Shown in pieces: positions 1 through 64,000 of a stretch of DNA of 64,000 nt. Source of the DNA: a virus; the IMG/VR virus record IMGVR_UViG_3300016643_000133, positions 1 through 64,000 of that record; one strand, 5' to 3'. A program made the position numbers and the translations under genes. How positions within the stretch are numbered: position 1 is the stretch's first letter; each line of letters begins with the position of its first letter. The notes below the pieces were generated by a model, which was given only the letters and a program-made list of their open reading frames with translations, ran no database searches and had not been told where the DNA came from.

Positions 1-80
1 TTCATACCTTTACTGGTGATGGAACATTTACTACTAATAGCAATTTTGGTGTTACTCTTTCTGGATATTCAATTAATTAA
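1..80 (+). CDS. 3' end of a glycine-rich fibre/structural protein (partial)
   Basis: Frame from position 3 reads HTFTGDGTFTTNSNFGVTLSGYSIN* (TAA 78-80); HTFTxxGTF is typical of phage glycine-rich domain C-termini. Confidence 0.55.
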   Translation, partial: HTFTGDGTFTTNSNFGVTLSGYSIN

Positions 81-124
81 TACTAAATATTCTATATCAT
101 TAACTGACTGGAGAGTTTTACAAC

Positions 125-745
125 ATGATTCCACAATTTGCCGTTGACGGTGTTTTTCCAACACCAGTTCTTTCATCTAATATTGGTCGACCATGGACCG
201 AGAAAGAACTAGCACTCTTTGACTATCACAGTCAACATACCCACAACAATATGGGTAACACAACTTCCAATGACCGATATGTTCTCAATGCACCTGAAGC
301 AAAAGGTATATTAGAGTTCATTTCAAAAGGTATTCAACATTGGGTCAATACGGTAATGTGTCCTAAAAATCCAATTCAGATGTATGTGACACAATCTTGG
401 TTAAACTTTACCAAGCCAGGTGAATATCATCATACACACGAACATCCAAATTCAATCATTTCTGGTGTTCTTTATATCGATGCTGACTATGAGAATGACA
501 AGATTGTTTTTCATAGAGCCAATCGATATCAGCAAATAAAATTTGACTCAACTGAGTATAACTGGTTTAACTCTGAATCTTGGTTCTTCAAAGTCAAAAC
601 TGGTGACTTAAAACTATTTCCATCTTCTTTAACTCATAATGTAGAACAAAAACAAGGAGACAATGTTCGTTGCTCTCTTGCTTTTAACACATTTGCCAAA
701 GGGTATTTTGGTTCAGAAGAAACTCTGACCGCACTTCATCTGTAG
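125..745 (+). CDS. 2OG-Fe(II) oxygenase (TIGR02466-like)
   Basis: HxH motif (HHTHEHPNS), SGVLY, LFPSSLTHNV, RCSLAFN; ACTAAATA late-promoter variant at 82-89. Confidence 0.85.
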   Translation: MIPQFAVDGVFPTPVLSSNIGRPWTEKELALFDYHSQHTHNNMGNTTSNDRYVLNAPEAKGILEFISKGIQHWVNTVMCPKNPIQMYVTQSWLNFTKPGEYHHTHEHPNSIISGVLYIDADYENDKIVFHRANRYQQIKFDSTEYNWFNSESWFFKVKTGDLKLFPSSLTHNVEQKQGDNVRCSLAFNTFAKGYFGSEETLTALHL

Positions 746-764
746 TTGCCTAAAAGCATGCTGG

Positions 765-772
765 TATAAATA
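765..772 (+). promoter_or_regulatory. T4-type late promoter TATAAATA
   Basis: Exact gp55 consensus upstream of the HNH gene; gp55 is encoded in the window. Confidence 0.85.
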
Positions 773-774
773 AA

Positions 775-845
775 GGTGCCTGTCACGGTGCGTCAACACC
801 TACAGGCTCTATGTCTATAACTATAACAACAGGAGACACAGCATG
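775..845 (+). ncRNA. Structured 5' leader, copy 1 (bulged hairpin plus SD-containing hairpin)
   Basis: GCCTGT/ACAGGC, GGTG/CACC and TGTCT/AGACA stems; covaries with the copy at 39000-39060 on the - strand. Confidence 0.7.
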
Positions 846-1541
846 TCTATTTATTTTCCTATTCAAAACAAGTATTATCGTTGGTATCAAAACTTAGTTC
901 AAAAAGCTAAGAACAGACAACTTGATAATACTGTCTATACAGAAAAACACCATATTTTGCCAAAATGTCTTGGCGGCAATGATACCGCCGAGAATCTTGT
1001 ATCATTAACCTTACGAGAACACTATATTGCTCATTTGCTTCTATCTAAATTTTATGAAGATGAAGCAGGTAGAAAAATGCATTATGCCATGTGGATAATG
1101 CTTCTTCAACAAAAGAAAAGAGGTTCTAGAGTTTTTGAAATGTATAGAACAAAATATATTGAAACCTCTCTCAAAACTCAAATAATTACTGATGAATTTA
1201 GGCAAAATGTTTCTAAAGCTTTAACTGGTAAAAAGAAAACAAAAACTTCAAAATTATTGGCCAAATATGAACGGATGAAGAATGAGATGTGTGGTAGTGG
1301 AAATCATATGTTTGGAAAGAAACAATCAGAAGAAACAAAGAAAAAGATATCAGAAAAAGCAAAAGGTAGAAAACAATCAAAAGAAACAATACAAAAAAGA
1401 GTTTCTAAGTTAAAGGGTAAAAAGAAGAATGATACTCATGTTGGCGAAAAAAATCCAATGTTTGGCAAAAAACACTCACAGGAAACCAAGAAAAAAATAG
1501 GCGAATTAAGTAGGCAAAGATGGCAAAACATAAATAGATGA
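843..1541 (+). CDS. HNH homing endonuclease with NUMOD3 repeats
   Basis: EKHHILPKCLGG...NLVSLTLREHYIAH HNH core; NPMFGKKHSQETKKKI NUMOD3 motifs. Confidence 0.9.
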   Translation: MSIYFPIQNKYYRWYQNLVQKAKNRQLDNTVYTEKHHILPKCLGGNDTAENLVSLTLREHYIAHLLLSKFYEDEAGRKMHYAMWIMLLQQKKRGSRVFEMYRTKYIETSLKTQIITDEFRQNVSKALTGKKKTKTSKLLAKYERMKNEMCGSGNHMFGKKQSEETKKKISEKAKGRKQSKETIQKRVSKLKGKKKNDTHVGEKNPMFGKKHSQETKKKIGELSRQRWQNINR

Positions 1542-1562
1542 TAAAACACCAGGAGAATTAAA

Positions 1563-1895
1563 ATCGCAGCGTATTCCGAGTTAAATATTGAGCAATATTC
1601 AACTTTTTCTACAACTGTCAATGTTGAAGATTCAGCTGGTGCAGCTGTAAACCTTCAAGGCTATACTGCTGCATCACAAATTCGCAAATCTTATTATTCA
1701 ACAACTGCTAATAGTTTTACCACTACTGTAACAGGTATAGCAAATGGTGAAATTACTTTGGCAATGACTGCGGCTAACACAGCAAACTTAACTCCTGGAA
1801 GATATTTGTATGACTTGGTCATTACTGCGCCAACAGGCACAAAGACCAGAGTTGTAGAAGGAATTGTTAATGTTCTTGCTGGAGTAACGCAGTAA
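1563..1895 (+). CDS. Virion structural protein with non-canonical ATC start (missing from the ORF track)
   Basis: SD AGGAG 1551-1555; ATC GCA GCG TAT... open to TAA 1893-1895 (110 aa, AAYSELNIEQYSTF...QIRKSYYS...RYLYDL...RVVEG); in-frame TAA at 1542; CATAAATA at 1529-1536. Confidence 0.75.
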   Translation: MAAYSELNIEQYSTFSTTVNVEDSAGAAVNLQGYTAASQIRKSYYSTTANSFTTTVTGIANGEITLAMTAANTANLTPGRYLYDLVITAPTGTKTRVVEGIVNVLAGVTQ

Positions 1896-2143
1896 TGGCA
1901 ATTACAGCAAGAATTAATACCCAAGGTTCAATTGGTCGTGCTACAATTAAGTCAAACCCAAAGACAACAATTGCAGCTGATACCTTTGCACCAAAACCAA
2001 ATATTGCTTTAGCTGAAATTAATGATGTTAGCACAACAGGTGTGCAAGACGGTGACGCTATTGTTTTCAACTCAGCTACAAACAGATATGAAACTAGAAC
2101 AGTAACCGCATCAGTCACCGAAGTCATTGGAGGCACCTTTTAA
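1895..2143 (+). CDS. Small structural protein
   Basis: TAATG overlap with the previous gene; LAEINDV..DGDAIVFNS fibre-type motif; ends GGTF. Confidence 0.7.
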   Translation: MAITARINTQGSIGRATIKSNPKTTIAADTFAPKPNIALAEINDVSTTGVQDGDAIVFNSATNRYETRTVTASVTEVIGGTF

Positions 2144-3676
2144 ATGGCCAATACCGTAATTCAACTAAAATACTCTACCGTAACTGCAACGCCTACCTCG
2201 TTGAATGTTGCGGAACCAGCGTATTCATATACAAGTAATACTTTATTCATAGGTTCACCAGCAGGCACGGGTGCTATAGCAATCGGTGGTCAATTCTACA
2301 TGGACAAGTTCCAGCGTGGATATGACCATGCAAATGCTGCCTTTGATGCTGCAAATACTGGCACTCAAGCACAACTAGCTTTTGCTCAGGCAAATGCGGC
2401 GTTTATAACTGCTAATGCTTCGTTTATAGCGGCCAACTCAGCAGGTGTTTACGCTAATGGCGCTTTTGTTGCAGCCAACACAGCAGATGATAAAGGCACT
2501 TCAGCAGGCATCTACGCAAACGGTGCTTTTGCTGCAGCTAACTCAGCAGGTTCTTATGCAAATTCAGCCTTTGCAGTTGCTAATAATTCTGCTGGCGTAA
2601 ACCTAACACAAAATAACTCTATCACAGCCGCATTTACTGCCGCTAATTCAGCTGGTGTTTATGCTAACGGTGCCTTTGCTCGTGCTAATAATTCTCTTAA
2701 TGCAAATACTGGTGGTACAATTTCTGGTGACTTAACTGTTACTGGTAATCTTATTGTTACTGGCACAGAAATTATTCAGAATGTTAGCACGATTGCAGTT
2801 GAAGATTCTCTGTTTGAACTTGCAACAAACAACGCTGGCGATGGTTTAGACATTGGTTTCTTTGGTCAATATGTTTCTGGTGGCACAAAATACACCGCAG
2901 TTTATCGTGACCATGATGATGGCAAGTTTAGAATTTTAATTGATGGCACAGAAAAACCAACTGCTGGCAATACTGTTAATGCTCAAGCATTTTCAATTGC
3001 AACTGTTATAGCCAATATTGAAGCAAATACTGTTACTATCAATGGTCAAAACATTGCAACATATGCGACAGGTGCTTACAATCATGCTAATGCAGCATTT
3101 GCTTCTGCCAATAACATTGATGGCATAAACACAACACAAAACAATAGCATCACGGCCGCATTTACTGCTGCGAATAGTGCAGGTGTTTATGCTAACGGTG
3201 CCTTTGTTGCAGCAAATACTGCGGACAATAAGGCCACTTCAGCCGGTGTATATGCTAACGGTGCTTTTGTTGCCGCAAATACGGCACAAACTCATGCCAA
3301 TTATGCGTTCAATCATGCTAATGCGGCATTTAACCAAGCAAATACTGATGTTACAAATATCTCAACAACTGCTGGCAATTATGGTATAGTAACTGGTGGT
3401 TTTGCATATATTCCTGGTTTCAAACTTGAGGCAAATGGTCGTATATCACAGGCCAACTCAACGCTGCTACAAGTTGATACCTCAATGATTACCTCTGGTA
3501 CATTCTCTGTTGCAAGAGGTGGTACTGGTGCGGGAACATTTACAAACAATGGCGTTCTGTTGGGACAAGGCACATCTGCGTTTACTACTGCATCATCATC
3601 AACTGAAGGTCATGTATTGACAATTAATAATTCTGGCGTTCCAACCTTTGCACATCTGCAAGGCGGAACATTCTAA
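2144..3676 (+). CDS. Tail fibre-like protein with Ala/Asn repeats
   Basis: N-terminal MANTVIQLKYS; repeated AFxAANSAGVYANG; VARGGTGA motif; ends GGTF. Confidence 0.75.
   Translation: MANTVIQLKYSTVTATPTSLNVAEPAYSYTSNTLFIGSPAGTGAIAIGGQFYMDKFQRGYDHANAAFDAANTGTQAQLAFAQANAAFITANASFIAANSAGVYANGAFVAANTADDKGTSAGIYANGAFAAANSAGSYANSAFAVANNSAGVNLTQNNSITAAFTAANSAGVYANGAFARANNSLNANTGGTISGDLTVTGNLIVTGTEIIQNVSTIAVEDSLFELATNNAGDGLDIGFFGQYVSGGTKYTAVYRDHDDGKFRILIDGTEKPTAGNTVNAQAFSIATVIANIEANTVTINGQNIATYATGAYNHANAAFASANNIDGINTTQNNSITAAFTAANSAGVYANGAFVAANTADNKATSAGVYANGAFVAANTAQTHANYAFNHANAAFNQANTDVTNISTTAGNYGIVTGGFAYIPGFKLEANGRISQANSTLLQVDTSMITSGTFSVARGGTGAGTFTNNGVLLGQGTSAFTTASSSTEGHVLTINNSGVPTFAHLQGGTF
2330..3345 (+). 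repeat. Degenerate 7/14-aa coding repeats, including a duplicated TQNNSITAAFTAANSAGVYANGAF block (~2605-2680 and ~3133-3208)
   Basis: Direct inspection of DNA and translation. Confidence 0.8.
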
Positions 3677-3695
3677 AATATGAAAAGGGGTCGTT

Positions 3696-4160
3696 ATGAG
3701 TGTGGAATTTTCAAACGCTTACCAAGAGATTCTGCTTGATAATCTAGTTGCAATCATCAAGCAGAATTTTGTTTTTCAAACGCAATTAAAACTTGCAGAA
3801 AATTCAGGTAAAGCAAAAGAAGAAATACAGGCAAGATATGATGAATTGATTAGAGCACACGAAACTCTAAAAGATTTTAAAGCCAAAGCAGATGTAAATG
3901 CTTCAGCGCATGAAGAAAAGAGTCGTTTACAAAGTGCTTTAAACGATAATATGAAAAAGAATACGGCACTACAAAAAGATTTAGAAGCAAAAGATACGGA
4001 GATTGCGAGTTTGAAAGAATACATTGATAAACTAGAAACCATCGCAACACCATCTAAGCTTAAGAAATTAAATCCTGATAAGTTTGCCGATGAAAAACCT
4101 GTAGAACAGCCCGCACCTGACCTCTTTGCTATTAAGGCCAATGACGGTAGCTCGTTCTAA
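3696..4160 (+). CDS. Coiled-coil hypothetical protein
   Basis: Heptad-rich E/K/L sequence; ends DGSSF. Confidence 0.7.
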   Translation: MSVEFSNAYQEILLDNLVAIIKQNFVFQTQLKLAENSGKAKEEIQARYDELIRAHETLKDFKAKADVNASAHEEKSRLQSALNDNMKKNTALQKDLEAKDTEIASLKEYIDKLETIATPSKLKKLNPDKFADEKPVEQPAPDLFAIKANDGSSF

Positions 4161-4831
4161 TGTCAAACACAATCATTGAATTACGCCACAGTTATGTTAC
4201 TGGGAATGTTCCTAGTAGCCTAGCTAATGGCGAAATTGCAATCAATACCTACGATGGTAAGTTATTCTATCGTGGCGGCGCTTCTAATACAATTCAAACA
4301 ATTGAGCGATATGAAGGTCCTGCTGGTCTTGACGGTGAAGTTCAATTCAACGATTCTGGTGTTCTTGGTTCTTCTAATAAACTCACATTTAATAAAACTA
4401 CTGGCCTACTTCAGACCACTAATGTTACCGCATCAAATGTAGCAACACAAACTTATATTCAGTTTGGTGACGGCACAAAACAATATACTGCCAACGCAGG
4501 TTCTGGCGGTGGTGGCACAACAGACCAAGTTGCAAGGAATACTGCAAATGCTGCATTTATACACGCCAATGCTGCCTTTGATGCTGCAAATACTGGCGGT
4601 GGTGGTAGTGCAAACTCTTTTGGCCAAGTTGTTGCAAATGTAGGCACAATTCTTGCTACTTCTGCTAATGATTCAATAGAATTTGTTGGTGAATCAGGCA
4701 TTTCTGTTTCATCAAATATTTCTGCAAAAAAAGTTATTGTAAGTGTTCCAGCAGGTTACACTTTTACTACTGCCGACTATGGTTTTGTGTATGATTCTAC
4801 AAATGTAATCTACGATTATGGCACACTATAA
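4160..4831 (+). CDS. Fibre/structural protein
   Basis: IELRHS..VPSSLANGEIAINTYDGKLF N-terminal fibre domain; GEVQFND and IQFGDGT motifs. Confidence 0.7.
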   Translation: MSNTIIELRHSYVTGNVPSSLANGEIAINTYDGKLFYRGGASNTIQTIERYEGPAGLDGEVQFNDSGVLGSSNKLTFNKTTGLLQTTNVTASNVATQTYIQFGDGTKQYTANAGSGGGGTTDQVARNTANAAFIHANAAFDAANTGGGGSANSFGQVVANVGTILATSANDSIEFVGESGISVSSNISAKKVIVSVPAGYTFTTADYGFVYDSTNVIYDYGTL

Positions 4832-4841
4832 ATAAAAGAAT

Positions 4842-5111
4842 ATGGCGACACAAGTTCAACTTAGACGAGGTAATAACACACAGACCCTTGCGTTTACAGG
4901 TGCTGTGGCTGAAATTACTGTAGATACCGATAAAGAAACAGTAGTTGTTCACGATGGTTCAACTGCTGGTGGATTTCCGTTAGCAAGAGAATCGGCTGCA
5001 AATTCAGCATCCTCTTATGCTAACTCAGCATTTATTGCCGCAAATACCGCTCAGGCGGCCGCCACAGCTGCGGCTGGAGATGGTCTTGCATTTGCGATTG
5101 CATTAGGATAA
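4842..5111 (+). CDS. Short structural protein (major tropism determinant N-terminal-like)
   Basis: MATQVQLRRG...FTGAVAEITVDTDK..VVHDGSTAGG; TATAAATA at 4827-4834. Confidence 0.7.
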   Translation: MATQVQLRRGNNTQTLAFTGAVAEITVDTDKETVVVHDGSTAGGFPLARESAANSASSYANSAFIAANTAQAAATAAAGDGLAFAIALG

Positions 5112-5114
5112 AAT

Positions 5115-6068
5115 ATGGCTAAACCAACTACAAGAGCAACATTTAAAGATTACTGCCTGCGCCGATTAGGTTGGCCAGTTATTGACATTAATGTTGACGA
5201 TGACCAGGTAAGTGACAGAATAGATGACGCTTTACAATTCTTTGAAGATTACCATTTTGATGGTGTTGAAGAAATGTACCTTAAACATCAAATTACGGCA
5301 GCTGATATAAACCGTGGTTGGATTTATTGTCCAGATTCCGTCATTTTTGTTACCGCAGTTTTTCCGTTTGACGATTCAAATTCGTCAATCAATATGTTTG
5401 ACTTGCGTTATCAATTACGCTTGCATGACCTCTATGACTTTACATCGGTATCTTATGTGTCGTATGAAATTACCATGCAACATATTCGGTCATTAAATCT
5501 ATTATTTTCTGGCACACCACAATTCAGATTCAATCGTAAACAAAACAAAATCTTTTTAGATATTGATTGGTCAAGAGATTTATTGGTTGGCGATTATGTA
5601 ATTATAAAGTGTTATCGTGCTTTACGGCCAGAAACAGTCACATTAACTGGCACAATGTCTGCAAATACTACTGCAAATACGGTAACTGGAACAGGCACAA
5701 TTTTTGACCAAGAATTATTAGAAAACGATTTCATTACAATTGGTGGTGAAAGTTTGCAAGTTAAAAAAATTAGTTCACCAACATCATTAGAATTACAGGC
5801 ACCTGTAGCTTCAAATTTATCTGGTGTTACTGCAACCGTTACTGGTGTTTCTGATGTTTGGAATGACCGCTTTCTTAAAAAATATGCTACTGCTTTAATT
5901 AAACTTCAATGGGGAAATAACTTGTCTAAATTCTCTGGTATACAAATGCCAGGCGGAGTAACGCTAGACGGTGTTCGTATTGCACAAGAAGCTCGTGAAG
6001 AAATTAAAGAAGTGGAAGAAGATTTATTCCAGTTCAACAGCTTGCCAAGTGAGATTATTACAGGTTAA
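5115..6068 (+). CDS. gp13: Neck protein gp13
   Basis: YCLRRLGWPVIDINVDDDQ; QWGNNLSKF...PGGVTLDG; synteny. Confidence 0.92.
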   Translation: MAKPTTRATFKDYCLRRLGWPVIDINVDDDQVSDRIDDALQFFEDYHFDGVEEMYLKHQITAADINRGWIYCPDSVIFVTAVFPFDDSNSSINMFDLRYQLRLHDLYDFTSVSYVSYEITMQHIRSLNLLFSGTPQFRFNRKQNKIFLDIDWSRDLLVGDYVIIKCYRALRPETVTLTGTMSANTTANTVTGTGTIFDQELLENDFITIGGESLQVKKISSPTSLELQAPVASNLSGVTATVTGVSDVWNDRFLKKYATALIKLQWGNNLSKFSGIQMPGGVTLDGVRIAQEAREEIKEVEEDLFQFNSLPSEIITG

Positions 6069-6073
6069 AATGA

Positions 6074-6964
6074 ATGGCAACCAATGTCTACTTTAACAAT
6101 TATCCAGCAAGCCAGATAACTTCTGAGCAATTGCTCGTGGAAGATTTGGTGATTGAAGCCATGCAAATTTATGGCATGGATGTTTATTACCTTCCTCGTT
6201 CTACCCGTGACCAAGTTGATTATTTGTTTGGTGAAGATACACTTAAACAATATGTCACAGCTTATCCAATTGAAATGTATTTGGAAAATGTTACAGGTAT
6301 GGATGGCGAACAAGATTTTATTTCCAAATTTGGTTTAGAGATTCGTGATGAAATTCAATTGCTTGTTTCTCGCCGAAGATTCGCAGCAACGATTCCTTTA
6401 AATCGCCCACTAGAAGGTGATTTAATATATGTTCCTCTTGTAACTGCATTTTTTGAAATAACTTATGTAGAACACGAAAATGACCAAGCTATGTTCTATA
6501 CTTTAGGCCGTGGTCGTGGTGGTAATGTTTATGTTTATGGTTTAAAACTTAAACAATTTGTGTTTTCTAATGAGATTGTGCAAGTTGGTATTTCTGAAAT
6601 TGATAATCAAATTCGTAATTACTATTCAAAAACAAACATTACACTAGATGCTGGTGGCTCAGGTACTTTTGCCAATGATGAAATTGTTTACATTGGTTCT
6701 AATGTATCAACTGCAACTGCTCAAGCTCTTGTTTACGATTTTATACCAAATTCTTCCATACAAGTTTACAGAACAATTGGAACATTTACACCTGGTTCTA
6801 CATTAAAAGGCAATACCAGTAGCGCACAATGGACAATTGGTACTGCATCTGACTTTACACTTATGGATACTGCGTTTGAAGATATACAAGATAACAACAG
6901 AATTAAAACTGAAGCCAATTCTATTATTGACTTTACTGAAACCAACCCATTTGGTGAACCATAA
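6074..6964 (+). CDS. gp14: Neck protein gp14
   Basis: EQLLVEDLVIEA..YGMDVYYLPR; SKFGLEIRD; NPFGE C-terminus. Confidence 0.92.
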   Translation: MATNVYFNNYPASQITSEQLLVEDLVIEAMQIYGMDVYYLPRSTRDQVDYLFGEDTLKQYVTAYPIEMYLENVTGMDGEQDFISKFGLEIRDEIQLLVSRRRFAATIPLNRPLEGDLIYVPLVTAFFEITYVEHENDQAMFYTLGRGRGGNVYVYGLKLKQFVFSNEIVQVGISEIDNQIRNYYSKTNITLDAGGSGTFANDEIVYIGSNVSTATAQALVYDFIPNSSIQVYRTIGTFTPGSTLKGNTSSAQWTIGTASDFTLMDTAFEDIQDNNRIKTEANSIIDFTETNPFGEP

Positions 6965-8010
6965 TGCTAGGTAAATCTCAATATTATAATCGGTCAATTC
7001 GTAAAATAGTGGTTGCTTTTGGCACACTATTTAAAGACATTCAACTTCAAAGATACACTAAAGATGGTCTTACAGAAAAAGAAATCTTTACTGTACCTTT
7101 ATCATATGCTTCAAAAGAAAGATACCTTACACAGATAACTTCTGACCCTGATTTACTTAAATCAATTAATGTAATGGTACCTCGTATTGCATTTGAGCTT
7201 ACAGGTATGTCATACGATAGTAGTCGTAAGCAACAATCACTTTTACAAAATTTTGCTCAAAACGCTACTAATGGTTTAAACACACAGTATTCTCCTGTGC
7301 CTTATGATTTTAATTTTACAATGTCTATCTTTGTGCGAAACACGGAAGATGGCACACAAATTGTAGAGCAAATTTTACCATTCTTTAAACCAGATTTTAC
7401 TGTTACTGTTGACATGATACCAGGCATGAGTCAAAAATATGATATGCCTGTTATACTAAATTCAGTAAACATGACAACAGATTATGAAGGTGCTCTAAAT
7501 GATGGCACCACTCGTCTAATTATTTGGGACTTAGAGTTTACGGTTAAAAGTTATTTGTGGCCAGCAGTAAACGAAAGTGCTAATGGTTTAATTGGTGCAT
7601 ATAGTACCTTAACTGGTCGTTATGGTCAAGCAAACACTAACATCTACATTGATACACAAAATCGTGATGCACAAAAGATTTATGTGGATTACGCCAACGG
7701 AAATAATTATTTTACCACAGCAGAAACCTTCCGTGTTGACCGAGCAGGTGCGAATGAAATAACTGGTAAAGTAATTTATTTTAGTAACTCATCGTCTGGT
7801 ATAATGATTGTTGGTGAGTTAGATAGTTTATTACAAGCGACCGATGTGATAACAGGTGACTACTCTGGTGCTCGTTATACTGTTTCATCTGTTGATGTTT
7901 CGCCACTTAAAGCTGTTGCAATTGTTACTCAGGCAGTTCCAGCAAATACGGCACCAGATGATGACTTTGGTTTCTCTACTACAATTACAGAATGGCCTGA
8001 TACATTATGA
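6964..8010 (+). CDS. gp15: Tail sheath stabilizer/terminator gp15
   Basis: IRKIVVAFGTLF; QIVEQILPFFKP; synteny. Confidence 0.92.
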   Translation: MLGKSQYYNRSIRKIVVAFGTLFKDIQLQRYTKDGLTEKEIFTVPLSYASKERYLTQITSDPDLLKSINVMVPRIAFELTGMSYDSSRKQQSLLQNFAQNATNGLNTQYSPVPYDFNFTMSIFVRNTEDGTQIVEQILPFFKPDFTVTVDMIPGMSQKYDMPVILNSVNMTTDYEGALNDGTTRLIIWDLEFTVKSYLWPAVNESANGLIGAYSTLTGRYGQANTNIYIDTQNRDAQKIYVDYANGNNYFTTAETFRVDRAGANEITGKVIYFSNSSSGIMIVGELDSLLQATDVITGDYSGARYTVSSVDVSPLKAVAIVTQAVPANTAPDDDFGFSTTITEWPDTL

Positions 8011-8396
8011 AAAAATTAAATGAAAAATTATCTGAAGCTTTAGAAATACAACCAATTCAAATGGAAACAACAGAGGTTGTAGAAGTAAAAGATACTGTTG
8101 AAGATGATGCTGAGTTTGCTAGGCAAAACCTTCGTGACTTAATTGAAAAAGGCAACGATGCAGCAGACCATATTATTTCTGTTGCTAAGCAATCTGACCA
8201 CCCAAGAGCATTTGAGGTGGTAGCAGGTATGTTAAAGAATCTTGCTGATATGAACAAAGACCTATTAGAGGTACAGAAGCGTAAACAAGATTTACAACCA
8301 AAAGTTACCAACAATACACAAAACCTTACAATAGATAAGGCAGTTTTTGTTGGGTCTACGGCAGAATTATTGAAACAACTTAAAGAAAATAAATAA
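8007..8396 (+). CDS. gp16: Terminase small subunit gp16
   Basis: SDHPRAFEVV; VFVGSTAELLK. Confidence 0.92.
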   Translation: MKKLNEKLSEALEIQPIQMETTEVVEVKDTVEDDAEFARQNLRDLIEKGNDAADHIISVAKQSDHPRAFEVVAGMLKNLADMNKDLLEVQKRKQDLQPKVTNNTQNLTIDKAVFVGSTAELLKQLKENK

Positions 8397-8400
8397 TTTA

Positions 8401-8931
8401 ATGTCAAAAAGTTACCAAAAAATTTGGACAGAATCATATGGTAAAATACCAAAAGATGAAAATGGTAATTCTTTTGAAATCCATCATATTGATGGAAATA
8501 GACAAAATAATAATTTGAAAAATCTTATATGTTTGTCTATAAAAGACCATTATAAAATACATTGGCAACAAAAAGATTATTATGCTTGTCTTTTGATTAG
8601 TAAAAGAATGAACATGAGTGAAAATGAAAAACAAAAGTTAAAAGATAAAATTATTGAATCAAATAAAACAAGAATAATATCTGAAAATTTGAAAAAGAAG
8701 ATGTCTGAAGGTATGAAAAAAGCTAAAACCGGATGGATACCTTCAAAAGAAACAAGAAAAATATGGAGTGAGCAACGCAAAGGCAAAGAGCCTGGAAATA
8801 AAGGTAAAAAATATAAATTGGAAAATTATCCTAAAAATAGAAAAAGTAGAGGTCCTTTGTCTCCAGAAACAATTGCTAAAATGAGTTTAGCAAGAAAACT
8901 CTGGCACGAACAAAGAAAACAAGGAAATTAA
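8401..8931 (+). CDS. HNH homing endonuclease with NUMOD3-like C-terminus
   Basis: EIHHIDGNRQNN..NLICLSIKDHYKIH; basic tail; inserted between gp16 and dps/gp17. Confidence 0.85.
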   Translation: MSKSYQKIWTESYGKIPKDENGNSFEIHHIDGNRQNNNLKNLICLSIKDHYKIHWQQKDYYACLLISKRMNMSENEKQKLKDKIIESNKTRIISENLKKKMSEGMKKAKTGWIPSKETRKIWSEQRKGKEPGNKGKKYKLENYPKNRKSRGPLSPETIAKMSLARKLWHEQRKQGN

Positions 8932-8932
8932 A

Positions 8933-9367
8933 ATGGAAACATTAATAGAAATGATGAAAAAAGTGTTAGCCGATACATTTGCTTTGTATTTGAAAGCACA
9001 CCAGTATCATTGGAATGTAGAAGGTCAAAACTTTCCACAATACCACGAATTTTTTGGCAACTTATATGAAGAACTGCATGATGCGGTTGACCCAATAGCC
9101 GAGCAAGTTCGTGCCTTAGATGCCTATGCGCCTGGTTCTTTTACTCGCTTCATGGAACTCACAGATATTGAAGATGAAGTAACTGTGCCAGCTGGTGTTG
9201 AAATGGCTCGCCGGTTAATGACTGACAATGAAAAGGTAATTGGTACTCTCAACATTGCTTTCAAACTTGCAGAACAATTGGACAAACAAGGCCTTGCTGA
9301 CTTTTTAGCTGGTCGTATTGATATTCATAATAAACACCAATGGATGCTCCGTAGCATCACAAAATAA
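8933..9367 (+). CDS. dps: Dps/ferritin-like DNA protection protein
   Basis: KAHQYHWNVEG..F..YHEFF...D.IAE ferroxidase signature; HQWML. Confidence 0.92.
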   Translation: METLIEMMKKVLADTFALYLKAHQYHWNVEGQNFPQYHEFFGNLYEELHDAVDPIAEQVRALDAYAPGSFTRFMELTDIEDEVTVPAGVEMARRLMTDNEKVIGTLNIAFKLAEQLDKQGLADFLAGRIDIHNKHQWMLRSITK

Positions 9368-10990
<1,623 letters not shown>

Positions 10991-11044
10991 AAACATAAAT
11001 ACACTATAAAAACGAATTTGACCCAATAACAAGAGGAGAAATCC

Positions 11045-12730
11045 ATGGCATTTCAACTATCCGCTGGGGTAAATGTATCAGAAATTGACCTGACTACAAT
11101 TGTCCCATCAGTCGCCACATCAATTGGCGCCTTTGCCGGTCCGTTTGCTTGGGGTCCAGCTGGTGAAATCATCACTATATCCGATGAGATTCGTCTTGCC
11201 GATACATTTGGCAATCCGGATTCTACAAATTATGAATACTGGTTCTCAGCCGCAAACTTTTTGGCATATTCCAATAACCTGAAAATTGTTCGTGCAGTCA
11301 ATACTGCCGCACAAACTCGCAACGCTTTGGCAAATACAGCTGCCACCCTTTTGATTCAGAACGATGATAGTTGGTTTAATAACTATCAAAACGGTTCTGG
11401 AAACACATATGGTGAATTTGCTGCTCGTTATGCCGGTGCTTTAGGTAACTCACTTAAAGTTTCTTTAGCTGACGCTAATACTTTCAGCACTTGGGTTTAT
11501 AACAATAACTTTACTTCAGCACCAAATACTTCTACCTATGTTACAAATGTTGGCGGTGGGTTTGACGAAGTTCATGCTGTTGTTGTTGACGAAGATGGTA
11601 AATTTACTGGTACTGCAAACACAGTTTTAGAAGTTTTTGCCTTCATGTCTAAGGCTTCAGATGCTAAAGATGATAGTGGTAACTCTAGCTATTACAAAAA
11701 TGTAATTGAAACTCAATCAAAGTATATTCACTGGATGGACCACCCAACGACCGCAACTGGTACTGCGTGGGGTTCTGCTGCTAATACTTCTAATTTTGCT
11801 AATCTGACTTCTGTTGTTACTCGTTCACTTGGCAATGGTGCTGACGGCACAATTTCTACCGCCAATGTGGTAACTGCATACGATTATTTTGACCCGGCTG
11901 AATCAGTAGATATTTCTCTGGTTATTTCTGGCCCAGCAAATCAAACAATTGCTGATAGCTTGATTACGATGGCAACAACTCGTAAAGATTGCTTAGTGTT
12001 CCTGTCGCCAGAGAAAGCAGATGTTGTGAACAATGCTGGTTCTGAAGTTACAGATATTCGTGCATACCGTGATACACTTACCTCTACCTCTTATGCGGTA
12101 TTAGATGGTAACTGGAAGTATCAGTATGACAAATATAACGATGTTTACCGCTGGGTTCCATGTAATGGTGACATTGCTGGTCTCTGCGCTCGTACCGATT
12201 TAGAGCGTGACCCATGGTATTCACCAGGTGGTCTGAATCGTGGTATTCTGAAGAATGTCATTAAGTTGGCCTTTAACCCAACGAAAACAAATCGTGACGA
12301 TATGTATGTAAAAGGCATTAACCCAATTGTTTCTTTCCAAGGCGAAGGTACAGTTCTGTTTGGCGATAAGACGATGTTGAGCAAACCATCTGCGTTTGAC
12401 CGCATCAATGTTCGCCGTCTGTTCATTGTGCTTGAGAAAGCAATTAGCCGTGCCGCAAGATTCTCATTGTTTGAATTTAATGACCAGTTTACCCGTGCTC
12501 AGTTTGTAGCACTTGTAGAACCGTTCTTGCGTGATGTGCAAGGTCGCCGTGGTATTACTGACTTCCGTGTTGTCTGTGATGAGACAAACAATACACCAGA
12601 AGTTATTGACCGCAACGAATTTGTTGGCGATATCTACATCAAACCTGCTCGTTCAATTAACTTCATTCAACTTAACTTTGTGGCAGTTCGCACAGGTGTT
12701 TCGTTTGATGAGGTTGTAGGACAGTTCTAA
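11045..12730 (+). CDS. gp18: Tail sheath protein gp18
   Basis: SAGVNVSEIDLT; FDRINVRRLF; IKPARSINFIQLNF; CATAAATA at 10994. Confidence 0.97.
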   Translation: MAFQLSAGVNVSEIDLTTIVPSVATSIGAFAGPFAWGPAGEIITISDEIRLADTFGNPDSTNYEYWFSAANFLAYSNNLKIVRAVNTAAQTRNALANTAATLLIQNDDSWFNNYQNGSGNTYGEFAARYAGALGNSLKVSLADANTFSTWVYNNNFTSAPNTSTYVTNVGGGFDEVHAVVVDEDGKFTGTANTVLEVFAFMSKASDAKDDSGNSSYYKNVIETQSKYIHWMDHPTTATGTAWGSAANTSNFANLTSVVTRSLGNGADGTISTANVVTAYDYFDPAESVDISLVISGPANQTIADSLITMATTRKDCLVFLSPEKADVVNNAGSEVTDIRAYRDTLTSTSYAVLDGNWKYQYDKYNDVYRWVPCNGDIAGLCARTDLERDPWYSPGGLNRGILKNVIKLAFNPTKTNRDDMYVKGINPIVSFQGEGTVLFGDKTMLSKPSAFDRINVRRLFIVLEKAISRAARFSLFEFNDQFTRAQFVALVEPFLRDVQGRRGITDFRVVCDETNNTPEVIDRNEFVGDIYIKPARSINFIQLNFVAVRTGVSFDEVVGQF

Positions 12731-12753
12731 ATAGAGAAACAGGAGAAAAATAA

Positions 12754-13299
12754 ATGGCATTCAATGTAAACGAATTTAGAAGCCAAATGGTTGGTGACGG
12801 TGCTCGTCCTAACCTGTTTGAAGTTTCTATGCCGTTCCCTGGTTTCTCTGCGCCAGGTAACGCACAAACAAAATTATCATTTATGTGCAAAACAGCACAA
12901 CTACCAGGTTCAACACTTGGTGTTGTGCCTGTTCAATACTTTGGTCGTGAGCTTAAATTTGTAGGCAACAGAACATTTGCTGACTGGACAATTACAGTTA
13001 TCAATGATGAAGATTTCGTTATTCGTAACGCCTTTGAGCGTTGGATGAACGGCATCAATTCACATAACCTGAATGTCCGTAACCCGGCTGCACTTTCACC
13101 ACTTGGCTATACAGTTGATGGTGAAGTCACTCAGTTTGGTAAAAACGGCAATTCTCTGAAGAAATACAAATTTGTAGGACTCTTCCCAAGTGATGTAACT
13201 CCAATTGATGTTGATTGGGGTTCAAATGACACAATTGAGGAGTTTTCTGTAACTCTCACCTATCAATGGTGGGAAGCAGTAGCAGACGGTGTAGTGTAA
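12754..13299 (+). CDS. gp19: Tail tube protein gp19
   Basis: GARPNLFEV; RTFADWTITVINDEDF; IEEFSVT. Confidence 0.96.
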   Translation: MAFNVNEFRSQMVGDGARPNLFEVSMPFPGFSAPGNAQTKLSFMCKTAQLPGSTLGVVPVQYFGRELKFVGNRTFADWTITVINDEDFVIRNAFERWMNGINSHNLNVRNPAALSPLGYTVDGEVTQFGKNGNSLKKYKFVGLFPSDVTPIDVDWGSNDTIEEFSVTLTYQWWEAVADGVV

Positions 13300-13300
13300 G

Positions 13301-13322
13301 AAGAAGGGCTTCGGCCTTTCTT
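13301..13322 (+). terminator. cUUCGg hairpin after gp19
   Basis: AAGAAGGGC-TTCG-GCCTTTCTT; T4-typical tetraloop. Confidence 0.75.
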
Positions 13323-13345
13323 CAATTTTATAGGATGATTTATTA

Positions 13346-15001
13346 ATGGCTATTAGGCTCTTTGGCTTCACCCTAGGCAAAAAAGATGTTGTTCAGGAAC
13401 AACCTCCTGAGCAACCCTCTTTTGCACTTCCAACTCCTGCACTTGATGACGGTGCAGTTACTATTACTCAAAATGCCTACTATGGTACATATGTTGACCT
13501 AGAAGGCGCAGTTCGGAATGAGTTAGAATTAATTACTCGTTACCGTGAAATGTCAAACCATCCAGAATTAGAAATGGCAATTGATGATATTGTCAATGAA
13601 GCTATTTCGCATGATGATTCTGGTCGCACAGTTAACATTGTCTTAGATAAACTTAAACAACCAGAAACAGTTAAAAAGAAAATTACAGAAGAATTTGAAA
13701 ATGTTCTTCGTATGTTAAACTTTGGCAACCTTTCTGATGACTTGTTTAAGCGTTGGTATATTGATGGTCGCATTTATTACCATGTTGTAGTAAACGATAA
13801 AGACCCAAAATCAGGCATACAAGAACTGCGTTACATTGACCCACGCAAGATTCGCAAAGTAAGAGAAGTTAAAAAAGAGCGTGACATAAAAACTGGTGCA
13901 GATATTATTAAATCTATTGCTGAATACTATGTCTATACTGACCGTGGTATTGCAACACAATCATATGGCTCATCAGTAAATGCCGGCCTTCGTATTGCAC
14001 CAGATGCTATCATTAATGTGAACTCTGGTTTAATGGATGCCAAAAATACATTTGTTATTTCTTACTTACACAAAGCAATTAAACCTCTCAATCAATTAAG
14101 AATGATTGAAGATGCGGTAGTTATCTATCGCCTCTCACGAGCACCAGAACGCCGTATTTTCTACATTGATGTAGGTAATTTACCAAGAGGTAAGGCTGAA
14201 CAATATATTCAGTCAATCATGGTCAAGTATCGTAACAAGATGGTTTACGATGCAAACACCGGTGAGTTGCGTGATGACCGCAAACACCTTTCAATGCTTG
14301 AAGATTTCTGGTTGCCACGCCGTGAAGGTGGTAAAGGCACAGAAATTACTACTCTACCAGCTGGTCAAAATCTTGGTGAGTTAGAAGATGTAAAATACTT
14401 CCGTCAAAAGTTATTGCAATCATTGAATGTGCCAATCTCTCGTTTAGAACCACAACAAGGTGGTATGATTGGTCTCGGTAGAACAACAGAAGTTACCCGT
14501 GATGAAGTTAAGTTTTTAAAATTCATCATTCGTCTACGCAATAAGTTTTCGCAAATCTTTGACCATGCTTTAGAGAAACAATTAGTTCTCAAAGGCATTT
14601 GTACCAAAGAAGAATGGGACGAATTCAAAGAACAGATTTACTATGATTATGTAAAAGATAATAACTTTACAGAACTGCGTGATGCAGAGTTGTTGCAGAA
14701 TCGTGTTCAAACATTGGCAGTTGTTGACCCTTATGTTGGTCGTTATTTCTCTGCTCAATGGGTTCGTAAAAACATTCTTCAACAAACTGAAGAAGATATT
14801 ATCAATATTGATAAACAAATTAAAAAAGAATCTGATGATGGTACTGGCGGACCAACAATGCCGCCACAAGAACAGGCAGACCAATCTGCTATGGCAGAAC
14901 AATACCCACCTGAAGATAATACTGGTTCTGATAATGAATCAATGACCCCTATGTTAGATGCTGAGGTAGAAAAATATTCAGCATTACTAAATAGGCGCTA
15001 A
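13346..15001 (+). CDS. gp20: Portal protein gp20
   Basis: RAPERRIFYIDVGNLP; EDFWLPRREGGKGTEITTLP. Confidence 0.97.
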   Translation: MAIRLFGFTLGKKDVVQEQPPEQPSFALPTPALDDGAVTITQNAYYGTYVDLEGAVRNELELITRYREMSNHPELEMAIDDIVNEAISHDDSGRTVNIVLDKLKQPETVKKKITEEFENVLRMLNFGNLSDDLFKRWYIDGRIYYHVVVNDKDPKSGIQELRYIDPRKIRKVREVKKERDIKTGADIIKSIAEYYVYTDRGIATQSYGSSVNAGLRIAPDAIINVNSGLMDAKNTFVISYLHKAIKPLNQLRMIEDAVVIYRLSRAPERRIFYIDVGNLPRGKAEQYIQSIMVKYRNKMVYDANTGELRDDRKHLSMLEDFWLPRREGGKGTEITTLPAGQNLGELEDVKYFRQKLLQSLNVPISRLEPQQGGMIGLGRTTEVTRDEVKFLKFIIRLRNKFSQIFDHALEKQLVLKGICTKEEWDEFKEQIYYDYVKDNNFTELRDAELLQNRVQTLAVVDPYVGRYFSAQWVRKNILQQTEEDIINIDKQIKKESDDGTGGPTMPPQEQADQSAMAEQYPPEDNTGSDNESMTPMLDAEVEKYSALLNRR

Positions 15002-15013
15002 ACGGAGAATATA

Positions 15014-15226
15014 ATGGACACACAAACTTTTATTAATCAAGTTGCAGCTGGAGATGCAGTAGGTGCTAAAGACCTATTGAATGATTTGTTGGCTGCAAAA
15101 GCTTTTGAAGCACTTGATGCCAAAAAAATTGAACTGGCACAATCTGTTTTCACAGGTAAAGAAGTAGAAGATGAACTGGATATTGAAGTTCAGGACACGG
15201 CAGATACGCCAGTAGAACAAGAGTAA
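15014..15226 (+). CDS. Small acidic prohead core protein (gp67-like position)
   Basis: Acidic 70 aa protein directly after the portal gene; ACTAAATA at 14986. Confidence 0.6.
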   Translation: MDTQTFINQVAAGDAVGAKDLLNDLLAAKAFEALDAKKIELAQSVFTGKEVEDELDIEVQDTADTPVEQE

Positions 15227-15227
15227 T

Positions 15228-16040
15228 ATGAAGGACTTGCAAAAGTTTCGCCAACTTGTAGAAGAAGAAAAGACGGACTATAGCAAGTTTGATATGTTAG
15301 TTCGTGCTGGTCTTGCCAATAAGGCACAACTATCACGGATACATCGCATTTTAGATAAGATGACCGAAGAGCGGCCACAGTTTAATAATGCTGATAGAGA
15401 GATTATGAGAAACCTGTTTAATCGTATGGTAGATTTAATTGCCAACAACAAACAAGTTTTTCAAAAGACAAGGCAAGCTATTCGTGAAGAATTAGAAGAA
15501 GCTGTAATAGACACTTCTGATTACAAAGTTGGTCCTTCTGGTCGTAAATATAAAGCTCATCGTATTAAAGTTGGTGATGTAGCATACGGCAAAGAAGATG
15601 ATATCAAAGAAGAATTTGAATTGGTAGAAGCACCAATTGACTTTGATAACGACCCACCATTTGTATTAGTATTAAAACGCCGTGCTATTAGAATGTATCC
15701 TGATAAAACAAAGGTTGCATTGTATTATAGCAAAACATTAGACAAGTATTTTTCTGTACCTTATGGCGGCCCAATGGGTGCTGTTGTTCAAGCAGAAGAA
15801 ACACAAATTGAAGAAGCTGTTATGGATCAGCTTCACAAAATAGTAAAAGAAAAACAGGCACAATCAGTTAAGTTTGGCAATGGTCAGTCAAAGAAGGTTG
15901 ACCATTTTACCGCATCTGCTATTACGCAAGTTCATAATGCTTTGAATGATGAGAATAAAAAGAAGTTTGCAGATATGGTTCATAAATCACCTGCACACTT
16001 AGCAAAAGCTTCTGACTTTGCCTTTAGTAGAGCAAAATGA
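15228..16040 (+). CDS. Putative internal head protein
   Basis: In the head module; multiple L/I/V-x-E sites resembling gp21 cleavage sites. Confidence 0.6.
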   Translation: MKDLQKFRQLVEEEKTDYSKFDMLVRAGLANKAQLSRIHRILDKMTEERPQFNNADREIMRNLFNRMVDLIANNKQVFQKTRQAIREELEEAVIDTSDYKVGPSGRKYKAHRIKVGDVAYGKEDDIKEEFELVEAPIDFDNDPPFVLVLKRRAIRMYPDKTKVALYYSKTLDKYFSVPYGGPMGAVVQAEETQIEEAVMDQLHKIVKEKQAQSVKFGNGQSKKVDHFTASAITQVHNALNDENKKKFADMVHKSPAHLAKASDFAFSRAK

Positions 16041-16474
16041 ATTTTATAGATTTAATATTGGCTGGTAAATTAGACGAAGCAAGGCAAGACCTAAGTAATC
16101 GTCTAGAAGAAATTGCTGCAAAACGATTAGAAGAAGCAAAGCGTTATGTGCAAGCAGATTGTTTTGAAGAACTTGAAGAAGCTGTTAAGAGAAATCCTAA
16201 TATAGTTCGTCAAGGTAGAATACAAAAAATTCGCCGTAGAATTCGGCGTAATGCAAAGGGTCGCATCGTGGTTCAAAAGAATCGCAGACGCTCAGGCATT
16301 AAAGGTTATAGAATTGTTGGTGGTACGGTTCGCCGTATACCAGCAAATGTAAGATTAAGAAAGGCCCGCTTATTGAAGCGGTCATGGAAGACAACAAGAA
16401 GAGCTAAACTTCGCCGCAGTTTATTGAAAAGAAAAATGTCAATGCGTAGGCGAGCATCTATAGGACTAAGATAA
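16037..16474 (+). CDS. Arg-rich prohead core protein (gp68-like position)
   Basis: Acidic N-terminus followed by an extremely Arg/Lys-rich C-terminal ~95 aa. Confidence 0.65.
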   Translation: MNFIDLILAGKLDEARQDLSNRLEEIAAKRLEEAKRYVQADCFEELEEAVKRNPNIVRQGRIQKIRRRIRRNAKGRIVVQKNRRRSGIKGYRIVGGTVRRIPANVRLRKARLLKRSWKTTRRAKLRRSLLKRKMSMRRRASIGLR

Positions 16475-16475
16475 A

Positions 16476-16844
16476 ATGCCATTTGAAATTATCAACGCAG
16501 TTAGAGCCAAATCAACAATTCGTATTGTTGGTGGTGTAGCTAACACACATATAAACTTATCATCTCTTTCTGCTCAAACAGATGAAACTGTAACTTCGGC
16601 CGCTATTGCTCAGGTGTCTTGTTCAACAAACGGCATCTATAGAATTTATAGAGGTAATAGTAGCGCTGGCACTTTAATATTAGAACTTTGCACACCAGCA
16701 AACCTTGTTCTGTATGAATACGATATTACTTTTGCTAATAATGCAACCGCTAATGTTTTTGTTGAACACACAGGCACCGCAGGAACTTTGGTAATGCAAT
16801 TAGCAAAATCGGCTACATATAGCCCAGCACTCACAGGAATGTAA
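16476..16844 (+). CDS. Hypothetical head-module protein
   Basis: Tightly packed ORF between the core genes and gp21. Confidence 0.65.
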   Translation: MPFEIINAVRAKSTIRIVGGVANTHINLSSLSAQTDETVTSAAIAQVSCSTNGIYRIYRGNSSAGTLILELCTPANLVLYEYDITFANNATANVFVEHTGTAGTLVMQLAKSATYSPALTGM

Positions 16845-16845
16845 T

Positions 16846-17496
16846 ATGAAACTTATTACCGAAATGATAGACAATGTAAAGTATCTTACCGAAAAGACAG
16901 AAGATGGTAAGAAAAAACTTTTCATTGAAGGCACATTTTTAGTTGGCGACCAAGTCAACAAAAACAATCGTATGTATAAAATGGATACACTTCGTAATGA
17001 AGTTGCCCGTTATACAGAAGAATTCATCAACACCAATCGTGCATTAGGTGAATTAGGTCATCCAGATACACCATCAATTAACCTTGAGCGTGTGTCGCAC
17101 AAAATTGTATCTCTCAAAGAAGATGGCAATACCTTTTATGGTAAGGCTCTTATTCTTGGTACACCTTATGGTCAAATCGTTGAGAACTTTATCAACAACG
17201 ATATCCAAGTTGGTGTATCTTCCAGAGCTCTTGGTTCTTTACAACAGACCAGAGAGGGTTACAACCTTGTTCAGGATGACTTAAAGTTAGCTACAGCAGC
17301 TGACATTGTTGCCGACCCATCGGCGCCAGGTGCGTTTGTTCAAGGTATTATGGAGAACAAAGAATGGATGATGATTGACGGCAAGTTTGTGGAAGCAGAT
17401 TTTGACCGTGCAAAGAGAACTATTCAGAGAGCTTCCAAGTCACAAATAGAGGAAACTGCTCTTAAATTGTTTGAAAACTACCTCAGAAAACTTTAA
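16846..17496 (+). CDS. gp21: Prohead protease gp21
   Basis: MKLITE; RALGELGHPD; GVSSRALGSL; DIVADPSAPGAFV. Confidence 0.96.
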   Translation: MKLITEMIDNVKYLTEKTEDGKKKLFIEGTFLVGDQVNKNNRMYKMDTLRNEVARYTEEFINTNRALGELGHPDTPSINLERVSHKIVSLKEDGNTFYGKALILGTPYGQIVENFINNDIQVGVSSRALGSLQQTREGYNLVQDDLKLATAADIVADPSAPGAFVQGIMENKEWMMIDGKFVEADFDRAKRTIQRASKSQIEETALKLFENYLRKL

Positions 17497-17529
17497 TTTT
17501 ATAAATAAGAAATCATAAGGAGATTCCTA

Positions 17530-18612
17530 ATGGCAACAAATAAACTCATGGAAGCCGCAGCAGAAATCTTGTCGTCAAGCAAGAAATCAGCTCCAGCTAT
17601 GCCGCCTGAAAAACTGGCCGGTGAAGTCCACGATGCTGGCGGTCCAACACCACAAAATTATAAGAACGATGATGATTCTGCAAAGATTACGCCATCGTCT
17701 AAGAGTGCTACGGCACCTACAACCAAACCTTCTGATGCTTCTCCAGATACCCAACTTAAAGTTGGTGGCGGCAAAAAGCAAATGAAAGAAGATGAGATTA
17801 AATCTGATTCTGTCATTGCTGAAAAGTCCCATGAAATGGAAGATGAAGATGAGGATGATGAAGAAGATAAAAAAGAAATGAAGAAAAAGATGAAAGAGGA
17901 TGTTGACGCTCTCTTTGCTGACGATTCTACCATTTCCGAAGAATTCAAATCCAAAGTTTCTACCATTTTTGAAGCTCGTGTTGCCGACCGTGTAACACAA
18001 ATTCAGGAAGAAACAGAAGCCAAATATGCTTCAATGCTTGAAGAAGCTGTTGAAGAAATCAAATCCGACCTTACCACTAAAGTAGATGACTACCTCAACT
18101 ATGTTGTTGAGCAGTGGTTGGCCGATAACGAAATTGCTATTGAGTCCGGTCTCCGTGCCGAACTCACCGAAGAATTCATTGCTGGTCTGCGTAACCTCTT
18201 TGCTGAACATTACATTGATGTTCCTACAGAGAAGGTTGACCTCGTTGATGAACTTGCTGGTAAAGTTGAAGAACTGGAAAGCAAACTCAACGAAGAAATT
18301 GAGCGTGGCATTAGTTTTGCCAAAGCTCTCGTAGAGTCCCGCAAGAGTGAAATTACCCGTGAAGTTACAGAAGGTCTTACGACTACACAAGCTGAAAAAG
18401 TAAAAACGCTCGCAGAGAGTGTTGAATTTTCCACAGAGGAAGAATACAAAGAGAAGCTTGAGACAATTCGTGAGAACTACTTTCCATCTGGTGTTAAAAA
18501 GGCCGATGAGACACAACTACACGAAAAGGTAGAAGAAACAGAAGAACAAAAAGTGATTGCTGATCCATTTGTTGCTGCTGTCTCTAAAGCAATTTCTAAA
18601 ACCAAAATTTAA
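17530..18612 (+). CDS. gp22: Prohead scaffold protein gp22
   Basis: Acidic coiled coil; VDDYLNYVVEQW; TATAAATA at 17500-17507. Confidence 0.93.
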   Translation: MATNKLMEAAAEILSSSKKSAPAMPPEKLAGEVHDAGGPTPQNYKNDDDSAKITPSSKSATAPTTKPSDASPDTQLKVGGGKKQMKEDEIKSDSVIAEKSHEMEDEDEDDEEDKKEMKKKMKEDVDALFADDSTISEEFKSKVSTIFEARVADRVTQIQEETEAKYASMLEEAVEEIKSDLTTKVDDYLNYVVEQWLADNEIAIESGLRAELTEEFIAGLRNLFAEHYIDVPTEKVDLVDELAGKVEELESKLNEEIERGISFAKALVESRKSEITREVTEGLTTTQAEKVKTLAESVEFSTEEEYKEKLETIRENYFPSGVKKADETQLHEKVEETEEQKVIADPFVAAVSKAISKTKI

Positions 18613-18639
18613 GTTTAAACAAAAATAGGAGACACTTAA

Positions 18640-19998
18640 ATGTATTTGTCCGAAAATCTACAAAAGAAATGGGAAGGTGTTCTGGACCATCCAGACCTGC
18701 CAGCTATTGCTGACCCATATCGTAAAGCCGTTACGGCTGTTATCCTTGAGAATCAAGCTCAAGAGATGACCAAAGCTGGTGAAATCCTGCAAGAAACAGG
18801 TTCGCCAACTAACTTTGCTGGTACAGGTGGTTTCAGCGGCTCTGCTGCTGCCGCTGGTCCTGTTGCCGGTTTTGACCCAATCCTGATTTCTCTGGTTCGC
18901 CGTTCGCTGCCAAACCTCATTGCTTATGATGTTTGCGGTGTTCAGCCAATGACCGGTCCTACAGGTCTCATTTTCGCAATGCGTTCCCGTTACAGCTCAC
19001 AAGGCGGTACAGAGGCATTCTACAATGAGGCTAACACTCAGTTTGGTGGTGCTAACACCGCTCTTGCTGCTGCTATTCAAAACCAGTTGACTTCTTTGGC
19101 CATCGCTGCTAACACGACAGAGACATTTGTTTCTAACGCTGCGGCTGCTAGTGCAATGACAACCGGTTCTGCTGAAGCTCTTGGCGACGGCGCTGCTGGT
19201 AACACATTCCAAGAAATGGCATTCTCCATTGAGAAAGTTACGGTTACTGCAAAGACCCGTGCTCTCAAAGCAGAATACTCCATGGAACTCGCACAAGACC
19301 TGAAAGCTGTTCATGGTCTGGATGCTGAGACAGAACTCGCTAACATTCTGTCCACAGAAATTCTCGCTGAAATCAACCGTGAAGTTATTCGTACCATCTA
19401 CGGTGTTGCTAAACTAGGCGCACAAGTCGGAACGACAACCCGTGGTACATTTGACCTTGACACCGACTCTAACGGTCGCTGGATGGTTGAAAAAGTTAAA
19501 GGTCTGGCTTTCCAGATTGAGCGTGAAGCTAATACAATTGCCAAAACGACTCGTAGAGGCAAAGGTAACATTATGATTTGTTCGTCTGATGTTGCTTCTG
19601 CTCTCGCAATGGCCGGCATCCTTGACTATCAATCTGCTCTGCAAGGTCAAGTTAACCTGACAGTTGACGATACTGGTAACACATTTGCTGGTACTCTGTT
19701 TGGTCGTATTAAGGTCTATATTGACCCATACTTCCCAGCTGGTTCCACAAACGAATTTGCAGTTGTTGGTTACAAAGGTTCCAACGCCTATGACGCAGGT
19801 ATTTTCTACTGCCCATATGTTCCTCTGCAAATGGTTCGTGCAGTTGATACTGGTACTTTCCAACCAAAGATTGGCTTCAAAACTCGTTACGGCCTCGTTG
19901 CTAACCCATTTGCGGAAGGCACATCGCAAGGTCTTGGCGCTTTGACAGCTCAGTCCAACAATTACTATCGTGGTTTTGCAATCAAGAACCTGATGTAA
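18640..19998 (+). CDS. gp23: Major capsid protein gp23
   Basis: GVQPMTGPTGLIFAMR; ELAQDLKAVHGLDAE; FYCPYVPLQM; FQPKIGFKTRYG. Confidence 0.98.
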   Translation: MYLSENLQKKWEGVLDHPDLPAIADPYRKAVTAVILENQAQEMTKAGEILQETGSPTNFAGTGGFSGSAAAAGPVAGFDPILISLVRRSLPNLIAYDVCGVQPMTGPTGLIFAMRSRYSSQGGTEAFYNEANTQFGGANTALAAAIQNQLTSLAIAANTTETFVSNAAAASAMTTGSAEALGDGAAGNTFQEMAFSIEKVTVTAKTRALKAEYSMELAQDLKAVHGLDAETELANILSTEILAEINREVIRTIYGVAKLGAQVGTTTRGTFDLDTDSNGRWMVEKVKGLAFQIEREANTIAKTTRRGKGNIMICSSDVASALAMAGILDYQSALQGQVNLTVDDTGNTFAGTLFGRIKVYIDPYFPAGSTNEFAVVGYKGSNAYDAGIFYCPYVPLQMVRAVDTGTFQPKIGFKTRYGLVANPFAEGTSQGLGALTAQSNNYYRGFAIKNLM

Positions 19999-20047
19999 TT
20001 AAACCAGAGTGTCATATAAGAATAATAATAGACACTCGCTGTAACTT

Positions 20048-20080
20048 AAAGACCCGCCCTAAAAAGCGGGTCTTTTTTTT
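20048..20080 (+). terminator. Rho-independent terminator after gp23
   Basis: AAAGACCCGC/GCGGGTCTTT stem plus T run; preceded by GAGTGTC/GACACTC hairpin (20007-20037). Confidence 0.9.
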
Positions 20081-20095
20081 CATATAAATAATGTT

Positions 20096-20302
20096 ATGAC
20101 TGATATCATAGTAATGTCTGATTTGCTTGATATACGAGCAAGAAAACTAAAAGAGTTAGAGTTCTACAATCAACAACTAAAAGAACTCCAACTAAAGATG
20201 GTATTCATTCAACAAGAAATAACTTTGACCAATCGTATTATCAACATGATTGAAAAAGAACAACTTATTGACATTGGTCTGCACATTAAAAGAACTACAT
20301 GA
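20096..20302 (+). CDS. Hypothetical coiled-coil protein
   Basis: TATAAATA at 20083-20090 directly upstream; ATGA overlap with the next gene. Confidence 0.7.
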   Translation: MTDIIVMSDLLDIRARKLKELEFYNQQLKELQLKMVFIQQEITLTNRIINMIEKEQLIDIGLHIKRTT

Positions 20303-20847
20303 CGGCACTTAACAGAAACCCTAGTAATCCTAACCCATTACAACCAAATAAATTCCTATTGACATTTGGCCGTGTACCAAATATGCAATACTTTTGCCAA
20401 AATGTTACGGTGCCAGGTATCTCTTTGTCGGAAGCCATCATTACAAACCCTTTTGTTGACCTCTATTCTCCAGGCGAAAAAGCCATTTATGATTTATTGA
20501 ATGTTACTTTTATCATTGATGAAGAATTAAAAGGTTGGTTAGAGATACACGATTGGATTCGTGCGATGACCTTTCCTGTTTCGTTCACAGAATATCAAAA
20601 GTTGCCTACATTAAACAGGTATCAATCTGCTTCTAAAGATATCAGTAAAAAGTTTCCACAATTTAGTGATGCCTCATTGACATTATTTTCGTCATCAAAT
20701 ACTGAATACTACCGATTCAAATTCTACGAAGTATTCCCAACAACACTCTCAACCTTCATTATGAATTCCCAGGATGGGCCAGACAACATATTAACTGCCG
20801 ATGCCACATTTCGGTATAGTTATTATGATGTTGAAAAATTGTTCTAA
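20299..20847 (+). CDS. gp3: Tail tube terminator gp3-like
   Basis: YFCQNVTVPGISL; FIIDEELKGWLEIHDW; FPTTLS; synteny. Confidence 0.85.
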   Translation: MTALNRNPSNPNPLQPNKFLLTFGRVPNMQYFCQNVTVPGISLSEAIITNPFVDLYSPGEKAIYDLLNVTFIIDEELKGWLEIHDWIRAMTFPVSFTEYQKLPTLNRYQSASKDISKKFPQFSDASLTLFSSSNTEYYRFKFYEVFPTTLSTFIMNSQDGPDNILTADATFRYSYYDVEKLF

Positions 20848-20853
20848 TACCGC

Positions 20854-20882
20854 TTGACTTTTTAACCAATCTTTGATATACT
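20854..20882 (+). promoter_or_regulatory. Sigma70-type promoter for uvsY
   Basis: TTGACT-N17-TATACT with extended -10 TG. Confidence 0.75.
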
Positions 20883-20905
20883 CCTGTTCAGGAGGCTTAT
20901 TGTTT

Positions 20906-21340
20906 ATGAAAAATTTGGATGAAATTTTAGAAGAATGGCGGAAAGATTCCGACATTGACCGTACCGAACCAGGTAAGGCATTGTTAGACATACCTAAACT
21001 TCATAGTAAATACCTAAACGCTCTTTCTCAGCACCGTATGCTTGCCAAGCAAGCAGAATTCAATTATAATAAATGGAAAAAAATTAAGTGGGAGTATTAC
21101 ACAGGTAAGTTAGATGACGATGAGCTTCAGAAATATGGATGGGAACCTTTTCCGTTTGTTATCAAATCCGACTTATCTACATACTTAGAGAGTGATGAAG
21201 ATTTAAACAAGTATATGGCAAAAAAAGCCATACATGAAGAAATTGTAGAGATATGCCAATCTATTTTGAAAGAGCTAAATAGTAGAACATATCAACTTAG
21301 GTCATTTATTGATTGGGAAAAGTTCATACAAGGGGTATGA
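20906..21340 (+). CDS. uvsY: Recombination mediator UvsY
   Basis: IPKLHSKYL; WEYYTGK; IDWEKF; start moved to ATG 20906 after SD GGAGG. Confidence 0.9.
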   Translation: MKNLDEILEEWRKDSDIDRTEPGKALLDIPKLHSKYLNALSQHRMLAKQAEFNYNKWKKIKWEYYTGKLDDDELQKYGWEPFPFVIKSDLSTYLESDEDLNKYMAKKAIHEEIVEICQSILKELNSRTYQLRSFIDWEKFIQGV

Positions 21341-21383
21341 CGGACAAATTCGCCTTATTATAAATAAAGATAAGGAGAAAAAT

Positions 21384-21794
21384 ATGTTAGAATCTTTATC
21401 TAAATTTCTTGGAATAAAACACCATGACATTGATATGACAGGGTTATTATTCAGTAATGATCCAAAAGTTTCAAAAGAAGAAGCATTGAAACGAAATTCA
21501 GAATTTATTACTTGTCCAAAATGTGGCGTAAATGGTAATAGACCAAACATGATGCGTTGGCATTTTGAAAAATGTAAAACTCATTTGAAAAATTGTGAGC
21601 AATGTGATAGTATTATACCAAGACAAGGCGTAAAAGACCATCTTTACAATGCTAAAAAATATTGTAATAGAAAGTGTTACATGGAAAGTAAAAAAGGAAA
21701 AAAACCAATTGAAATGACAACTGAGGTTAGACAAAAACTTTCAGAGGCTAAAAAACAATATCATGCTAGATGTAATACTATACAAACAAAATGA
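21384..21794 (+). CDS. Homing-endonuclease-derived Zn-ribbon/NUMOD3 protein
   Basis: TATAAATA 21359-21366, SD AAGGAG, ATG 21384; CPKC, RWHFEKCK, CEQC, YCNRKC; inserted between uvsY and uvsW. Confidence 0.7.
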   Translation: MLESLSKFLGIKHHDIDMTGLLFSNDPKVSKEEALKRNSEFITCPKCGVNGNRPNMMRWHFEKCKTHLKNCEQCDSIIPRQGVKDHLYNAKKYCNRKCYMESKKGKKPIEMTTEVRQKLSEAKKQYHARCNTIQTK

Positions 21795-23238
21795 AGCTTT
21801 CATAAAAGTTGAATGTGAAAGAAGTGTTGCTCAGGAACTTTCAGATTATTTTTGTTTTTTTGTTCCTGGATATCAATTTACTCCTGCATATAAAAGTAGA
21901 GCCTGGGATGGCTGCATAAGGCTTTTTGACCTTCGTAATTACACCATATATCATGGTCTAATTCCATACATAGAAAAATTTTGTGCCGAAAGAGATTACA
22001 GTTTAGAGATAGCCGATGCTATCAAGCTTACACAAGAATTCTCTGGTGTTGAGGCATTAGAGTTCATAAAAACATTAAATTTGCCACATGAACTGCGTGA
22101 GTATCAATGGAAATGTTTTCTACAGGCCGTTCGCAACAAGCGACAACTTATACTATCACCAACTGCATCAGGTAAATCACTTATCATTTATTTGATTGTT
22201 CGTTGGTTACAAGAAGCAGATTTCAAAAGAGGGTTACTAATTGTTCCTACTACATCATTGGTAGAACAAATGTATTCTGACTTTGCTTCTTATGGTTATG
22301 ATTCAGACAAATACTGTCATCGTCAATATTCTGGTAAAGAGAAACATACAAACAAGTTTCTTACCATCACTACATGGCAATCAATCTATAAAAACGAAAA
22401 AGATTACTTTGAACAGTTTGATTATGTGATGGGCGATGAAGCACACCAGTTCAAGGCTAAATCACTTACAACTATTTTATCTGGTTGCACAAACGCTAAA
22501 TATAGGATAGGCACAACAGGTACATTAGATGGCACGCAAACACATCGCCTAGTATTAGAAGGTTTGTTTGGGCCAGTTTATAAGGCAACAACAACATCTG
22601 AATTAATTGAACAAGGCCATTTAGCTTCTTTTAACATTAAATGCCTTGTATTAAAGTATCCTGAACCTCTATGTAAGATGGCTCGTGATTGGGATTACAA
22701 TACAGAAATAGATTATATTGTTCAGAATAAAGCAAGAAATGAGTTTATTAAAAATTTGGTATTGTCATTAGAAGGCAATACACTCATACTATTCCAATTT
22801 GTGGAGAAACATGGAAAAGATTTACACAACATTATCAAATCTGCTGCTGGCAAGCGTCATGTATTTTTCGTATATGGTGGTACAGATGTTGAGATACGGG
22901 AATCGGTGCGTTCAATTACTGAAAAAGAAACAAACGCTATCATTGTTGCTTCTTACGGGACTTTTTCTACTGGTGTTAATATCCGTAACCTTCACAATAT
23001 CGTATTTGCCAGTCCATCCAAATCCCGCATCCGTAATCTTCAATCAATAGGTCGTGGGCTTAGAAGGGGTGACAATAAAACAGAAGCAACTTTGTTTGAT
23101 ATTGCAGATGATTTTCGTGTAGGTAAGTTTGTCAACTATACTCTTAAACACTTTATTGAAAGAGTAAAAATATATGATGAAGAAAAATTCAAATATAAGT
23201 TTTATAACATAGAGTTAAAAAATGCTAACGACCAATAA
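21763..23238 (+). CDS. uvsW: DNA helicase UvsW
   Basis: SPTASGKS, DEAH, QSIGRGLR SF2 motifs. Confidence 0.96.
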   Translation: MLDVILYKQNEAFIKVECERSVAQELSDYFCFFVPGYQFTPAYKSRAWDGCIRLFDLRNYTIYHGLIPYIEKFCAERDYSLEIADAIKLTQEFSGVEALEFIKTLNLPHELREYQWKCFLQAVRNKRQLILSPTASGKSLIIYLIVRWLQEADFKRGLLIVPTTSLVEQMYSDFASYGYDSDKYCHRQYSGKEKHTNKFLTITTWQSIYKNEKDYFEQFDYVMGDEAHQFKAKSLTTILSGCTNAKYRIGTTGTLDGTQTHRLVLEGLFGPVYKATTTSELIEQGHLASFNIKCLVLKYPEPLCKMARDWDYNTEIDYIVQNKARNEFIKNLVLSLEGNTLILFQFVEKHGKDLHNIIKSAAGKRHVFFVYGGTDVEIRESVRSITEKETNAIIVASYGTFSTGVNIRNLHNIVFASPSKSRIRNLQSIGRGLRRGDNKTEATLFDIADDFRVGKFVNYTLKHFIERVKIYDEEKFKYKFYNIELKNANDQ

Positions 23239-23644
23239 CAATATAAAGATAGTTCGTTTTCACGGTGGCGAAGATATAATAGCGGATTTTATTGAAGATA
23301 AAGAAAATGAAACTGTCATGTTGGTAAACCCAATGCAGGTTATCTTTAAAAGAATACCTACTGGTCAAACAGTAATGATGATGATGCCTTGGTTGCCTAT
23401 TGAAATCATAAAAGACAATACGGCATTGGTCTATACTTCAGACATTCTTACCATCATAGACCCTAAAGAATCTGCTATTAAACACTATGGTGAAGTAGTT
23501 ATAGAAGCACAAAAACGAATGGAAGAAATTGATGTTATAAGTGAAGAAGATGAAGATGAGGAAGATGAAGAAGAAACTGAAGATTTATCTGTAGAAGAAC
23601 TATTTGAAATAATTAAAGACAAAAAGAATAAGAGCATACATTAA
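23222..23644 (+). CDS. Conserved hypothetical protein (usually between uvsW and gp55)
   Basis: GEDIIA...PWLP; acidic tail. Confidence 0.7.
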   Translation: MLTTNNNIKIVRFHGGEDIIADFIEDKENETVMLVNPMQVIFKRIPTGQTVMMMMPWLPIEIIKDNTALVYTSDILTIIDPKESAIKHYGEVVIEAQKRMEEIDVISEEDEDEEDEEETEDLSVEELFEIIKDKKNKSIH

Positions 23645-24297
23645 TGGATTATACTGATGTTATTGTGAAAAAACCATGGGGTTCAGAGTACCTTTGTTAT
23701 CGCAACGAAGAAGTTGCAATTTGGTATCTTTATATTCAAAAAGACAAGCAAACATCCATGCATTGTCACCCAAATAAAAATACTGGTTTTGTTGTGTTAG
23801 AAGGTAAAGCAGAGTTATCTTTTCTGCGGAACTCCATGCAACTAGAAGGGTTAGATAAAATTCATATCTTTCGTTCCCGTTTCCATTCTACACGAGCAAT
23901 AACAGATTCTTTTATTTTTGAAATTGAAACGCCAGAAGATAAACATGATTTAGTAAGATTAGATGATGCCTATGGTCGTGCAGGTACAGAATATGAAGGC
24001 AAAAATGCACATTTACCAAAAGATGATTCGTGTTTTTGGATTGAAGAAGCTTCAGAAACACCTAAAGAGTATGTGATTCGTGATTGTGTAGTAAAACATT
24101 TTCTAATAACCAACAAAAATCAGCTGCTAAATAAGCAAGAAGAAGAACTGTTTATCGTTACAAAAGGTGGCATAGTCACTAAGAAAAACGAAAAAGTGGT
24201 TTGGCCTGGTGATGTAATTGATGGTAAAACATTACACCGACTGGCAACAGCATTTGAATTTGAACCTAACACATCAATGATATATGTGAATAAATGA
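23644..24297 (+). CDS. Cupin-domain protein (sugar isomerase-like)
   Basis: KPWGSEY; SMHCHPNK; EIETP..DLVRLDDAYGR as in the ManC/PMI cupin. Confidence 0.8.
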   Translation: MDYTDVIVKKPWGSEYLCYRNEEVAIWYLYIQKDKQTSMHCHPNKNTGFVVLEGKAELSFLRNSMQLEGLDKIHIFRSRFHSTRAITDSFIFEIETPEDKHDLVRLDDAYGRAGTEYEGKNAHLPKDDSCFWIEEASETPKEYVIRDCVVKHFLITNKNQLLNKQEEELFIVTKGGIVTKKNEKVVWPGDVIDGKTLHRLATAFEFEPNTSMIYVNK

Positions 24298-24776
24298 TTT
24301 ATCTTTTTGATTTGGACATTACATTATGGGATACTTTTGATAAGCATGGTAATCCTATATGGGCAAAACAGTTGGTGCCGCCATACAATCTTAATGGCAA
24401 TACTATAACTGACGATGTTTTTGCTAAATGCACGCTACGCAAAGGCGTAAAAGAATACTTGATACACCTCAGAAGTGAGGGTCATCAGGTTGGTTTCATT
24501 TCTGTTGGTGCATACTTTGGTATGCCTCAATCAAAACAACCATCTATGCGACTTATGGAATTGTTTGGTATTCTTCGTTATTTTAATGGTGTTCATGTGT
24601 TAGAATACAAGACATACAATAAAGCACAATTCATATCTACCTTAGATGATAAAATTATTTTTTACGATGATAGCCAAAAGAACTTAGAAGCAGTAAAAGA
24701 TTTAACAAATGTTACGGCAATAGATTCAATAAACATTATGGATTGGTCACAACTGATTGGAAAAAAATATGATTGA
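24294..24776 (+). CDS. HAD phosphatase (MDP-1 / subfamily IIIC-like)
   Basis: FDLDITLWD motif I; FYDD motif IV. Confidence 0.85.
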   Translation: MIYLFDLDITLWDTFDKHGNPIWAKQLVPPYNLNGNTITDDVFAKCTLRKGVKEYLIHLRSEGHQVGFISVGAYFGMPQSKQPSMRLMELFGILRYFNGVHVLEYKTYNKAQFISTLDDKIIFYDDSQKNLEAVKDLTNVTAIDSINIMDWSQLIGKKYD

Positions 24777-26283
24777 TATATTATTTGTTCACCCTAACGC
24801 ATCTAAAAAAATCTATCAAGGATTAGCAAACAAAAATTCTGCCATTGAGCCGCCAATATGGGCAGCAATGTTGGCAAATAGTGTTCGTTCTAAAGGTTAT
24901 AGTACCGAAATCTTAGATACTGAGGTAGAACAATTAGATTACATTACTTCTGCCAAAAGAATTACAGAATACAAAGCAAAGATTGTTTGTTTTGTTGTAT
25001 ATGGCCAACAACCATCCGCATCGTCACAAAATATGGAAGGTGCAACTGCTACTGCCGCAGAGTTACGAAACCTAGAGCCAAATACATTTATATTGTTTGT
25101 TGGTGGTCATGTTGCGGCATTGCCAGAAGAAACACTTAAAAAAGAACCTTACATTAATGCAGTATGCCAAAATGAAGGTGTTTATACAATTCATAATCTA
25201 TTGCAAGCGCCAACATTTGAAGATTTCTATTTGAGAAAAGTTGATGGTCTTGTGTTCAGAGATTCAGAAAACAATATTGTGTTTAATGCACCATCACCTG
25301 TTGTGCCAAAAGATATGTTAGAAACAGATTTACCTGGCATGGCATGGGATTTATTGCCATCATTATCGCAATATCGCACCGCTGGTTGGCACTCATGGTC
25401 TAACAACACAGAAAAACAACCATTTGCGGCACTCTATACAAGTTTAGGATGTCCTTATAAATGTTCATTCTGTATGATTAACATTATCAATAGAACTAAA
25501 CAAGGAACAAATGTATCATCGGCTGATAGTAATATCTTTCGCTGGTGGTCACCTGAGTTTATGATAAAACAGTTTGACTATATTGCTTCACAAGGTGTTC
25601 GTAATGTAAAAATTGCCGATGAATTGTTTGTATTGAACCCAAGGCACTTTGAAGCAATTTGTGATTTAATTATTCAACGAGGTTATGATTTTAATATTTG
25701 GGCTTATTCTAGGGTTGATACCTGTAAGCCTAAGTATTTGGACAAGTTATCTAAGGCCGGCGTAAAATGGTTAGGACTTGGCATTGAGAATCCAAATAAT
25801 GAATTGCGTAAAGAAATTCATAAAGAAGGTTTTCAAGAAGTCAAAGTATTGGATTTAATTCGTATGATTCGTGATGCAGGTATTAATGTTGGTGGTAACT
25901 ACATCTTTGGTTTACCATATGATACAAAAGAATCTATGCAAGCAACATTAGATTTTGCTTTAGAGAATCCAACTGAGATGGCCAATTTTTATTCTGCAAT
26001 GGCATACCCAGGAAGTCCTTTGCACAATCAGGCCAGAATTTTTGGTATAAAATTGCCAGACACTTACGCAGGTTATAGCCAACATTCATATGAAACCTTA
26101 AACTTAGCAAATGACCATTTGACTGCGGCAGAAATACTTTCATTTAGAGATAAAGCGTGGGATACTTATCACCAAAGTCCTAAGTATTTGGAACTGATGA
26201 AAGAAAGATTTGGTCAAAAAGCGGTTGATGAATTAAATGACACCAAAACAGTAAAACTTAAAAGGAAATTATTAGGAGATTGA
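24769..26283 (+). CDS. Cobalamin-dependent radical SAM enzyme
   Basis: N-terminal B12-binding Rossmann region (GGHVAALPEE, NEG); CPYKCSFC; GIE; IFGLP; YPGSPL. Confidence 0.92.
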   Translation: MIDILFVHPNASKKIYQGLANKNSAIEPPIWAAMLANSVRSKGYSTEILDTEVEQLDYITSAKRITEYKAKIVCFVVYGQQPSASSQNMEGATATAAELRNLEPNTFILFVGGHVAALPEETLKKEPYINAVCQNEGVYTIHNLLQAPTFEDFYLRKVDGLVFRDSENNIVFNAPSPVVPKDMLETDLPGMAWDLLPSLSQYRTAGWHSWSNNTEKQPFAALYTSLGCPYKCSFCMINIINRTKQGTNVSSADSNIFRWWSPEFMIKQFDYIASQGVRNVKIADELFVLNPRHFEAICDLIIQRGYDFNIWAYSRVDTCKPKYLDKLSKAGVKWLGLGIENPNNELRKEIHKEGFQEVKVLDLIRMIRDAGINVGGNYIFGLPYDTKESMQATLDFALENPTEMANFYSAMAYPGSPLHNQARIFGIKLPDTYAGYSQHSYETLNLANDHLTAAEILSFRDKAWDTYHQSPKYLELMKERFGQKAVDELNDTKTVKLKRKLLGD

Positions 26284-26284
26284 T

Positions 26285-26821
26285 ATGAAAGCTTTGATTA
26301 TAACATGGGAAAATTTCCAAGACCAAGAAGTAGTTTACCCATTTTACCGATTAAAAGAAGAAACTGATGATGTAGAAATTATGGCCAATGTTACAGGCAA
26401 ATTTTTTGGCATTATGGGTGTGAATATGACTTCACATAAACTTTTAATTGAATTGGACAATGCAGAAAGGTATCAAAAATACCTTAATGAAACTGACATT
26501 CTTGTGTTACCAGGTGGAGTTAAATCACTAGAAAAACTTCGCCAAGAAAAAAATGTAATTCGCTTTATTGCGGACTTTGCAGCAACAGGTAAAGTAATTG
26601 CAAGCACTTGTCATGGTGCTCAACTAATGATTTCTGCTAAGATAGTGAAAGGTAAAAAGATTAGTGGTTACTACTCATTAGAAGATGACATTAATAATGC
26701 AGGCGCTATATACAGTAGAGAGCCTGTTGTTGTAGATGGTAACATTGTATCATCACCACATTATGACCATATGGGTATTTGGATGAAAACTGCGATTGAT
26801 ATGACAAATGGAAAAAGATAA
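26285..26821 (+). CDS. DJ-1/PfpI family protein
   Basis: FQDQEVVYP; LPGG; STCHGAQ nucleophile elbow; VVVDGNIVSS. Confidence 0.9.
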   Translation: MKALIITWENFQDQEVVYPFYRLKEETDDVEIMANVTGKFFGIMGVNMTSHKLLIELDNAERYQKYLNETDILVLPGGVKSLEKLRQEKNVIRFIADFAATGKVIASTCHGAQLMISAKIVKGKKISGYYSLEDDINNAGAIYSREPVVVDGNIVSSPHYDHMGIWMKTAIDMTNGKR

Positions 26822-27626
26822 ACTATTAAACATACACAAAAAAGCAGCAATATGTAGAGCGTTTGAAGAAGAAGTTTACAGGCAAGTAGAAGCAAAAACA
26901 ATTAAAATACCTGTATATCTTTCTGCTGGTCAAGAATACATTTCTGCTACTCTATCGGAATATCTTGGTGATGTAGATAAACAAATCTTTATTCAACACC
27001 GAGGCCATTCTACTTACCTTAATTTTGGTGGTAATATGGAAGAACTCATACTAGAACTTCTTGGAGATAAAAGAGGTTGTGCTAATGGTATGGGTGGTTC
27101 AGCATCAATACAATCCAGAGAAAAACAAATTTATGGCCATGATGGTCTAATGGGTTCACATGGGCCAATTGCAACTGGTGCCTGTTATGGTAATAAAAAA
27201 TTTACTCTGTGTTTTACTGGCGATGCTGCAGCCGAAGAAGATTACTTTGTTGCGGCAATTGGTTGGGCGTCTACAAAAAAATTACCAATTTGGTATATCG
27301 TAGAAGATAACAACCTTTCTATTCTTACTGAAAAGAAAGTAAGACGAAATTGGGAAATGCACGACATTGCTGGCGCTTATAAGATGAAAGGGTTTGATTT
27401 GTCTGATGACCCTAAAGATATTTGGAATCATTTAGTAAATTGTGGAAAAGATGAACCTGTTCTGTTTAACATACGAACCAATCGTTTGTTTTGGCACGCT
27501 GGTGCTGGCATTGATGACCCAAATATTCCAGATGTTCATAAAAATTATGTAATTTATTTTGGCGAAAAATATAATAATGAAGCAAAAGAAATTGTGAAGG
27601 AGGCTTGGAACAAATGCCTACGCTAA
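26808..27626 (+). CDS. TPP-dependent dehydrogenase E1 alpha-like subunit
   Basis: YLSAGQE; HRGH; GMGGS; GDAA...EDNN TPP-binding motif. Confidence 0.9.
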   Translation: MEKDKLLNIHKKAAICRAFEEEVYRQVEAKTIKIPVYLSAGQEYISATLSEYLGDVDKQIFIQHRGHSTYLNFGGNMEELILELLGDKRGCANGMGGSASIQSREKQIYGHDGLMGSHGPIATGACYGNKKFTLCFTGDAAAEEDYFVAAIGWASTKKLPIWYIVEDNNLSILTEKKVRRNWEMHDIAGAYKMKGFDLSDDPKDIWNHLVNCGKDEPVLFNIRTNRLFWHAGAGIDDPNIPDVHKNYVIYFGEKYNNEAKEIVKEAWNKCLR

Positions 27627-28510
27627 GAGAAACAATTAAAGAAACTGTTAGGCATCATCTAACTAAAGAAAATGGCATTGCTATGGGTCAATGTTTGACC
27701 GCAGTTGGTTGGGTTGGCGGCACATTACCAGAACTTTATGAAGATGATGGTATGGTTGAATTGTCAATGGCTGATGTGGCAGGTGGCGGTATTGCAGTAG
27801 GTGCTGCATTAGCAGGTCGTAGACCAATGTATGTCATTCGTTATCAAGGTTTTAATTGGTATAATGCACCAATGATTACAAATTATGCCGCAAAGTCAAA
27901 AGACATATGGGGTATTTCATGCCCAATGTTTGTTCGGTCAATTGCTATGGAAGGTGCAATTGGTCCTGTGGCAGGTTCTTCTCATCACTCGCTTTACTAT
28001 CGTATGCCTGGGTTAAAAATATTTTCACCTATGACACCAGGCGAATACAAATATGTTTATGAAAAATTTATGTCAGAAGATGAAGTGTATTATGTTTCTG
28101 AACATCGTGGTGCATACAATAACACAGTAGAAATGGAAAATATTTTTAATGTAAAAGCACACATTACTTTATTTCCTATTTCAATTACAAGGTTTGCTGC
28201 GATAGAGGCTGCAAAAGAATTACGAGAACAGGGTATCATTGTAGATGTATGCCATATTATGCAAATCAAACCTTTTATTCCAAATGCTATGGGTATAGAA
28301 TCATTAAGAATAACAGGCAAAGGCATTGTTTTAGATGATGACTATGTTGACGGTATTGCAAAGAGTTTGGCATTTGATTTAAACAAACAATCAGGTGCAG
28401 ACATTCATGTGATGGGTCTAGAAAACAAAACAGCTGGTTTCTATTCGCAAGTTGATAATTTGCCTCCAAATAAAGATGACATTATAAGGAAAATAAAAAG
28501 TTTACTATGA
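27614..28510 (+). CDS. TPP-dependent E1 beta / transketolase C-terminal-like subunit
   Basis: GIAVGAALAGRRP; NYAAK; PGLKIFSPMTP; adjacent to E1 alpha. Confidence 0.85.
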   Translation: MPTLRETIKETVRHHLTKENGIAMGQCLTAVGWVGGTLPELYEDDGMVELSMADVAGGGIAVGAALAGRRPMYVIRYQGFNWYNAPMITNYAAKSKDIWGISCPMFVRSIAMEGAIGPVAGSSHHSLYYRMPGLKIFSPMTPGEYKYVYEKFMSEDEVYYVSEHRGAYNNTVEMENIFNVKAHITLFPISITRFAAIEAAKELREQGIIVDVCHIMQIKPFIPNAMGIESLRITGKGIVLDDDYVDGIAKSLAFDLNKQSGADIHVMGLENKTAGFYSQVDNLPPNKDDIIRKIKSLL

Positions 28511-29412
28511 GTTCACTACAATACCGTAAATCTAGGATGTCTCAAATGGCCACACAATGGCGAATGGAAAAAGTAAGAGATTTGTTCATTCGTAAAAAAG
28601 TGCCTGACCATTTGTATAATGATTTGCGCCGTTCTATTGGCATTTATATTGCAAGAGCTTTGCATTTTGATTATACAGAAAATGAATCAGAATTTATTTA
28701 CCAATTAAATCAACACCGAGATATTAGGTTGAATGTTACACCAAATGGTGGTGTTGTACCTAAAAAAGAGTTTGCATTAGAATACAATTTGTTTATTCGT
28801 AGTTGGTGTAATTTGGTTGCTAATCTTATTGAAGATAGTCCAGATTATTTGAAGAAGTTTCGTTTAACACCAAACATTCGCATTAAGTATGCAAGAGAAT
28901 TAGAAGATAACATTGGTCGTGGTTTAGATACTGCTTTGCCACATTCAGATGCGTGGGTTGAAGGACCATGGGGTATGAACTGTCATATGCCAATTTTTGG
29001 TGATAGTGACCGCAATTACCTCCATTTCTATAAACTAAAAGATGAATCAAAGTTTGATGATAAATTTTTAGAAACTTCTGCTGAATACACAGATATGCAA
29101 TGGGTAGTGGACTACTATGAAGATGATGATGTGATTCCAGAAAAAGGCTATATAAACATAAGTGATTATGCTTTAATCCACAAAACAAATAGATTGCCAA
29201 ATGCAGGTACCCGTGTTTCTATTGATACGACAATCTTTGCAGGTGACCATGATGTTCACCCTGACCGCAGATTAGAATACTTAGACCATATACCTTTTAT
29301 TGGTGAAGAACTTTTTATCGCCTGTAATGTGAGTGAATTTGATAAACCACATGAAAAGAATACCGTATTCAGTCACTATACAAGCGGAACATTAAACCAT
29401 GTTAAATTATGA
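28507..29412 (+). CDS. Probable 2OG-Fe(II)/double-stranded beta-helix oxygenase
   Basis: PHSDAW (HxD), distal IHKT, RVSID. Confidence 0.55.
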   Translation: MSSLQYRKSRMSQMATQWRMEKVRDLFIRKKVPDHLYNDLRRSIGIYIARALHFDYTENESEFIYQLNQHRDIRLNVTPNGGVVPKKEFALEYNLFIRSWCNLVANLIEDSPDYLKKFRLTPNIRIKYARELEDNIGRGLDTALPHSDAWVEGPWGMNCHMPIFGDSDRNYLHFYKLKDESKFDDKFLETSAEYTDMQWVVDYYEDDDVIPEKGYINISDYALIHKTNRLPNAGTRVSIDTTIFAGDHDVHPDRRLEYLDHIPFIGEELFIACNVSEFDKPHEKNTVFSHYTSGTLNHVKL

Positions 29413-30398
29413 TTATCACAAAAACACCCTATCGCCTTTCCTTGTTTGGCGGCGGTACTGACTACCCAGCTTGGTATAATAAACATCCAAGCAAGTGCTT
29501 ATCTGCCGCCATGGCACATTACTGTTATGTTCATGTAAAGCAATTACCGCCTTTTTTTGAACACACAATTCGTTTATCTTATTCAAAGTTAGAGAATGTA
29601 AATTCAGTTGATGAGATTGACCATCCTTCTATTCGTGCTTGTTTAAAATATTGTAACATTGATGGCAACATAACAGTTGGCCACGATGGTGATTTACCTG
29701 CTAAATCAGGTATTGGTTCTTCTTCATCTTTTACAGTTGGTTTGTTAAATGCCCTTCATGCTTTAAATGGCATTGAATTGTCAAAAGAAGAATTAGCACA
29801 GAAAGCAATTATTGTTGAACAAAACCTTATTGGTGAAACTGTTGGTATACAAGACCAAATTATGGCGGCTCATGGTGGTATAAGATTGATTGATATGTCA
29901 ATTGCTGGTTGGAAATCTAGTGCATTTGAAATTTCATCTGATTATAAAACATACCTAGAATCTAACATCATGCTTGGTTTTTCTGGTGTTTCTCGGTACT
30001 CAGAGGTTCAAGCAAAGAAAAAAGTAGATAATATCAAAGAAGGAACAATAGAAAACCTTCTCTTAGAAACAGTAGATTTGGCAAATGAAGCTATTGATAC
30101 CATTAGCAAAGAAAAAGAAATGTTTGTGATTGGAGATTTGCTAGATAAAGCATGGAAAATAAAAAGAGATTTAGCTGATGGTGTCACTCAACCATGGATA
30201 GATGATATCTATTATACTGCTATTGAAAGTGGTGCATATGGTGGTAAATTAATGGGTGCTGGCGGTGGAGGGTTCTTTATGTTTCTTGTGCCGCCAGATG
30301 AACAACAAGAATTCAAAGAAAAAATGCATCAAATTAAAGTATGGGTGCCATTTAAATTTGACAATAACGGTACACAAATCATTTTAAAAAATTCGTGA
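29409..30398 (+). CDS. GHMP sugar kinase (HddA heptose-7-phosphate kinase-like)
   Basis: TPYRLSLFGGGTD; GIGSSSS; GIQDQ; GGKLMGAGGGGF. Confidence 0.9.
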   Translation: MIITKTPYRLSLFGGGTDYPAWYNKHPSKCLSAAMAHYCYVHVKQLPPFFEHTIRLSYSKLENVNSVDEIDHPSIRACLKYCNIDGNITVGHDGDLPAKSGIGSSSSFTVGLLNALHALNGIELSKEELAQKAIIVEQNLIGETVGIQDQIMAAHGGIRLIDMSIAGWKSSAFEISSDYKTYLESNIMLGFSGVSRYSEVQAKKKVDNIKEGTIENLLLETVDLANEAIDTISKEKEMFVIGDLLDKAWKIKRDLADGVTQPWIDDIYYTAIESGAYGGKLMGAGGGGFFMFLVPPDEQQEFKEKMHQIKVWVPFKFDNNGTQIILKNS

Positions 30399-30404
30399 GG
30401 CAAT

Positions 30405-31574
30405 ATGAAATACCCTTTGATGAGAAATAATATTACACGACAAGATTTAGATGCCATGATTGAGCATCTAAAACAAGATGACCCAATACTTACAAATGGA
30501 CCTAAGTGTAAAGAGTTTGAAGAAGCTTGGTCAAAATGGCTTGGTGTCAAATACTCGGTGTTTGTAAATTCTGGTGCATCTGCTAATTTACTTTCAATGA
30601 CTGTATTGAAAATTAAACATCCTGAGGGCGGTGAAGTAATTGTGCCGCCATTGACATGGATATCTGATGTTGCCTCAGTTATTCAATGTGGGTTTACACC
30701 AGTATTTGTTGATGTAGATATTGACACTTTAGGTATGAATAGTGATGATATTATTCGTGCTATTACTCCAAATACCCGTGCAGTATTTTTATCACATATC
30801 CAAGGGTTTGATGCACTTACTGATGACTTGATATCAACTCTGGCCAAAAACAACATTCCATTAATTGAAGATGTTTGCGAGTCACATGGAGCAATGCACG
30901 GAAGTAAGCTTTGCGGTAGTATTGGATGGATGTCAAACTTCTCTTTCTATTATGCACACCACATGACAACAATTGAAGGCGGCATGGTATGTACCAATGA
31001 TGAAGAAACATATAATATTCTTCGTATGTTGAGGTCACATGGCATGGTTAGAGAATGTGGTAATGAAAGAATGAAGTTGGCTTATAAGAGTAATTACCCT
31101 CAACTGAACCCTGATTTTATTTTTGCTCATGCAGCTTACAATATGCGTAACAATGAATTGGGCGGTATTCTTGGACTATCACAGTTGCCAAACTTAGATA
31201 AAAATGTTACACTACGGAATAGAAATCACGAAAGGTTTTTATCTAAACTTAACCAAAACAAATACTTTGTTGGGTTTAAATTGTTAGGCGCAAGTAACTA
31301 TGCCTTTAATTTAATACTGAAAGATAAAGACCAAGAGTTGGCAAATAGAGTGATGACAAGAATGAAAGAAGAAGGCATTGAGTTTCGCCGTGGTAGTGCA
31401 GGTGGTGGTAATCAACTAAGACAACCATACTTAGAAAAATACATTCCAACAAACTATCATTTGAATTTCCCAAATACAGAACACATACATTTTTATGGTT
31501 TCTATATTGGTAATTTTCCATCAATGCAATTAGAAGATATTGATTTTATCACCAAAACATTAAACGAGGCATAA
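30405..31574 (+). CDS. DegT/DnrJ-family PLP enzyme, ColD/RfbH(E1)-type 3-dehydratase
   Basis: VNSGASANLL; EDVCESHGA; SFYYAHHMTTIEGG with His at the usual Schiff-base Lys position. Confidence 0.85.
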   Translation: MKYPLMRNNITRQDLDAMIEHLKQDDPILTNGPKCKEFEEAWSKWLGVKYSVFVNSGASANLLSMTVLKIKHPEGGEVIVPPLTWISDVASVIQCGFTPVFVDVDIDTLGMNSDDIIRAITPNTRAVFLSHIQGFDALTDDLISTLAKNNIPLIEDVCESHGAMHGSKLCGSIGWMSNFSFYYAHHMTTIEGGMVCTNDEETYNILRMLRSHGMVRECGNERMKLAYKSNYPQLNPDFIFAHAAYNMRNNELGGILGLSQLPNLDKNVTLRNRNHERFLSKLNQNKYFVGFKLLGASNYAFNLILKDKDQELANRVMTRMKEEGIEFRRGSAGGGNQLRQPYLEKYIPTNYHLNFPNTEHIHFYGFYIGNFPSMQLEDIDFITKTLNEA

Positions 31575-32498
31575 ATGGCAAACATATTAGTTACAGGTGG
31601 TGCAGGTTATATTGGGTCAATGTTGACACAAGACCTACTAAGTTTAGGTCATAATGTTACTGTGTTAGATAATTTTATGTATCAACAGTCATCACTTGGT
31701 CATCTATGTTATCACCCAAATTTTAGAATCTATCGTGGTGATGTGAGGGTAGAATCAGACATATTGCCAATTTTAAAGCAAGCTGATATAATTATACCTC
31801 TTGCAGCATATGTTGGCGCACCTTTGTGTGATAGGGATCCAGTTGGAGCATCTTCTACAAATAAAGATGCCATTTTTATGATGATGAAGTATTTGTCACA
31901 AGAACAAATTGTTTTAATGCCTACTACCAATAGTGCTTACGGAACAGGAGATTATTGTGATGAAACTTCACCTTTAAATCCTATTTCTCGTTATGCTAAA
32001 GATAAAGTAGAAGTAGAAAAGATTTTAATGGACCATCCAAATGCTACAAGTTTTAGGCTTGCAACTGTATTTGGTATGTCACCAAGAATGAGAATTGATT
32101 TGTTGGTAAATGATATGACTTACCGTGCTGTGCATGATGGTTTTGTTGTGTTATTTGAATCGCATTTTAAGCGAAACTACATTCATGTATTAGATGTATG
32201 CCAAGCATTTACAATGGCAATAGAAAATAAGAATATGAGAGGTCAAATTTATAATGTTGGCCTTTCAACTGCCAATGTTTCAAAGCGTGAACTATGTGAT
32301 ACAATTAAAAAATATGTACCACGATTTGAAATTGTTGAAGCAGAAATTGGTAGAGATAAAGACCAAAGAAACTATATGGTTTCCAATGAAAAGATTGAAA
32401 AAGAAGGATTTAAACCTAACTTTGATTTAGATATGGGTATTCAAGAGTTACTTAAAGGATATGCCATGCTAAAGAATACCAAATATGGAAATGTTTGA
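31575..32498 (+). CDS. NAD-dependent sugar epimerase/reductase (extended SDR)
   Basis: VTGGAGYIGS; YAKDK (YxxxK); RLATVFG. Confidence 0.92.
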   Translation: MANILVTGGAGYIGSMLTQDLLSLGHNVTVLDNFMYQQSSLGHLCYHPNFRIYRGDVRVESDILPILKQADIIIPLAAYVGAPLCDRDPVGASSTNKDAIFMMMKYLSQEQIVLMPTTNSAYGTGDYCDETSPLNPISRYAKDKVEVEKILMDHPNATSFRLATVFGMSPRMRIDLLVNDMTYRAVHDGFVVLFESHFKRNYIHVLDVCQAFTMAIENKNMRGQIYNVGLSTANVSKRELCDTIKKYVPRFEIVEAEIGRDKDQRNYMVSNEKIEKEGFKPNFDLDMGIQELLKGYAMLKNTKYGNV

Positions 32499-32940
32499 AT
32501 ATAACCGCTTGCTTTTAGATAAGGCTTGTGTTATAATTACCAAACACTTAACACCAGATTTATTACCAAAAAAGTGGGTAGAAAGAAACTCTACGAATCC
32601 TATGTTTGGTCATTGTCATACTGCATCAGCTTGCCTACAGAAATTATTTGGTAGCAAGAACATAAAGTTGTACCGTGCATTAGACGATGAAGGAATCTGG
32701 CATTGGTGGGCAGTAACTAAAGAAGGAGAAACAATTGACATTACAGCGGACCAATACTACTCTCAGAACAGAGTACCGCCATACGATAAAGGGGAGAAAG
32801 CTTCAATGTTAGGATTTGATTACAGAAAAAGAGTGTTGAAGCTTCTGGATATAGTTAGTAACAAATTACTTGCAACCGGAACACCACCATTATTACATAT
32901 GTCAAGCGTAAAAAGAGGCGAAGATGACAAAAGCAACTAA
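32485..32940 (+). CDS. YunG/transglutaminase-like protein
   Basis: GHCHTAS, HWW, IDITADQY: candidate Cys-His-Asp triad. Confidence 0.6.
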   Translation: MEMFEYNRLLLDKACVIITKHLTPDLLPKKWVERNSTNPMFGHCHTASACLQKLFGSKNIKLYRALDDEGIWHWWAVTKEGETIDITADQYYSQNRVPPYDKGEKASMLGFDYRKRVLKLLDIVSNKLLATGTPPLLHMSSVKRGEDDKSN

Positions 32941-33466
32941 ACATTATGTGAACAATGCCGACTTTCTAGCAGCATTGATTGAATACAAAAAGGCTTGTGA
33001 TGAAGCCAAAAAGAATAAGAAACCAGAACCATCAATACCAAATTACATTGGTGAATGTTTTCTGAAGATTGCAGACCACCTGTCACGCAAACCAAACTTT
33101 ATTTCTTATTCTTTCCGTGACGAGATGATTGCAGATGGCATTGAAAACTGCCTGATGTATTTCCGTAACTTTGACCCGGACAAATCAAAGAACCCATTCG
33201 CTTATTTCACACAGATTATTTACTATGCTTTCCTGCGTAGAATTATGAAAGAGAAAAAGCAACTCTATGTCAAGTATAAGGCAACAGAGCAGTTTGGTAT
33301 TTTAGATGAATTTGAAATGTTTGAAGATTCTGACGGCAATATGAGGCAATTTGAATTGTATGACAACATCTCTGAGTTCATTCATAATTTTGAAGAAAAC
33401 AAACGCAAGAAAAAAGAAGGCAAACAAAAAGGTCTAGAGAAGTTTTTAGAAGAAGATTTGCCGTGA
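32924..33466 (+). CDS. gp55: Late sigma factor gp55
   Basis: HYVNNADF; YIGECFLKIA; NPFAYFTQIIYYAFLRRI. Confidence 0.96.
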   Translation: MTKATKHYVNNADFLAALIEYKKACDEAKKNKKPEPSIPNYIGECFLKIADHLSRKPNFISYSFRDEMIADGIENCLMYFRNFDPDKSKNPFAYFTQIIYYAFLRRIMKEKKQLYVKYKATEQFGILDEFEMFEDSDGNMRQFELYDNISEFIHNFEENKRKKKEGKQKGLEKFLEEDLP

Positions 33467-33594
33467 AATACTTGACAATTGTATTGTGTTGTTGTATAAT
33501 GACAGGGTGTGCGCCATTTCTATTGTTGGCACACAAAAACTGCAAACAAGAAAACCCATGTCAAGGTCCAAAGGTTAAAATATTGGAGTGGTAA
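33463..33594 (+). CDS. Putative small lipoprotein (43 aa, missing from the ORF track)
   Basis: GTGA overlap with the gp55 stop; MKYLTIVLCCCIMTGC-APF signal plus lipobox; stop abuts the next ATG. Confidence 0.5.
   Translation: MKYLTIVLCCCIMTGCAPFLLLAHKNCKQENPCQGPKVKILEW
33472..33500 (+). promoter_or_regulatory. Consensus sigma70 promoter for the gp47-gp46 operon
   Basis: TTGACA-N17-TATAAT. Confidence 0.85.
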
Positions 33595-33774
33595 ATGGAT
33601 ATAAAAAAAGTAAAACATCATATAAAACATCTCCAAGAATTACATGATGATTTAGATAAACAAATTATTGAAGAAGAAAAACATTATGGTAACGATGCAT
33701 TAGTTGCCTTCTTAAAAAAGAAAAAACTTAAAATCAAAGATGAAATACAAGGTTTCAAAAGTCAAATAACATGA
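33595..33774 (+). CDS. DUF465/YdcH-like small coiled-coil protein (59 aa)
   Basis: HDDLDKQI...LKKKKLKIKDEI; SD GGAG; ATGA overlap with gp47. Confidence 0.7.
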   Translation: MDIKKVKHHIKHLQELHDDLDKQIIEEEKHYGNDALVAFLKKKKLKIKDEIQGFKSQIT

Positions 33775-34841
33775 AGATATGTATTCTTGGTGATACCCAC
33801 TTTGGTGCCCGAGGTGACTCGTTAGATTTTCACAAATACTTTGAGCGATTCTATGATGAGGTATTTTTTCCTTATCTGATTGAAAACAAGATTACTGATA
33901 TATTTCAAATGGGTGATTTATTTGACCGAAGAAAGTATATCAACTTTAATAGCCTGTATCTGTGCCGCAAATATTTTTTTGAGAAGTGCGAACAATTGAA
34001 CTTTGATGTTCACACCCTTCTTGGCAATCACGATGTAGCTTTCAAAAATACACTAGAGGTAAACTCAACTGGCTTGTTGTTGAATGAATACCACAACATC
34101 AAATGTTATAAAGAATTTGAAACAGTAGAATTTGATGGTGTTGCCGTTGACATTGTGCCTTGGATGTGTGATGAAAATGCTGAAGAAATTTTAGAAAAGA
34201 TAAAAGAATCTAGTTCTCAAATTGCTTTTGGTCACTTTGAAATTCGTGGTTTTGAAATGGACAGAGGTAATGTTTCTGAGGTAGGCATTGACAAAGACCT
34301 ATTAAAGAGTTATGATATCGTTTTGTCTGGTCACTTTCATCACAAATCATCTGACCACAACATTGTATATGTTGGCACACCTTATGAAATGACATGGTCT
34401 GATTACAATGACCCAAAAGGTTTTCATATATTTGATACGAAAACAAGGCAACTAGAGTTTATTCGTAACCCACTTACAATGTTTAACAAGGTAACATACG
34501 ATGATACCGAACTTGACTTTGATTGGTGGAAAACATATGATTTTGAATCACTCAAAAATACCTATGTTAAAGTTGTGGTATTAAACAAGCAGAATCCATT
34601 TCTGTTTGACCATGTGATAGATAATATTTACAAGGCAAGTGTTGCTGACTTGTCTATCGTAGAAGATTTTACCGATGTTCTCATTGATACTGACCAAGAC
34701 ATTGTAGACCAGGCAGAAGATACGATGACAATTCTTTCTAAGTATATTGATAACTTGACATTAGATGTGGAATCTGATAAGCTTAAAAACATTATGCGTG
34801 AATTGTATGTTGAGGCATTGAACACAGAAGTGGCTGAATGA
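33771..34841 (+). CDS. gp47: Recombination nuclease gp47 (Mre11/SbcD-like)
   Basis: GDTHFG; GDLFD; GNHD; SGHFH. Confidence 0.96.
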   Translation: MKICILGDTHFGARGDSLDFHKYFERFYDEVFFPYLIENKITDIFQMGDLFDRRKYINFNSLYLCRKYFFEKCEQLNFDVHTLLGNHDVAFKNTLEVNSTGLLLNEYHNIKCYKEFETVEFDGVAVDIVPWMCDENAEEILEKIKESSSQIAFGHFEIRGFEMDRGNVSEVGIDKDLLKSYDIVLSGHFHHKSSDHNIVYVGTPYEMTWSDYNDPKGFHIFDTKTRQLEFIRNPLTMFNKVTYDDTELDFDWWKTYDFESLKNTYVKVVVLNKQNPFLFDHVIDNIYKASVADLSIVEDFTDVLIDTDQDIVDQAEDTMTILSKYIDNLTLDVESDKLKNIMRELYVEALNTEVAE

Positions 34842-36550
34842 TATTATTTCGTAATTTAAAGTGGAAAAATTTACTAAGCACCGGCAATTATTGGACAGAA
34901 GTTAACCTGTCTAGTAATACCAATACTTTGGTTGTTGGTGAAAATGGTTCTGGTAAAAGCACAATGCTTGATGCGTTGTGTTTTGGTTTATTTGGAAAAC
35001 CATTTCGTAACATTAATAAACCACAACTCGTTAACTCAATCAATACCAAAGATTGTGTGGTTGAAGTTACATTTGATACCAACAATAAGAACTATCGTAT
35101 TGTTCGTGGCATTAAACCAAACATCTTTGAAATCTATTGTAACGGCGACCTAATCAATCAAGAAGCTGCAAGCCGTGACTATCAGGAGTTTTTAGAGAAG
35201 TTTATTCTCAAACTTAATTACAAGTCATTTACTCAGATTGTAATTCTTGGTAGTGCCTCATTTACGCCATTCATGCAGTTGTCGGCATCTGACCGAAGAG
35301 CTATCATTGAGGATTTGTTAGACATTCAAATCTTTTCTACAATGAACTCTTTAGTAAAAGACAAACTATCCAATAACAAAGATTTACTTTCACATAAGAA
35401 ACATGAGATAGAACTTGCACAACAGAAATACGATATGCAGAAGAAGCATATTGAAGAACTCAAACAAAACAATGAAGATAAGGTGAACGAATATGTTACG
35501 GAAATTTCATGTCATAATGATACCGTATCCTCACTATTGGCAAATGTTACAATCCTTGCATCCGAAGTCCAGTCGCTGCAAGAAATTGTGGCAACTAAAA
35601 TTGAAACAGAGGCTAAGGTCAAGAAGATTACAAAAATTGAATCTCAAATTGAAACAAACTTATCCAAATTTCAAAAAGATATCAGTTTCTTTCAATCGCA
35701 TGACAATTGTCCAACCTGTAGGCAAACCATTGCCATGGAATTTAAAGAAGAAGAACTTGGCAATCTCAATACCAAAGTTATGGAGTGCAAACACGGTCTC
35801 ACTCAACTAGAACAAAAACTAAATGAAGAACAAGAAAAGTTGAATGACATTAATGAGAAGCAAAAACTCATTAATAAAAAGCAAGTTGAGATTGCAACAA
35901 ACAATACCACAATCAACGAAACAAATAAACTGATTGCTCGTTTAAGTAAATTGGTAGATGAGTTGAAAGAATCTAAAGTAGTATCAGAAAAGGAAGAACA
36001 AGAATTAAGTAACATAAATGTATCATTAAAAGAGTTAAAGCAACATTTATGTGACCTTATAGATGAACGGACATATTATGAAGTCGCAAGCAATTTGCTA
36101 AAAGATACCGGCATCAAAACAAAGATTGTGAAACAGTATTTGCCAATCATCAATAAATTGGTGAATAAGTATTTGGCATCACTAGATTTCTTTGTCAACT
36201 TTAACCTTGATGAATCATTTAAAGAAACAATCAAATCACGCCATCGTGACGAATTTACCTATAACAATTTTAGTGAAGGTGAGAAACAAAGAATTGACAT
36301 GGCATTGATGCTGACTTGGCGTGCTGTTGCTAAGTTAAAGAATTCGTCAAATACCAATCTATTGATACTTGATGAAACATTTGATTCTAGCCTTGATGCC
36401 AATGGCACAGAAGAATTGATGAAGATTCTACATATGCTAGAAGGTGTAAACTTGTTTGTTATCTCACACAAAGGAGATATACTGCAAGACAAATTTGCAA
36501 ATGTGATTCGTTTTGCCAAAGAAAAGAATTTTTCAAGGATAATAAAATGA
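34838..36550 (+). CDS. gp46: Recombination ATPase gp46 (Rad50/SbcC-like)
   Basis: GENGSGKS; CPTC hook; FSEGEK; LDETFD; ISH. Confidence 0.97.
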   Translation: MILFRNLKWKNLLSTGNYWTEVNLSSNTNTLVVGENGSGKSTMLDALCFGLFGKPFRNINKPQLVNSINTKDCVVEVTFDTNNKNYRIVRGIKPNIFEIYCNGDLINQEAASRDYQEFLEKFILKLNYKSFTQIVILGSASFTPFMQLSASDRRAIIEDLLDIQIFSTMNSLVKDKLSNNKDLLSHKKHEIELAQQKYDMQKKHIEELKQNNEDKVNEYVTEISCHNDTVSSLLANVTILASEVQSLQEIVATKIETEAKVKKITKIESQIETNLSKFQKDISFFQSHDNCPTCRQTIAMEFKEEELGNLNTKVMECKHGLTQLEQKLNEEQEKLNDINEKQKLINKKQVEIATNNTTINETNKLIARLSKLVDELKESKVVSEKEEQELSNINVSLKELKQHLCDLIDERTYYEVASNLLKDTGIKTKIVKQYLPIINKLVNKYLASLDFFVNFNLDESFKETIKSRHRDEFTYNNFSEGEKQRIDMALMLTWRAVAKLKNSSNTNLLILDETFDSSLDANGTEELMKILHMLEGVNLFVISHKGDILQDKFANVIRFAKEKNFSRIIK

Positions 36551-36729
36551 CCAAAGACCAAATTCGTATTACTGATGGGTATGAAAGAACAGTAGATATT
36601 TTACCTACAAATGATGGTCAATATCAGGCTATAATGTTTGAAGCATCTACTGACTATCATCAAAATGCATGGTTTGCTACACTAGAAGAAGTTAAAAAAT
36701 TTGCTGAAAGTTGGGTGAATAGAAAATGA
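36547..36729 (+). CDS. Hypothetical protein
   Basis: ATGA overlaps at both ends. Confidence 0.6.
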   Translation: MTKDQIRITDGYERTVDILPTNDGQYQAIMFEASTDYHQNAWFATLEEVKKFAESWVNRK

Positions 36730-37298
36730 GCGATATCTTAACCATTGACACCGGTGCTGGTGTAACATATAAACAAACACTAGACCCTTTGCCATTGTTT
36801 GACGAAAATCATCCGATGTTAAAGATGGTAATACCTGATTATAAACAAGCACTACCAAACCCAATTATGACAAATCTGGTAAAGCGTTTGCATATGACCA
36901 GAAAATTATATGGTGGTATTGGTCTTTCTGCCAATCAATGTGGTGTATTTGAAAGAGTGTTTGTAATTGGTACTGACCACTTTGATTTGGCTTGTATCAA
37001 CCCAAAAGTAATTGAAATGTCGGCAGATGTAATGAAAAGTGATGAGGGTTGCCTCTCTTACCCAGGCCTGTATGTTAAAATAGACAGACCAAATTGGGTT
37101 CAGGTTGAGTTTACTGATGAAAATGGACAAACAAAACAAACTCGCCTAGAAGGTCTAAGTGCAAGATGTTTTTTACATGAACTTGACCATATGAACGGCA
37201 AAAAGTTTGTTGAGTATGTAGGCCCTGTTGCATTACAAATGGCAAGAAAAAAACAGGAAAAAATAATGAAGAAGGTTATTCGTAATAGAAAGAAATAA
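36726..37298 (+). CDS. def: Peptide deformylase
   Basis: GIGLSANQ, EGCLS, HELDH motifs. Confidence 0.95.
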   Translation: MSDILTIDTGAGVTYKQTLDPLPLFDENHPMLKMVIPDYKQALPNPIMTNLVKRLHMTRKLYGGIGLSANQCGVFERVFVIGTDHFDLACINPKVIEMSADVMKSDEGCLSYPGLYVKIDRPNWVQVEFTDENGQTKQTRLEGLSARCFLHELDHMNGKKFVEYVGPVALQMARKKQEKIMKKVIRNRKK

Positions 37299-38575
37299 TG
37301 GCTTATAGTTTTGACCCTAAAGATGATGTAGAAACACAATGGCAGAAATGGCAAGAACAAACGCCAATTAAGCCATTGTCTTTCACCGAAGATGAACTGC
37401 GTGATAGAACCATCAAAGAACTAGGCTATGTTTCACAAATGGATGTGAAAGAATATACCTTGTTTCAAAAGTGGTGTGAAGTGCAAGAAAAATACCCATC
37501 TATTGTAACACAAACATTATGGGGTGAAGAATGTCTGTTAGAAGATGAGGGTCAACGCCGGGCCATACAAGAAATCAAAAACAATTTTTGGATACCAAAC
37601 GACCCTGATGCATACTTGGCATTAGAACCTGAGCTTGTATATGCCAATAAACAAGATAATTTACCTGAATTGTGGAATTGTATTCGCACATTTTCTTCTA
37701 CGATGAAGAATAATTCCAACATTGGTCGCAATCTAAACTTTATTGTCAAAGATAAACCAACACAAAAATATCTTGGTGTTATTTGTATTTCATCTGACTT
37801 TTTAGATTTGACACCAAGAGATAACTTTATTGGTTGGAGTAGAGAAAAGAAAACACAAGGCGGTATGATTAACCATACTGCGATTGGTTCTACAATTGTG
37901 CCATTACAACCTCTTGGTTTTAATTATGTTGGCGGTAAATTGTTGGCTTTGCTTTGTTTAGCCACACCCATACAAGAACTATGGGAAAAACTATATGGTG
38001 ATAAGTTGGTAAGTATTACAACAACATCACTTTATGGTAAAACAAAAGCTGGTGGGTTGTCCCAATACGATAATCTGGACTACTGGCAGCCAATGGGCTT
38101 TACCTCAGGTTCAGTATCGTTTGAACCATTGCAAGATACTCGTTACATGATTCGTGAGTGGTTGAAAGTAAACCATACACGAAAGTATTTTGAATGGTAT
38201 GTAGCAAAGAAACCAAGTGGTCAACCGCATAAGCGTGACCACAAAAATCGTTCATTGTCTTTTGCTTATGCTAAGTTATCTGTGCCAAAAGAATTGATTC
38301 GTTCTGAACACGCAAGAGGCATTTACTTTGCACCTTTGTATGATAAGACCTGCGAATTTCTCCGCGGCGATAATGATGGCAAAGATATGAAAAAGTTGTT
38401 TAATACTGATGTAGAAAGCCTAAGTAATATATGGAAAGAGAAACACGCCAAACCAAGAATTAAACAGTTGGTTAAAAAAGGCAGAGTTTCTTCTGACACT
38501 CTTTTCTATGATGACCTTACCGTGTTATCATGGGAAGAAACAAAGGCTAAATATCTTATACAGGTTGGCAGATAA
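37298..38575 (+). CDS. DUF4338/Druantia DruA-like protein, paralog 1
   Basis: IVPLQPLGFNYVGGKLLALLC; TTTSLYG; SQYD; GFTSG. Confidence 0.7.
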   Translation: MAYSFDPKDDVETQWQKWQEQTPIKPLSFTEDELRDRTIKELGYVSQMDVKEYTLFQKWCEVQEKYPSIVTQTLWGEECLLEDEGQRRAIQEIKNNFWIPNDPDAYLALEPELVYANKQDNLPELWNCIRTFSSTMKNNSNIGRNLNFIVKDKPTQKYLGVICISSDFLDLTPRDNFIGWSREKKTQGGMINHTAIGSTIVPLQPLGFNYVGGKLLALLCLATPIQELWEKLYGDKLVSITTTSLYGKTKAGGLSQYDNLDYWQPMGFTSGSVSFEPLQDTRYMIREWLKVNHTRKYFEWYVAKKPSGQPHKRDHKNRSLSFAYAKLSVPKELIRSEHARGIYFAPLYDKTCEFLRGDNDGKDMKKLFNTDVESLSNIWKEKHAKPRIKQLVKKGRVSSDTLFYDDLTVLSWEETKAKYLIQVGR

Positions 38576-39002
38576 AACCTTTATGATTTGATTGTTTTCC
38601 TTTAGAAACATTTATCATACCACTCTGAAAAAGGCCATTCTCTTTACAGAATTTTGTTAAATTTTTTATTAATAATTTTGTTCCGTCAGGATAAGTAATT
38701 AACCATTCTTTAGAAAGTGTGTTTGCTATTTTTTGTTTTTGTGATTCATAATTAGGTATGCCTTTGTTCCAAGGTATTTTTCCTTTATTTGCTTCACTCT
38801 GTTTCTTTTTTGTTTCTTCGGATAGTTTTTTACCTAAGTTTATTTCTCGCAACAACTGTTTAGTAGAATCATCAAGTTTTTCACCTGGAATTCCACCATA
38901 AGAATGAAAAGCATCTTTAGGTATTTTTAATGGATTATTTTTACACCATTCACGAAGTTCAATAATAAATGGGTCATTTTTATTTCTCAAATAAATATCC
39001 AT
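38556..39002 (-). CDS. NUMOD3/HTH DNA-binding protein (homing endonuclease remnant, no clear nuclease domain)
   Basis: KKLSEETKKKQSEANKGKIPWNKG; NLTKFCKENGL; own late promoter and SD; the only credible minus-strand gene. Confidence 0.8.
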   Translation of the reverse strand: MDIYLRNKNDPFIIELREWCKNNPLKIPKDAFHSYGGIPGEKLDDSTKQLLREINLGKKLSEETKKKQSEANKGKIPWNKGIPNYESQKQKIANTLSKEWLITYPDGTKLLIKNLTKFCKENGLFQSGMINVSKGKQSNHKGFICQPV

Positions 39003-39068
39003 GCTGGCATAGTTCCTTTATGTTAGAGTGGGTGAGAACGGCAATTCTGCGACCCACACCTATTTATG
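39000..39068 (-). ncRNA. Structured 5' leader, copy 2, with late promoter CATAAATA
   Basis: Reverse complement: CATAAATA GGTG TGGGT CGC AGAA TTGCCG TTCT C ACCCA CTCTA ACATA AAGGAAC TATGC CAGC ATG. Confidence 0.7.
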
Positions 39069-39079
39069 CCTTAAAACTA

Positions 39080-39109
39080 TTGACTTTTAGCATAAGTATT
39101 TGATATAAT
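39080..39109 (+). promoter_or_regulatory. Sigma70 promoter for the tRNA-like RNA
   Basis: TTGACT-N18-TATAAT with extended -10 TG. Confidence 0.7.
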
Positions 39110-39119
39110 ATCCTTTCAT

Positions 39120-39182
39120 GCGGTGAGTCCGAGACAACCTACCCCCGTAGGCAGACAGGTTTAACTCCTGTTAACCGCTCCA
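39120..39182 (+). ncRNA. tRNA-like small RNA (63 nt, encoded CCA)
   Basis: Acceptor GCGGTGA/TAACCGC plus T-CCA; T-arm ACAGG-TTTAACT-CCTGT; CCTAC-CCCC-GTAGG arm; minimal D arm. Confidence 0.7.
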
Positions 39183-39255
39183 TTCATGTAAGTAAGTGGT
39201 CACTAACATAGACCTGGTATGCAATAGAAGGTGTTGTTTTTATGCAACAACCCTA

Positions 39256-39284
39256 TTGACAAACCGGCCAAATGGTGATATAAT
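39256..39284 (+). promoter_or_regulatory. Consensus early (sigma70) promoter
   Basis: TTGACA-N17-TATAAT with extended -10 TG. Confidence 0.9.
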
Positions 39285-39314
39285 GGTTAAATAATAATGA
39301 GTAAGGGTATTTCC

Positions 39315-41672
39315 ATGTCGTTTACTGCCGAACAAAAATCACAATTAGCAAAATTACTGGCAACCGAGAATCTCACGGTTCAACACCAGAAAATTTCTAC
39401 TGCACGGTTTGACACCAAAAACCGTATTCTATACCTTCCAATTTGGCAAAATATGACAGGTTTCATTTACGACCTGTTGGTCGGCCATGAAGTAGGTCAT
39501 GCTCTCTATACACCAGCTGAAGGTTGGCATGATGCGGTAATGGACAATGACAAGAACAAAAACTACAAAAACTTTTTGAATGTTGTTGAAGATGCTCGTA
39601 TTGAGAAAAAAGTCAAACGCAAATATCCTGGTTTAAATACCGCATTTCGTCTTGCATACCAAGAACTCAACAATCGTGATTTCTTTGGCATTAAGAACCG
39701 TGATGTGAATGAACTGCCATTTATTGACCGCCTAAATCTTTTCAGTAAATCGCAATGGCAAGCAACATGGATTAAATTCTCGGCTAACGAAGGATTGTTG
39801 GTCAAAGAAGTGCAAGCTGCTGAAACTTGGGCCGATGTTTTGCGTATTACTGAAAAAGTTTATCAGTATTCAAAAGATGAACAGCATGAAATGGCTCTTC
39901 AACAATTTGATGAAATGATGGCTGAAGGTGCTGATTCGGATGATGGTTATGATATGTCTGATTATGGCAATGATGACTATGAAGAAGGTGATGACGGTGA
40001 TGATTATGACGGAGAGGGTGATGAAACCAATGAGATTGAAAACGGCGATTCTCAATCACAACACAACAAAGCAACCGATGATGAATTTGATTCTAATTCA
40101 GAAGAATTAGGCGATAACATTACACATGACAAAGAATCACACCCTGGCGATAAAGACCAGTTTAACCCTACTTGCAAAACAGATGAAAACTATCGCCGCA
40201 ATGAAACACAATTGCTTGACGATAAATGCAAAGAGTTTGTTTATGTTGACATTCCTAAACCAATCCTAAAAAACATTATTACTCCTGCCAAACGGGTGCA
40301 AGAGTTGATGAGTAAATCATGGAAAAAATTTATTGCTGAATCGTTCATTGAACCAAACAAACCAGTAGAAGTTATGAATGAATTCAAACGCCGTAATGAG
40401 CGTTATGTTGGTCTGCTTGCTAAAGAATTTGAAATGCGTAAGGCTGCAAAAGCTTTCAGCAAGTCAAAACTGTCCGATACTGGCGATATTGATATCAGTA
40501 AACTTTCTTCTTATAAGTTTGACGATAACATTTTCCGCAAAGTAATGATGACACCAAAAGGCAAAAGTCATGGCCTTGTATTGTTACTTGACCGCTCTGG
40601 TTCTATGTCTAGAAATATGTCTGGTTCTATTGAGCAGATTCTCGTATTGTCAATGTTCTGCCGCAAAGTGAATATTCCGTTTGTTGTGTATGGCTTTACT
40701 GAATCAGCGACAGTCAAAACCATTGACCTTGGTCTTGATGTAGATGACCAACAGACACATCAATTTAGCCGTGATTATTCTGGTACAGACAAATACAATT
40801 GTTTTACTCAAAATCTTGGTGAAATGAATTTTAATAATGTTCATTTGCGTGAGTACCTGAATTCTAAAATGTCAAACGCTGAATTTACGGTTGCTCTGAA
40901 AAATATGTGTATGCTAATGGAATCTTACAAAGATGGTAATTATCGTTTATATCCAAGGCCAGAATCTGAGCAACTAAACAATACACCAATGACACAAGCT
41001 ATTGTTGCAACAGCTGAAGTTATGAAAGATTTTAAACGCATCAACAATTTGGATATTTGTAGTTTGGTCATTGTGCATGACGGTGATGCTGACTCTCTCA
41101 ACAGTTATTGGGTTGAAAAAGAACGACAAAATTACAAAACGGGCTTGACTGAAATGACGAAGGTCGGAGAATGGTATTCTAGTGACCGAGTTTATGTCAT
41201 GCGTGACCGTCAAAACAAATTTGAAATTAAAATTGTTAATGTAGTAGAAGATACTTCAACACAAGTTCTCAAATGGTTCAACAAAGTGACTGGTGCTCGT
41301 GTGTTTGGTTTCTTTATTGTTGCTGGTCGTGGTGAAGCCAAATATGCGTTATCTAACCGATATGTGAATGAAGAAGGTAAAAATATGTGGCAAATTAAAG
41401 CTGAGATTGGTTATGATGCTGCAATGGAATACCAGAAAAAACTTTTGAAGAATTTTAAATCTGAAAAATATGCTGCAAGCAAAATCTCTGGTTATGAGAA
41501 TTTCTTTTTCATTCATGGCGGCGAAGAACTTACCACCGATGATGAAGATGGTATTGAAGTAGAAGGTAAATTTACTGCGAAGAAGTTGGCAACGGCATTT
41601 GCCAAATACAATAAAAAACGGGCAGTAAATCGGGTATTAGTATCTCGGTTTATCCAAGGTATTGCCGCTTAA
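39315..41672 (+). CDS. Zn metallopeptidase-vWA (CobT-like) protein
   Basis: HEVGH and NVVEDARIE; acidic linker; MIDAS DRSGS; start 39315 preferred (39297 possible). Confidence 0.85.
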   Translation: MSFTAEQKSQLAKLLATENLTVQHQKISTARFDTKNRILYLPIWQNMTGFIYDLLVGHEVGHALYTPAEGWHDAVMDNDKNKNYKNFLNVVEDARIEKKVKRKYPGLNTAFRLAYQELNNRDFFGIKNRDVNELPFIDRLNLFSKSQWQATWIKFSANEGLLVKEVQAAETWADVLRITEKVYQYSKDEQHEMALQQFDEMMAEGADSDDGYDMSDYGNDDYEEGDDGDDYDGEGDETNEIENGDSQSQHNKATDDEFDSNSEELGDNITHDKESHPGDKDQFNPTCKTDENYRRNETQLLDDKCKEFVYVDIPKPILKNIITPAKRVQELMSKSWKKFIAESFIEPNKPVEVMNEFKRRNERYVGLLAKEFEMRKAAKAFSKSKLSDTGDIDISKLSSYKFDDNIFRKVMMTPKGKSHGLVLLLDRSGSMSRNMSGSIEQILVLSMFCRKVNIPFVVYGFTESATVKTIDLGLDVDDQQTHQFSRDYSGTDKYNCFTQNLGEMNFNNVHLREYLNSKMSNAEFTVALKNMCMLMESYKDGNYRLYPRPESEQLNNTPMTQAIVATAEVMKDFKRINNLDICSLVIVHDGDADSLNSYWVEKERQNYKTGLTEMTKVGEWYSSDRVYVMRDRQNKFEIKIVNVVEDTSTQVLKWFNKVTGARVFGFFIVAGRGEAKYALSNRYVNEEGKNMWQIKAEIGYDAAMEYQKKLLKNFKSEKYAASKISGYENFFFIHGGEELTTDDEDGIEVEGKFTAKKLATAFAKYNKKRAVNRVLVSRFIQGIAA

Positions 41673-41722
41673 GTTGATGTTTATTTGTTATAATTATTTT
41701 TCTTTGATAGGAGTTTTATATT

Positions 41723-42907
41723 ATGAGTAACCGTGCCGAACTAAAACAAATGTTCATTGATGCTTTGATTGCTACTGGTAAACAAACTGTTAGTAAATCA
41801 GAAATCAAAACAATTGCAACCGACCTCGGTCTTAAATCAACCCAATTCTTCACTAAAGAAGAATCTAATCGTGTTGGTCGTGGTCAATATCTAGTGCCAA
41901 ATGCCAATGTTAATATGCAACCTGCTCTACAAGCGCAAGTGATTCCTATGTCCAAACCTGTTGAAAAATCTAGTCATAAAATCAGTAATGTAACAACTGA
42001 CCTAGATGTTACTAACCTAGTGCCTGTTGCTTACAAAAACTATGTACCATTTGGTAACTTTGATGATGTATTGTCAATTGTTTCTTCTATGCGATTCTTT
42101 CCTGTGTTTATCTCAGGTCACTCAGGTAACGGCAAGACCATGTCTATTGAACAGGCTTGTGCTAAGGCAAAACGCAAATTCGTTTGTGTGTCAATGACAC
42201 CTGAAACTGATGAGAGTGACCTTCTAGGTAACTATGTTCTGATTGATGGTAATATGGAATGGCGTGATGGTCCTGTGACTACTGCCGCTCGTCAAGGTGC
42301 TGTTCTCTGTATTGATGAGATTGATTACGGTGCTCAGAACCTCTCCAGTTTGCAGCGTGTGCTAGAAGGTAAACCGTTTATGTTGAAAAAGAAAGGTGAA
42401 TTGATTTCACCTGCACCCGGTTTTACCGTGTTTGCTACCGCAAATACTAAAGGTAAAGGTTCAGATGACGGTCGTTATATGTTCACCAATGTTTTGAACG
42501 AAGCATTCCTTGAGCGTTTTCGTACCACAATGGAACAAGAATTTCCTCCTGTTAAAACTGAACGCAAGATTATTGAGAAAGAACTTGCTTCTGTTGGTAA
42601 AGCAGATAATGATTTTGCCGAGAAGCTTGTTACTTGGGCTGATGTGATTCGTAAAACATTCGCCGATGGCGGTTGCGATGAAGTGATTTCTACTCGCCGT
42701 CTTGTGCATATTGTTGAAACATACGGCATCTTTGGTGATAAGATGAAGGCAATTACTCTGTGTCTGAATCGTTTTGATGATGACACTAAGGCATCATTTG
42801 TTGACCTGTATACTAAGGTTGATGCAGGTGCTTCTGCTGAACAGATTCTTGCACCTCAACCTGAACCTGTTGTTGAAGAAGTAAAACCTGAAGAACAACC
42901 TTACTAA
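41723..42907 (+). CDS. cobS: CobS/MoxR-type AAA+ ATPase
   Basis: GHSGNGKT; IDEID; ATANTKGKG; NEAFLERF; ISTRRL. Confidence 0.9.
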   Translation: MSNRAELKQMFIDALIATGKQTVSKSEIKTIATDLGLKSTQFFTKEESNRVGRGQYLVPNANVNMQPALQAQVIPMSKPVEKSSHKISNVTTDLDVTNLVPVAYKNYVPFGNFDDVLSIVSSMRFFPVFISGHSGNGKTMSIEQACAKAKRKFVCVSMTPETDESDLLGNYVLIDGNMEWRDGPVTTAARQGAVLCIDEIDYGAQNLSSLQRVLEGKPFMLKKKGELISPAPGFTVFATANTKGKGSDDGRYMFTNVLNEAFLERFRTTMEQEFPPVKTERKIIEKELASVGKADNDFAEKLVTWADVIRKTFADGGCDEVISTRRLVHIVETYGIFGDKMKAITLCLNRFDDDTKASFVDLYTKVDAGASAEQILAPQPEPVVEEVKPEEQPY

Positions 42908-42929
42908 TAAGTTTGTAGTTCGGCACTTT

Positions 42930-42956
42930 GGCCTGTGGCAACACAGGCCTTTTTTT
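42930..42956 (+). terminator. Rho-independent terminator
   Basis: GGCCTGTG-GCAA-CACAGGCC plus T7. Confidence 0.92.
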
Positions 42957-42978
42957 GTAACATTTGCCTGTATAAAGC

Positions 42979-43007
42979 TTGTATAAATGTTTCAGATATG
43001 TTATAAT
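42979..43007 (+). promoter_or_regulatory. Sigma70-type promoter
   Basis: TTGTAT-N17-TATAAT with extended -10 TG. Confidence 0.7.
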
Positions 43008-43018
43008 TATATTATCAA

Positions 43019-43063
43019 ATTTGAGAGAACGGTCGCCTCTCAAATGTTTACCTTGTTGCGACC
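43019..43063 (+). promoter_or_regulatory. Putative H-type pseudoknot in the 5' UTR
   Basis: Stem ATTTGAGAG/CTCTCAAAT; loop GGTCGC complementary to GCGACC at 43058-43063. Confidence 0.6.
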
Positions 43064-43083
43064 ATTTTATGGAGTATTTCGTA

Positions 43084-43359
43084 ATGAAATCAGCTAAAGC
43101 TAAAGTTCTCGCCTATCTTTCTAAAGACAGCGAGTATAACACTCTCACCGTTGCCAAGATGCAATCTGTTTTTGGTATCGCAAACCCTTCCGCTACTATC
43201 AATGAGTTGCGTAACGAAGGTCATGCAATTTACCACAACACTCGCTTCAATGCTAACGGCGAAAAAGTTTCTTTCTATCGCCTTGGTCAGCCAACTAAGC
43301 GCATGGTAGCCGCAGGTATTGCCGCTCTGCGTGCTCAGGGAGAGCGTGCTTTTGCCTAA
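43084..43359 (+). CDS. Winged-helix DNA-binding protein
   Basis: SD GGAG 43071; FGIANPSATINELRNEGHAIY HTH plus wing. Confidence 0.75.
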   Translation: MKSAKAKVLAYLSKDSEYNTLTVAKMQSVFGIANPSATINELRNEGHAIYHNTRFNANGEKVSFYRLGQPTKRMVAAGIAALRAQGERAFA

Positions 43360-43379
43360 AATAGTTTAGGAAAAGCGAT

Positions 43380-43417
43380 GAGGAAGTAATACATATAGGT
43401 GTTACTTCCTCTTTTTT
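43380..43417 (+). terminator. Rho-independent terminator
   Basis: GAGGAAGTAATAC/GTGTTACTTCCTC plus T6. Confidence 0.9.
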
Positions 43418-43432
43418 GTTTATGGAGTTGTC

Positions 43433-44248
43433 ATGGAAATTCAAGTTAAAGTAGAAGATTTAAAGAAAAACAAGGTGTTCGTGGCAACACCGATGTATGG
43501 TGGCATGGCTCATGGCCTATACATTAAATCATGCCTAGATTTACAAACCACCATGTCCAAATATGGTGTAGAAACAAAATTCTCCTTTCTGTTCAACGAA
43601 TCACTCATCACAAGGGCTCGTAACTACCTTGTAGATGAATTTCTCCGTTCTGATTTTACCCATCTCCTCTTTATTGATTCGGACATTCATTACAATCCAC
43701 AAGATGTAATTGCTATGTTAGCACTTGATAAAGATGTGATTGGTGGTCCTTATCCTAAGAAGTCAATCAATTGGGGTAATGTGGCACAGGCCGCAAGAAA
43801 TAATCCTAATATGGAACCAAAAGAATTAGAAACTCTTGTTGGTGAATATGTGTTTAATGTTGTAAAAGGCACACAGTCATTTCAAGTTACAGACCCACTA
43901 GAAGTGCTTGAAATTGGTACTGGTTATATGATGGTCAAGCGTGGTGTATTTGATAAGATGAAAGATGCTTATCCTATGATTCACTACAAACCTGACCATG
44001 TTGGTCAAGCTAACTTTGATGGTTCTCGTTACATTCACGCCTTCTTTGATACAGTCATTGATACAAAAGAATCAATTACAGGCGGCGGTTCTGACCGTTA
44101 TCTAAGTGAAGATTATATGTTCTGTCAAATGTGGCGTAAAATTGGCGGACAAGTTTGGCTATGTCCTTGGATGAAAACACAACACATCGGCACTTATGCA
44201 TTTACTGGTAATATGCCTGCTGTTGCACAATATACGGGTCGTCTATGA
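43433..44248 (+). CDS. GT-A fold glycosyltransferase-like protein
   Basis: ATPMYGG; ESLITRARN; FIDSDI (DxD); GTGYM; LSEDYMFC. Confidence 0.8.
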   Translation: MEIQVKVEDLKKNKVFVATPMYGGMAHGLYIKSCLDLQTTMSKYGVETKFSFLFNESLITRARNYLVDEFLRSDFTHLLFIDSDIHYNPQDVIAMLALDKDVIGGPYPKKSINWGNVAQAARNNPNMEPKELETLVGEYVFNVVKGTQSFQVTDPLEVLEIGTGYMMVKRGVFDKMKDAYPMIHYKPDHVGQANFDGSRYIHAFFDTVIDTKESITGGGSDRYLSEDYMFCQMWRKIGGQVWLCPWMKTQHIGTYAFTGNMPAVAQYTGRL

Positions 44249-44580
44249 CAAGCAAAGTTGTAAAAGAATCACAAACAGCGACAACAGGTGGCCGTAAATT
44301 TGATGGCGGTAAATTACAATATGGTTTACTGCCGCCTGCTGCACTTAAAGCTACAGTTGAGATTCTTACTTTTGGTGCTGAGAAGTATGAGCCTGATAAT
44401 TGGAAATATGTACCAGAATCCAAACGAAGATACTTTGATGCTTTAAATCGCCATTTGTGGGCATGGAAAGAGGGAGAACAGTTAGACCCTGAATCTGGTA
44501 AACACCATTTGGCCCATGCTATGTGTTGCCTCATGTTTCTATACGAACATGATACAATATACTCTGTTGATAAATCTTAA
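44245..44580 (+). CDS. dATP/dGTP diphosphohydrolase-domain protein (DUF5664-like)
   Basis: KFDGGK; GAEKY..DNW; RHL; DPESGKHHLAHA. Confidence 0.85.
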   Translation: MTSKVVKESQTATTGGRKFDGGKLQYGLLPPAALKATVEILTFGAEKYEPDNWKYVPESKRRYFDALNRHLWAWKEGEQLDPESGKHHLAHAMCCLMFLYEHDTIYSVDKS

Positions 44581-44595
44581 TTATGAGAGGTAAGT

Positions 44596-45282
44596 ATGAA
44601 ACTATCAAACGAAACCATTTCGGTTCTTAAAAACTTTGGTGCAATCAACCAAGGTATCCTTTTCAAAAAAGGTAAAACACTTAAAACGGTATCTTCACAC
44701 AAGAACATTCTTGCTGAAGTAGATATCAAAGAAGAAATTCCTGCTGAGTTTGGCATTTATGACCTAAACAATTTCTTGTCGGTCATTTCTCTACACAAAG
44801 ACGACCCATCTTTTGAGTTTGATGAGAAGCAGGTTACGATTGTTGGTAACAAAGGTCGTAGCAAAATCAAATATCGTTTCACACCATCAAATATGATTGT
44901 TACTCCACCTGAGAAACAATTGACAATGCCTGATGCTGAAATTAAATTTGAATTGAAATCAGAAGATTTTGAATGGGTTATGCGAGCTGCAGGTGTTCTT
45001 GCATCACCACAGATTGCTATTGAATCAGATGGTAAAAAAGTGAGCATTGTTACACTTGACCTACAAAATGATTCTGCACACACAGACGCACTAGAAATTG
45101 CTGATGGCAATGGTAACAAATACAAGATGGTATTTAAGACAGAAAACATCACTAAAATTATGAGTGGTTCTTATGATGTTTCTATTTCTTCAAAAGGCAT
45201 CTCTCATTTCAAAAACAAAACCCTTCCTCTACAGTATTGGATTACGACAGAGCAAGGTTCTAAATTTGAAAAGGTATCTTAA
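44596..45282 (+). CDS. gp45: Sliding clamp gp45
   Basis: MKLSNETISVLKNF..INQGI; FGIYDLNNFL. Confidence 0.95.
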   Translation: MKLSNETISVLKNFGAINQGILFKKGKTLKTVSSHKNILAEVDIKEEIPAEFGIYDLNNFLSVISLHKDDPSFEFDEKQVTIVGNKGRSKIKYRFTPSNMIVTPPEKQLTMPDAEIKFELKSEDFEWVMRAAGVLASPQIAIESDGKKVSIVTLDLQNDSAHTDALEIADGNGNKYKMVFKTENITKIMSGSYDVSISSKGISHFKNKTLPLQYWITTEQGSKFEKVS

Positions 45283-45283
45283 A

Positions 45284-45508
45284 ATGGCATTTAAATATTT
45301 CACAAACGCAGTAGAAGGTCATGTTGATGAATCAATTGCTATCAACCCTGACCATATTATTAATGTGTATGAGCGTGAAACAGTTGTAGCTACAAAAGAA
45401 GGTAACAAAGAAAAGAAAGTAACAATTCTTTTTGCTGGTCCTGCTGGTTCTTGGGAAGTTAAAGAGGACCTTCTGACCGTTGTTGCTCGTCTAAATGAGC
45501 GTGACTAA
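45284..45508 (+). CDS. Small hypothetical protein (FlbD-like)
   Basis: Start moved to ATG 45284; IAINPDHI...VKEDLLTVVARLN. Confidence 0.6.
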   Translation: MAFKYFTNAVEGHVDESIAINPDHIINVYERETVVATKEGNKEKKVTILFAGPAGSWEVKEDLLTVVARLNERD

Positions 45509-45533
45509 ATTATGATATATGTGAAAGGTTCTT

Positions 45534-46466
45534 ATGGAACATTTGTTATGGACAGAGAAGTATCGGCCTCAGACGGTAGAAGATTGTATTCTTCCAGACC
45601 GTCTGAAAAAGCCATTTCAGGAGTATGTGAATCAAAAGGAGATACCAAATCTCCTATTGAGTGGCGGTGCGGGAGTAGGCAAGACAACCGTAGCGAAAGC
45701 GATGTGCAACGAAATTGGTTGCGACTTCATGGTAATCAATGGTTCTGATGAAAGTGGTATTGACACATTTAGAACCAAGATTAAGAATTATGCTTCTTCA
45801 ATGGCACTTACTGGCGGCCGCAAGGTCATCATTATTGACGAAGCAGATTATCTAAACCCAAACTCAACTCAACCGGCTTTGCGTAATGCGATTGAAGAAT
45901 TCGCAAGCAATTGCTCGTTCATCTTTACTTGTAACTACAAAAATCGCATTATAGAACCGCTACACAGCCGTTGTGCGGTGATTGACTTTGGCCTCAAGAA
46001 TGGTGAGAAGGCCAAGATGGCTTCGGCGTTCTTCAAACGAATTCAATCAGTTTTGCAAAGTGAATCCGTTGACGCTGATGATGCAGTTTTGGCAGAATTA
46101 ATTAAGAAACACTTTCCAGATTTCCGCCGTGTTCTCAATGAACTTCAGCGATACAGCCAGTTTGGTAAGATTGATACTGGTATTCTTTCACAGATTGCTG
46201 ACATTTCAATCAGCGAACTAACCAAGCACATTTCATCAAAAGATTTTTCTTCTATTCGTAAGTGGGTAGCGTCACACGAAATAGACAATACCACCATGTT
46301 TCGTAAACTATATGATACATTGTATGACATTCTGAAACCAACATCTATACCACAAGCGGTGTTGATTCTGGCTGACTATCAATACAAAGCTGCATTTGTT
46401 GCTGACCAAGAAATTAATATGGTTGCTTGTCTGACAGAACTTATGGTGAATTGTGACTTTGTTTGA
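45534..46466 (+). CDS. gp44: Clamp loader large subunit gp44
   Basis: WTEKYRP; GVGKTT; IIDEAD; SRC. Confidence 0.96.
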   Translation: MEHLLWTEKYRPQTVEDCILPDRLKKPFQEYVNQKEIPNLLLSGGAGVGKTTVAKAMCNEIGCDFMVINGSDESGIDTFRTKIKNYASSMALTGGRKVIIIDEADYLNPNSTQPALRNAIEEFASNCSFIFTCNYKNRIIEPLHSRCAVIDFGLKNGEKAKMASAFFKRIQSVLQSESVDADDAVLAELIKKHFPDFRRVLNELQRYSQFGKIDTGILSQIADISISELTKHISSKDFSSIRKWVASHEIDNTTMFRKLYDTLYDILKPTSIPQAVLILADYQYKAAFVADQEINMVACLTELMVNCDFV

Positions 46467-47007
46467 TTCTTTATTTTCAGATGGGTCTTTGACCAAATAT
46501 ATCAAAGAAAAACAAAACGACATTTAGAAAAATACTTATTTTGAAGGTTATGTTCATCTTAACCCTAGACAAAAAGGGACTTTTGGTGAAATGTTCGTAG
46601 AGAAATATTTAACAAGTAAAGGCCATACAGTAGAAAAAAGAACAAATGCTGGCCACGATAGAATAATTGATGACCACAAAACAGAAATTAAATTTGGAAT
46701 GTGCAACAAAGGCATTAAAGATTGCTTTTTAATAAACCACATTTCAAAAAATAAAGATTGGGAAAGATTGATTTTTTGTGGCATAAATCCAACCGAAAAA
46801 GAAAGCATATTTGTATGGTTTACAAAACAAGATTTCTGTAAAGTTTTAGAAACAACCAACGACATATTTGGTCATCAGCAAGGCGGTAAAAAAATTAAGA
46901 ATGATGACTATATGTGTGGTAACATTGATAGTTTATTGAAACTTCCTTTTGTTAGACCAATAACAGAATGGAAAAGAAAACAAACTTTGATTGATTTTAT
47001 ATTATGA
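46459..47007 (+). pseudogene. PD-(D/E)XK-like nuclease interrupted by an in-frame TAG (46525-46527)
   Basis: Frame open from TTG 46459 through ATG 46591 except for one TAG; KGTFGE..GHDRII..TEIKF motifs. Confidence 0.55.
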
Positions 47008-47387
47008 ACCCATTTGACTATGTTAAAGAAATTTTACAAGGTAAAAAACAATTAATTGTTGACGACCTTACAGAGAAAGAATATAACCCTTTCATCGTAA
47101 ATCGCTCTCTATCCTACCATAAAGATTGCGTTTTGTATGCAAATGAGATGAACCGCCGTCATTTTTTAGACAAAAAGTTGCAGAATGACTTTTTACTAAA
47201 TACCGTCAGGTCTCAAAAGAGACCCTTTGCGAAGTGGGTTAAGGCTGAGAAAAGTGATGATTTAGAATGTATAAAACAAATCTATGGATTCTCCGATTCA
47301 AAAGCCCGTGAGGCACTCCGTCTACTAAGCAAAGACCAAATCCAACAATTAAAAGAACAAACCGATACCGGTGGATTAAGGAAATGA
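47004..47387 (+). CDS. gp62: Clamp loader small subunit gp62
   Basis: YNPFIVNRSLS; ANEMN; synteny. Confidence 0.93.
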   Translation: MNPFDYVKEILQGKKQLIVDDLTEKEYNPFIVNRSLSYHKDCVLYANEMNRRHFLDKKLQNDFLLNTVRSQKRPFAKWVKAEKSDDLECIKQIYGFSDSKAREALRLLSKDQIQQLKEQTDTGGLRK

Positions 47388-47388
47388 A

Positions 47389-47793
47389 ATGGTAGATTTG
47401 ACACAGTTCATTGAGGTTTCGCTCAACGAACAAGATGATTTTTTGAAAGTAAGAGAAACCCTTACTCGGATTGGTGTATCTTCACGGAAAGAAAAAGTAT
47501 TATATCAATCTTGCCACATTCTTCATAAACAAGGCAAGTATTATATTGTGCATTTTAAAGAGTTGTTTGCTTTAGATGGCAAGCCTTCTAACATATCTGA
47601 GAATGACATTCAAAGACGGAATGCTATTGCAAATTTGCTAGAAGAATGGGGTTTGATTAAAATATTGAATCGCAGGTTGATAGAAGGTAATATTGCACCT
47701 CTACACCAGATAAAAATTATTTCATTCAAAGAGAAAGACGATTGGAATTTAATTGCCAAATATAACATTGGCAAAAAACCAAACGATTATTGA
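47389..47793 (+). CDS. regA: Translational repressor RegA
   Basis: DFLKVRETLTRIG; LYQSCHILHKQGKYYIVHFKELF. Confidence 0.97.
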   Translation: MVDLTQFIEVSLNEQDDFLKVRETLTRIGVSSRKEKVLYQSCHILHKQGKYYIVHFKELFALDGKPSNISENDIQRRNAIANLLEEWGLIKILNRRLIEGNIAPLHQIKIISFKEKDDWNLIAKYNIGKKPNDY

Positions 47794-47811
47794 TTTTTGA
47801 ATAAATAATGG

Positions 47812-47867
47812 TGCGGCGCCTAATGGGCCGCAATTTGATTAACTCGCTTAATAGGAGATAAAAAATG
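47812..47867 (+). promoter_or_regulatory. ROSE-like RNA thermometer leader of hsp20
   Basis: CTCGCT-TAAT-AGGAG hairpin with bulged G over the SD; upstream TGCGGC/GCCGCA hairpin. Confidence 0.55.
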
Positions 47868-48344
47868 GTTAGTCGTATTTCTTTTGGGCCTTTGGCTCAT
47901 ACAACTTTGGGTTTTGAGCGTTTCTTTGATGATGTTGAAAAACTTTTGGCTACAGATATTACAAAAGTAACCCAATCTTTCCCACCACATAACATCATTA
48001 AGCTAGACGAAACGCATTATGTCGTTGAGCTTGCTATTGCTGGTTTCAGTAAAGATGAAATTGAAATCACAACAGAAAATGGAACCCTCACTATCAAAGG
48101 TGAAAGGAAAGATAAAGATGTTGAAGTGAATTATCTGCATCGTGGAATTGGCACTCGGTCATTTACAAAACAATTGACCATTGCTGACACCGTTGAAGTT
48201 CGTGGTGCAGAGTTTAAAGATGGCATTTTGCGTGTTGGTTTAGAGAATGTAATTCCTGAGCACAAGAAACCACGCAAGATTGAAATTGGTAATGAACTTA
48301 AAGAGTTTAAGCCACAACTTCTACAAGAGAAGAAAGTAGCATAA
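47865..48344 (+). CDS. hsp20: Small heat shock protein (IbpA-like)
   Basis: FPPHNI; ELAIAGF; YLHRGIGTRSF; IPEHKKPRKIEI. Confidence 0.95.
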   Translation: MVSRISFGPLAHTTLGFERFFDDVEKLLATDITKVTQSFPPHNIIKLDETHYVVELAIAGFSKDEIEITTENGTLTIKGERKDKDVEVNYLHRGIGTRSFTKQLTIADTVEVRGAEFKDGILRVGLENVIPEHKKPRKIEIGNELKEFKPQLLQEKKVA

Positions 48345-48348
48345 CTCG

Positions 48349-48368
48349 GCGGGGCTCTGCCCCGCTTT
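48349..48368 (+). terminator. GC hairpin after hsp20
   Basis: GCGGGGC-TCT-GCCCCGC-TTT. Confidence 0.6.
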
Positions 48369-48381
48369 ACTTGGAGATATT

Positions 48382-48555
48382 ATGACAAAGCGTGATAAAA
48401 ACTTTCGGTTGAGTAAAACAACCAAACGGATGATGGCAGGTAAACTCTGCACCAATCCAAATCAATTTAAAAAAGCCATGATTGAAGCACAAATCATTGG
48501 CTCTATTCCAGTCAAATCAGAAAAGAAAAGCAAAAGCACACCTAAGGAAGAATAA
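48382..48555 (+). CDS. Small basic hypothetical protein (57 aa, missing from the ORF track)
   Basis: SD GGAG; MTKRDKNFRLSKTTKRM...; TAATG overlap with the next gene. Confidence 0.65.
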   Translation: MTKRDKNFRLSKTTKRMMAGKLCTNPNQFKKAMIEAQIIGSIPVKSEKKSKSTPKEE

Positions 48556-49379
48556 TGAAGAACATAAAAATGTTTATGCACCTTCACAAAGATTTTCCTT
48601 TTAATTTTGATTCTTCTTGGGTCAAAGCGTGTTATGCTGGAGGTACCGGGCCGTATGAATGGCACCCACCATCTGATAAAGGTGCCTTTATTAATGTTAC
48701 ACTTGGCGGCATTTTAAAATATCGTCATTATTATTCTGGCATTTCAGAAAATGAATTTCTTCGGGCTATTGGCCAACAAGCAACCGATTGTTATGTATCA
48801 AATTTAGGTTATGATATGCCAGATTATGTTGGTGTTGGGTCATATCGCCGTTACCTTTTTATTGTGGATGCTCATAATAACCCACACGAAAAGGTTACAA
48901 TGCCAGCCAATGAAGAATCTGTAAAATATTTAACTTCAGATGAGCAATTGGAAGCAGCTTCAAAATTATTGGATTCTGTTGATATAATTATCAATCGTGC
49001 TAGAACAATTAATGTAAACATTGAAGAACAATACCTGCAATCACAACCTAAGGTATATTGGGATTTGTTTAAACAAGCTATTGTCAAAGTAAATCCGTCA
49101 TACGAAAAACACATGAGTTGGTTTACAACCAATAACATCATTAGTTTTGAAGGAGTTTACATTGTTCGTAAAGACCTATTTAAAAAATTAGTGAGTGAAT
49201 ATTTTCAGATTATGGAATACATTTGGTCTAATAGTCCAAACAATTATCCAACGCAACAAGTAACCTCTGAACCTCTTCCTTGGAGATACCCTGGTTTTCT
49301 AAATGAGAGGTTTGTTCCGTTTTTTATCTTTGCGAATTCTTTAAGAAAAGCAGAAGTACCTTTGGTGTTTTTAAATTGA
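48555..49379 (+). CDS. DUF4422-like glycosyltransferase
   Basis: DYVGVGSYRRY; RYPGFLNERF. Confidence 0.7.
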   Translation: MKNIKMFMHLHKDFPFNFDSSWVKACYAGGTGPYEWHPPSDKGAFINVTLGGILKYRHYYSGISENEFLRAIGQQATDCYVSNLGYDMPDYVGVGSYRRYLFIVDAHNNPHEKVTMPANEESVKYLTSDEQLEAASKLLDSVDIIINRARTINVNIEEQYLQSQPKVYWDLFKQAIVKVNPSYEKHMSWFTTNNIISFEGVYIVRKDLFKKLVSEYFQIMEYIWSNSPNNYPTQQVTSEPLPWRYPGFLNERFVPFFIFANSLRKAEVPLVFLN

Positions 49380-49783
49380 AAGAAAAATTCATCTCTGCTC
49401 ATATGAAAGCTGCACAAGCATATGCAGAACTTTCATCAGCTAAAAGATTACAAGTTGGTTGTGTCATTGTAAAAGAAAACACGATTATTGGTATTGGTTA
49501 TAATGGAATGCCAAGTGGCTGGGACAATAATTGTGAAACAGAAGAAAACATTACACGACCAGAAGTGCTTCATGCCGAGACAAATGCAATCGCAAAAGTG
49601 GCACGCTCAACAAACTCAACTGACGGCTCTGATATGTTTATCACTCATGCGCCTTGTTTAGATTGTGCTAAGTTAATTCATCAGGCTGGTGTTAAAAATG
49701 TTTGGTTTAAAAATCATTATCGTGACACCTCAGGCATTTCTTTTCTTCAAAAGTGTGGAATAGGAGTTACAAATGTCCAATAA
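49376..49783 (+). CDS. cd: dCMP deaminase
   Basis: GYNG; HAETNAI; PCLDC. Confidence 0.95.
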   Translation: MKEKFISAHMKAAQAYAELSSAKRLQVGCVIVKENTIIGIGYNGMPSGWDNNCETEENITRPEVLHAETNAIAKVARSTNSTDGSDMFITHAPCLDCAKLIHQAGVKNVWFKNHYRDTSGISFLQKCGIGVTNVQ

Positions 49784-49964
49784 AAAAACATATACAACCA
49801 AAGTTTTGGCAATTGATTGTTTTGGTGACGCAATTATACAATTACCAGATGAATTAGTAAAAGAATTAGATTGGCGGCCAGGAGATAAGCTAGATTATCA
49901 GTTAAAAGGCAAATCTGTAATTATTACCAATCTTACCAAAAATGAACGATTATTGAAAAAATAG
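49773..49964 (+). CDS. AbrB/MazE-like DNA-binding protein
   Basis: IIQLPDELVKELDWRPGDKL. Confidence 0.75.
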   Translation: MSNKKTYTTKVLAIDCFGDAIIQLPDELVKELDWRPGDKLDYQLKGKSVIITNLTKNERLLKK

Positions 49965-50017
49965 ATAGCAGTTATAAAAAAATAATATTAGACAAATGAT
50001 GGTTTTTGTGTTACAAT
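49952..50017 (+). promoter_or_regulatory. ahpC promoter with OxyR-like box
   Basis: ATTG-N7-AGAT-N7-ATAA-N7-ATAT abutting TAGACA-N17-TACAAT. Confidence 0.5.
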
Positions 50018-50077
50018 ATTGATAAGTATTATTAAGGTCATAAACCTAATAAACTTTAACTATTAAGGAGAATTGAA

Positions 50078-50638
50078 TTGAAAACAGTAGGTGATAAGAT
50101 TGAACCGTTTGTCGTAACCGGCATTAATCCTGGTTCAGATAAGTTTTTTGATATTACGGAAGAATCTTTTTCTGGTAAATGGAAAGTAATCGTTTACTAT
50201 CCAAAAGATTTCACATTTGTATGCCCAACAGAGATTGTGGCTTATGATAAACTATTCCAAGATTTTGCAGACCGTGATGCTGTATTGCTGACGGGCTCAA
50301 CAGACAATGAGTTTTGTAAATTGGCTTGGCAAAATGCACATGAAGATTTGAAAAAGATTAAACACATTCAGTTTGCTGATACGCAAAGAGAAGCTTCTTG
50401 GTCTAAAGACAGATGTGTTTCTGGTAGCCTCGTAGAACAACTTGGTGTGTTCTTCAACCCTGCCGGTGCTGCTCTCCGTGCAACATTTATTGTTGACCCA
50501 CAGAATGTTATTCAACACATTACTGTCAACAATCTAAATGTTGGTCGCTCACCAGAAGAAACTCTGCGTGTATTGGATGCTCTGCAAACTGGTGAATTGT
50601 GTGCCTGTAATCGCACCGTTGGTGGTGAAACACTATGA
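50078..50638 (+). CDS. ahpC: Peroxiredoxin AhpC
   Basis: YPKDFTFVCPTE; GELCAC; TTG start after SD AAGGAG. Confidence 0.95.
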   Translation: MKTVGDKIEPFVVTGINPGSDKFFDITEESFSGKWKVIVYYPKDFTFVCPTEIVAYDKLFQDFADRDAVLLTGSTDNEFCKLAWQNAHEDLKKIKHIQFADTQREASWSKDRCVSGSLVEQLGVFFNPAGAALRATFIVDPQNVIQHITVNNLNVGRSPEETLRVLDALQTGELCACNRTVGGETL

Positions 50639-51147
50639 GTTGGGTTGACCAAATAAAGGAGGCTTTGCCTGAATATGCGAAAGACACTAAACTCAATTTG
50701 GATTCTGTTATCAATCGTAGCACTCTTGATGCTACTGTTGCTCAAGGCTGTGCCTTGGCCGCTGCTATGGCAACAGGCAATGGAAAACTCGTTGCCTTTA
50801 TACAGTCAGGTTTGGAGGATGCCAAAGAGTGTGACGCAGCATTGACCGCTTCTTCACTTATGGGTATGAACAATGTTTGGTATCCATATGTTGAAATGGT
50901 AAATGACCCTAACCTTTCTGGTTTGCCAGCACAATTGCGTATGAACGCTATTGCAACACACGGCGGAACAACGAAGGCCAATTTTGAAGCCTACAGTTTA
51001 GCTGCGAGTATTGTTGGCAAGTGCCATTTCTGTGTTAAGGCACACTATGATACTTTGAAGAAAGAAGGTATGACTGTTGAACAGTTGCGTGACATTGGTA
51101 GAATTGCAGCAGTTATTACTTCCGTTGCAAAAGTGTTAAATAGTTAA
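50635..51147 (+). CDS. ahpD: Alkyl hydroperoxide reductase AhpD
   Basis: LPEYAKDTKLN; MNNVWY; GKCHFCVKAH. Confidence 0.93.
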   Translation: MSWVDQIKEALPEYAKDTKLNLDSVINRSTLDATVAQGCALAAAMATGNGKLVAFIQSGLEDAKECDAALTASSLMGMNNVWYPYVEMVNDPNLSGLPAQLRMNAIATHGGTTKANFEAYSLAASIVGKCHFCVKAHYDTLKKEGMTVEQLRDIGRIAAVITSVAKVLNS

Positions 51148-51797
51148 TGGCATTTCTCGTTCATAATCTACCACCAGTTCAATGCTTCGTTAAGAAAGAG
51201 TTTCTCTATGATTTTGAAAAAGGTCATGGAGAATATGAACCTTGCATTTGGATGACAATCAAATGTATCAAAGGCCAAGCCTTTCGCATTGAAGCACTTC
51301 TGCCTAATTATGGTGCTTTATATGATAAACTTCCTCTCCATGCTTTTGTATCACGGCAAACAGACCTTAAAACTGCAACTTTGCCTTTGGACTACTTGCA
51401 AATATGGGACTGTTTGAGTTATAATGTTACTGTAATTGAAAAAGATAATTTGCGAATGTTGAAATGCAAATTCTTGGACAAAGACAGAACATGGCACTTC
51501 GGTGAGTATATGTTCACCGTAGATTTTTGCCAAAACGACCCTGGTTATTTGAATACAGGATTTTCTGAAACAGTTGAAGAACACAAAAGTTACAACTTTA
51601 TCAAATTAGATAATGGTCAGTATGCGGCACAACCAAATAACAAGACCCTTTTCTATGATGCATCTTTGACTGTACCTGAATTTAAACGACCAGATTTTAA
51701 AATAGCAACAAAGTTATATTCTGTAGAGAAATTCAATAAACACTCTGCTAGAAATAACAATGATTTTTTTTATGACTTTGAAGAAAGAAAAGAATGA
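51147..51797 (+). CDS. Conserved hypothetical protein
   Basis: Coupled ORF; LQIWDC, EHKS, AAQPNN. Confidence 0.75.
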   Translation: MAFLVHNLPPVQCFVKKEFLYDFEKGHGEYEPCIWMTIKCIKGQAFRIEALLPNYGALYDKLPLHAFVSRQTDLKTATLPLDYLQIWDCLSYNVTVIEKDNLRMLKCKFLDKDRTWHFGEYMFTVDFCQNDPGYLNTGFSETVEEHKSYNFIKLDNGQYAAQPNNKTLFYDASLTVPEFKRPDFKIATKLYSVEKFNKHSARNNNDFFYDFEERKE

Positions 51798-52018
51798 ACA
51801 TTCGTGAACTTGCAAAAAAACTAGCCATTGAAAACAAAATGCCTCGGGCCGAGAAGTATGATTTGGCGCTTCGTGAATTTGACAATAGTGTTGAAGTGAT
51901 TGGTTGGATGCAAGACCCGACCTATGACATGAAGGACTTCCAAGGGCGTGAGATGCTTTTTCCAAAACGCTGGGTTACAATTGGTGTATTGTCAGCTGAT
52001 ACGGAGGTTCGTGTATGA
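51794..52018 (+). CDS. Hypothetical protein
   Basis: ATGA overlaps at both ends. Confidence 0.65.
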   Translation: MNIRELAKKLAIENKMPRAEKYDLALREFDNSVEVIGWMQDPTYDMKDFQGREMLFPKRWVTIGVLSADTEVRV

Positions 52019-52314
52019 CTGTTAAACTTATAACCTTCAAAACAAACCAAACAATTCTGGCTGAGATTGATTGCACAGGAGAAAAAGAAATCTCTATGAA
52101 AGAGCCTGTTCAGGTGATTGTGCAACCAACACAACAAGGCCCAATGATGGGCTTCGCACCATTTTTAGAATATGCTGAAGAATTCAATACAGGCATTAAA
52201 GTATCAATGGACGATGTTCTTTGTCTTACTACACCAAGCCGTGAATTAGTAAATCAATATAACAAAATGTTCGGAAGTGGCATACAGATTGCCTCATCTA
52301 TTCCTAAAATCTGA
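52015..52314 (+). CDS. Conserved hypothetical protein upstream of gp43
   Basis: SD GGAGG; YNKMFGSGI. Confidence 0.7.
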   Translation: MTVKLITFKTNQTILAEIDCTGEKEISMKEPVQVIVQPTQQGPMMGFAPFLEYAEEFNTGIKVSMDDVLCLTTPSRELVNQYNKMFGSGIQIASSIPKI

Positions 52315-52326
52315 TATAATATATGA

Positions 52327-54864
52327 ATGTCTAAAAAATATTACACCCATGTTCTCTGCTTTGGTAATCACATTATGTACCGAGGCATCAACAACGGTCG
52401 GAGAGTAAAGCAGAAGATTGAATACTCTCCGACTTTGTATTTTCCCACTAACAAGAATACCGAATGGCGCTCGTTACAGGGCGATGTGCTAGAACCTAAA
52501 TCGTTTGGCTCTATCCGTGAGGCTAAAGAGTTCATCAAACGGTATGAAGAAGTTCAAAACTTTAAGATGTTTGGTAATACCAGGCTTGAGTATGCCTATA
52601 TCGCTGATACTCAGAAGGGTATCATAGATTGGGACATCAAAGACCTTGACATAGCCATCATTGACATTGAGGTTGGGTCAGAGAACGGCTTCCCAGACCC
52701 AGCCACCGCCAGCGAACCGGTGACCGCCGTAGCTGTAAAACGACTAAATAAAAGGTTAAGCGTTTACGGATGTGGGGATTTTGACAATTCCCGTGATGAT
52801 GTTGACTATATCAAGTGCCAAGACGAATATACCCTACTTAAAACCTTCCTGATGGATTGGGAAGCAAACACACCAGATATTATGTCTGGTTGGAATATTA
52901 AGTTCTTTGATATTCCGTATCTCCACAATCGTATGCAAAGAATTCTTGGGCCAGATTTGACCAAAAAACTATCTCCATGGGGTGGTCTTGCAGAGCGTGA
53001 AAAAATTATTAAAGGTAAAAAACAAACAACATATGAGATTCTCGGTGTTTCTTGTCTTGATTATATTGAGTTATACCGCTGGTATGCTCCCTCTGGTAAA
53101 TCACAAGAGTCCTACAAACTTGACCACATTGCTTCAGTTGAACTAGGCACAAACAAACTAGATTATTCTGAGTATGACAACCTGCATCAATTGTATAAAC
53201 TAAACTATCAAAAGTTTATTGAGTATAATATCAAAGATGTGGAACTTATTGTTGAACTAGAAGATAAGTTGAAACTGATTGAGTTGGCTGTAACTCTGGC
53301 ATATGACACTAAAACGAACTTTGAAGATGTGTTTGCTCAAACTCGTATGTGGGATTCTCTAATCAATTGTTATTTGATGGAACAAAAGATTATTGTGCCA
53401 CCAAAAGAACGCAAAGAAAAAGATTCTGCATTTGAAGGCGCATATGTCAAAGAACCACAAGTTGGTAAGCACGATTGGGTTGCATCGTTTGACCTAAACT
53501 CTCTTTATCCACATTTGTTGATTCAATACAATATTTCACCAGAAACAATTATTGAACCTCACGAATACACACTAGAAATGCGGCGTATTATTTCTGATGG
53601 TGTAAGTGTTGATAAGATGCTTGATATGAAAGTTGATACAAGCAAACTAGAAGGTGTTACATTGACACCAAACGGTCAATACTTTACAACTCGTAAACAA
53701 GGTTTTCTTCCTAAGATGATGGAAGAAATGTATGAGGACCGAAAAAAGTTTAAGAAACTGATGATTAAGGCACAACAAGATTATCAAGTTGAAACTGATA
53801 AGAAGAAAAAAGCAGAACTAGAAAAACTCATTGCACGATATAACAATCTACAACTTGCAAAGAAAGTTTCGCTAAACTCTGCTTATGGTGCTCTTGGCTC
53901 ACAATACTTTCGTTTCTATGATTTGCGTCAGGCACTTGCAGTTACACAAGCAGGTCAATTAAGTATTCGTTGGATTGAGAAGAAACTCAATCAATTTATG
54001 AACAAATTATTAAAAACGGAAAAAGATTATGTTATTGCTTCAGATACAGACAGCATTTATCTCCGTCTTGGTGAGCTCGTTGATAAGGTGTATAAAGAAA
54101 AGACGGACACTAATGCAATTATCACCTTCATGGACAAAGTATGCGAAGATAAAATTCAACCATTTATTGATGAAAGCTACCAAGAACTTGCTGATTATGT
54201 TCACGCACACTCACAAAAAATGCAAATGAAGCGTGAAGCGTTGGCAGACAAAGGTCTATGGACTGCCAAAAAACGCTATGCGCTAAATGTATTTAATAAC
54301 GAAGGTGTTGTTTACAAAGAACCAAAACTCAAAGTGATGGGTCTAGAGATGGTCAAATCATCTACACCTTCTGTTATCCGTGAAAAGATGAAATATGTTT
54401 TGAACCTAATGATGATGGGCACCGAAGAAGATGTGCATGAGTTTATCTCAACTTTCAAAGAAGAATTTATGAAACTTCCGCCAGAAGATATCTCATCACC
54501 AAGAGGTTGTAATGGCATTGCACAGTATTCGGATTCAGTTACATTGTATAAAAAAGGCACACCAATTCATGTAAAGGGTGCCATTCTATACAACTTTCAT
54601 ATTAAACAAATGAAATTAGAGAACAAGTATCCAATGATACAAGAAGGTGAGAAATTAAAGTTTGCTTATCTGAAAATGCCTAACCCAATCAAAGATACTG
54701 TCATCAGTTTTCCTCAACGACTGCCAAAAGAAATGGGTTTGCAAGAGTTTATTGATTATGATATGCAATTTGAGAAAGCCTTTTTAGAACCAATTCGTGT
54801 CGTATTGGATTGTATGGGTTGGAAAACAGAGAAACAAAACTCATTGGAGGATTTCTTTGGATAA
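52327..54864 (+). CDS. gp43: Family B DNA polymerase gp43
   Basis: DIEV exonuclease motif; SFDLNSLYP; KVSLNSAYG; SDTDS. Confidence 0.98.
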   Translation: MSKKYYTHVLCFGNHIMYRGINNGRRVKQKIEYSPTLYFPTNKNTEWRSLQGDVLEPKSFGSIREAKEFIKRYEEVQNFKMFGNTRLEYAYIADTQKGIIDWDIKDLDIAIIDIEVGSENGFPDPATASEPVTAVAVKRLNKRLSVYGCGDFDNSRDDVDYIKCQDEYTLLKTFLMDWEANTPDIMSGWNIKFFDIPYLHNRMQRILGPDLTKKLSPWGGLAEREKIIKGKKQTTYEILGVSCLDYIELYRWYAPSGKSQESYKLDHIASVELGTNKLDYSEYDNLHQLYKLNYQKFIEYNIKDVELIVELEDKLKLIELAVTLAYDTKTNFEDVFAQTRMWDSLINCYLMEQKIIVPPKERKEKDSAFEGAYVKEPQVGKHDWVASFDLNSLYPHLLIQYNISPETIIEPHEYTLEMRRIISDGVSVDKMLDMKVDTSKLEGVTLTPNGQYFTTRKQGFLPKMMEEMYEDRKKFKKLMIKAQQDYQVETDKKKKAELEKLIARYNNLQLAKKVSLNSAYGALGSQYFRFYDLRQALAVTQAGQLSIRWIEKKLNQFMNKLLKTEKDYVIASDTDSIYLRLGELVDKVYKEKTDTNAIITFMDKVCEDKIQPFIDESYQELADYVHAHSQKMQMKREALADKGLWTAKKRYALNVFNNEGVVYKEPKLKVMGLEMVKSSTPSVIREKMKYVLNLMMMGTEEDVHEFISTFKEEFMKLPPEDISSPRGCNGIAQYSDSVTLYKKGTPIHVKGAILYNFHIKQMKLENKYPMIQEGEKLKFAYLKMPNPIKDTVISFPQRLPKEMGLQEFIDYDMQFEKAFLEPIRVVLDCMGWKTEKQNSLEDFFG

Positions 54865-55402
54865 TATTCGCATTATACAAACTGGTGTTGATGTAAGTAA
54901 AATCAAAGAACAGTTAGAAATGTATCCAAAAGATTGGGGTATCCAAACAGAAATGGAACATAGAGATATGCTTGACCCTAATACCAACCTTGTAAGTGCT
55001 AAAGTATTACAATTGATGGTTGGTGCAATATCAGAGGTTGGCCAAGATGTTCGTAATTCTGAAATCTGCATACCCACATCTGCTTGTAGCCGTCATACAG
55101 AAGTGTTACGCTGGGCTTGGAAAACATTTGGTCGTTTTGCTCGGTGTGCTTTTTTGGCTTTGCCGCCAAAAAAGATAGTCGGTCAACACATAGATTGGGG
55201 AACATATTACCTCACGAAAGACCGATATCACCTTTCAATACAAGGTCGTTATAAGTATACAGTTGGCGGAGAATCCGTTATCGTAGAACCAGGAACATTT
55301 CTTTGGTTCAATAATAAACTATCACATGGCACAGAGAATATTGGTGAAGAAACAAGAATCACATTTGTAATAGATGTGCCTCACCATCCAAATAACCCAT
55401 GA
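54857..55402 (+). CDS. Aspartyl/asparaginyl beta-hydroxylase-like 2OG-Fe(II) oxygenase
   Basis: HIDWGTYY; RYHLSI; WFNNKLSHG; RITFVID; TTG start after SD GGAGG. Confidence 0.85.
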   Translation: MDNIRIIQTGVDVSKIKEQLEMYPKDWGIQTEMEHRDMLDPNTNLVSAKVLQLMVGAISEVGQDVRNSEICIPTSACSRHTEVLRWAWKTFGRFARCAFLALPPKKIVGQHIDWGTYYLTKDRYHLSIQGRYKYTVGGESVIVEPGTFLWFNNKLSHGTENIGEETRITFVIDVPHHPNNP

Positions 55403-56232
55403 CACAAGTAATTTTTCCTTTAATCACAGCGTTAGCATTATCTGCTATAGCTGCCTTTTATTCTGTAATTGGTTTAGCGCAAATCTTTCCTGGTTCATTT
55501 TGGCCAATCGTAGTTATGGGTTCAGTATTAGAGCTTGCTAAACTCGTTACTGTTTCTTGGGTGTATAATAATTGGAATACAACAAAAAGAATAATGAAAT
55601 ATTATTTTTTGACTGCTGTTATATTGCTAATGATTATAACATCAATGGGTATCTTTGGTTACCTTTCAAAAGCTCACCTAGAATCTAATGTCACACTTGG
55701 TGCCAATTCTGTTCAACTTAAAACATTAGAGACACAAGAAAAAATTGCTAAAGAAAGGTTGACATATCTTTTACAGAGAGCAGGCGACCCAGCTACAGCA
55801 TCAGCTCGTATTGATAGGCAGATACAAGAAACACAAACAGAATTAAAAAGAATTACAAACGAAAAACTGCCTTTGATGGCAGAAGAAAACAAATTGGCGG
55901 CAGAGATTGGTCCAATTAAGTATATCGCCGAAATGTTCTATGATAAAGATGACCCTTCATTCATAGATAAAGCTGTAAGAGCAGTAATCATTACAATCAT
56001 TATTGTTTTTGACCCACTTGCCGTGTTACTTCTTATAGCATCACAACAGAGTTACCGTAAATTAAAACCACACCAAAAACAAATAAGATGGCCAAAATTT
56101 ACCAGAAAGCAAGTAAAACCACTTGACAAACCACCTGAGGATAGTGTAAAATTTAATCCTTATTTGGACACAACAAGTAACGAAATTATTCCCAAATCAA
56201 AGATTACCAAAATGGATGGAGGCACTTTTTAA
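55399..56232 (+). CDS. Multi-pass membrane protein with coiled coil
   Basis: Three N-terminal TM helices; TSMGIFGYLSKAH; GPIKYIAE; VFDPLAV. Confidence 0.8.
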   Translation: MTQVIFPLITALALSAIAAFYSVIGLAQIFPGSFWPIVVMGSVLELAKLVTVSWVYNNWNTTKRIMKYYFLTAVILLMIITSMGIFGYLSKAHLESNVTLGANSVQLKTLETQEKIAKERLTYLLQRAGDPATASARIDRQIQETQTELKRITNEKLPLMAEENKLAAEIGPIKYIAEMFYDKDDPSFIDKAVRAVIITIIIVFDPLAVLLLIASQQSYRKLKPHQKQIRWPKFTRKQVKPLDKPPEDSVKFNPYLDTTSNEIIPKSKITKMDGGTF

Positions 56233-56233
56233 T

Positions 56234-57289
56234 ATGAGTTTGCTAGATAAATTAAAAAAGAATACAACGATTAAAGATTCGTCTATTCTTGCTAAATCAA
56301 AATTCTTTAATGAAAAAGATATGATACAAACAGATGTGCCGATGGTCAATGTGGCACTATCTGGACAATTAGATGGTGGCCTAACACCAGGACTTACAAT
56401 GCTTGCAGGTCCATCTAAACACTTCAAAACAGCATTTGCTCTTTTGATGGCATCTTCTTATATGAAAAAATATAAAGAAGCTGTCGTATTGTTTTATGAT
56501 TCAGAATTTGGCACACCACAAAAATATTTTGAAACATTTAACATCAATATGGACCGAGTTCTTCATACACCAATTACTGACATTGAAGAATTGAAACATG
56601 ATATTATGAATCAGTTGCAAGGCCTTGACAAAGATGACAAAGTGATTATTGTCATTGATTCAATTGGTAATTTGGCATCACGCAAAGAAGTTGAAGATTC
56701 GTTAGAAGGTAAATCTGTTGCAGATATGACCCGTGCCAAACAAATCAAGTCATTGTTCCGTATGATTACACCACACCTAACAATCAAAGATGTTCCAATG
56801 GTTGTTGTCAATCACACTTACAAAGAAATTGGTATGTTCCCTAAAGATATTGTTGGTGGTGGTACAGGTTCTTATTACTCTGCTGATACAATTTGGATTC
56901 TTGGTCGTCAACAAGATAAAAATGGCGGTGAAATTACTGGTTACAACTTCATTATCAATGTTGAAAAATCTCGTTATGTGCGTGAGAAATCTAAAATTCC
57001 TATTACTGTTTCATTTGATGGCGGTATTCAGAAATACTCTGGTCTTTTAGAAATTGCTTTAGAAGGAGGTTTTGTTCAGAAGCCATCGCCTGGTTGGTAT
57101 GCAAAAGTTGACCAGAAAAGTGGTGAGCTTGGTGCTAAACTGCGTGAGACAGACACCAACTCAAAAGAATTTTGGAAGGATATTCTAAATGATAAGAAGT
57201 TTAATGAATACATTAAGCAACGGTACTCTATTGCTTTTGGAAGTATTCTCGGACAAGATGCAGAGTTGGAGGAAACCGAAAGTGCTTAA
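56234..57289 (+). CDS. uvsX: Recombinase UvsX (RecA-like)
   Basis: GPSKHFKT; YDSEFG; IDSIGNLAS; promoter TTGACA-N18-TAAAAT at 56123-56152. Confidence 0.96.
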   Translation: MSLLDKLKKNTTIKDSSILAKSKFFNEKDMIQTDVPMVNVALSGQLDGGLTPGLTMLAGPSKHFKTAFALLMASSYMKKYKEAVVLFYDSEFGTPQKYFETFNINMDRVLHTPITDIEELKHDIMNQLQGLDKDDKVIIVIDSIGNLASRKEVEDSLEGKSVADMTRAKQIKSLFRMITPHLTIKDVPMVVVNHTYKEIGMFPKDIVGGGTGSYYSADTIWILGRQQDKNGGEITGYNFIINVEKSRYVREKSKIPITVSFDGGIQKYSGLLEIALEGGFVQKPSPGWYAKVDQKSGELGAKLRETDTNSKEFWKDILNDKKFNEYIKQRYSIAFGSILGQDAELEETESA

Positions 57290-57599
57290 AGAAGGAGTTG
57301 ACTACGCTTTCATAGAATTCAAAGATAGTGACCTTACTGGTATACAAGTTCTAAAAGGCGAGTATGAAGGCGTAGTTTACCATTACCATAAAGCCAGGGT
57401 AGTTGAAGATAACGGCTTTGCTAGGTTACAATTTGGTTTTACAATCGTTCATCCAGGCAAACACGACATAGACCTCTTGCAAAATGACGAAGGATTTGTT
57501 ACAATTATGGGTGATATCTTACAACAATTAGTATTGAATAAAGCGAAGGCAGATGAACAGATTAGAACAGATAATTCTGAAGAATTTAATTTACAATGA
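57282..57599 (+). CDS. Hypothetical protein in the gp40 position
   Basis: GTG start after SD GGAGG; between uvsX and gp41. Confidence 0.65.
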   Translation: MLKEGVDYAFIEFKDSDLTGIQVLKGEYEGVVYHYHKARVVEDNGFARLQFGFTIVHPGKHDIDLLQNDEGFVTIMGDILQQLVLNKAKADEQIRTDNSEEFNLQ

Positions 57600-58956
57600 G
57601 GCTTTCACAAGAAAAGTAATTCCTTTTATTCGTTCTGATTATTTTGGTGAAGATGCCGAAAGAATCATTTTCAAAGAAGTTTTTGAATTTACAAACAAAT
57701 ACAAGAATCTTCCGTCACACGAAGCCCTTGTAATCAACCTTACCGAAAGTAAATCGCTGACCGAACCACAAGTAAGGTCGGCGATTGAACTTCTCAACGA
57801 AATCAAAGAATCAAAAGATGAAACTGTAGAGTTGTCTTGGATTACTGAGCAAACAGAAAAGTTTTGCCAAGATAAAGCCATCTACAATGCCATCATGGAA
57901 TCTGTGCATATCCTTGATGACAAAAACTCCAAAAAATCAAAAGGCGAAATACCAAAACTTCTTGCTGATGCTCTTGGTGTTTCATTTGACAGTAATGTTG
58001 GTCACGATTACATGAATGACTTTGATGACCGATATGACTTCTATCACCGTGTTGAAAGTCGTATTCGTTTTGATTTGGATATTTTCAACAAGATTACTAA
58101 AGGCGGTCTGCCAGTTAAAACTTTGAATATTGCTCTTGCAGGCACAGGTGTTGGTAAATCATTGTTTATGTGTCACATGGCAGGCTCTTGTTTGTCACAA
58201 GGCCATAATGTGTTGTATATTACACTAGAAATGGCCGAAGAAAAGATTGCTGAGCGTATTGATGCGAACTTACTCAATGCTGATTTCAATGAACTTCATA
58301 CGATGAGTAAATCTGATTATGAGCGCAAGTTTGAAGCCCTCAGAACCAAAACTCATGGTAAACTTATCATCAAAGAATATCCAACTGCCAGCGCTTCTGC
58401 ACTACATTTCCGTGCTTTGCTAAACGAACTTGCTCTGAAGAAGAATTTCAGACCAGATATTATCTTTATTGATTATCTAAACATCTGTTCATCAGCACGA
58501 ATCAAACCAGGCGGCAATGTCAACAGTTATACTTACATTAAATCTATTGCTGAAGAATTGCGTGGTCTTGCCGTTGAAAACAACCTACCTATTGTTTCTG
58601 CGACACAAACAACCCGAAGCGGTTTCACCAATTCAGACCCTGGCTTGGAAGATACAAGTGAATCGTTTGGTCTGCCTGCAACGGCCGATTTTATGTTTGC
58701 TTTGATTTCAAATGAAGAACTAGAAGGTCTGAATCAGATTCTTGTCAAACAATTAAAGAATCGTTATAGTGACCCAAATGCCTTCAAACGATTTGTAGTT
58801 GGTGTTGACAGGTCAAAAATGCGACTATATGATGCAGAAGATTCAGCACAACAGGGCATTACTGATTCTGGTCAAGATGAAGATACAGGCCCAATCAATA
58901 CATTTGGCACAAGAGAAAGCAAATTTAATCGTAATTTTGATGGTCTAAAAGTATGA
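57553..58956 (+). CDS. gp41: Replicative helicase gp41
   Basis: AGTGVGKS; TLEMAE; IDYLN; SESFGLPATAD; QLKNRY. Confidence 0.97.
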   Translation: MNRLEQIILKNLIYNEAFTRKVIPFIRSDYFGEDAERIIFKEVFEFTNKYKNLPSHEALVINLTESKSLTEPQVRSAIELLNEIKESKDETVELSWITEQTEKFCQDKAIYNAIMESVHILDDKNSKKSKGEIPKLLADALGVSFDSNVGHDYMNDFDDRYDFYHRVESRIRFDLDIFNKITKGGLPVKTLNIALAGTGVGKSLFMCHMAGSCLSQGHNVLYITLEMAEEKIAERIDANLLNADFNELHTMSKSDYERKFEALRTKTHGKLIIKEYPTASASALHFRALLNELALKKNFRPDIIFIDYLNICSSARIKPGGNVNSYTYIKSIAEELRGLAVENNLPIVSATQTTRSGFTNSDPGLEDTSESFGLPATADFMFALISNEELEGLNQILVKQLKNRYSDPNAFKRFVVGVDRSKMRLYDAEDSAQQGITDSGQDEDTGPINTFGTRESKFNRNFDGLKV

Positions 58957-60068
58957 ATTTAAATTATGACCAGGCCTTGCATTGTGCCAAGGTTTTTGAA
59001 GATTATTTTGGTGATTTCAACCGAATAGATGAGTATATGCGAGAGCAGAAATTAAACTCTCTCGCAGAAATGCCATTTGCTTTGCCAGGTTGTGGACCAG
59101 AAGCAGATTTGTTTGATGATTTTACCATGAACCCACAAGATATGGAGTTTGAGGTTGTTGAACTAGAATCGGCTAGATGGCAATTATATCTGGATATTAT
59201 TTCATCACACAATAATCTATCATCACCTGGCCGTAATGTTCGCTTGGCTGTAATGGAAAAGAAAACTCAGAAATGGGTTGGTTTCATTCGTCTTGGTTCT
59301 CCAACAATTATGATGAAGCCAAGAAATGAACTTCTTGGTTGTGTAATGACAAATGAACTAGAAACAACCAAGGCTTTCAATCGTGCTGCTGCGATGGGTT
59401 TTGTAATTGTACCAGCGCAACCTTTTGGTTTCAATTATCTTGGTGGTAAATTGCTGGCAGGTATCTGTTGTTCACATGAAGTGCGTGAGATATTGAACAA
59501 GAAGTATGGTATGAATACTTGCTTGTTTGAAACCACCAGTTTGTATGGCACCACAAAGTCCGTATCTCAATATGATGGTATGAAACCTTATCTAAGATTT
59601 GGTGGTGTAACTGAATCTGATTTTTTACCAATGATGCATGGCAAACCATATGAAGATTTAAAAGAATATGTTGAAGGTATTGTTGGTGAATTTGTTCCTG
59701 CTGATGCTTCTAGTCGCAAACTAAAGATTAGCAATACGATTATTGCGATGACGAAGGCTGCATTAAAGAACCATAAGAGTGATTATGACACATTTATGGC
59801 CACCATCCAGAAAGCCAAAGGTTTGACTGAAAGAAAACGATACTACTATTCAAACTATGGTTTTTCTAACTTCAAAGATGTGGTGATTGGAAAGTCAGAT
59901 AAACTTGTACCAGACAAGGAAAACTATGATAAATTTCACATGGAGAATATCATAGAATGGTGGAAAAAGAAGGCTTGTAGTAGATTTACAACACTTCAGA
60001 CAGAAAACCGACTGAGAACAGAGATAGAGGTGTGGACAGGCGATAAAGAGATTGACATTATCCGTTAA
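58953..60068 (+). CDS. DUF4338/DruA-like protein, paralog 2
   Basis: IVPAQPFGFNYLGGKLLAGIC; ETTSLYG; SQYDG. Confidence 0.7.
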   Translation: MNLNYDQALHCAKVFEDYFGDFNRIDEYMREQKLNSLAEMPFALPGCGPEADLFDDFTMNPQDMEFEVVELESARWQLYLDIISSHNNLSSPGRNVRLAVMEKKTQKWVGFIRLGSPTIMMKPRNELLGCVMTNELETTKAFNRAAAMGFVIVPAQPFGFNYLGGKLLAGICCSHEVREILNKKYGMNTCLFETTSLYGTTKSVSQYDGMKPYLRFGGVTESDFLPMMHGKPYEDLKEYVEGIVGEFVPADASSRKLKISNTIIAMTKAALKNHKSDYDTFMATIQKAKGLTERKRYYYSNYGFSNFKDVVIGKSDKLVPDKENYDKFHMENIIEWWKKKACSRFTTLQTENRLRTEIEVWTGDKEIDIIR

Positions 60069-60086
60069 TCGTAGTAGGATAAATAC

Positions 60087-61193
60087 ATGAATATGAAAAT
60101 TCCTACTAAAGTCAATACTGATACTTCAAGTCAATCTGGTGCTGGTGCAGAAGTAACTGCATTAGCAGAATCTTTGCAAGCATATGCTTGTGCAACTAGA
60201 CAACACTATGGTAAACCTCTTGGCGATATATCTCAGGTTACAGAAAGAACAATTGCTGATGCTGATTGCGATAGAACACTAAAACAATGTATGAAAGGCC
60301 TTGACGAAAAATGGTTTCTCAGCATCGTAAAAACAGCAAATAAAATTTTTGAAGAAGTTCCTGGAGCTAAAACAGGAAAAAGATTTAAGTTTTACCGTGG
60401 AGGTAGATTTGTAGATTCCATTTACAATCAATGGAGAAAATTTAAAAAAGATAGTGGAATTACTGGTGATGATAAATGGAATCCTGCTGATATTTGGATG
60501 GCCAAAAAAGATTTTAAATTAAAGGATGGTTGGCCAACCCTTAGAGATTATAACCGTTACATCTATGATGAATTTGCAAAAACCAATTTAATTGGTATTT
60601 CTTTAAAAAAATTAGACCCTAAAGCAACTGAAGCACATTCTAAAATTTTTAATAATGGTAAACCACTTATAGCACAGTTTAAAGGAATAAAACTCGGCGC
60701 AAATATGTTTGATTCAAAAGATATCTACATACAATACAAATCAGAAGGCGTTGACGGTGAAATTCAGTTTCGTAATTTTTCTAGCAGACCACAACCATCT
60801 TCTTGGCAAGGAGAAATTAAAGGTAAAAGCGCTGCAGGTGGAAAAATTGGCGGCGGAGTTGTAATGTCTGGTGCTATAGAAGCGGGAGTTCCTAGAACTA
60901 AATTAACACAACCAAATCAAGTGCCAATTGAAAAGCCAAAAGATTCTGACTTTAAAGAATTTGCTATGATGTTTAAATACTTATCAAAATCAAAAGATAA
61001 TTTAGACAACTTAATAATGCAGGCAAAAGCTGGCCACCGAAAAGATAAAACTTGGTGGATGTCCAAATATCTTGGAATTAGTTTAGTATATGCAGTATTA
61101 CAATCAAAAAAAGAAGATGCATTTTGTAAATATATTTTTGAGTATGCTTCATCAGCAACAAAAAATAGTAGTATTTTTATAAAGTATAGCTAA
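60087..61193 (+). CDS. PD-(D/E)XK-like nuclease-fold protein
   Basis: AES helix; KWNPADIW; IGISLKK; TTGACA-N17-TAGGAT (60052-60080) and GATAAATA (60078-60085) upstream. Confidence 0.6.
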   Translation: MNMKIPTKVNTDTSSQSGAGAEVTALAESLQAYACATRQHYGKPLGDISQVTERTIADADCDRTLKQCMKGLDEKWFLSIVKTANKIFEEVPGAKTGKRFKFYRGGRFVDSIYNQWRKFKKDSGITGDDKWNPADIWMAKKDFKLKDGWPTLRDYNRYIYDEFAKTNLIGISLKKLDPKATEAHSKIFNNGKPLIAQFKGIKLGANMFDSKDIYIQYKSEGVDGEIQFRNFSSRPQPSSWQGEIKGKSAAGGKIGGGVVMSGAIEAGVPRTKLTQPNQVPIEKPKDSDFKEFAMMFKYLSKSKDNLDNLIMQAKAGHRKDKTWWMSKYLGISLVYAVLQSKKEDAFCKYIFEYASSATKNSSIFIKYS

Positions 61194-62419
61194 TGAATTT
61201 CACAGAATTTTTAACCGAAGGTAAAGAAGGTAAGAATGTTCACCTTGAGCATATTGAGGATGAAGTTCTAAATTTTGGCGTAACTGGTGCCAGGTCCGCC
61301 ATTAACTTTCTACAATCACTCCGTAATATGTTGGCAGGTCATGCTGAATCAAAAGTGAATATTACTACGAAGTGGGATGGCGCACCTGCTATTTTTGCTG
61401 GTATTAATCCAGAAAATGGTAAATTCTTTGTTGGCACCAAAGGTGTATTCAATGTCAGCCCAAAATTAAATTATACAGATGAAGATATTGATAACAACCA
61501 TCCAACAGAAGGCCTTAATAAAAAACTTAAAGTAGCACTACGCTATCTACCAAAACTCGGCATCAAAGGCATATTGCAAGGCGATATGATGTTTACAAAA
61601 GGTGATATTGATAAGCAAGTAATTGATAATCAATCTTACATTATCTTTCAACCAAATACGATTGTCTATGCTGTGCCATCAGATACGAAACTTGCTCGTT
61701 CAATGTTAGATGCTCAAATTGGTGTGGTATTTCATACATCATATACAGGTAAGAAGATGCAGGATATGAAGGCCTCTTTTAATGTTGATATTGGCGGTCT
61801 CACAAATACTAAAGATGTTTGGTTCCGTGATGCGTCATTTGTTGATACCTCTGGTTCTGCCACATTCACAGAAGAAGAAACGAAGCAATTGACAACCATA
61901 CTTTCTATGGCAGGCAGGACCTTTCAGAGTATTAGTTCTATGGTATTGAATCGTGTTGCTTCAAATGATGTAATTAAAACTTATATCAAAACATTTAATA
62001 ATGCTAAAGTTCGCCAAGGTGCCAAAATTACCAATACAAATCAACATACATTGGAATTGATTCGCTGGGTTGAGGCGAAGCTAAATAAAGATATTGCTGA
62101 TGTAAAAAAAGAAGAAGCAAAAAGAAAGCGTATACAAGCTAAAACGGAAATTATGCGGTTCTTCCGTCAAAATGCAGGACAATTAAGGTCTATATTTGAT
62201 TTACAAAATCTGTTAGTAGATGCAAAACTAATGATTGTTCGTAAATTAGAAACTGTCAAATCAATTGGTACATTTGTAAAAACTGATGATGGTTTCAGAA
62301 TTACTGCACCAGAAGGGTTTGTTGCGGTAGATAGGTTAAAAGGTAATGCAGTTAAATTGGTTGACCGATTAGAATTTAGTCAAGCAAACTTTAATGCTGC
62401 AAAGAATTGGGACAAATAA
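61193..62419 (+). CDS. DUF6267-like protein with ligase/nucleotidyltransferase motifs
   Basis: TKWDGAP, QGDMM, EGFVA, VKLVD; N-terminal MNFTEFLTE. Confidence 0.65.
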   Translation: MNFTEFLTEGKEGKNVHLEHIEDEVLNFGVTGARSAINFLQSLRNMLAGHAESKVNITTKWDGAPAIFAGINPENGKFFVGTKGVFNVSPKLNYTDEDIDNNHPTEGLNKKLKVALRYLPKLGIKGILQGDMMFTKGDIDKQVIDNQSYIIFQPNTIVYAVPSDTKLARSMLDAQIGVVFHTSYTGKKMQDMKASFNVDIGGLTNTKDVWFRDASFVDTSGSATFTEEETKQLTTILSMAGRTFQSISSMVLNRVASNDVIKTYIKTFNNAKVRQGAKITNTNQHTLELIRWVEAKLNKDIADVKKEEAKRKRIQAKTEIMRFFRQNAGQLRSIFDLQNLLVDAKLMIVRKLETVKSIGTFVKTDDGFRITAPEGFVAVDRLKGNAVKLVDRLEFSQANFNAAKNWDK

Positions 62420-62691
62420 TGGCATACGATATTACTAAAATTTTAGCAGAGTATGGTGAAGATGACTTTGGGTTTACTACAGTTGATGAAGCTGAATATC
62501 AAGCAGTTATTGCTGAGAAAGATGAAACTGTAGAAGAATACAAAGCTAGGTTAGCACAGGTAGAAAAGATTATTATGCCTTTTCTTACTAACCTTTATAA
62601 GTCAGCTAATCAACCATATATTCATTGGCCAAACCGTGGTCCAATTATTGAAAAACAAATGCAAAAGATTCTTACTTTGACGAGGGGTTAA
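62419..62691 (+). CDS. Hypothetical protein
   Basis: DDFGFT; YIHWPNR; TAATG coupling. Confidence 0.7.
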   Translation: MAYDITKILAEYGEDDFGFTTVDEAEYQAVIAEKDETVEEYKARLAQVEKIIMPFLTNLYKSANQPYIHWPNRGPIIEKQMQKILTLTRG

Positions 62692-63017
62692 TGTTTAAAA
62701 GTAAGGTAGATGAAGCTGCATATGTTGGCAACATTGGTATGATGGAACTAATGAGATTTCACCAAAAAGCCAATGCAGAACAAAAAAAGAAACTTCAACA
62801 ACATATAAAGAATAAAGAAAGTGGTAAAGCTTGGGACCACATTCAACAAGTTACTGGCATGAAGTTGCATAAGAGTGTAAAAGAAGAAGCAAAGCCAGAT
62901 ATTTTGCCTGTTGCTGGTGCTGGCCAATGGGGAACAGATACACTACGGCGAAATTATCAAAATGCAACACCTGGCCAAGGAATAAAACGATTTAAGGATT
63001 ATAACAAGCATAAGTAA
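62691..63017 (+). CDS. Hypothetical protein (possible internal head protein)
   Basis: VDEA and VKEE sites; GAGQWGT..YQNATPGQ. Confidence 0.6.
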   Translation: MFKSKVDEAAYVGNIGMMELMRFHQKANAEQKKKLQQHIKNKESGKAWDHIQQVTGMKLHKSVKEEAKPDILPVAGAGQWGTDTLRRNYQNATPGQGIKRFKDYNKHK

Positions 63018-63039
63018 TTAATAACAACTGAGGTTTATT

Positions 63040-63876
63040 ATGAAAGATTTGATAATCGGCACAAGTACCAACTATGATTGGTCCAAATTAAAATATTGGG
63101 TCAACTCAATCAACAAATCAGGATTCCAAGGTGATAAGGTCCTGGTTCTTCTCAACTGCGATAGAGACACCATAAAAAAAGTCCAAGAAGCAGGGTTCAT
63201 TGTCGTTGGCACCAAACAAGATGACAATGGAAATTTAGTATACCAATCAAGTATTCCTGTTCATGTAGAGCGCTTTCTACATATGCACGCTTTCTTAGAA
63301 AAAAGAGAGTATCGCTATGTCATCACTACAGATGTAAAAGATGTGGTGTTTCAGCGTAACCCAATTGACTATATTGAAAAAACACTCAATGATGATAAAG
63401 AGTTGATGTTTGCTTCAGAATCTTTGCGTTACTTTGATGAACCATGGGGAAATCAAAACCTAATGGACACATATGGCAATTACATCTATGACCATTATAA
63501 AGGTAATGAAATTTATAATGTTGGCGTTTTGGCTGGCACAGGTCAAGCGATGAAAGAATTGTTTATCAATATCTTTGCTGCAGCTATTGGCCGACCAATT
63601 CCTATTTGTGACCAATCAACCTTTAACTTTATGATTCAAAGCACATGGTTTAGAAAAACATCCGTGTATTTGAGGTCTGAAGATGCTTGGGCTGCACAAC
63701 TTGGCACAACAGCGGATCCATCTAAAATAGAACAGTTTAGACCTTTATTGGTAGAACCTGAACCAAAAATGGAAAATGGTGAAATCACAACATCTGCCAA
63801 TATACCCTTTACAATTGTGCATCAGTATGATAGAATTCCTTATTGGAAAAATGTGATAGAGGCAAAATATGGCTAA
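63040..63876 (+). CDS. GT-A fold glycosyltransferase-like protein
   Basis: TDVKDVVFQRNP; YNVGV; DQSTFN; VHQYDR. Confidence 0.75.
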   Translation: MKDLIIGTSTNYDWSKLKYWVNSINKSGFQGDKVLVLLNCDRDTIKKVQEAGFIVVGTKQDDNGNLVYQSSIPVHVERFLHMHAFLEKREYRYVITTDVKDVVFQRNPIDYIEKTLNDDKELMFASESLRYFDEPWGNQNLMDTYGNYIYDHYKGNEIYNVGVLAGTGQAMKELFINIFAAAIGRPIPICDQSTFNFMIQSTWFRKTSVYLRSEDAWAAQLGTTADPSKIEQFRPLLVEPEPKMENGEITTSANIPFTIVHQYDRIPYWKNVIEAKYG

Positions 63877-64000
63877 AAAAGTATTAGTAACTGGTGGTGC
63901 AGGTTTTATTGCACACCATCTGATTGAAACATTGATACAAAAAACTGATTGGGAGATTGTATCATTAGACCGTTTGGACTTTTCTGGTAATCTAAATCGT
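63869..64000 (+). CDS. NDP-sugar 4,6-dehydratase/epimerase (partial, runs off the window)
   Basis: MAKKVLVTGGAGFIAHH...LDRLDFSGNLNR. Confidence 0.85.
   Translation, partial: MAKKVLVTGGAGFIAHHLIETLIQKTDWEIVSLDRLDFSGNLNR

Follow-up and report, generated by a model that had tools for sequence, protein, structure and literature searches.

We think it probable that the free-standing homing endonuclease genes (HEGs) of uncultured T4-like phages are headed by a portable control cassette of ~85-95 bp that makes a cis-antisense RNA. The underlying element is real, widespread, uncatalogued and structured; the family to which it belongs is large, strongly covarying and tied to HEGs of several nuclease classes, and its secondary structure is selected on the strand opposite the gene.

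The stretch of DNA that was analysed (the window) is 64,000 nt long and represents positions 1 to 64,000 of the 95.7-kb IMG/VR record IMGVR_UViG_3300016643_000133, whose proteins show ~30% identity to those of T4-like cyanomyoviruses. An earlier note, made from the letters alone, had described two copies of one leader architecture in this window, and both were found to read exactly as written there, copy 1 at window 765-845 (plus strand) and copy 2 at window 39068-39000 (minus strand). The order of parts on the gene's strand is the same in both: a late box, GGTG, a 5-bp stem, CRC, a 4-bp stem and a 6-nt loop, followed by the returning halves of both stems with one Y facing CRC, then CTCTA, a small hairpin holding the Shine-Dalgarno sequence (SD), CAGC and ATG. 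The placement of the SD within the second hairpin was confirmed in both copies. The leader had also been said to lie right after a late promoter, and throughout the family a T4-type late box does stand 0-3 nt upstream of GGTG, outside both hairpins. An anchor pattern with all stem positions set to N gave exact matches in the window at copies 1 and 2 only. The same virus record contains a third match to this pattern outside the window (copy 3, G000:C1:91867-91903, minus strand), with stems that differ from those of copies 1 and 2 and are still complementary; copy 3 precedes the gene for a homologue of the copy 2 protein, and a perfect inverted AATAAATA is found there too. The features of the two copies within the window are as follows, with hairpins 1 and 2 of the earlier note designated B and A, respectively, on the antisense strand.

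765..772, plus strand: copy 1 sense box TATAAATA, resembling a late promoter, with 2 nt between it and GGTG; on the predicted antisense RNA these positions read UAUUUAUA, within the 3' tail.
775..811, minus strand: copy 1 hairpin B region (hairpin 1 of the earlier note), with family covariation; on the gene's strand GGTG / CCTGT / CAC / GGTG / CGTCAA / CACC / T / ACAGG / CTCTA, and on the minus strand a 6-nt loop above helices of 4, 1 and 5 bp that are separated by single bulged Gs, with a closing G-C pair at the foot.
812..842, minus strand: copy 1 hairpin A region (hairpin 2 of the earlier note) and the invariant CAGC; TGTCT...AGACA with the SD AGGAG; on the minus strand GCUG and UAGAG pair (C-G, U-A, G·U), lengthening the hairpin A stem.
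848..855, minus strand: copy 1 inverted late box AATAAATA and predicted antisense promoter, 5 nt from GCTG; the coding strand reads TATTTATT here, within codons 2-5.
763..842, minus strand: copy 1 predicted cis-antisense RNA of ~80 nt, judged from sequence and fold.
843..1541, plus strand: copy 1 cargo gene, an HNH homing endonuclease of 232 aa with two NUMOD3 repeats.
39061..39068, minus strand: copy 2 sense late box CATAAATA, which abuts GGTG directly.
39024..39060, plus strand: copy 2 hairpin B region, its selected fold antisense to the gene; on the gene's strand GGTG / TGGGT / CGC / AGAA / TTGCCG / TTCT / C / ACCCA / CTCTA.
39003..39023, plus strand: copy 2 hairpin A region and CAGC, with the SD AAGGA in loop and arm; on the plus strand a 9-bp stem, CUG/UAG included.
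38990..38997, plus strand: copy 2 inverted late box AATAAATA, 5 nt before GCTG.
39003..39070, plus strand: copy 2 predicted cis-antisense RNA of ~68 nt, on the same basis as that of copy 1.
38556..39002, minus strand: copy 2 cargo gene, a 148-aa NUMOD3 protein with no recognised nuclease domain.

The proposal that a conserved, covarying element travels with HEGs was borne out by the metagenomic record. At least 108 unique matches to the anchor pattern were found in IMG/VR, and in 105 of the 108 listed both stems were complementary, though the pattern had left the stems as N; after three further IMG/VR scans the collection stood at no fewer than 324 loci and 221 unique cassettes, 218 of them with hairpin 1. 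The covariation statistics come from 105 aligned members, in which 93.2% of cells were paired, compared with 69.0% in shuffled sequences and 29-50% with slid partners. Double-change cells numbered 424 against 113 expected, a count that, like the wobble counts given below, overstates independent events because the sequences are phylogenetically related. In hairpin 1, double changes occurred at all nine variable pairs with ~99% of the pairing kept across more than 160 distinct versions, and a hairpin 2 of at least 4 bp was present in 77 of the 105 members where ~11 were expected. The invariant linkers and shared first codons do show that the cassettes have a common ancestry, and their likeness might be nothing more than common descent without function; we consider this exceedingly improbable, since drift would have destroyed the pairing that the double changes at all nine hairpin 1 pairs have preserved.

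Further homologs were looked for with a covariance model, as the earlier note had proposed. Model R1 recovered three copies, and no more, from this genome, 111 from 898 kb of related contigs and loci and one to seven per large phage genome, and 12 additional matches with a variant GGTG each stood in front of a GIY-YIG or HNH ORF. Pairing of the first two GGTG bases with CTCT was considered and rejected, as the variants TGTG, GTTG, AGTG, ATTG and GATG carried no compensating change. Within genomes, a comparison limited to five pairs, the three copies here differ from each other at 8-11 of 15 variable positions (random mean 7.0), and the inner stem is common to the copies in one other genome. 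The element had not been recognised as a named RNA family, and it matched none in Rfam 15: the whole window gave no matches at the gathering threshold, and a permissive E-value scan of all three copies on both strands returned only junk elsewhere, far below threshold. Searches of 50,697 phage records by BLASTN with both loci and a typical cassette found nothing, and TBLASTN with a typical cargo protein against phage records found only relatives at 31% identity or less; among the cultured phages in that collection, none had the cassette or a near homologue of its cargo.

The earlier note had taken the fold to be that of an RNA leader in the mRNA. The covarying structure was upheld, but the strand was not, as judged by which mismatches are tolerated (86 A·C versus 4 G·U in total on the sense strand) and by the lower folding energy of the antisense strand in 189 of 200 members. 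Read on the gene's strand, the 161 distinct versions of hairpin 1 contained 1423 Watson-Crick pairs, 24 A·C and a single G·U, and the 147 distinct versions of hairpin 2 contained 585, 30 and 3, respectively; hairpin 2 pairs were counted by finding the stem in each sequence separately, because U·G counts taken from the MAFFT register were spurious. The combination of the middle CRC base with the single opposite Y was G-C in 101 cases, A-U in 28, A·C in 32 and G·U in none. The CRC motif is indeed kept, as had been claimed, but it is not a plain bulge: since its middle base pairs with Y, it is really one base pair between two bulged flanking bases. An A·C on the sense strand is a G·U on the opposite strand, and we therefore assigned the selected structure to the antisense strand. 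Among these related sequences, A·C in hairpin 1 has by our estimate arisen independently at least 10 times. The asymmetry (A·C to G·U) was 23:1 for inverted HEGs and 17:0 for co-directional ones, and its presence in both orientation classes indicates that the strand of the fold follows the gene and not the surrounding operon.

The folding energies and the invariant linkers point to the same strand. Mean minimum free energies of the core were -19.4 kcal/mol for the antisense and -14.6 kcal/mol for the sense strand. The antisense fold of copy 1 reached -26.1 kcal/mol (z -3.3) and its sense core -18.1 kcal/mol (z -1.5), while copy 2 gave -19.4 and -13.8 kcal/mol, respectively; across the three copies in this virus the z-scores were -3.3, -1.5 and -2.7 for antisense and -1.5, -0.6 and -0.9 for sense. 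The antisense RNAs of these three copies fold as two adjacent hairpins. On the antisense strand only, GCUG (the complement of CAGC) and UAGAG (that of CTCTA) form a continuous extension of hairpin A through C-G, U-A and G·U pairs, and CAGC and CTCTA are both invariant because they pair together on that strand.

These results bear directly on the reading of the cassette as a sense-strand 5' leader in the HEG mRNA, whether as a 5'-terminal stabiliser flush with the start of late transcription, as a hairpin that modulates the SD or as the target of a phage translational repressor. It is the reading suggested by a late box 0-3 nt from hairpin 1 and by an SD in the loop and 3' arm of hairpin 2, related ribosome-binding-site hairpins regulate T4 I-TevI and segB and Aeh1 mobE (PMC2988022), and similar hairpins were so interpreted by Dassa et al. 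in the available text of their paper (PMC2677866). A structure selected in the mRNA should nevertheless tolerate G·U and not A·C, and the observed ratio of 86:4 runs the other way; the sense fold is the weaker one in 189 of 200 members, CAGC, CTCTA and the frame-independent TATTTA described below are left unexplained, and with a 0-nt spacer a T4-type start would land inside the outer stem. We consider a sense leader unlikely. As for the suggestion that such a leader binds a protein or ligand, no evidence points that way. The earlier note had further proposed that CATGCTG (757-763) pairs with CAGCATG at the start codon and silences read-through transcripts. This pairing is present in the minimum-free-energy fold of the long copy 1 transcript; across the family, complements of at least 6 nt to the CAGC-ATG region were found in 18 native and 21 permuted pairs out of 209. 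The upstream complement is thus not enriched in the family, and we take the copy 1 pairing to be a coincidence.

A second conserved feature lies within the coding sequence of the cargo. Nearly all cargo ORFs start with M-x-I-Y, and downstream of CAGC there is a conserved ATG-N3-TATTTAT, which read on the other strand gives the late-promoter core. Of 210 members, 115 (55%) have TATTTA exactly, mostly 5 nt after CAGC, with TATATA (28%) and TACTTA (10%) in members lacking the exact core. Across HEG families TATTTA is read as x-I-Y in 76 cases, as Y-L in 13 and as I/L-F in 14, and because it is encoded in all three frames it must be a nucleotide-level signal and not a protein feature. Locus L031 has its ATG upstream of CAGC and still keeps the spacing between CAGC and the hexamer. 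Immediately 5' of the Ile codon there is a T in 98.6% of cases versus 35% in gene bodies, the Tyr codon is TAT in 90% versus 73%, and ATC is avoided. In this virus the inverted TAAATA core is found in 3/3 copies, 5 nt from GCTG. These codon and frame patterns establish the inverted core as a nucleotide-level signal at a fixed distance from CAGC, and we infer from them that the inverted box is a candidate antisense late promoter.

The distribution of the heptamer ATAAATA in the window is in keeping with such a role. There are 13 occurrences on both strands where 24.7 ± 5.2 were expected, so the heptamer is depleted, and four of the 13 are the sense and inverted boxes of the two window cassettes; on the minus strand the only occurrences are the copy 1 antisense box and the copy 2 sense box. 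A T4-type late promoter signal, avoided in other places, would give this pattern. The occurrences other than the cassette boxes are all on the plus strand, several of them 5-60 nt upstream of long ORFs. One lies inside the last codons of the copy 1 HEG (window 1530-1536, plus strand) and may drive late transcription of the genes downstream, as promoters inside T4 seg and mob genes are described to do (PMC2988022).

Tabulation of the downstream genes, a check that had been proposed with the original claim, returned homing-endonuclease-type genes in all cases examined: every one of these cassettes precedes a small gene of the GIY-YIG, HNH or NUMOD3 type. Among 107 cargo proteins, 41 were assigned to NUMOD3, 24 to GIY-YIG and at least 19 to HNH families. 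The copy 1 protein matches NUMOD3 (8e-16) and the homing endonuclease phrog_655 (2e-46), and NUMOD3 repeats are the sole part that it has in common with the copy 2 protein, in agreement with the view that the two cargo proteins are dissimilar. The copy 2 cargo (38556-39002, minus strand) belongs with relatives in L054, L080, L095, L099 and L113 to a family of small proteins of 130-170 aa with an N-terminal motif like DPFIxELRxWCKNNPL followed by NUMOD3 and with no recognisable nuclease domain. The copy 3 cargo is a NUMOD3/zinc-finger-like protein, also with no nuclease domain. Divergent from copy 3 and ~80 nt away is a gene for a SegE-type, GIY-YIG-only protein of 135 aa (PF19835, 1e-33; L003:1559-1966, plus strand, corresponding to about 91925-92332 of G000:C1), and this gene and the copy 3 cargo may be the remains of a rearranged endonuclease. 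The window also encodes an HNH homing endonuclease of 176 aa at 8388-8931 (plus strand; HNH_3, 1e-11; phrog_12324) that has no cassette and has a AATAAATA box 5 nt before its ATG. The cassette is not carried by every HEG of this phage.

About two thirds of the cassette-bearing HEGs (IMG/VR loci L004-L304) are oriented against their surroundings, with 80 inverted to both flanking genes, 40 co-directional and 22 mixed, and the co-directional ones start at a median of 2.5 nt past the end of the upstream gene. Copy 2 is of the first kind: its gene is inverted with respect to both neighbours, and its 3' end overlaps by 20 bp the 3' end of a gene for a DruA-like protein. The DruA-like protein (Druantia defence; 425 aa, window 37298-38575, plus strand) was recognised by PF14236 at 2.7e-20. 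On the other side, two near-perfect sigma70-type promoters at 39080-39109 and 39256-39284 (plus strand; 11/12 and 12/12, both with a TG extension) sit between the copy 2 cassette and the gene at 39297 for a 791-aa protein, which has no Pfam assignment and whose cyanophage tblastn matches are annotated as peptidase. These are probably early promoters.

The excess of inverted cassettes (80, against 40 co-directional and 22 mixed) and the position of the copy 2 antisense hairpins, which the sigma70-like promoters of the next gene on the plus strand follow closely, would both be in line with an insulator or terminator that stops or stabilises host transcripts running backwards through inverted HEGs, with no dedicated antisense promoter. 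Co-directional cassettes, which have no backward host transcript, show the 17:0 asymmetry and the same TATTTA frequency all the same, the scans found no U-run terminator signature, and the frame-independent inverted box is left unexplained. We give this alternative little credence.

A further alternative is a hairpin in the DNA itself, also raised in the earlier note as the mark of a mobile cassette's end. G·T is the mildest mismatch in DNA too, and the wobble test alone therefore cannot separate an antisense RNA from a bottom-strand DNA hairpin. Such a hairpin would form in single-stranded template DNA during replication, recombination or homing and would serve the mobility or maintenance of the cassette; it would have to sit on the bottom strand, where the wobble bias fits it and the facing boxes do not. 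The loops of hairpin B could be taken in its favour. Their 6-mers occur as reverse-complement pairs (TTGCCG 21 and CGGCAA 11, TTGGCG 10 and CGCCAA 9, TTGCAG 16 and CTGCAA 5), which may be the footprint of DNA-level hairpin template switching. Integron attC sites likewise fold on the bottom strand and have bulged bases with conserved flanks, and the bulged bases of the cassette, with conserved flanks of their own, resemble this logic. Against it, the strand of the fold tracks the orientation of the gene and not that of its neighbours, the facing late boxes at fixed distances are explained by transcription instead, no recombinase is associated with the cassettes, and HEGs move by double-strand-break repair, which needs no end structures (PMC2988022). 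Taken together, we regard a DNA-level role as rather improbable.

Our preferred explanation remains a cis-antisense RNA directed by the cassette itself. The inverted box would serve as a late promoter and fire an RNA of ~75-80 nt. A T4 late box occupies -13 to -6 relative to the start of transcription, and if this spacing is assumed the predicted antisense RNA has its 5' end at the G opposite the last C of CAGC. From there, the RNA would comprise hairpin A, with an invariant CUG/UAG base, 4-5 variable base pairs and a loop containing the SD complement, then hairpin B, in which two single bulged Gs divide the stem into 5, 1 and 4 bp below a GC-rich 6-nt loop with 59% GC in the family, and finally a 3' end formed by the U-rich complement of the sense box. 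Simple scans for a canonical intrinsic terminator, with a U-run no more than 0-2 nt behind a GC-rich stem, found none on either strand, CACC splitting the antisense hairpin B stem from UAUUUAUA. By position, the predicted RNA spans the SD and CAGC up to the AUG; since the 5' UTR, SD and AUG of the HEG mRNA are complementary to it over their whole length, the two RNAs would pair. Pairing probably begins by loop-loop kissing, and inversions of the loop would be neutral because kissing between sense and antisense keeps complementarity automatically. The resulting duplex would block ribosome binding or trigger cleavage, and the convergent late promoters, ~80 bp apart, could add transcriptional interference, the predicted net effect being that a potentially toxic nuclease is held low. 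A bolder extension, which we consider doubtful, is that the cassette acts as a transferable RNA 'muzzle' with which nucleases of unrelated classes can establish themselves in phage genomes: each copy would make its own antisense RNA, the fast-covarying stems and GC-rich kissing loops would set its specificity and so allow independent regulation of copies in one genome, and in mixed infections the RNA could act in trans on a competitor's matching cassette as an RNA layer in marker exclusion.

The closest parallel is with the RNA-OUT/RNA-IN system of IS10/Tn10, in which a 69-nt antisense RNA (RNA-OUT) is directed against the translation initiation region of RNA-IN (PMC5006887). In both cases the gene is a selfish one for an enzyme that cuts or moves DNA; the facing promoters at the 5' end of the IS10 gene have a predicted counterpart in the two boxes of the cassette, and a short stable antisense RNA, here predicted from the sequence, matches the translation initiation region by complementarity; in IS10 the copies in a genome can add up, and the cassette family has one to seven per phage genome. 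The two differ in that the cassette promoters are T4-type late boxes and not sigma70, that there are two hairpins and not one, that the overlap takes in the whole 5' UTR and that the cargo consists of several homing endonuclease classes in phages; they have no sequence or Rfam relationship.

In the sar/ant system of P22 and in hok/sok, a cis-antisense RNA from a convergent promoter in the leader or 5' end covers the ribosome-binding site of a harmful gene. The cassette is predicted to have the same layout, whereas its sequences, structures and promoters differ, and the sar/ant and hok/sok RNAs have been demonstrated experimentally while that of the cassette is predicted and portable between unrelated ORFs.

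Hairpins that sequester the ribosome-binding site are known for T4 I-TevI, I-TevII, I-TevIII and segB and for Aeh1 mobE, and in this type the late promoter lies inside the hairpin, so that late transcripts lack the inhibitory arm (PMC2988022). The cassette resembles it in combining a HEG, a late promoter and RNA structure around the SD with a presumed role in restricting expression of the nuclease. Unlike the T4/Aeh1 type, its box lies outside both hairpins with the SD hairpin wholly downstream of the box, the family has no conserved upstream complement, and the selected fold is on the other strand.

The nearest published description that we found is that of Dassa et al. (2009), who described free-standing HEGs, GIY-YIG and others, whose 5' UTRs carry TATAAATA in hairpins together with two conserved motifs complementary to each other, in the setting of 'fractured genes' of uncultured phages from ocean metagenomes (PMC2677866). 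Compared by description with the available text, the kind of gene, the late box and the pairing motifs just upstream of the start codon agree, and their hairpins are probably the same element. As far as that text goes, the hairpins were read as sense-strand translational attenuators, with no covariance model and no antisense reading. A link to the gp41-1 fractured gene was sought with a short intein probe of approximate sequence, which gave only generic GNHxFY-like matches at the cassette loci. A text search of the literature turned up no account of phage HEGs under antisense control.

Homing endonucleases influence where recombination boundaries lie and how phages compete, and the known controls of their genes are promoter choice, hairpins at the ribosome-binding site and autorepression. 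If our reading is true, a portable antisense-RNA cassette common to GIY-YIG, HNH and NUMOD3 genes would be an added layer of control. To our knowledge, antisense-RNA control has so far been described for transposons and toxin genes and not for homing endonucleases. It would also explain how inverted insertions are tolerated inside host operons. With more than 200 distinct members, covariation of textbook quality and a strand test built in, the cassettes would further make up a new and abundant RNA family, a candidate for Rfam whose inclusion would allow better annotation of metagenomic phages.
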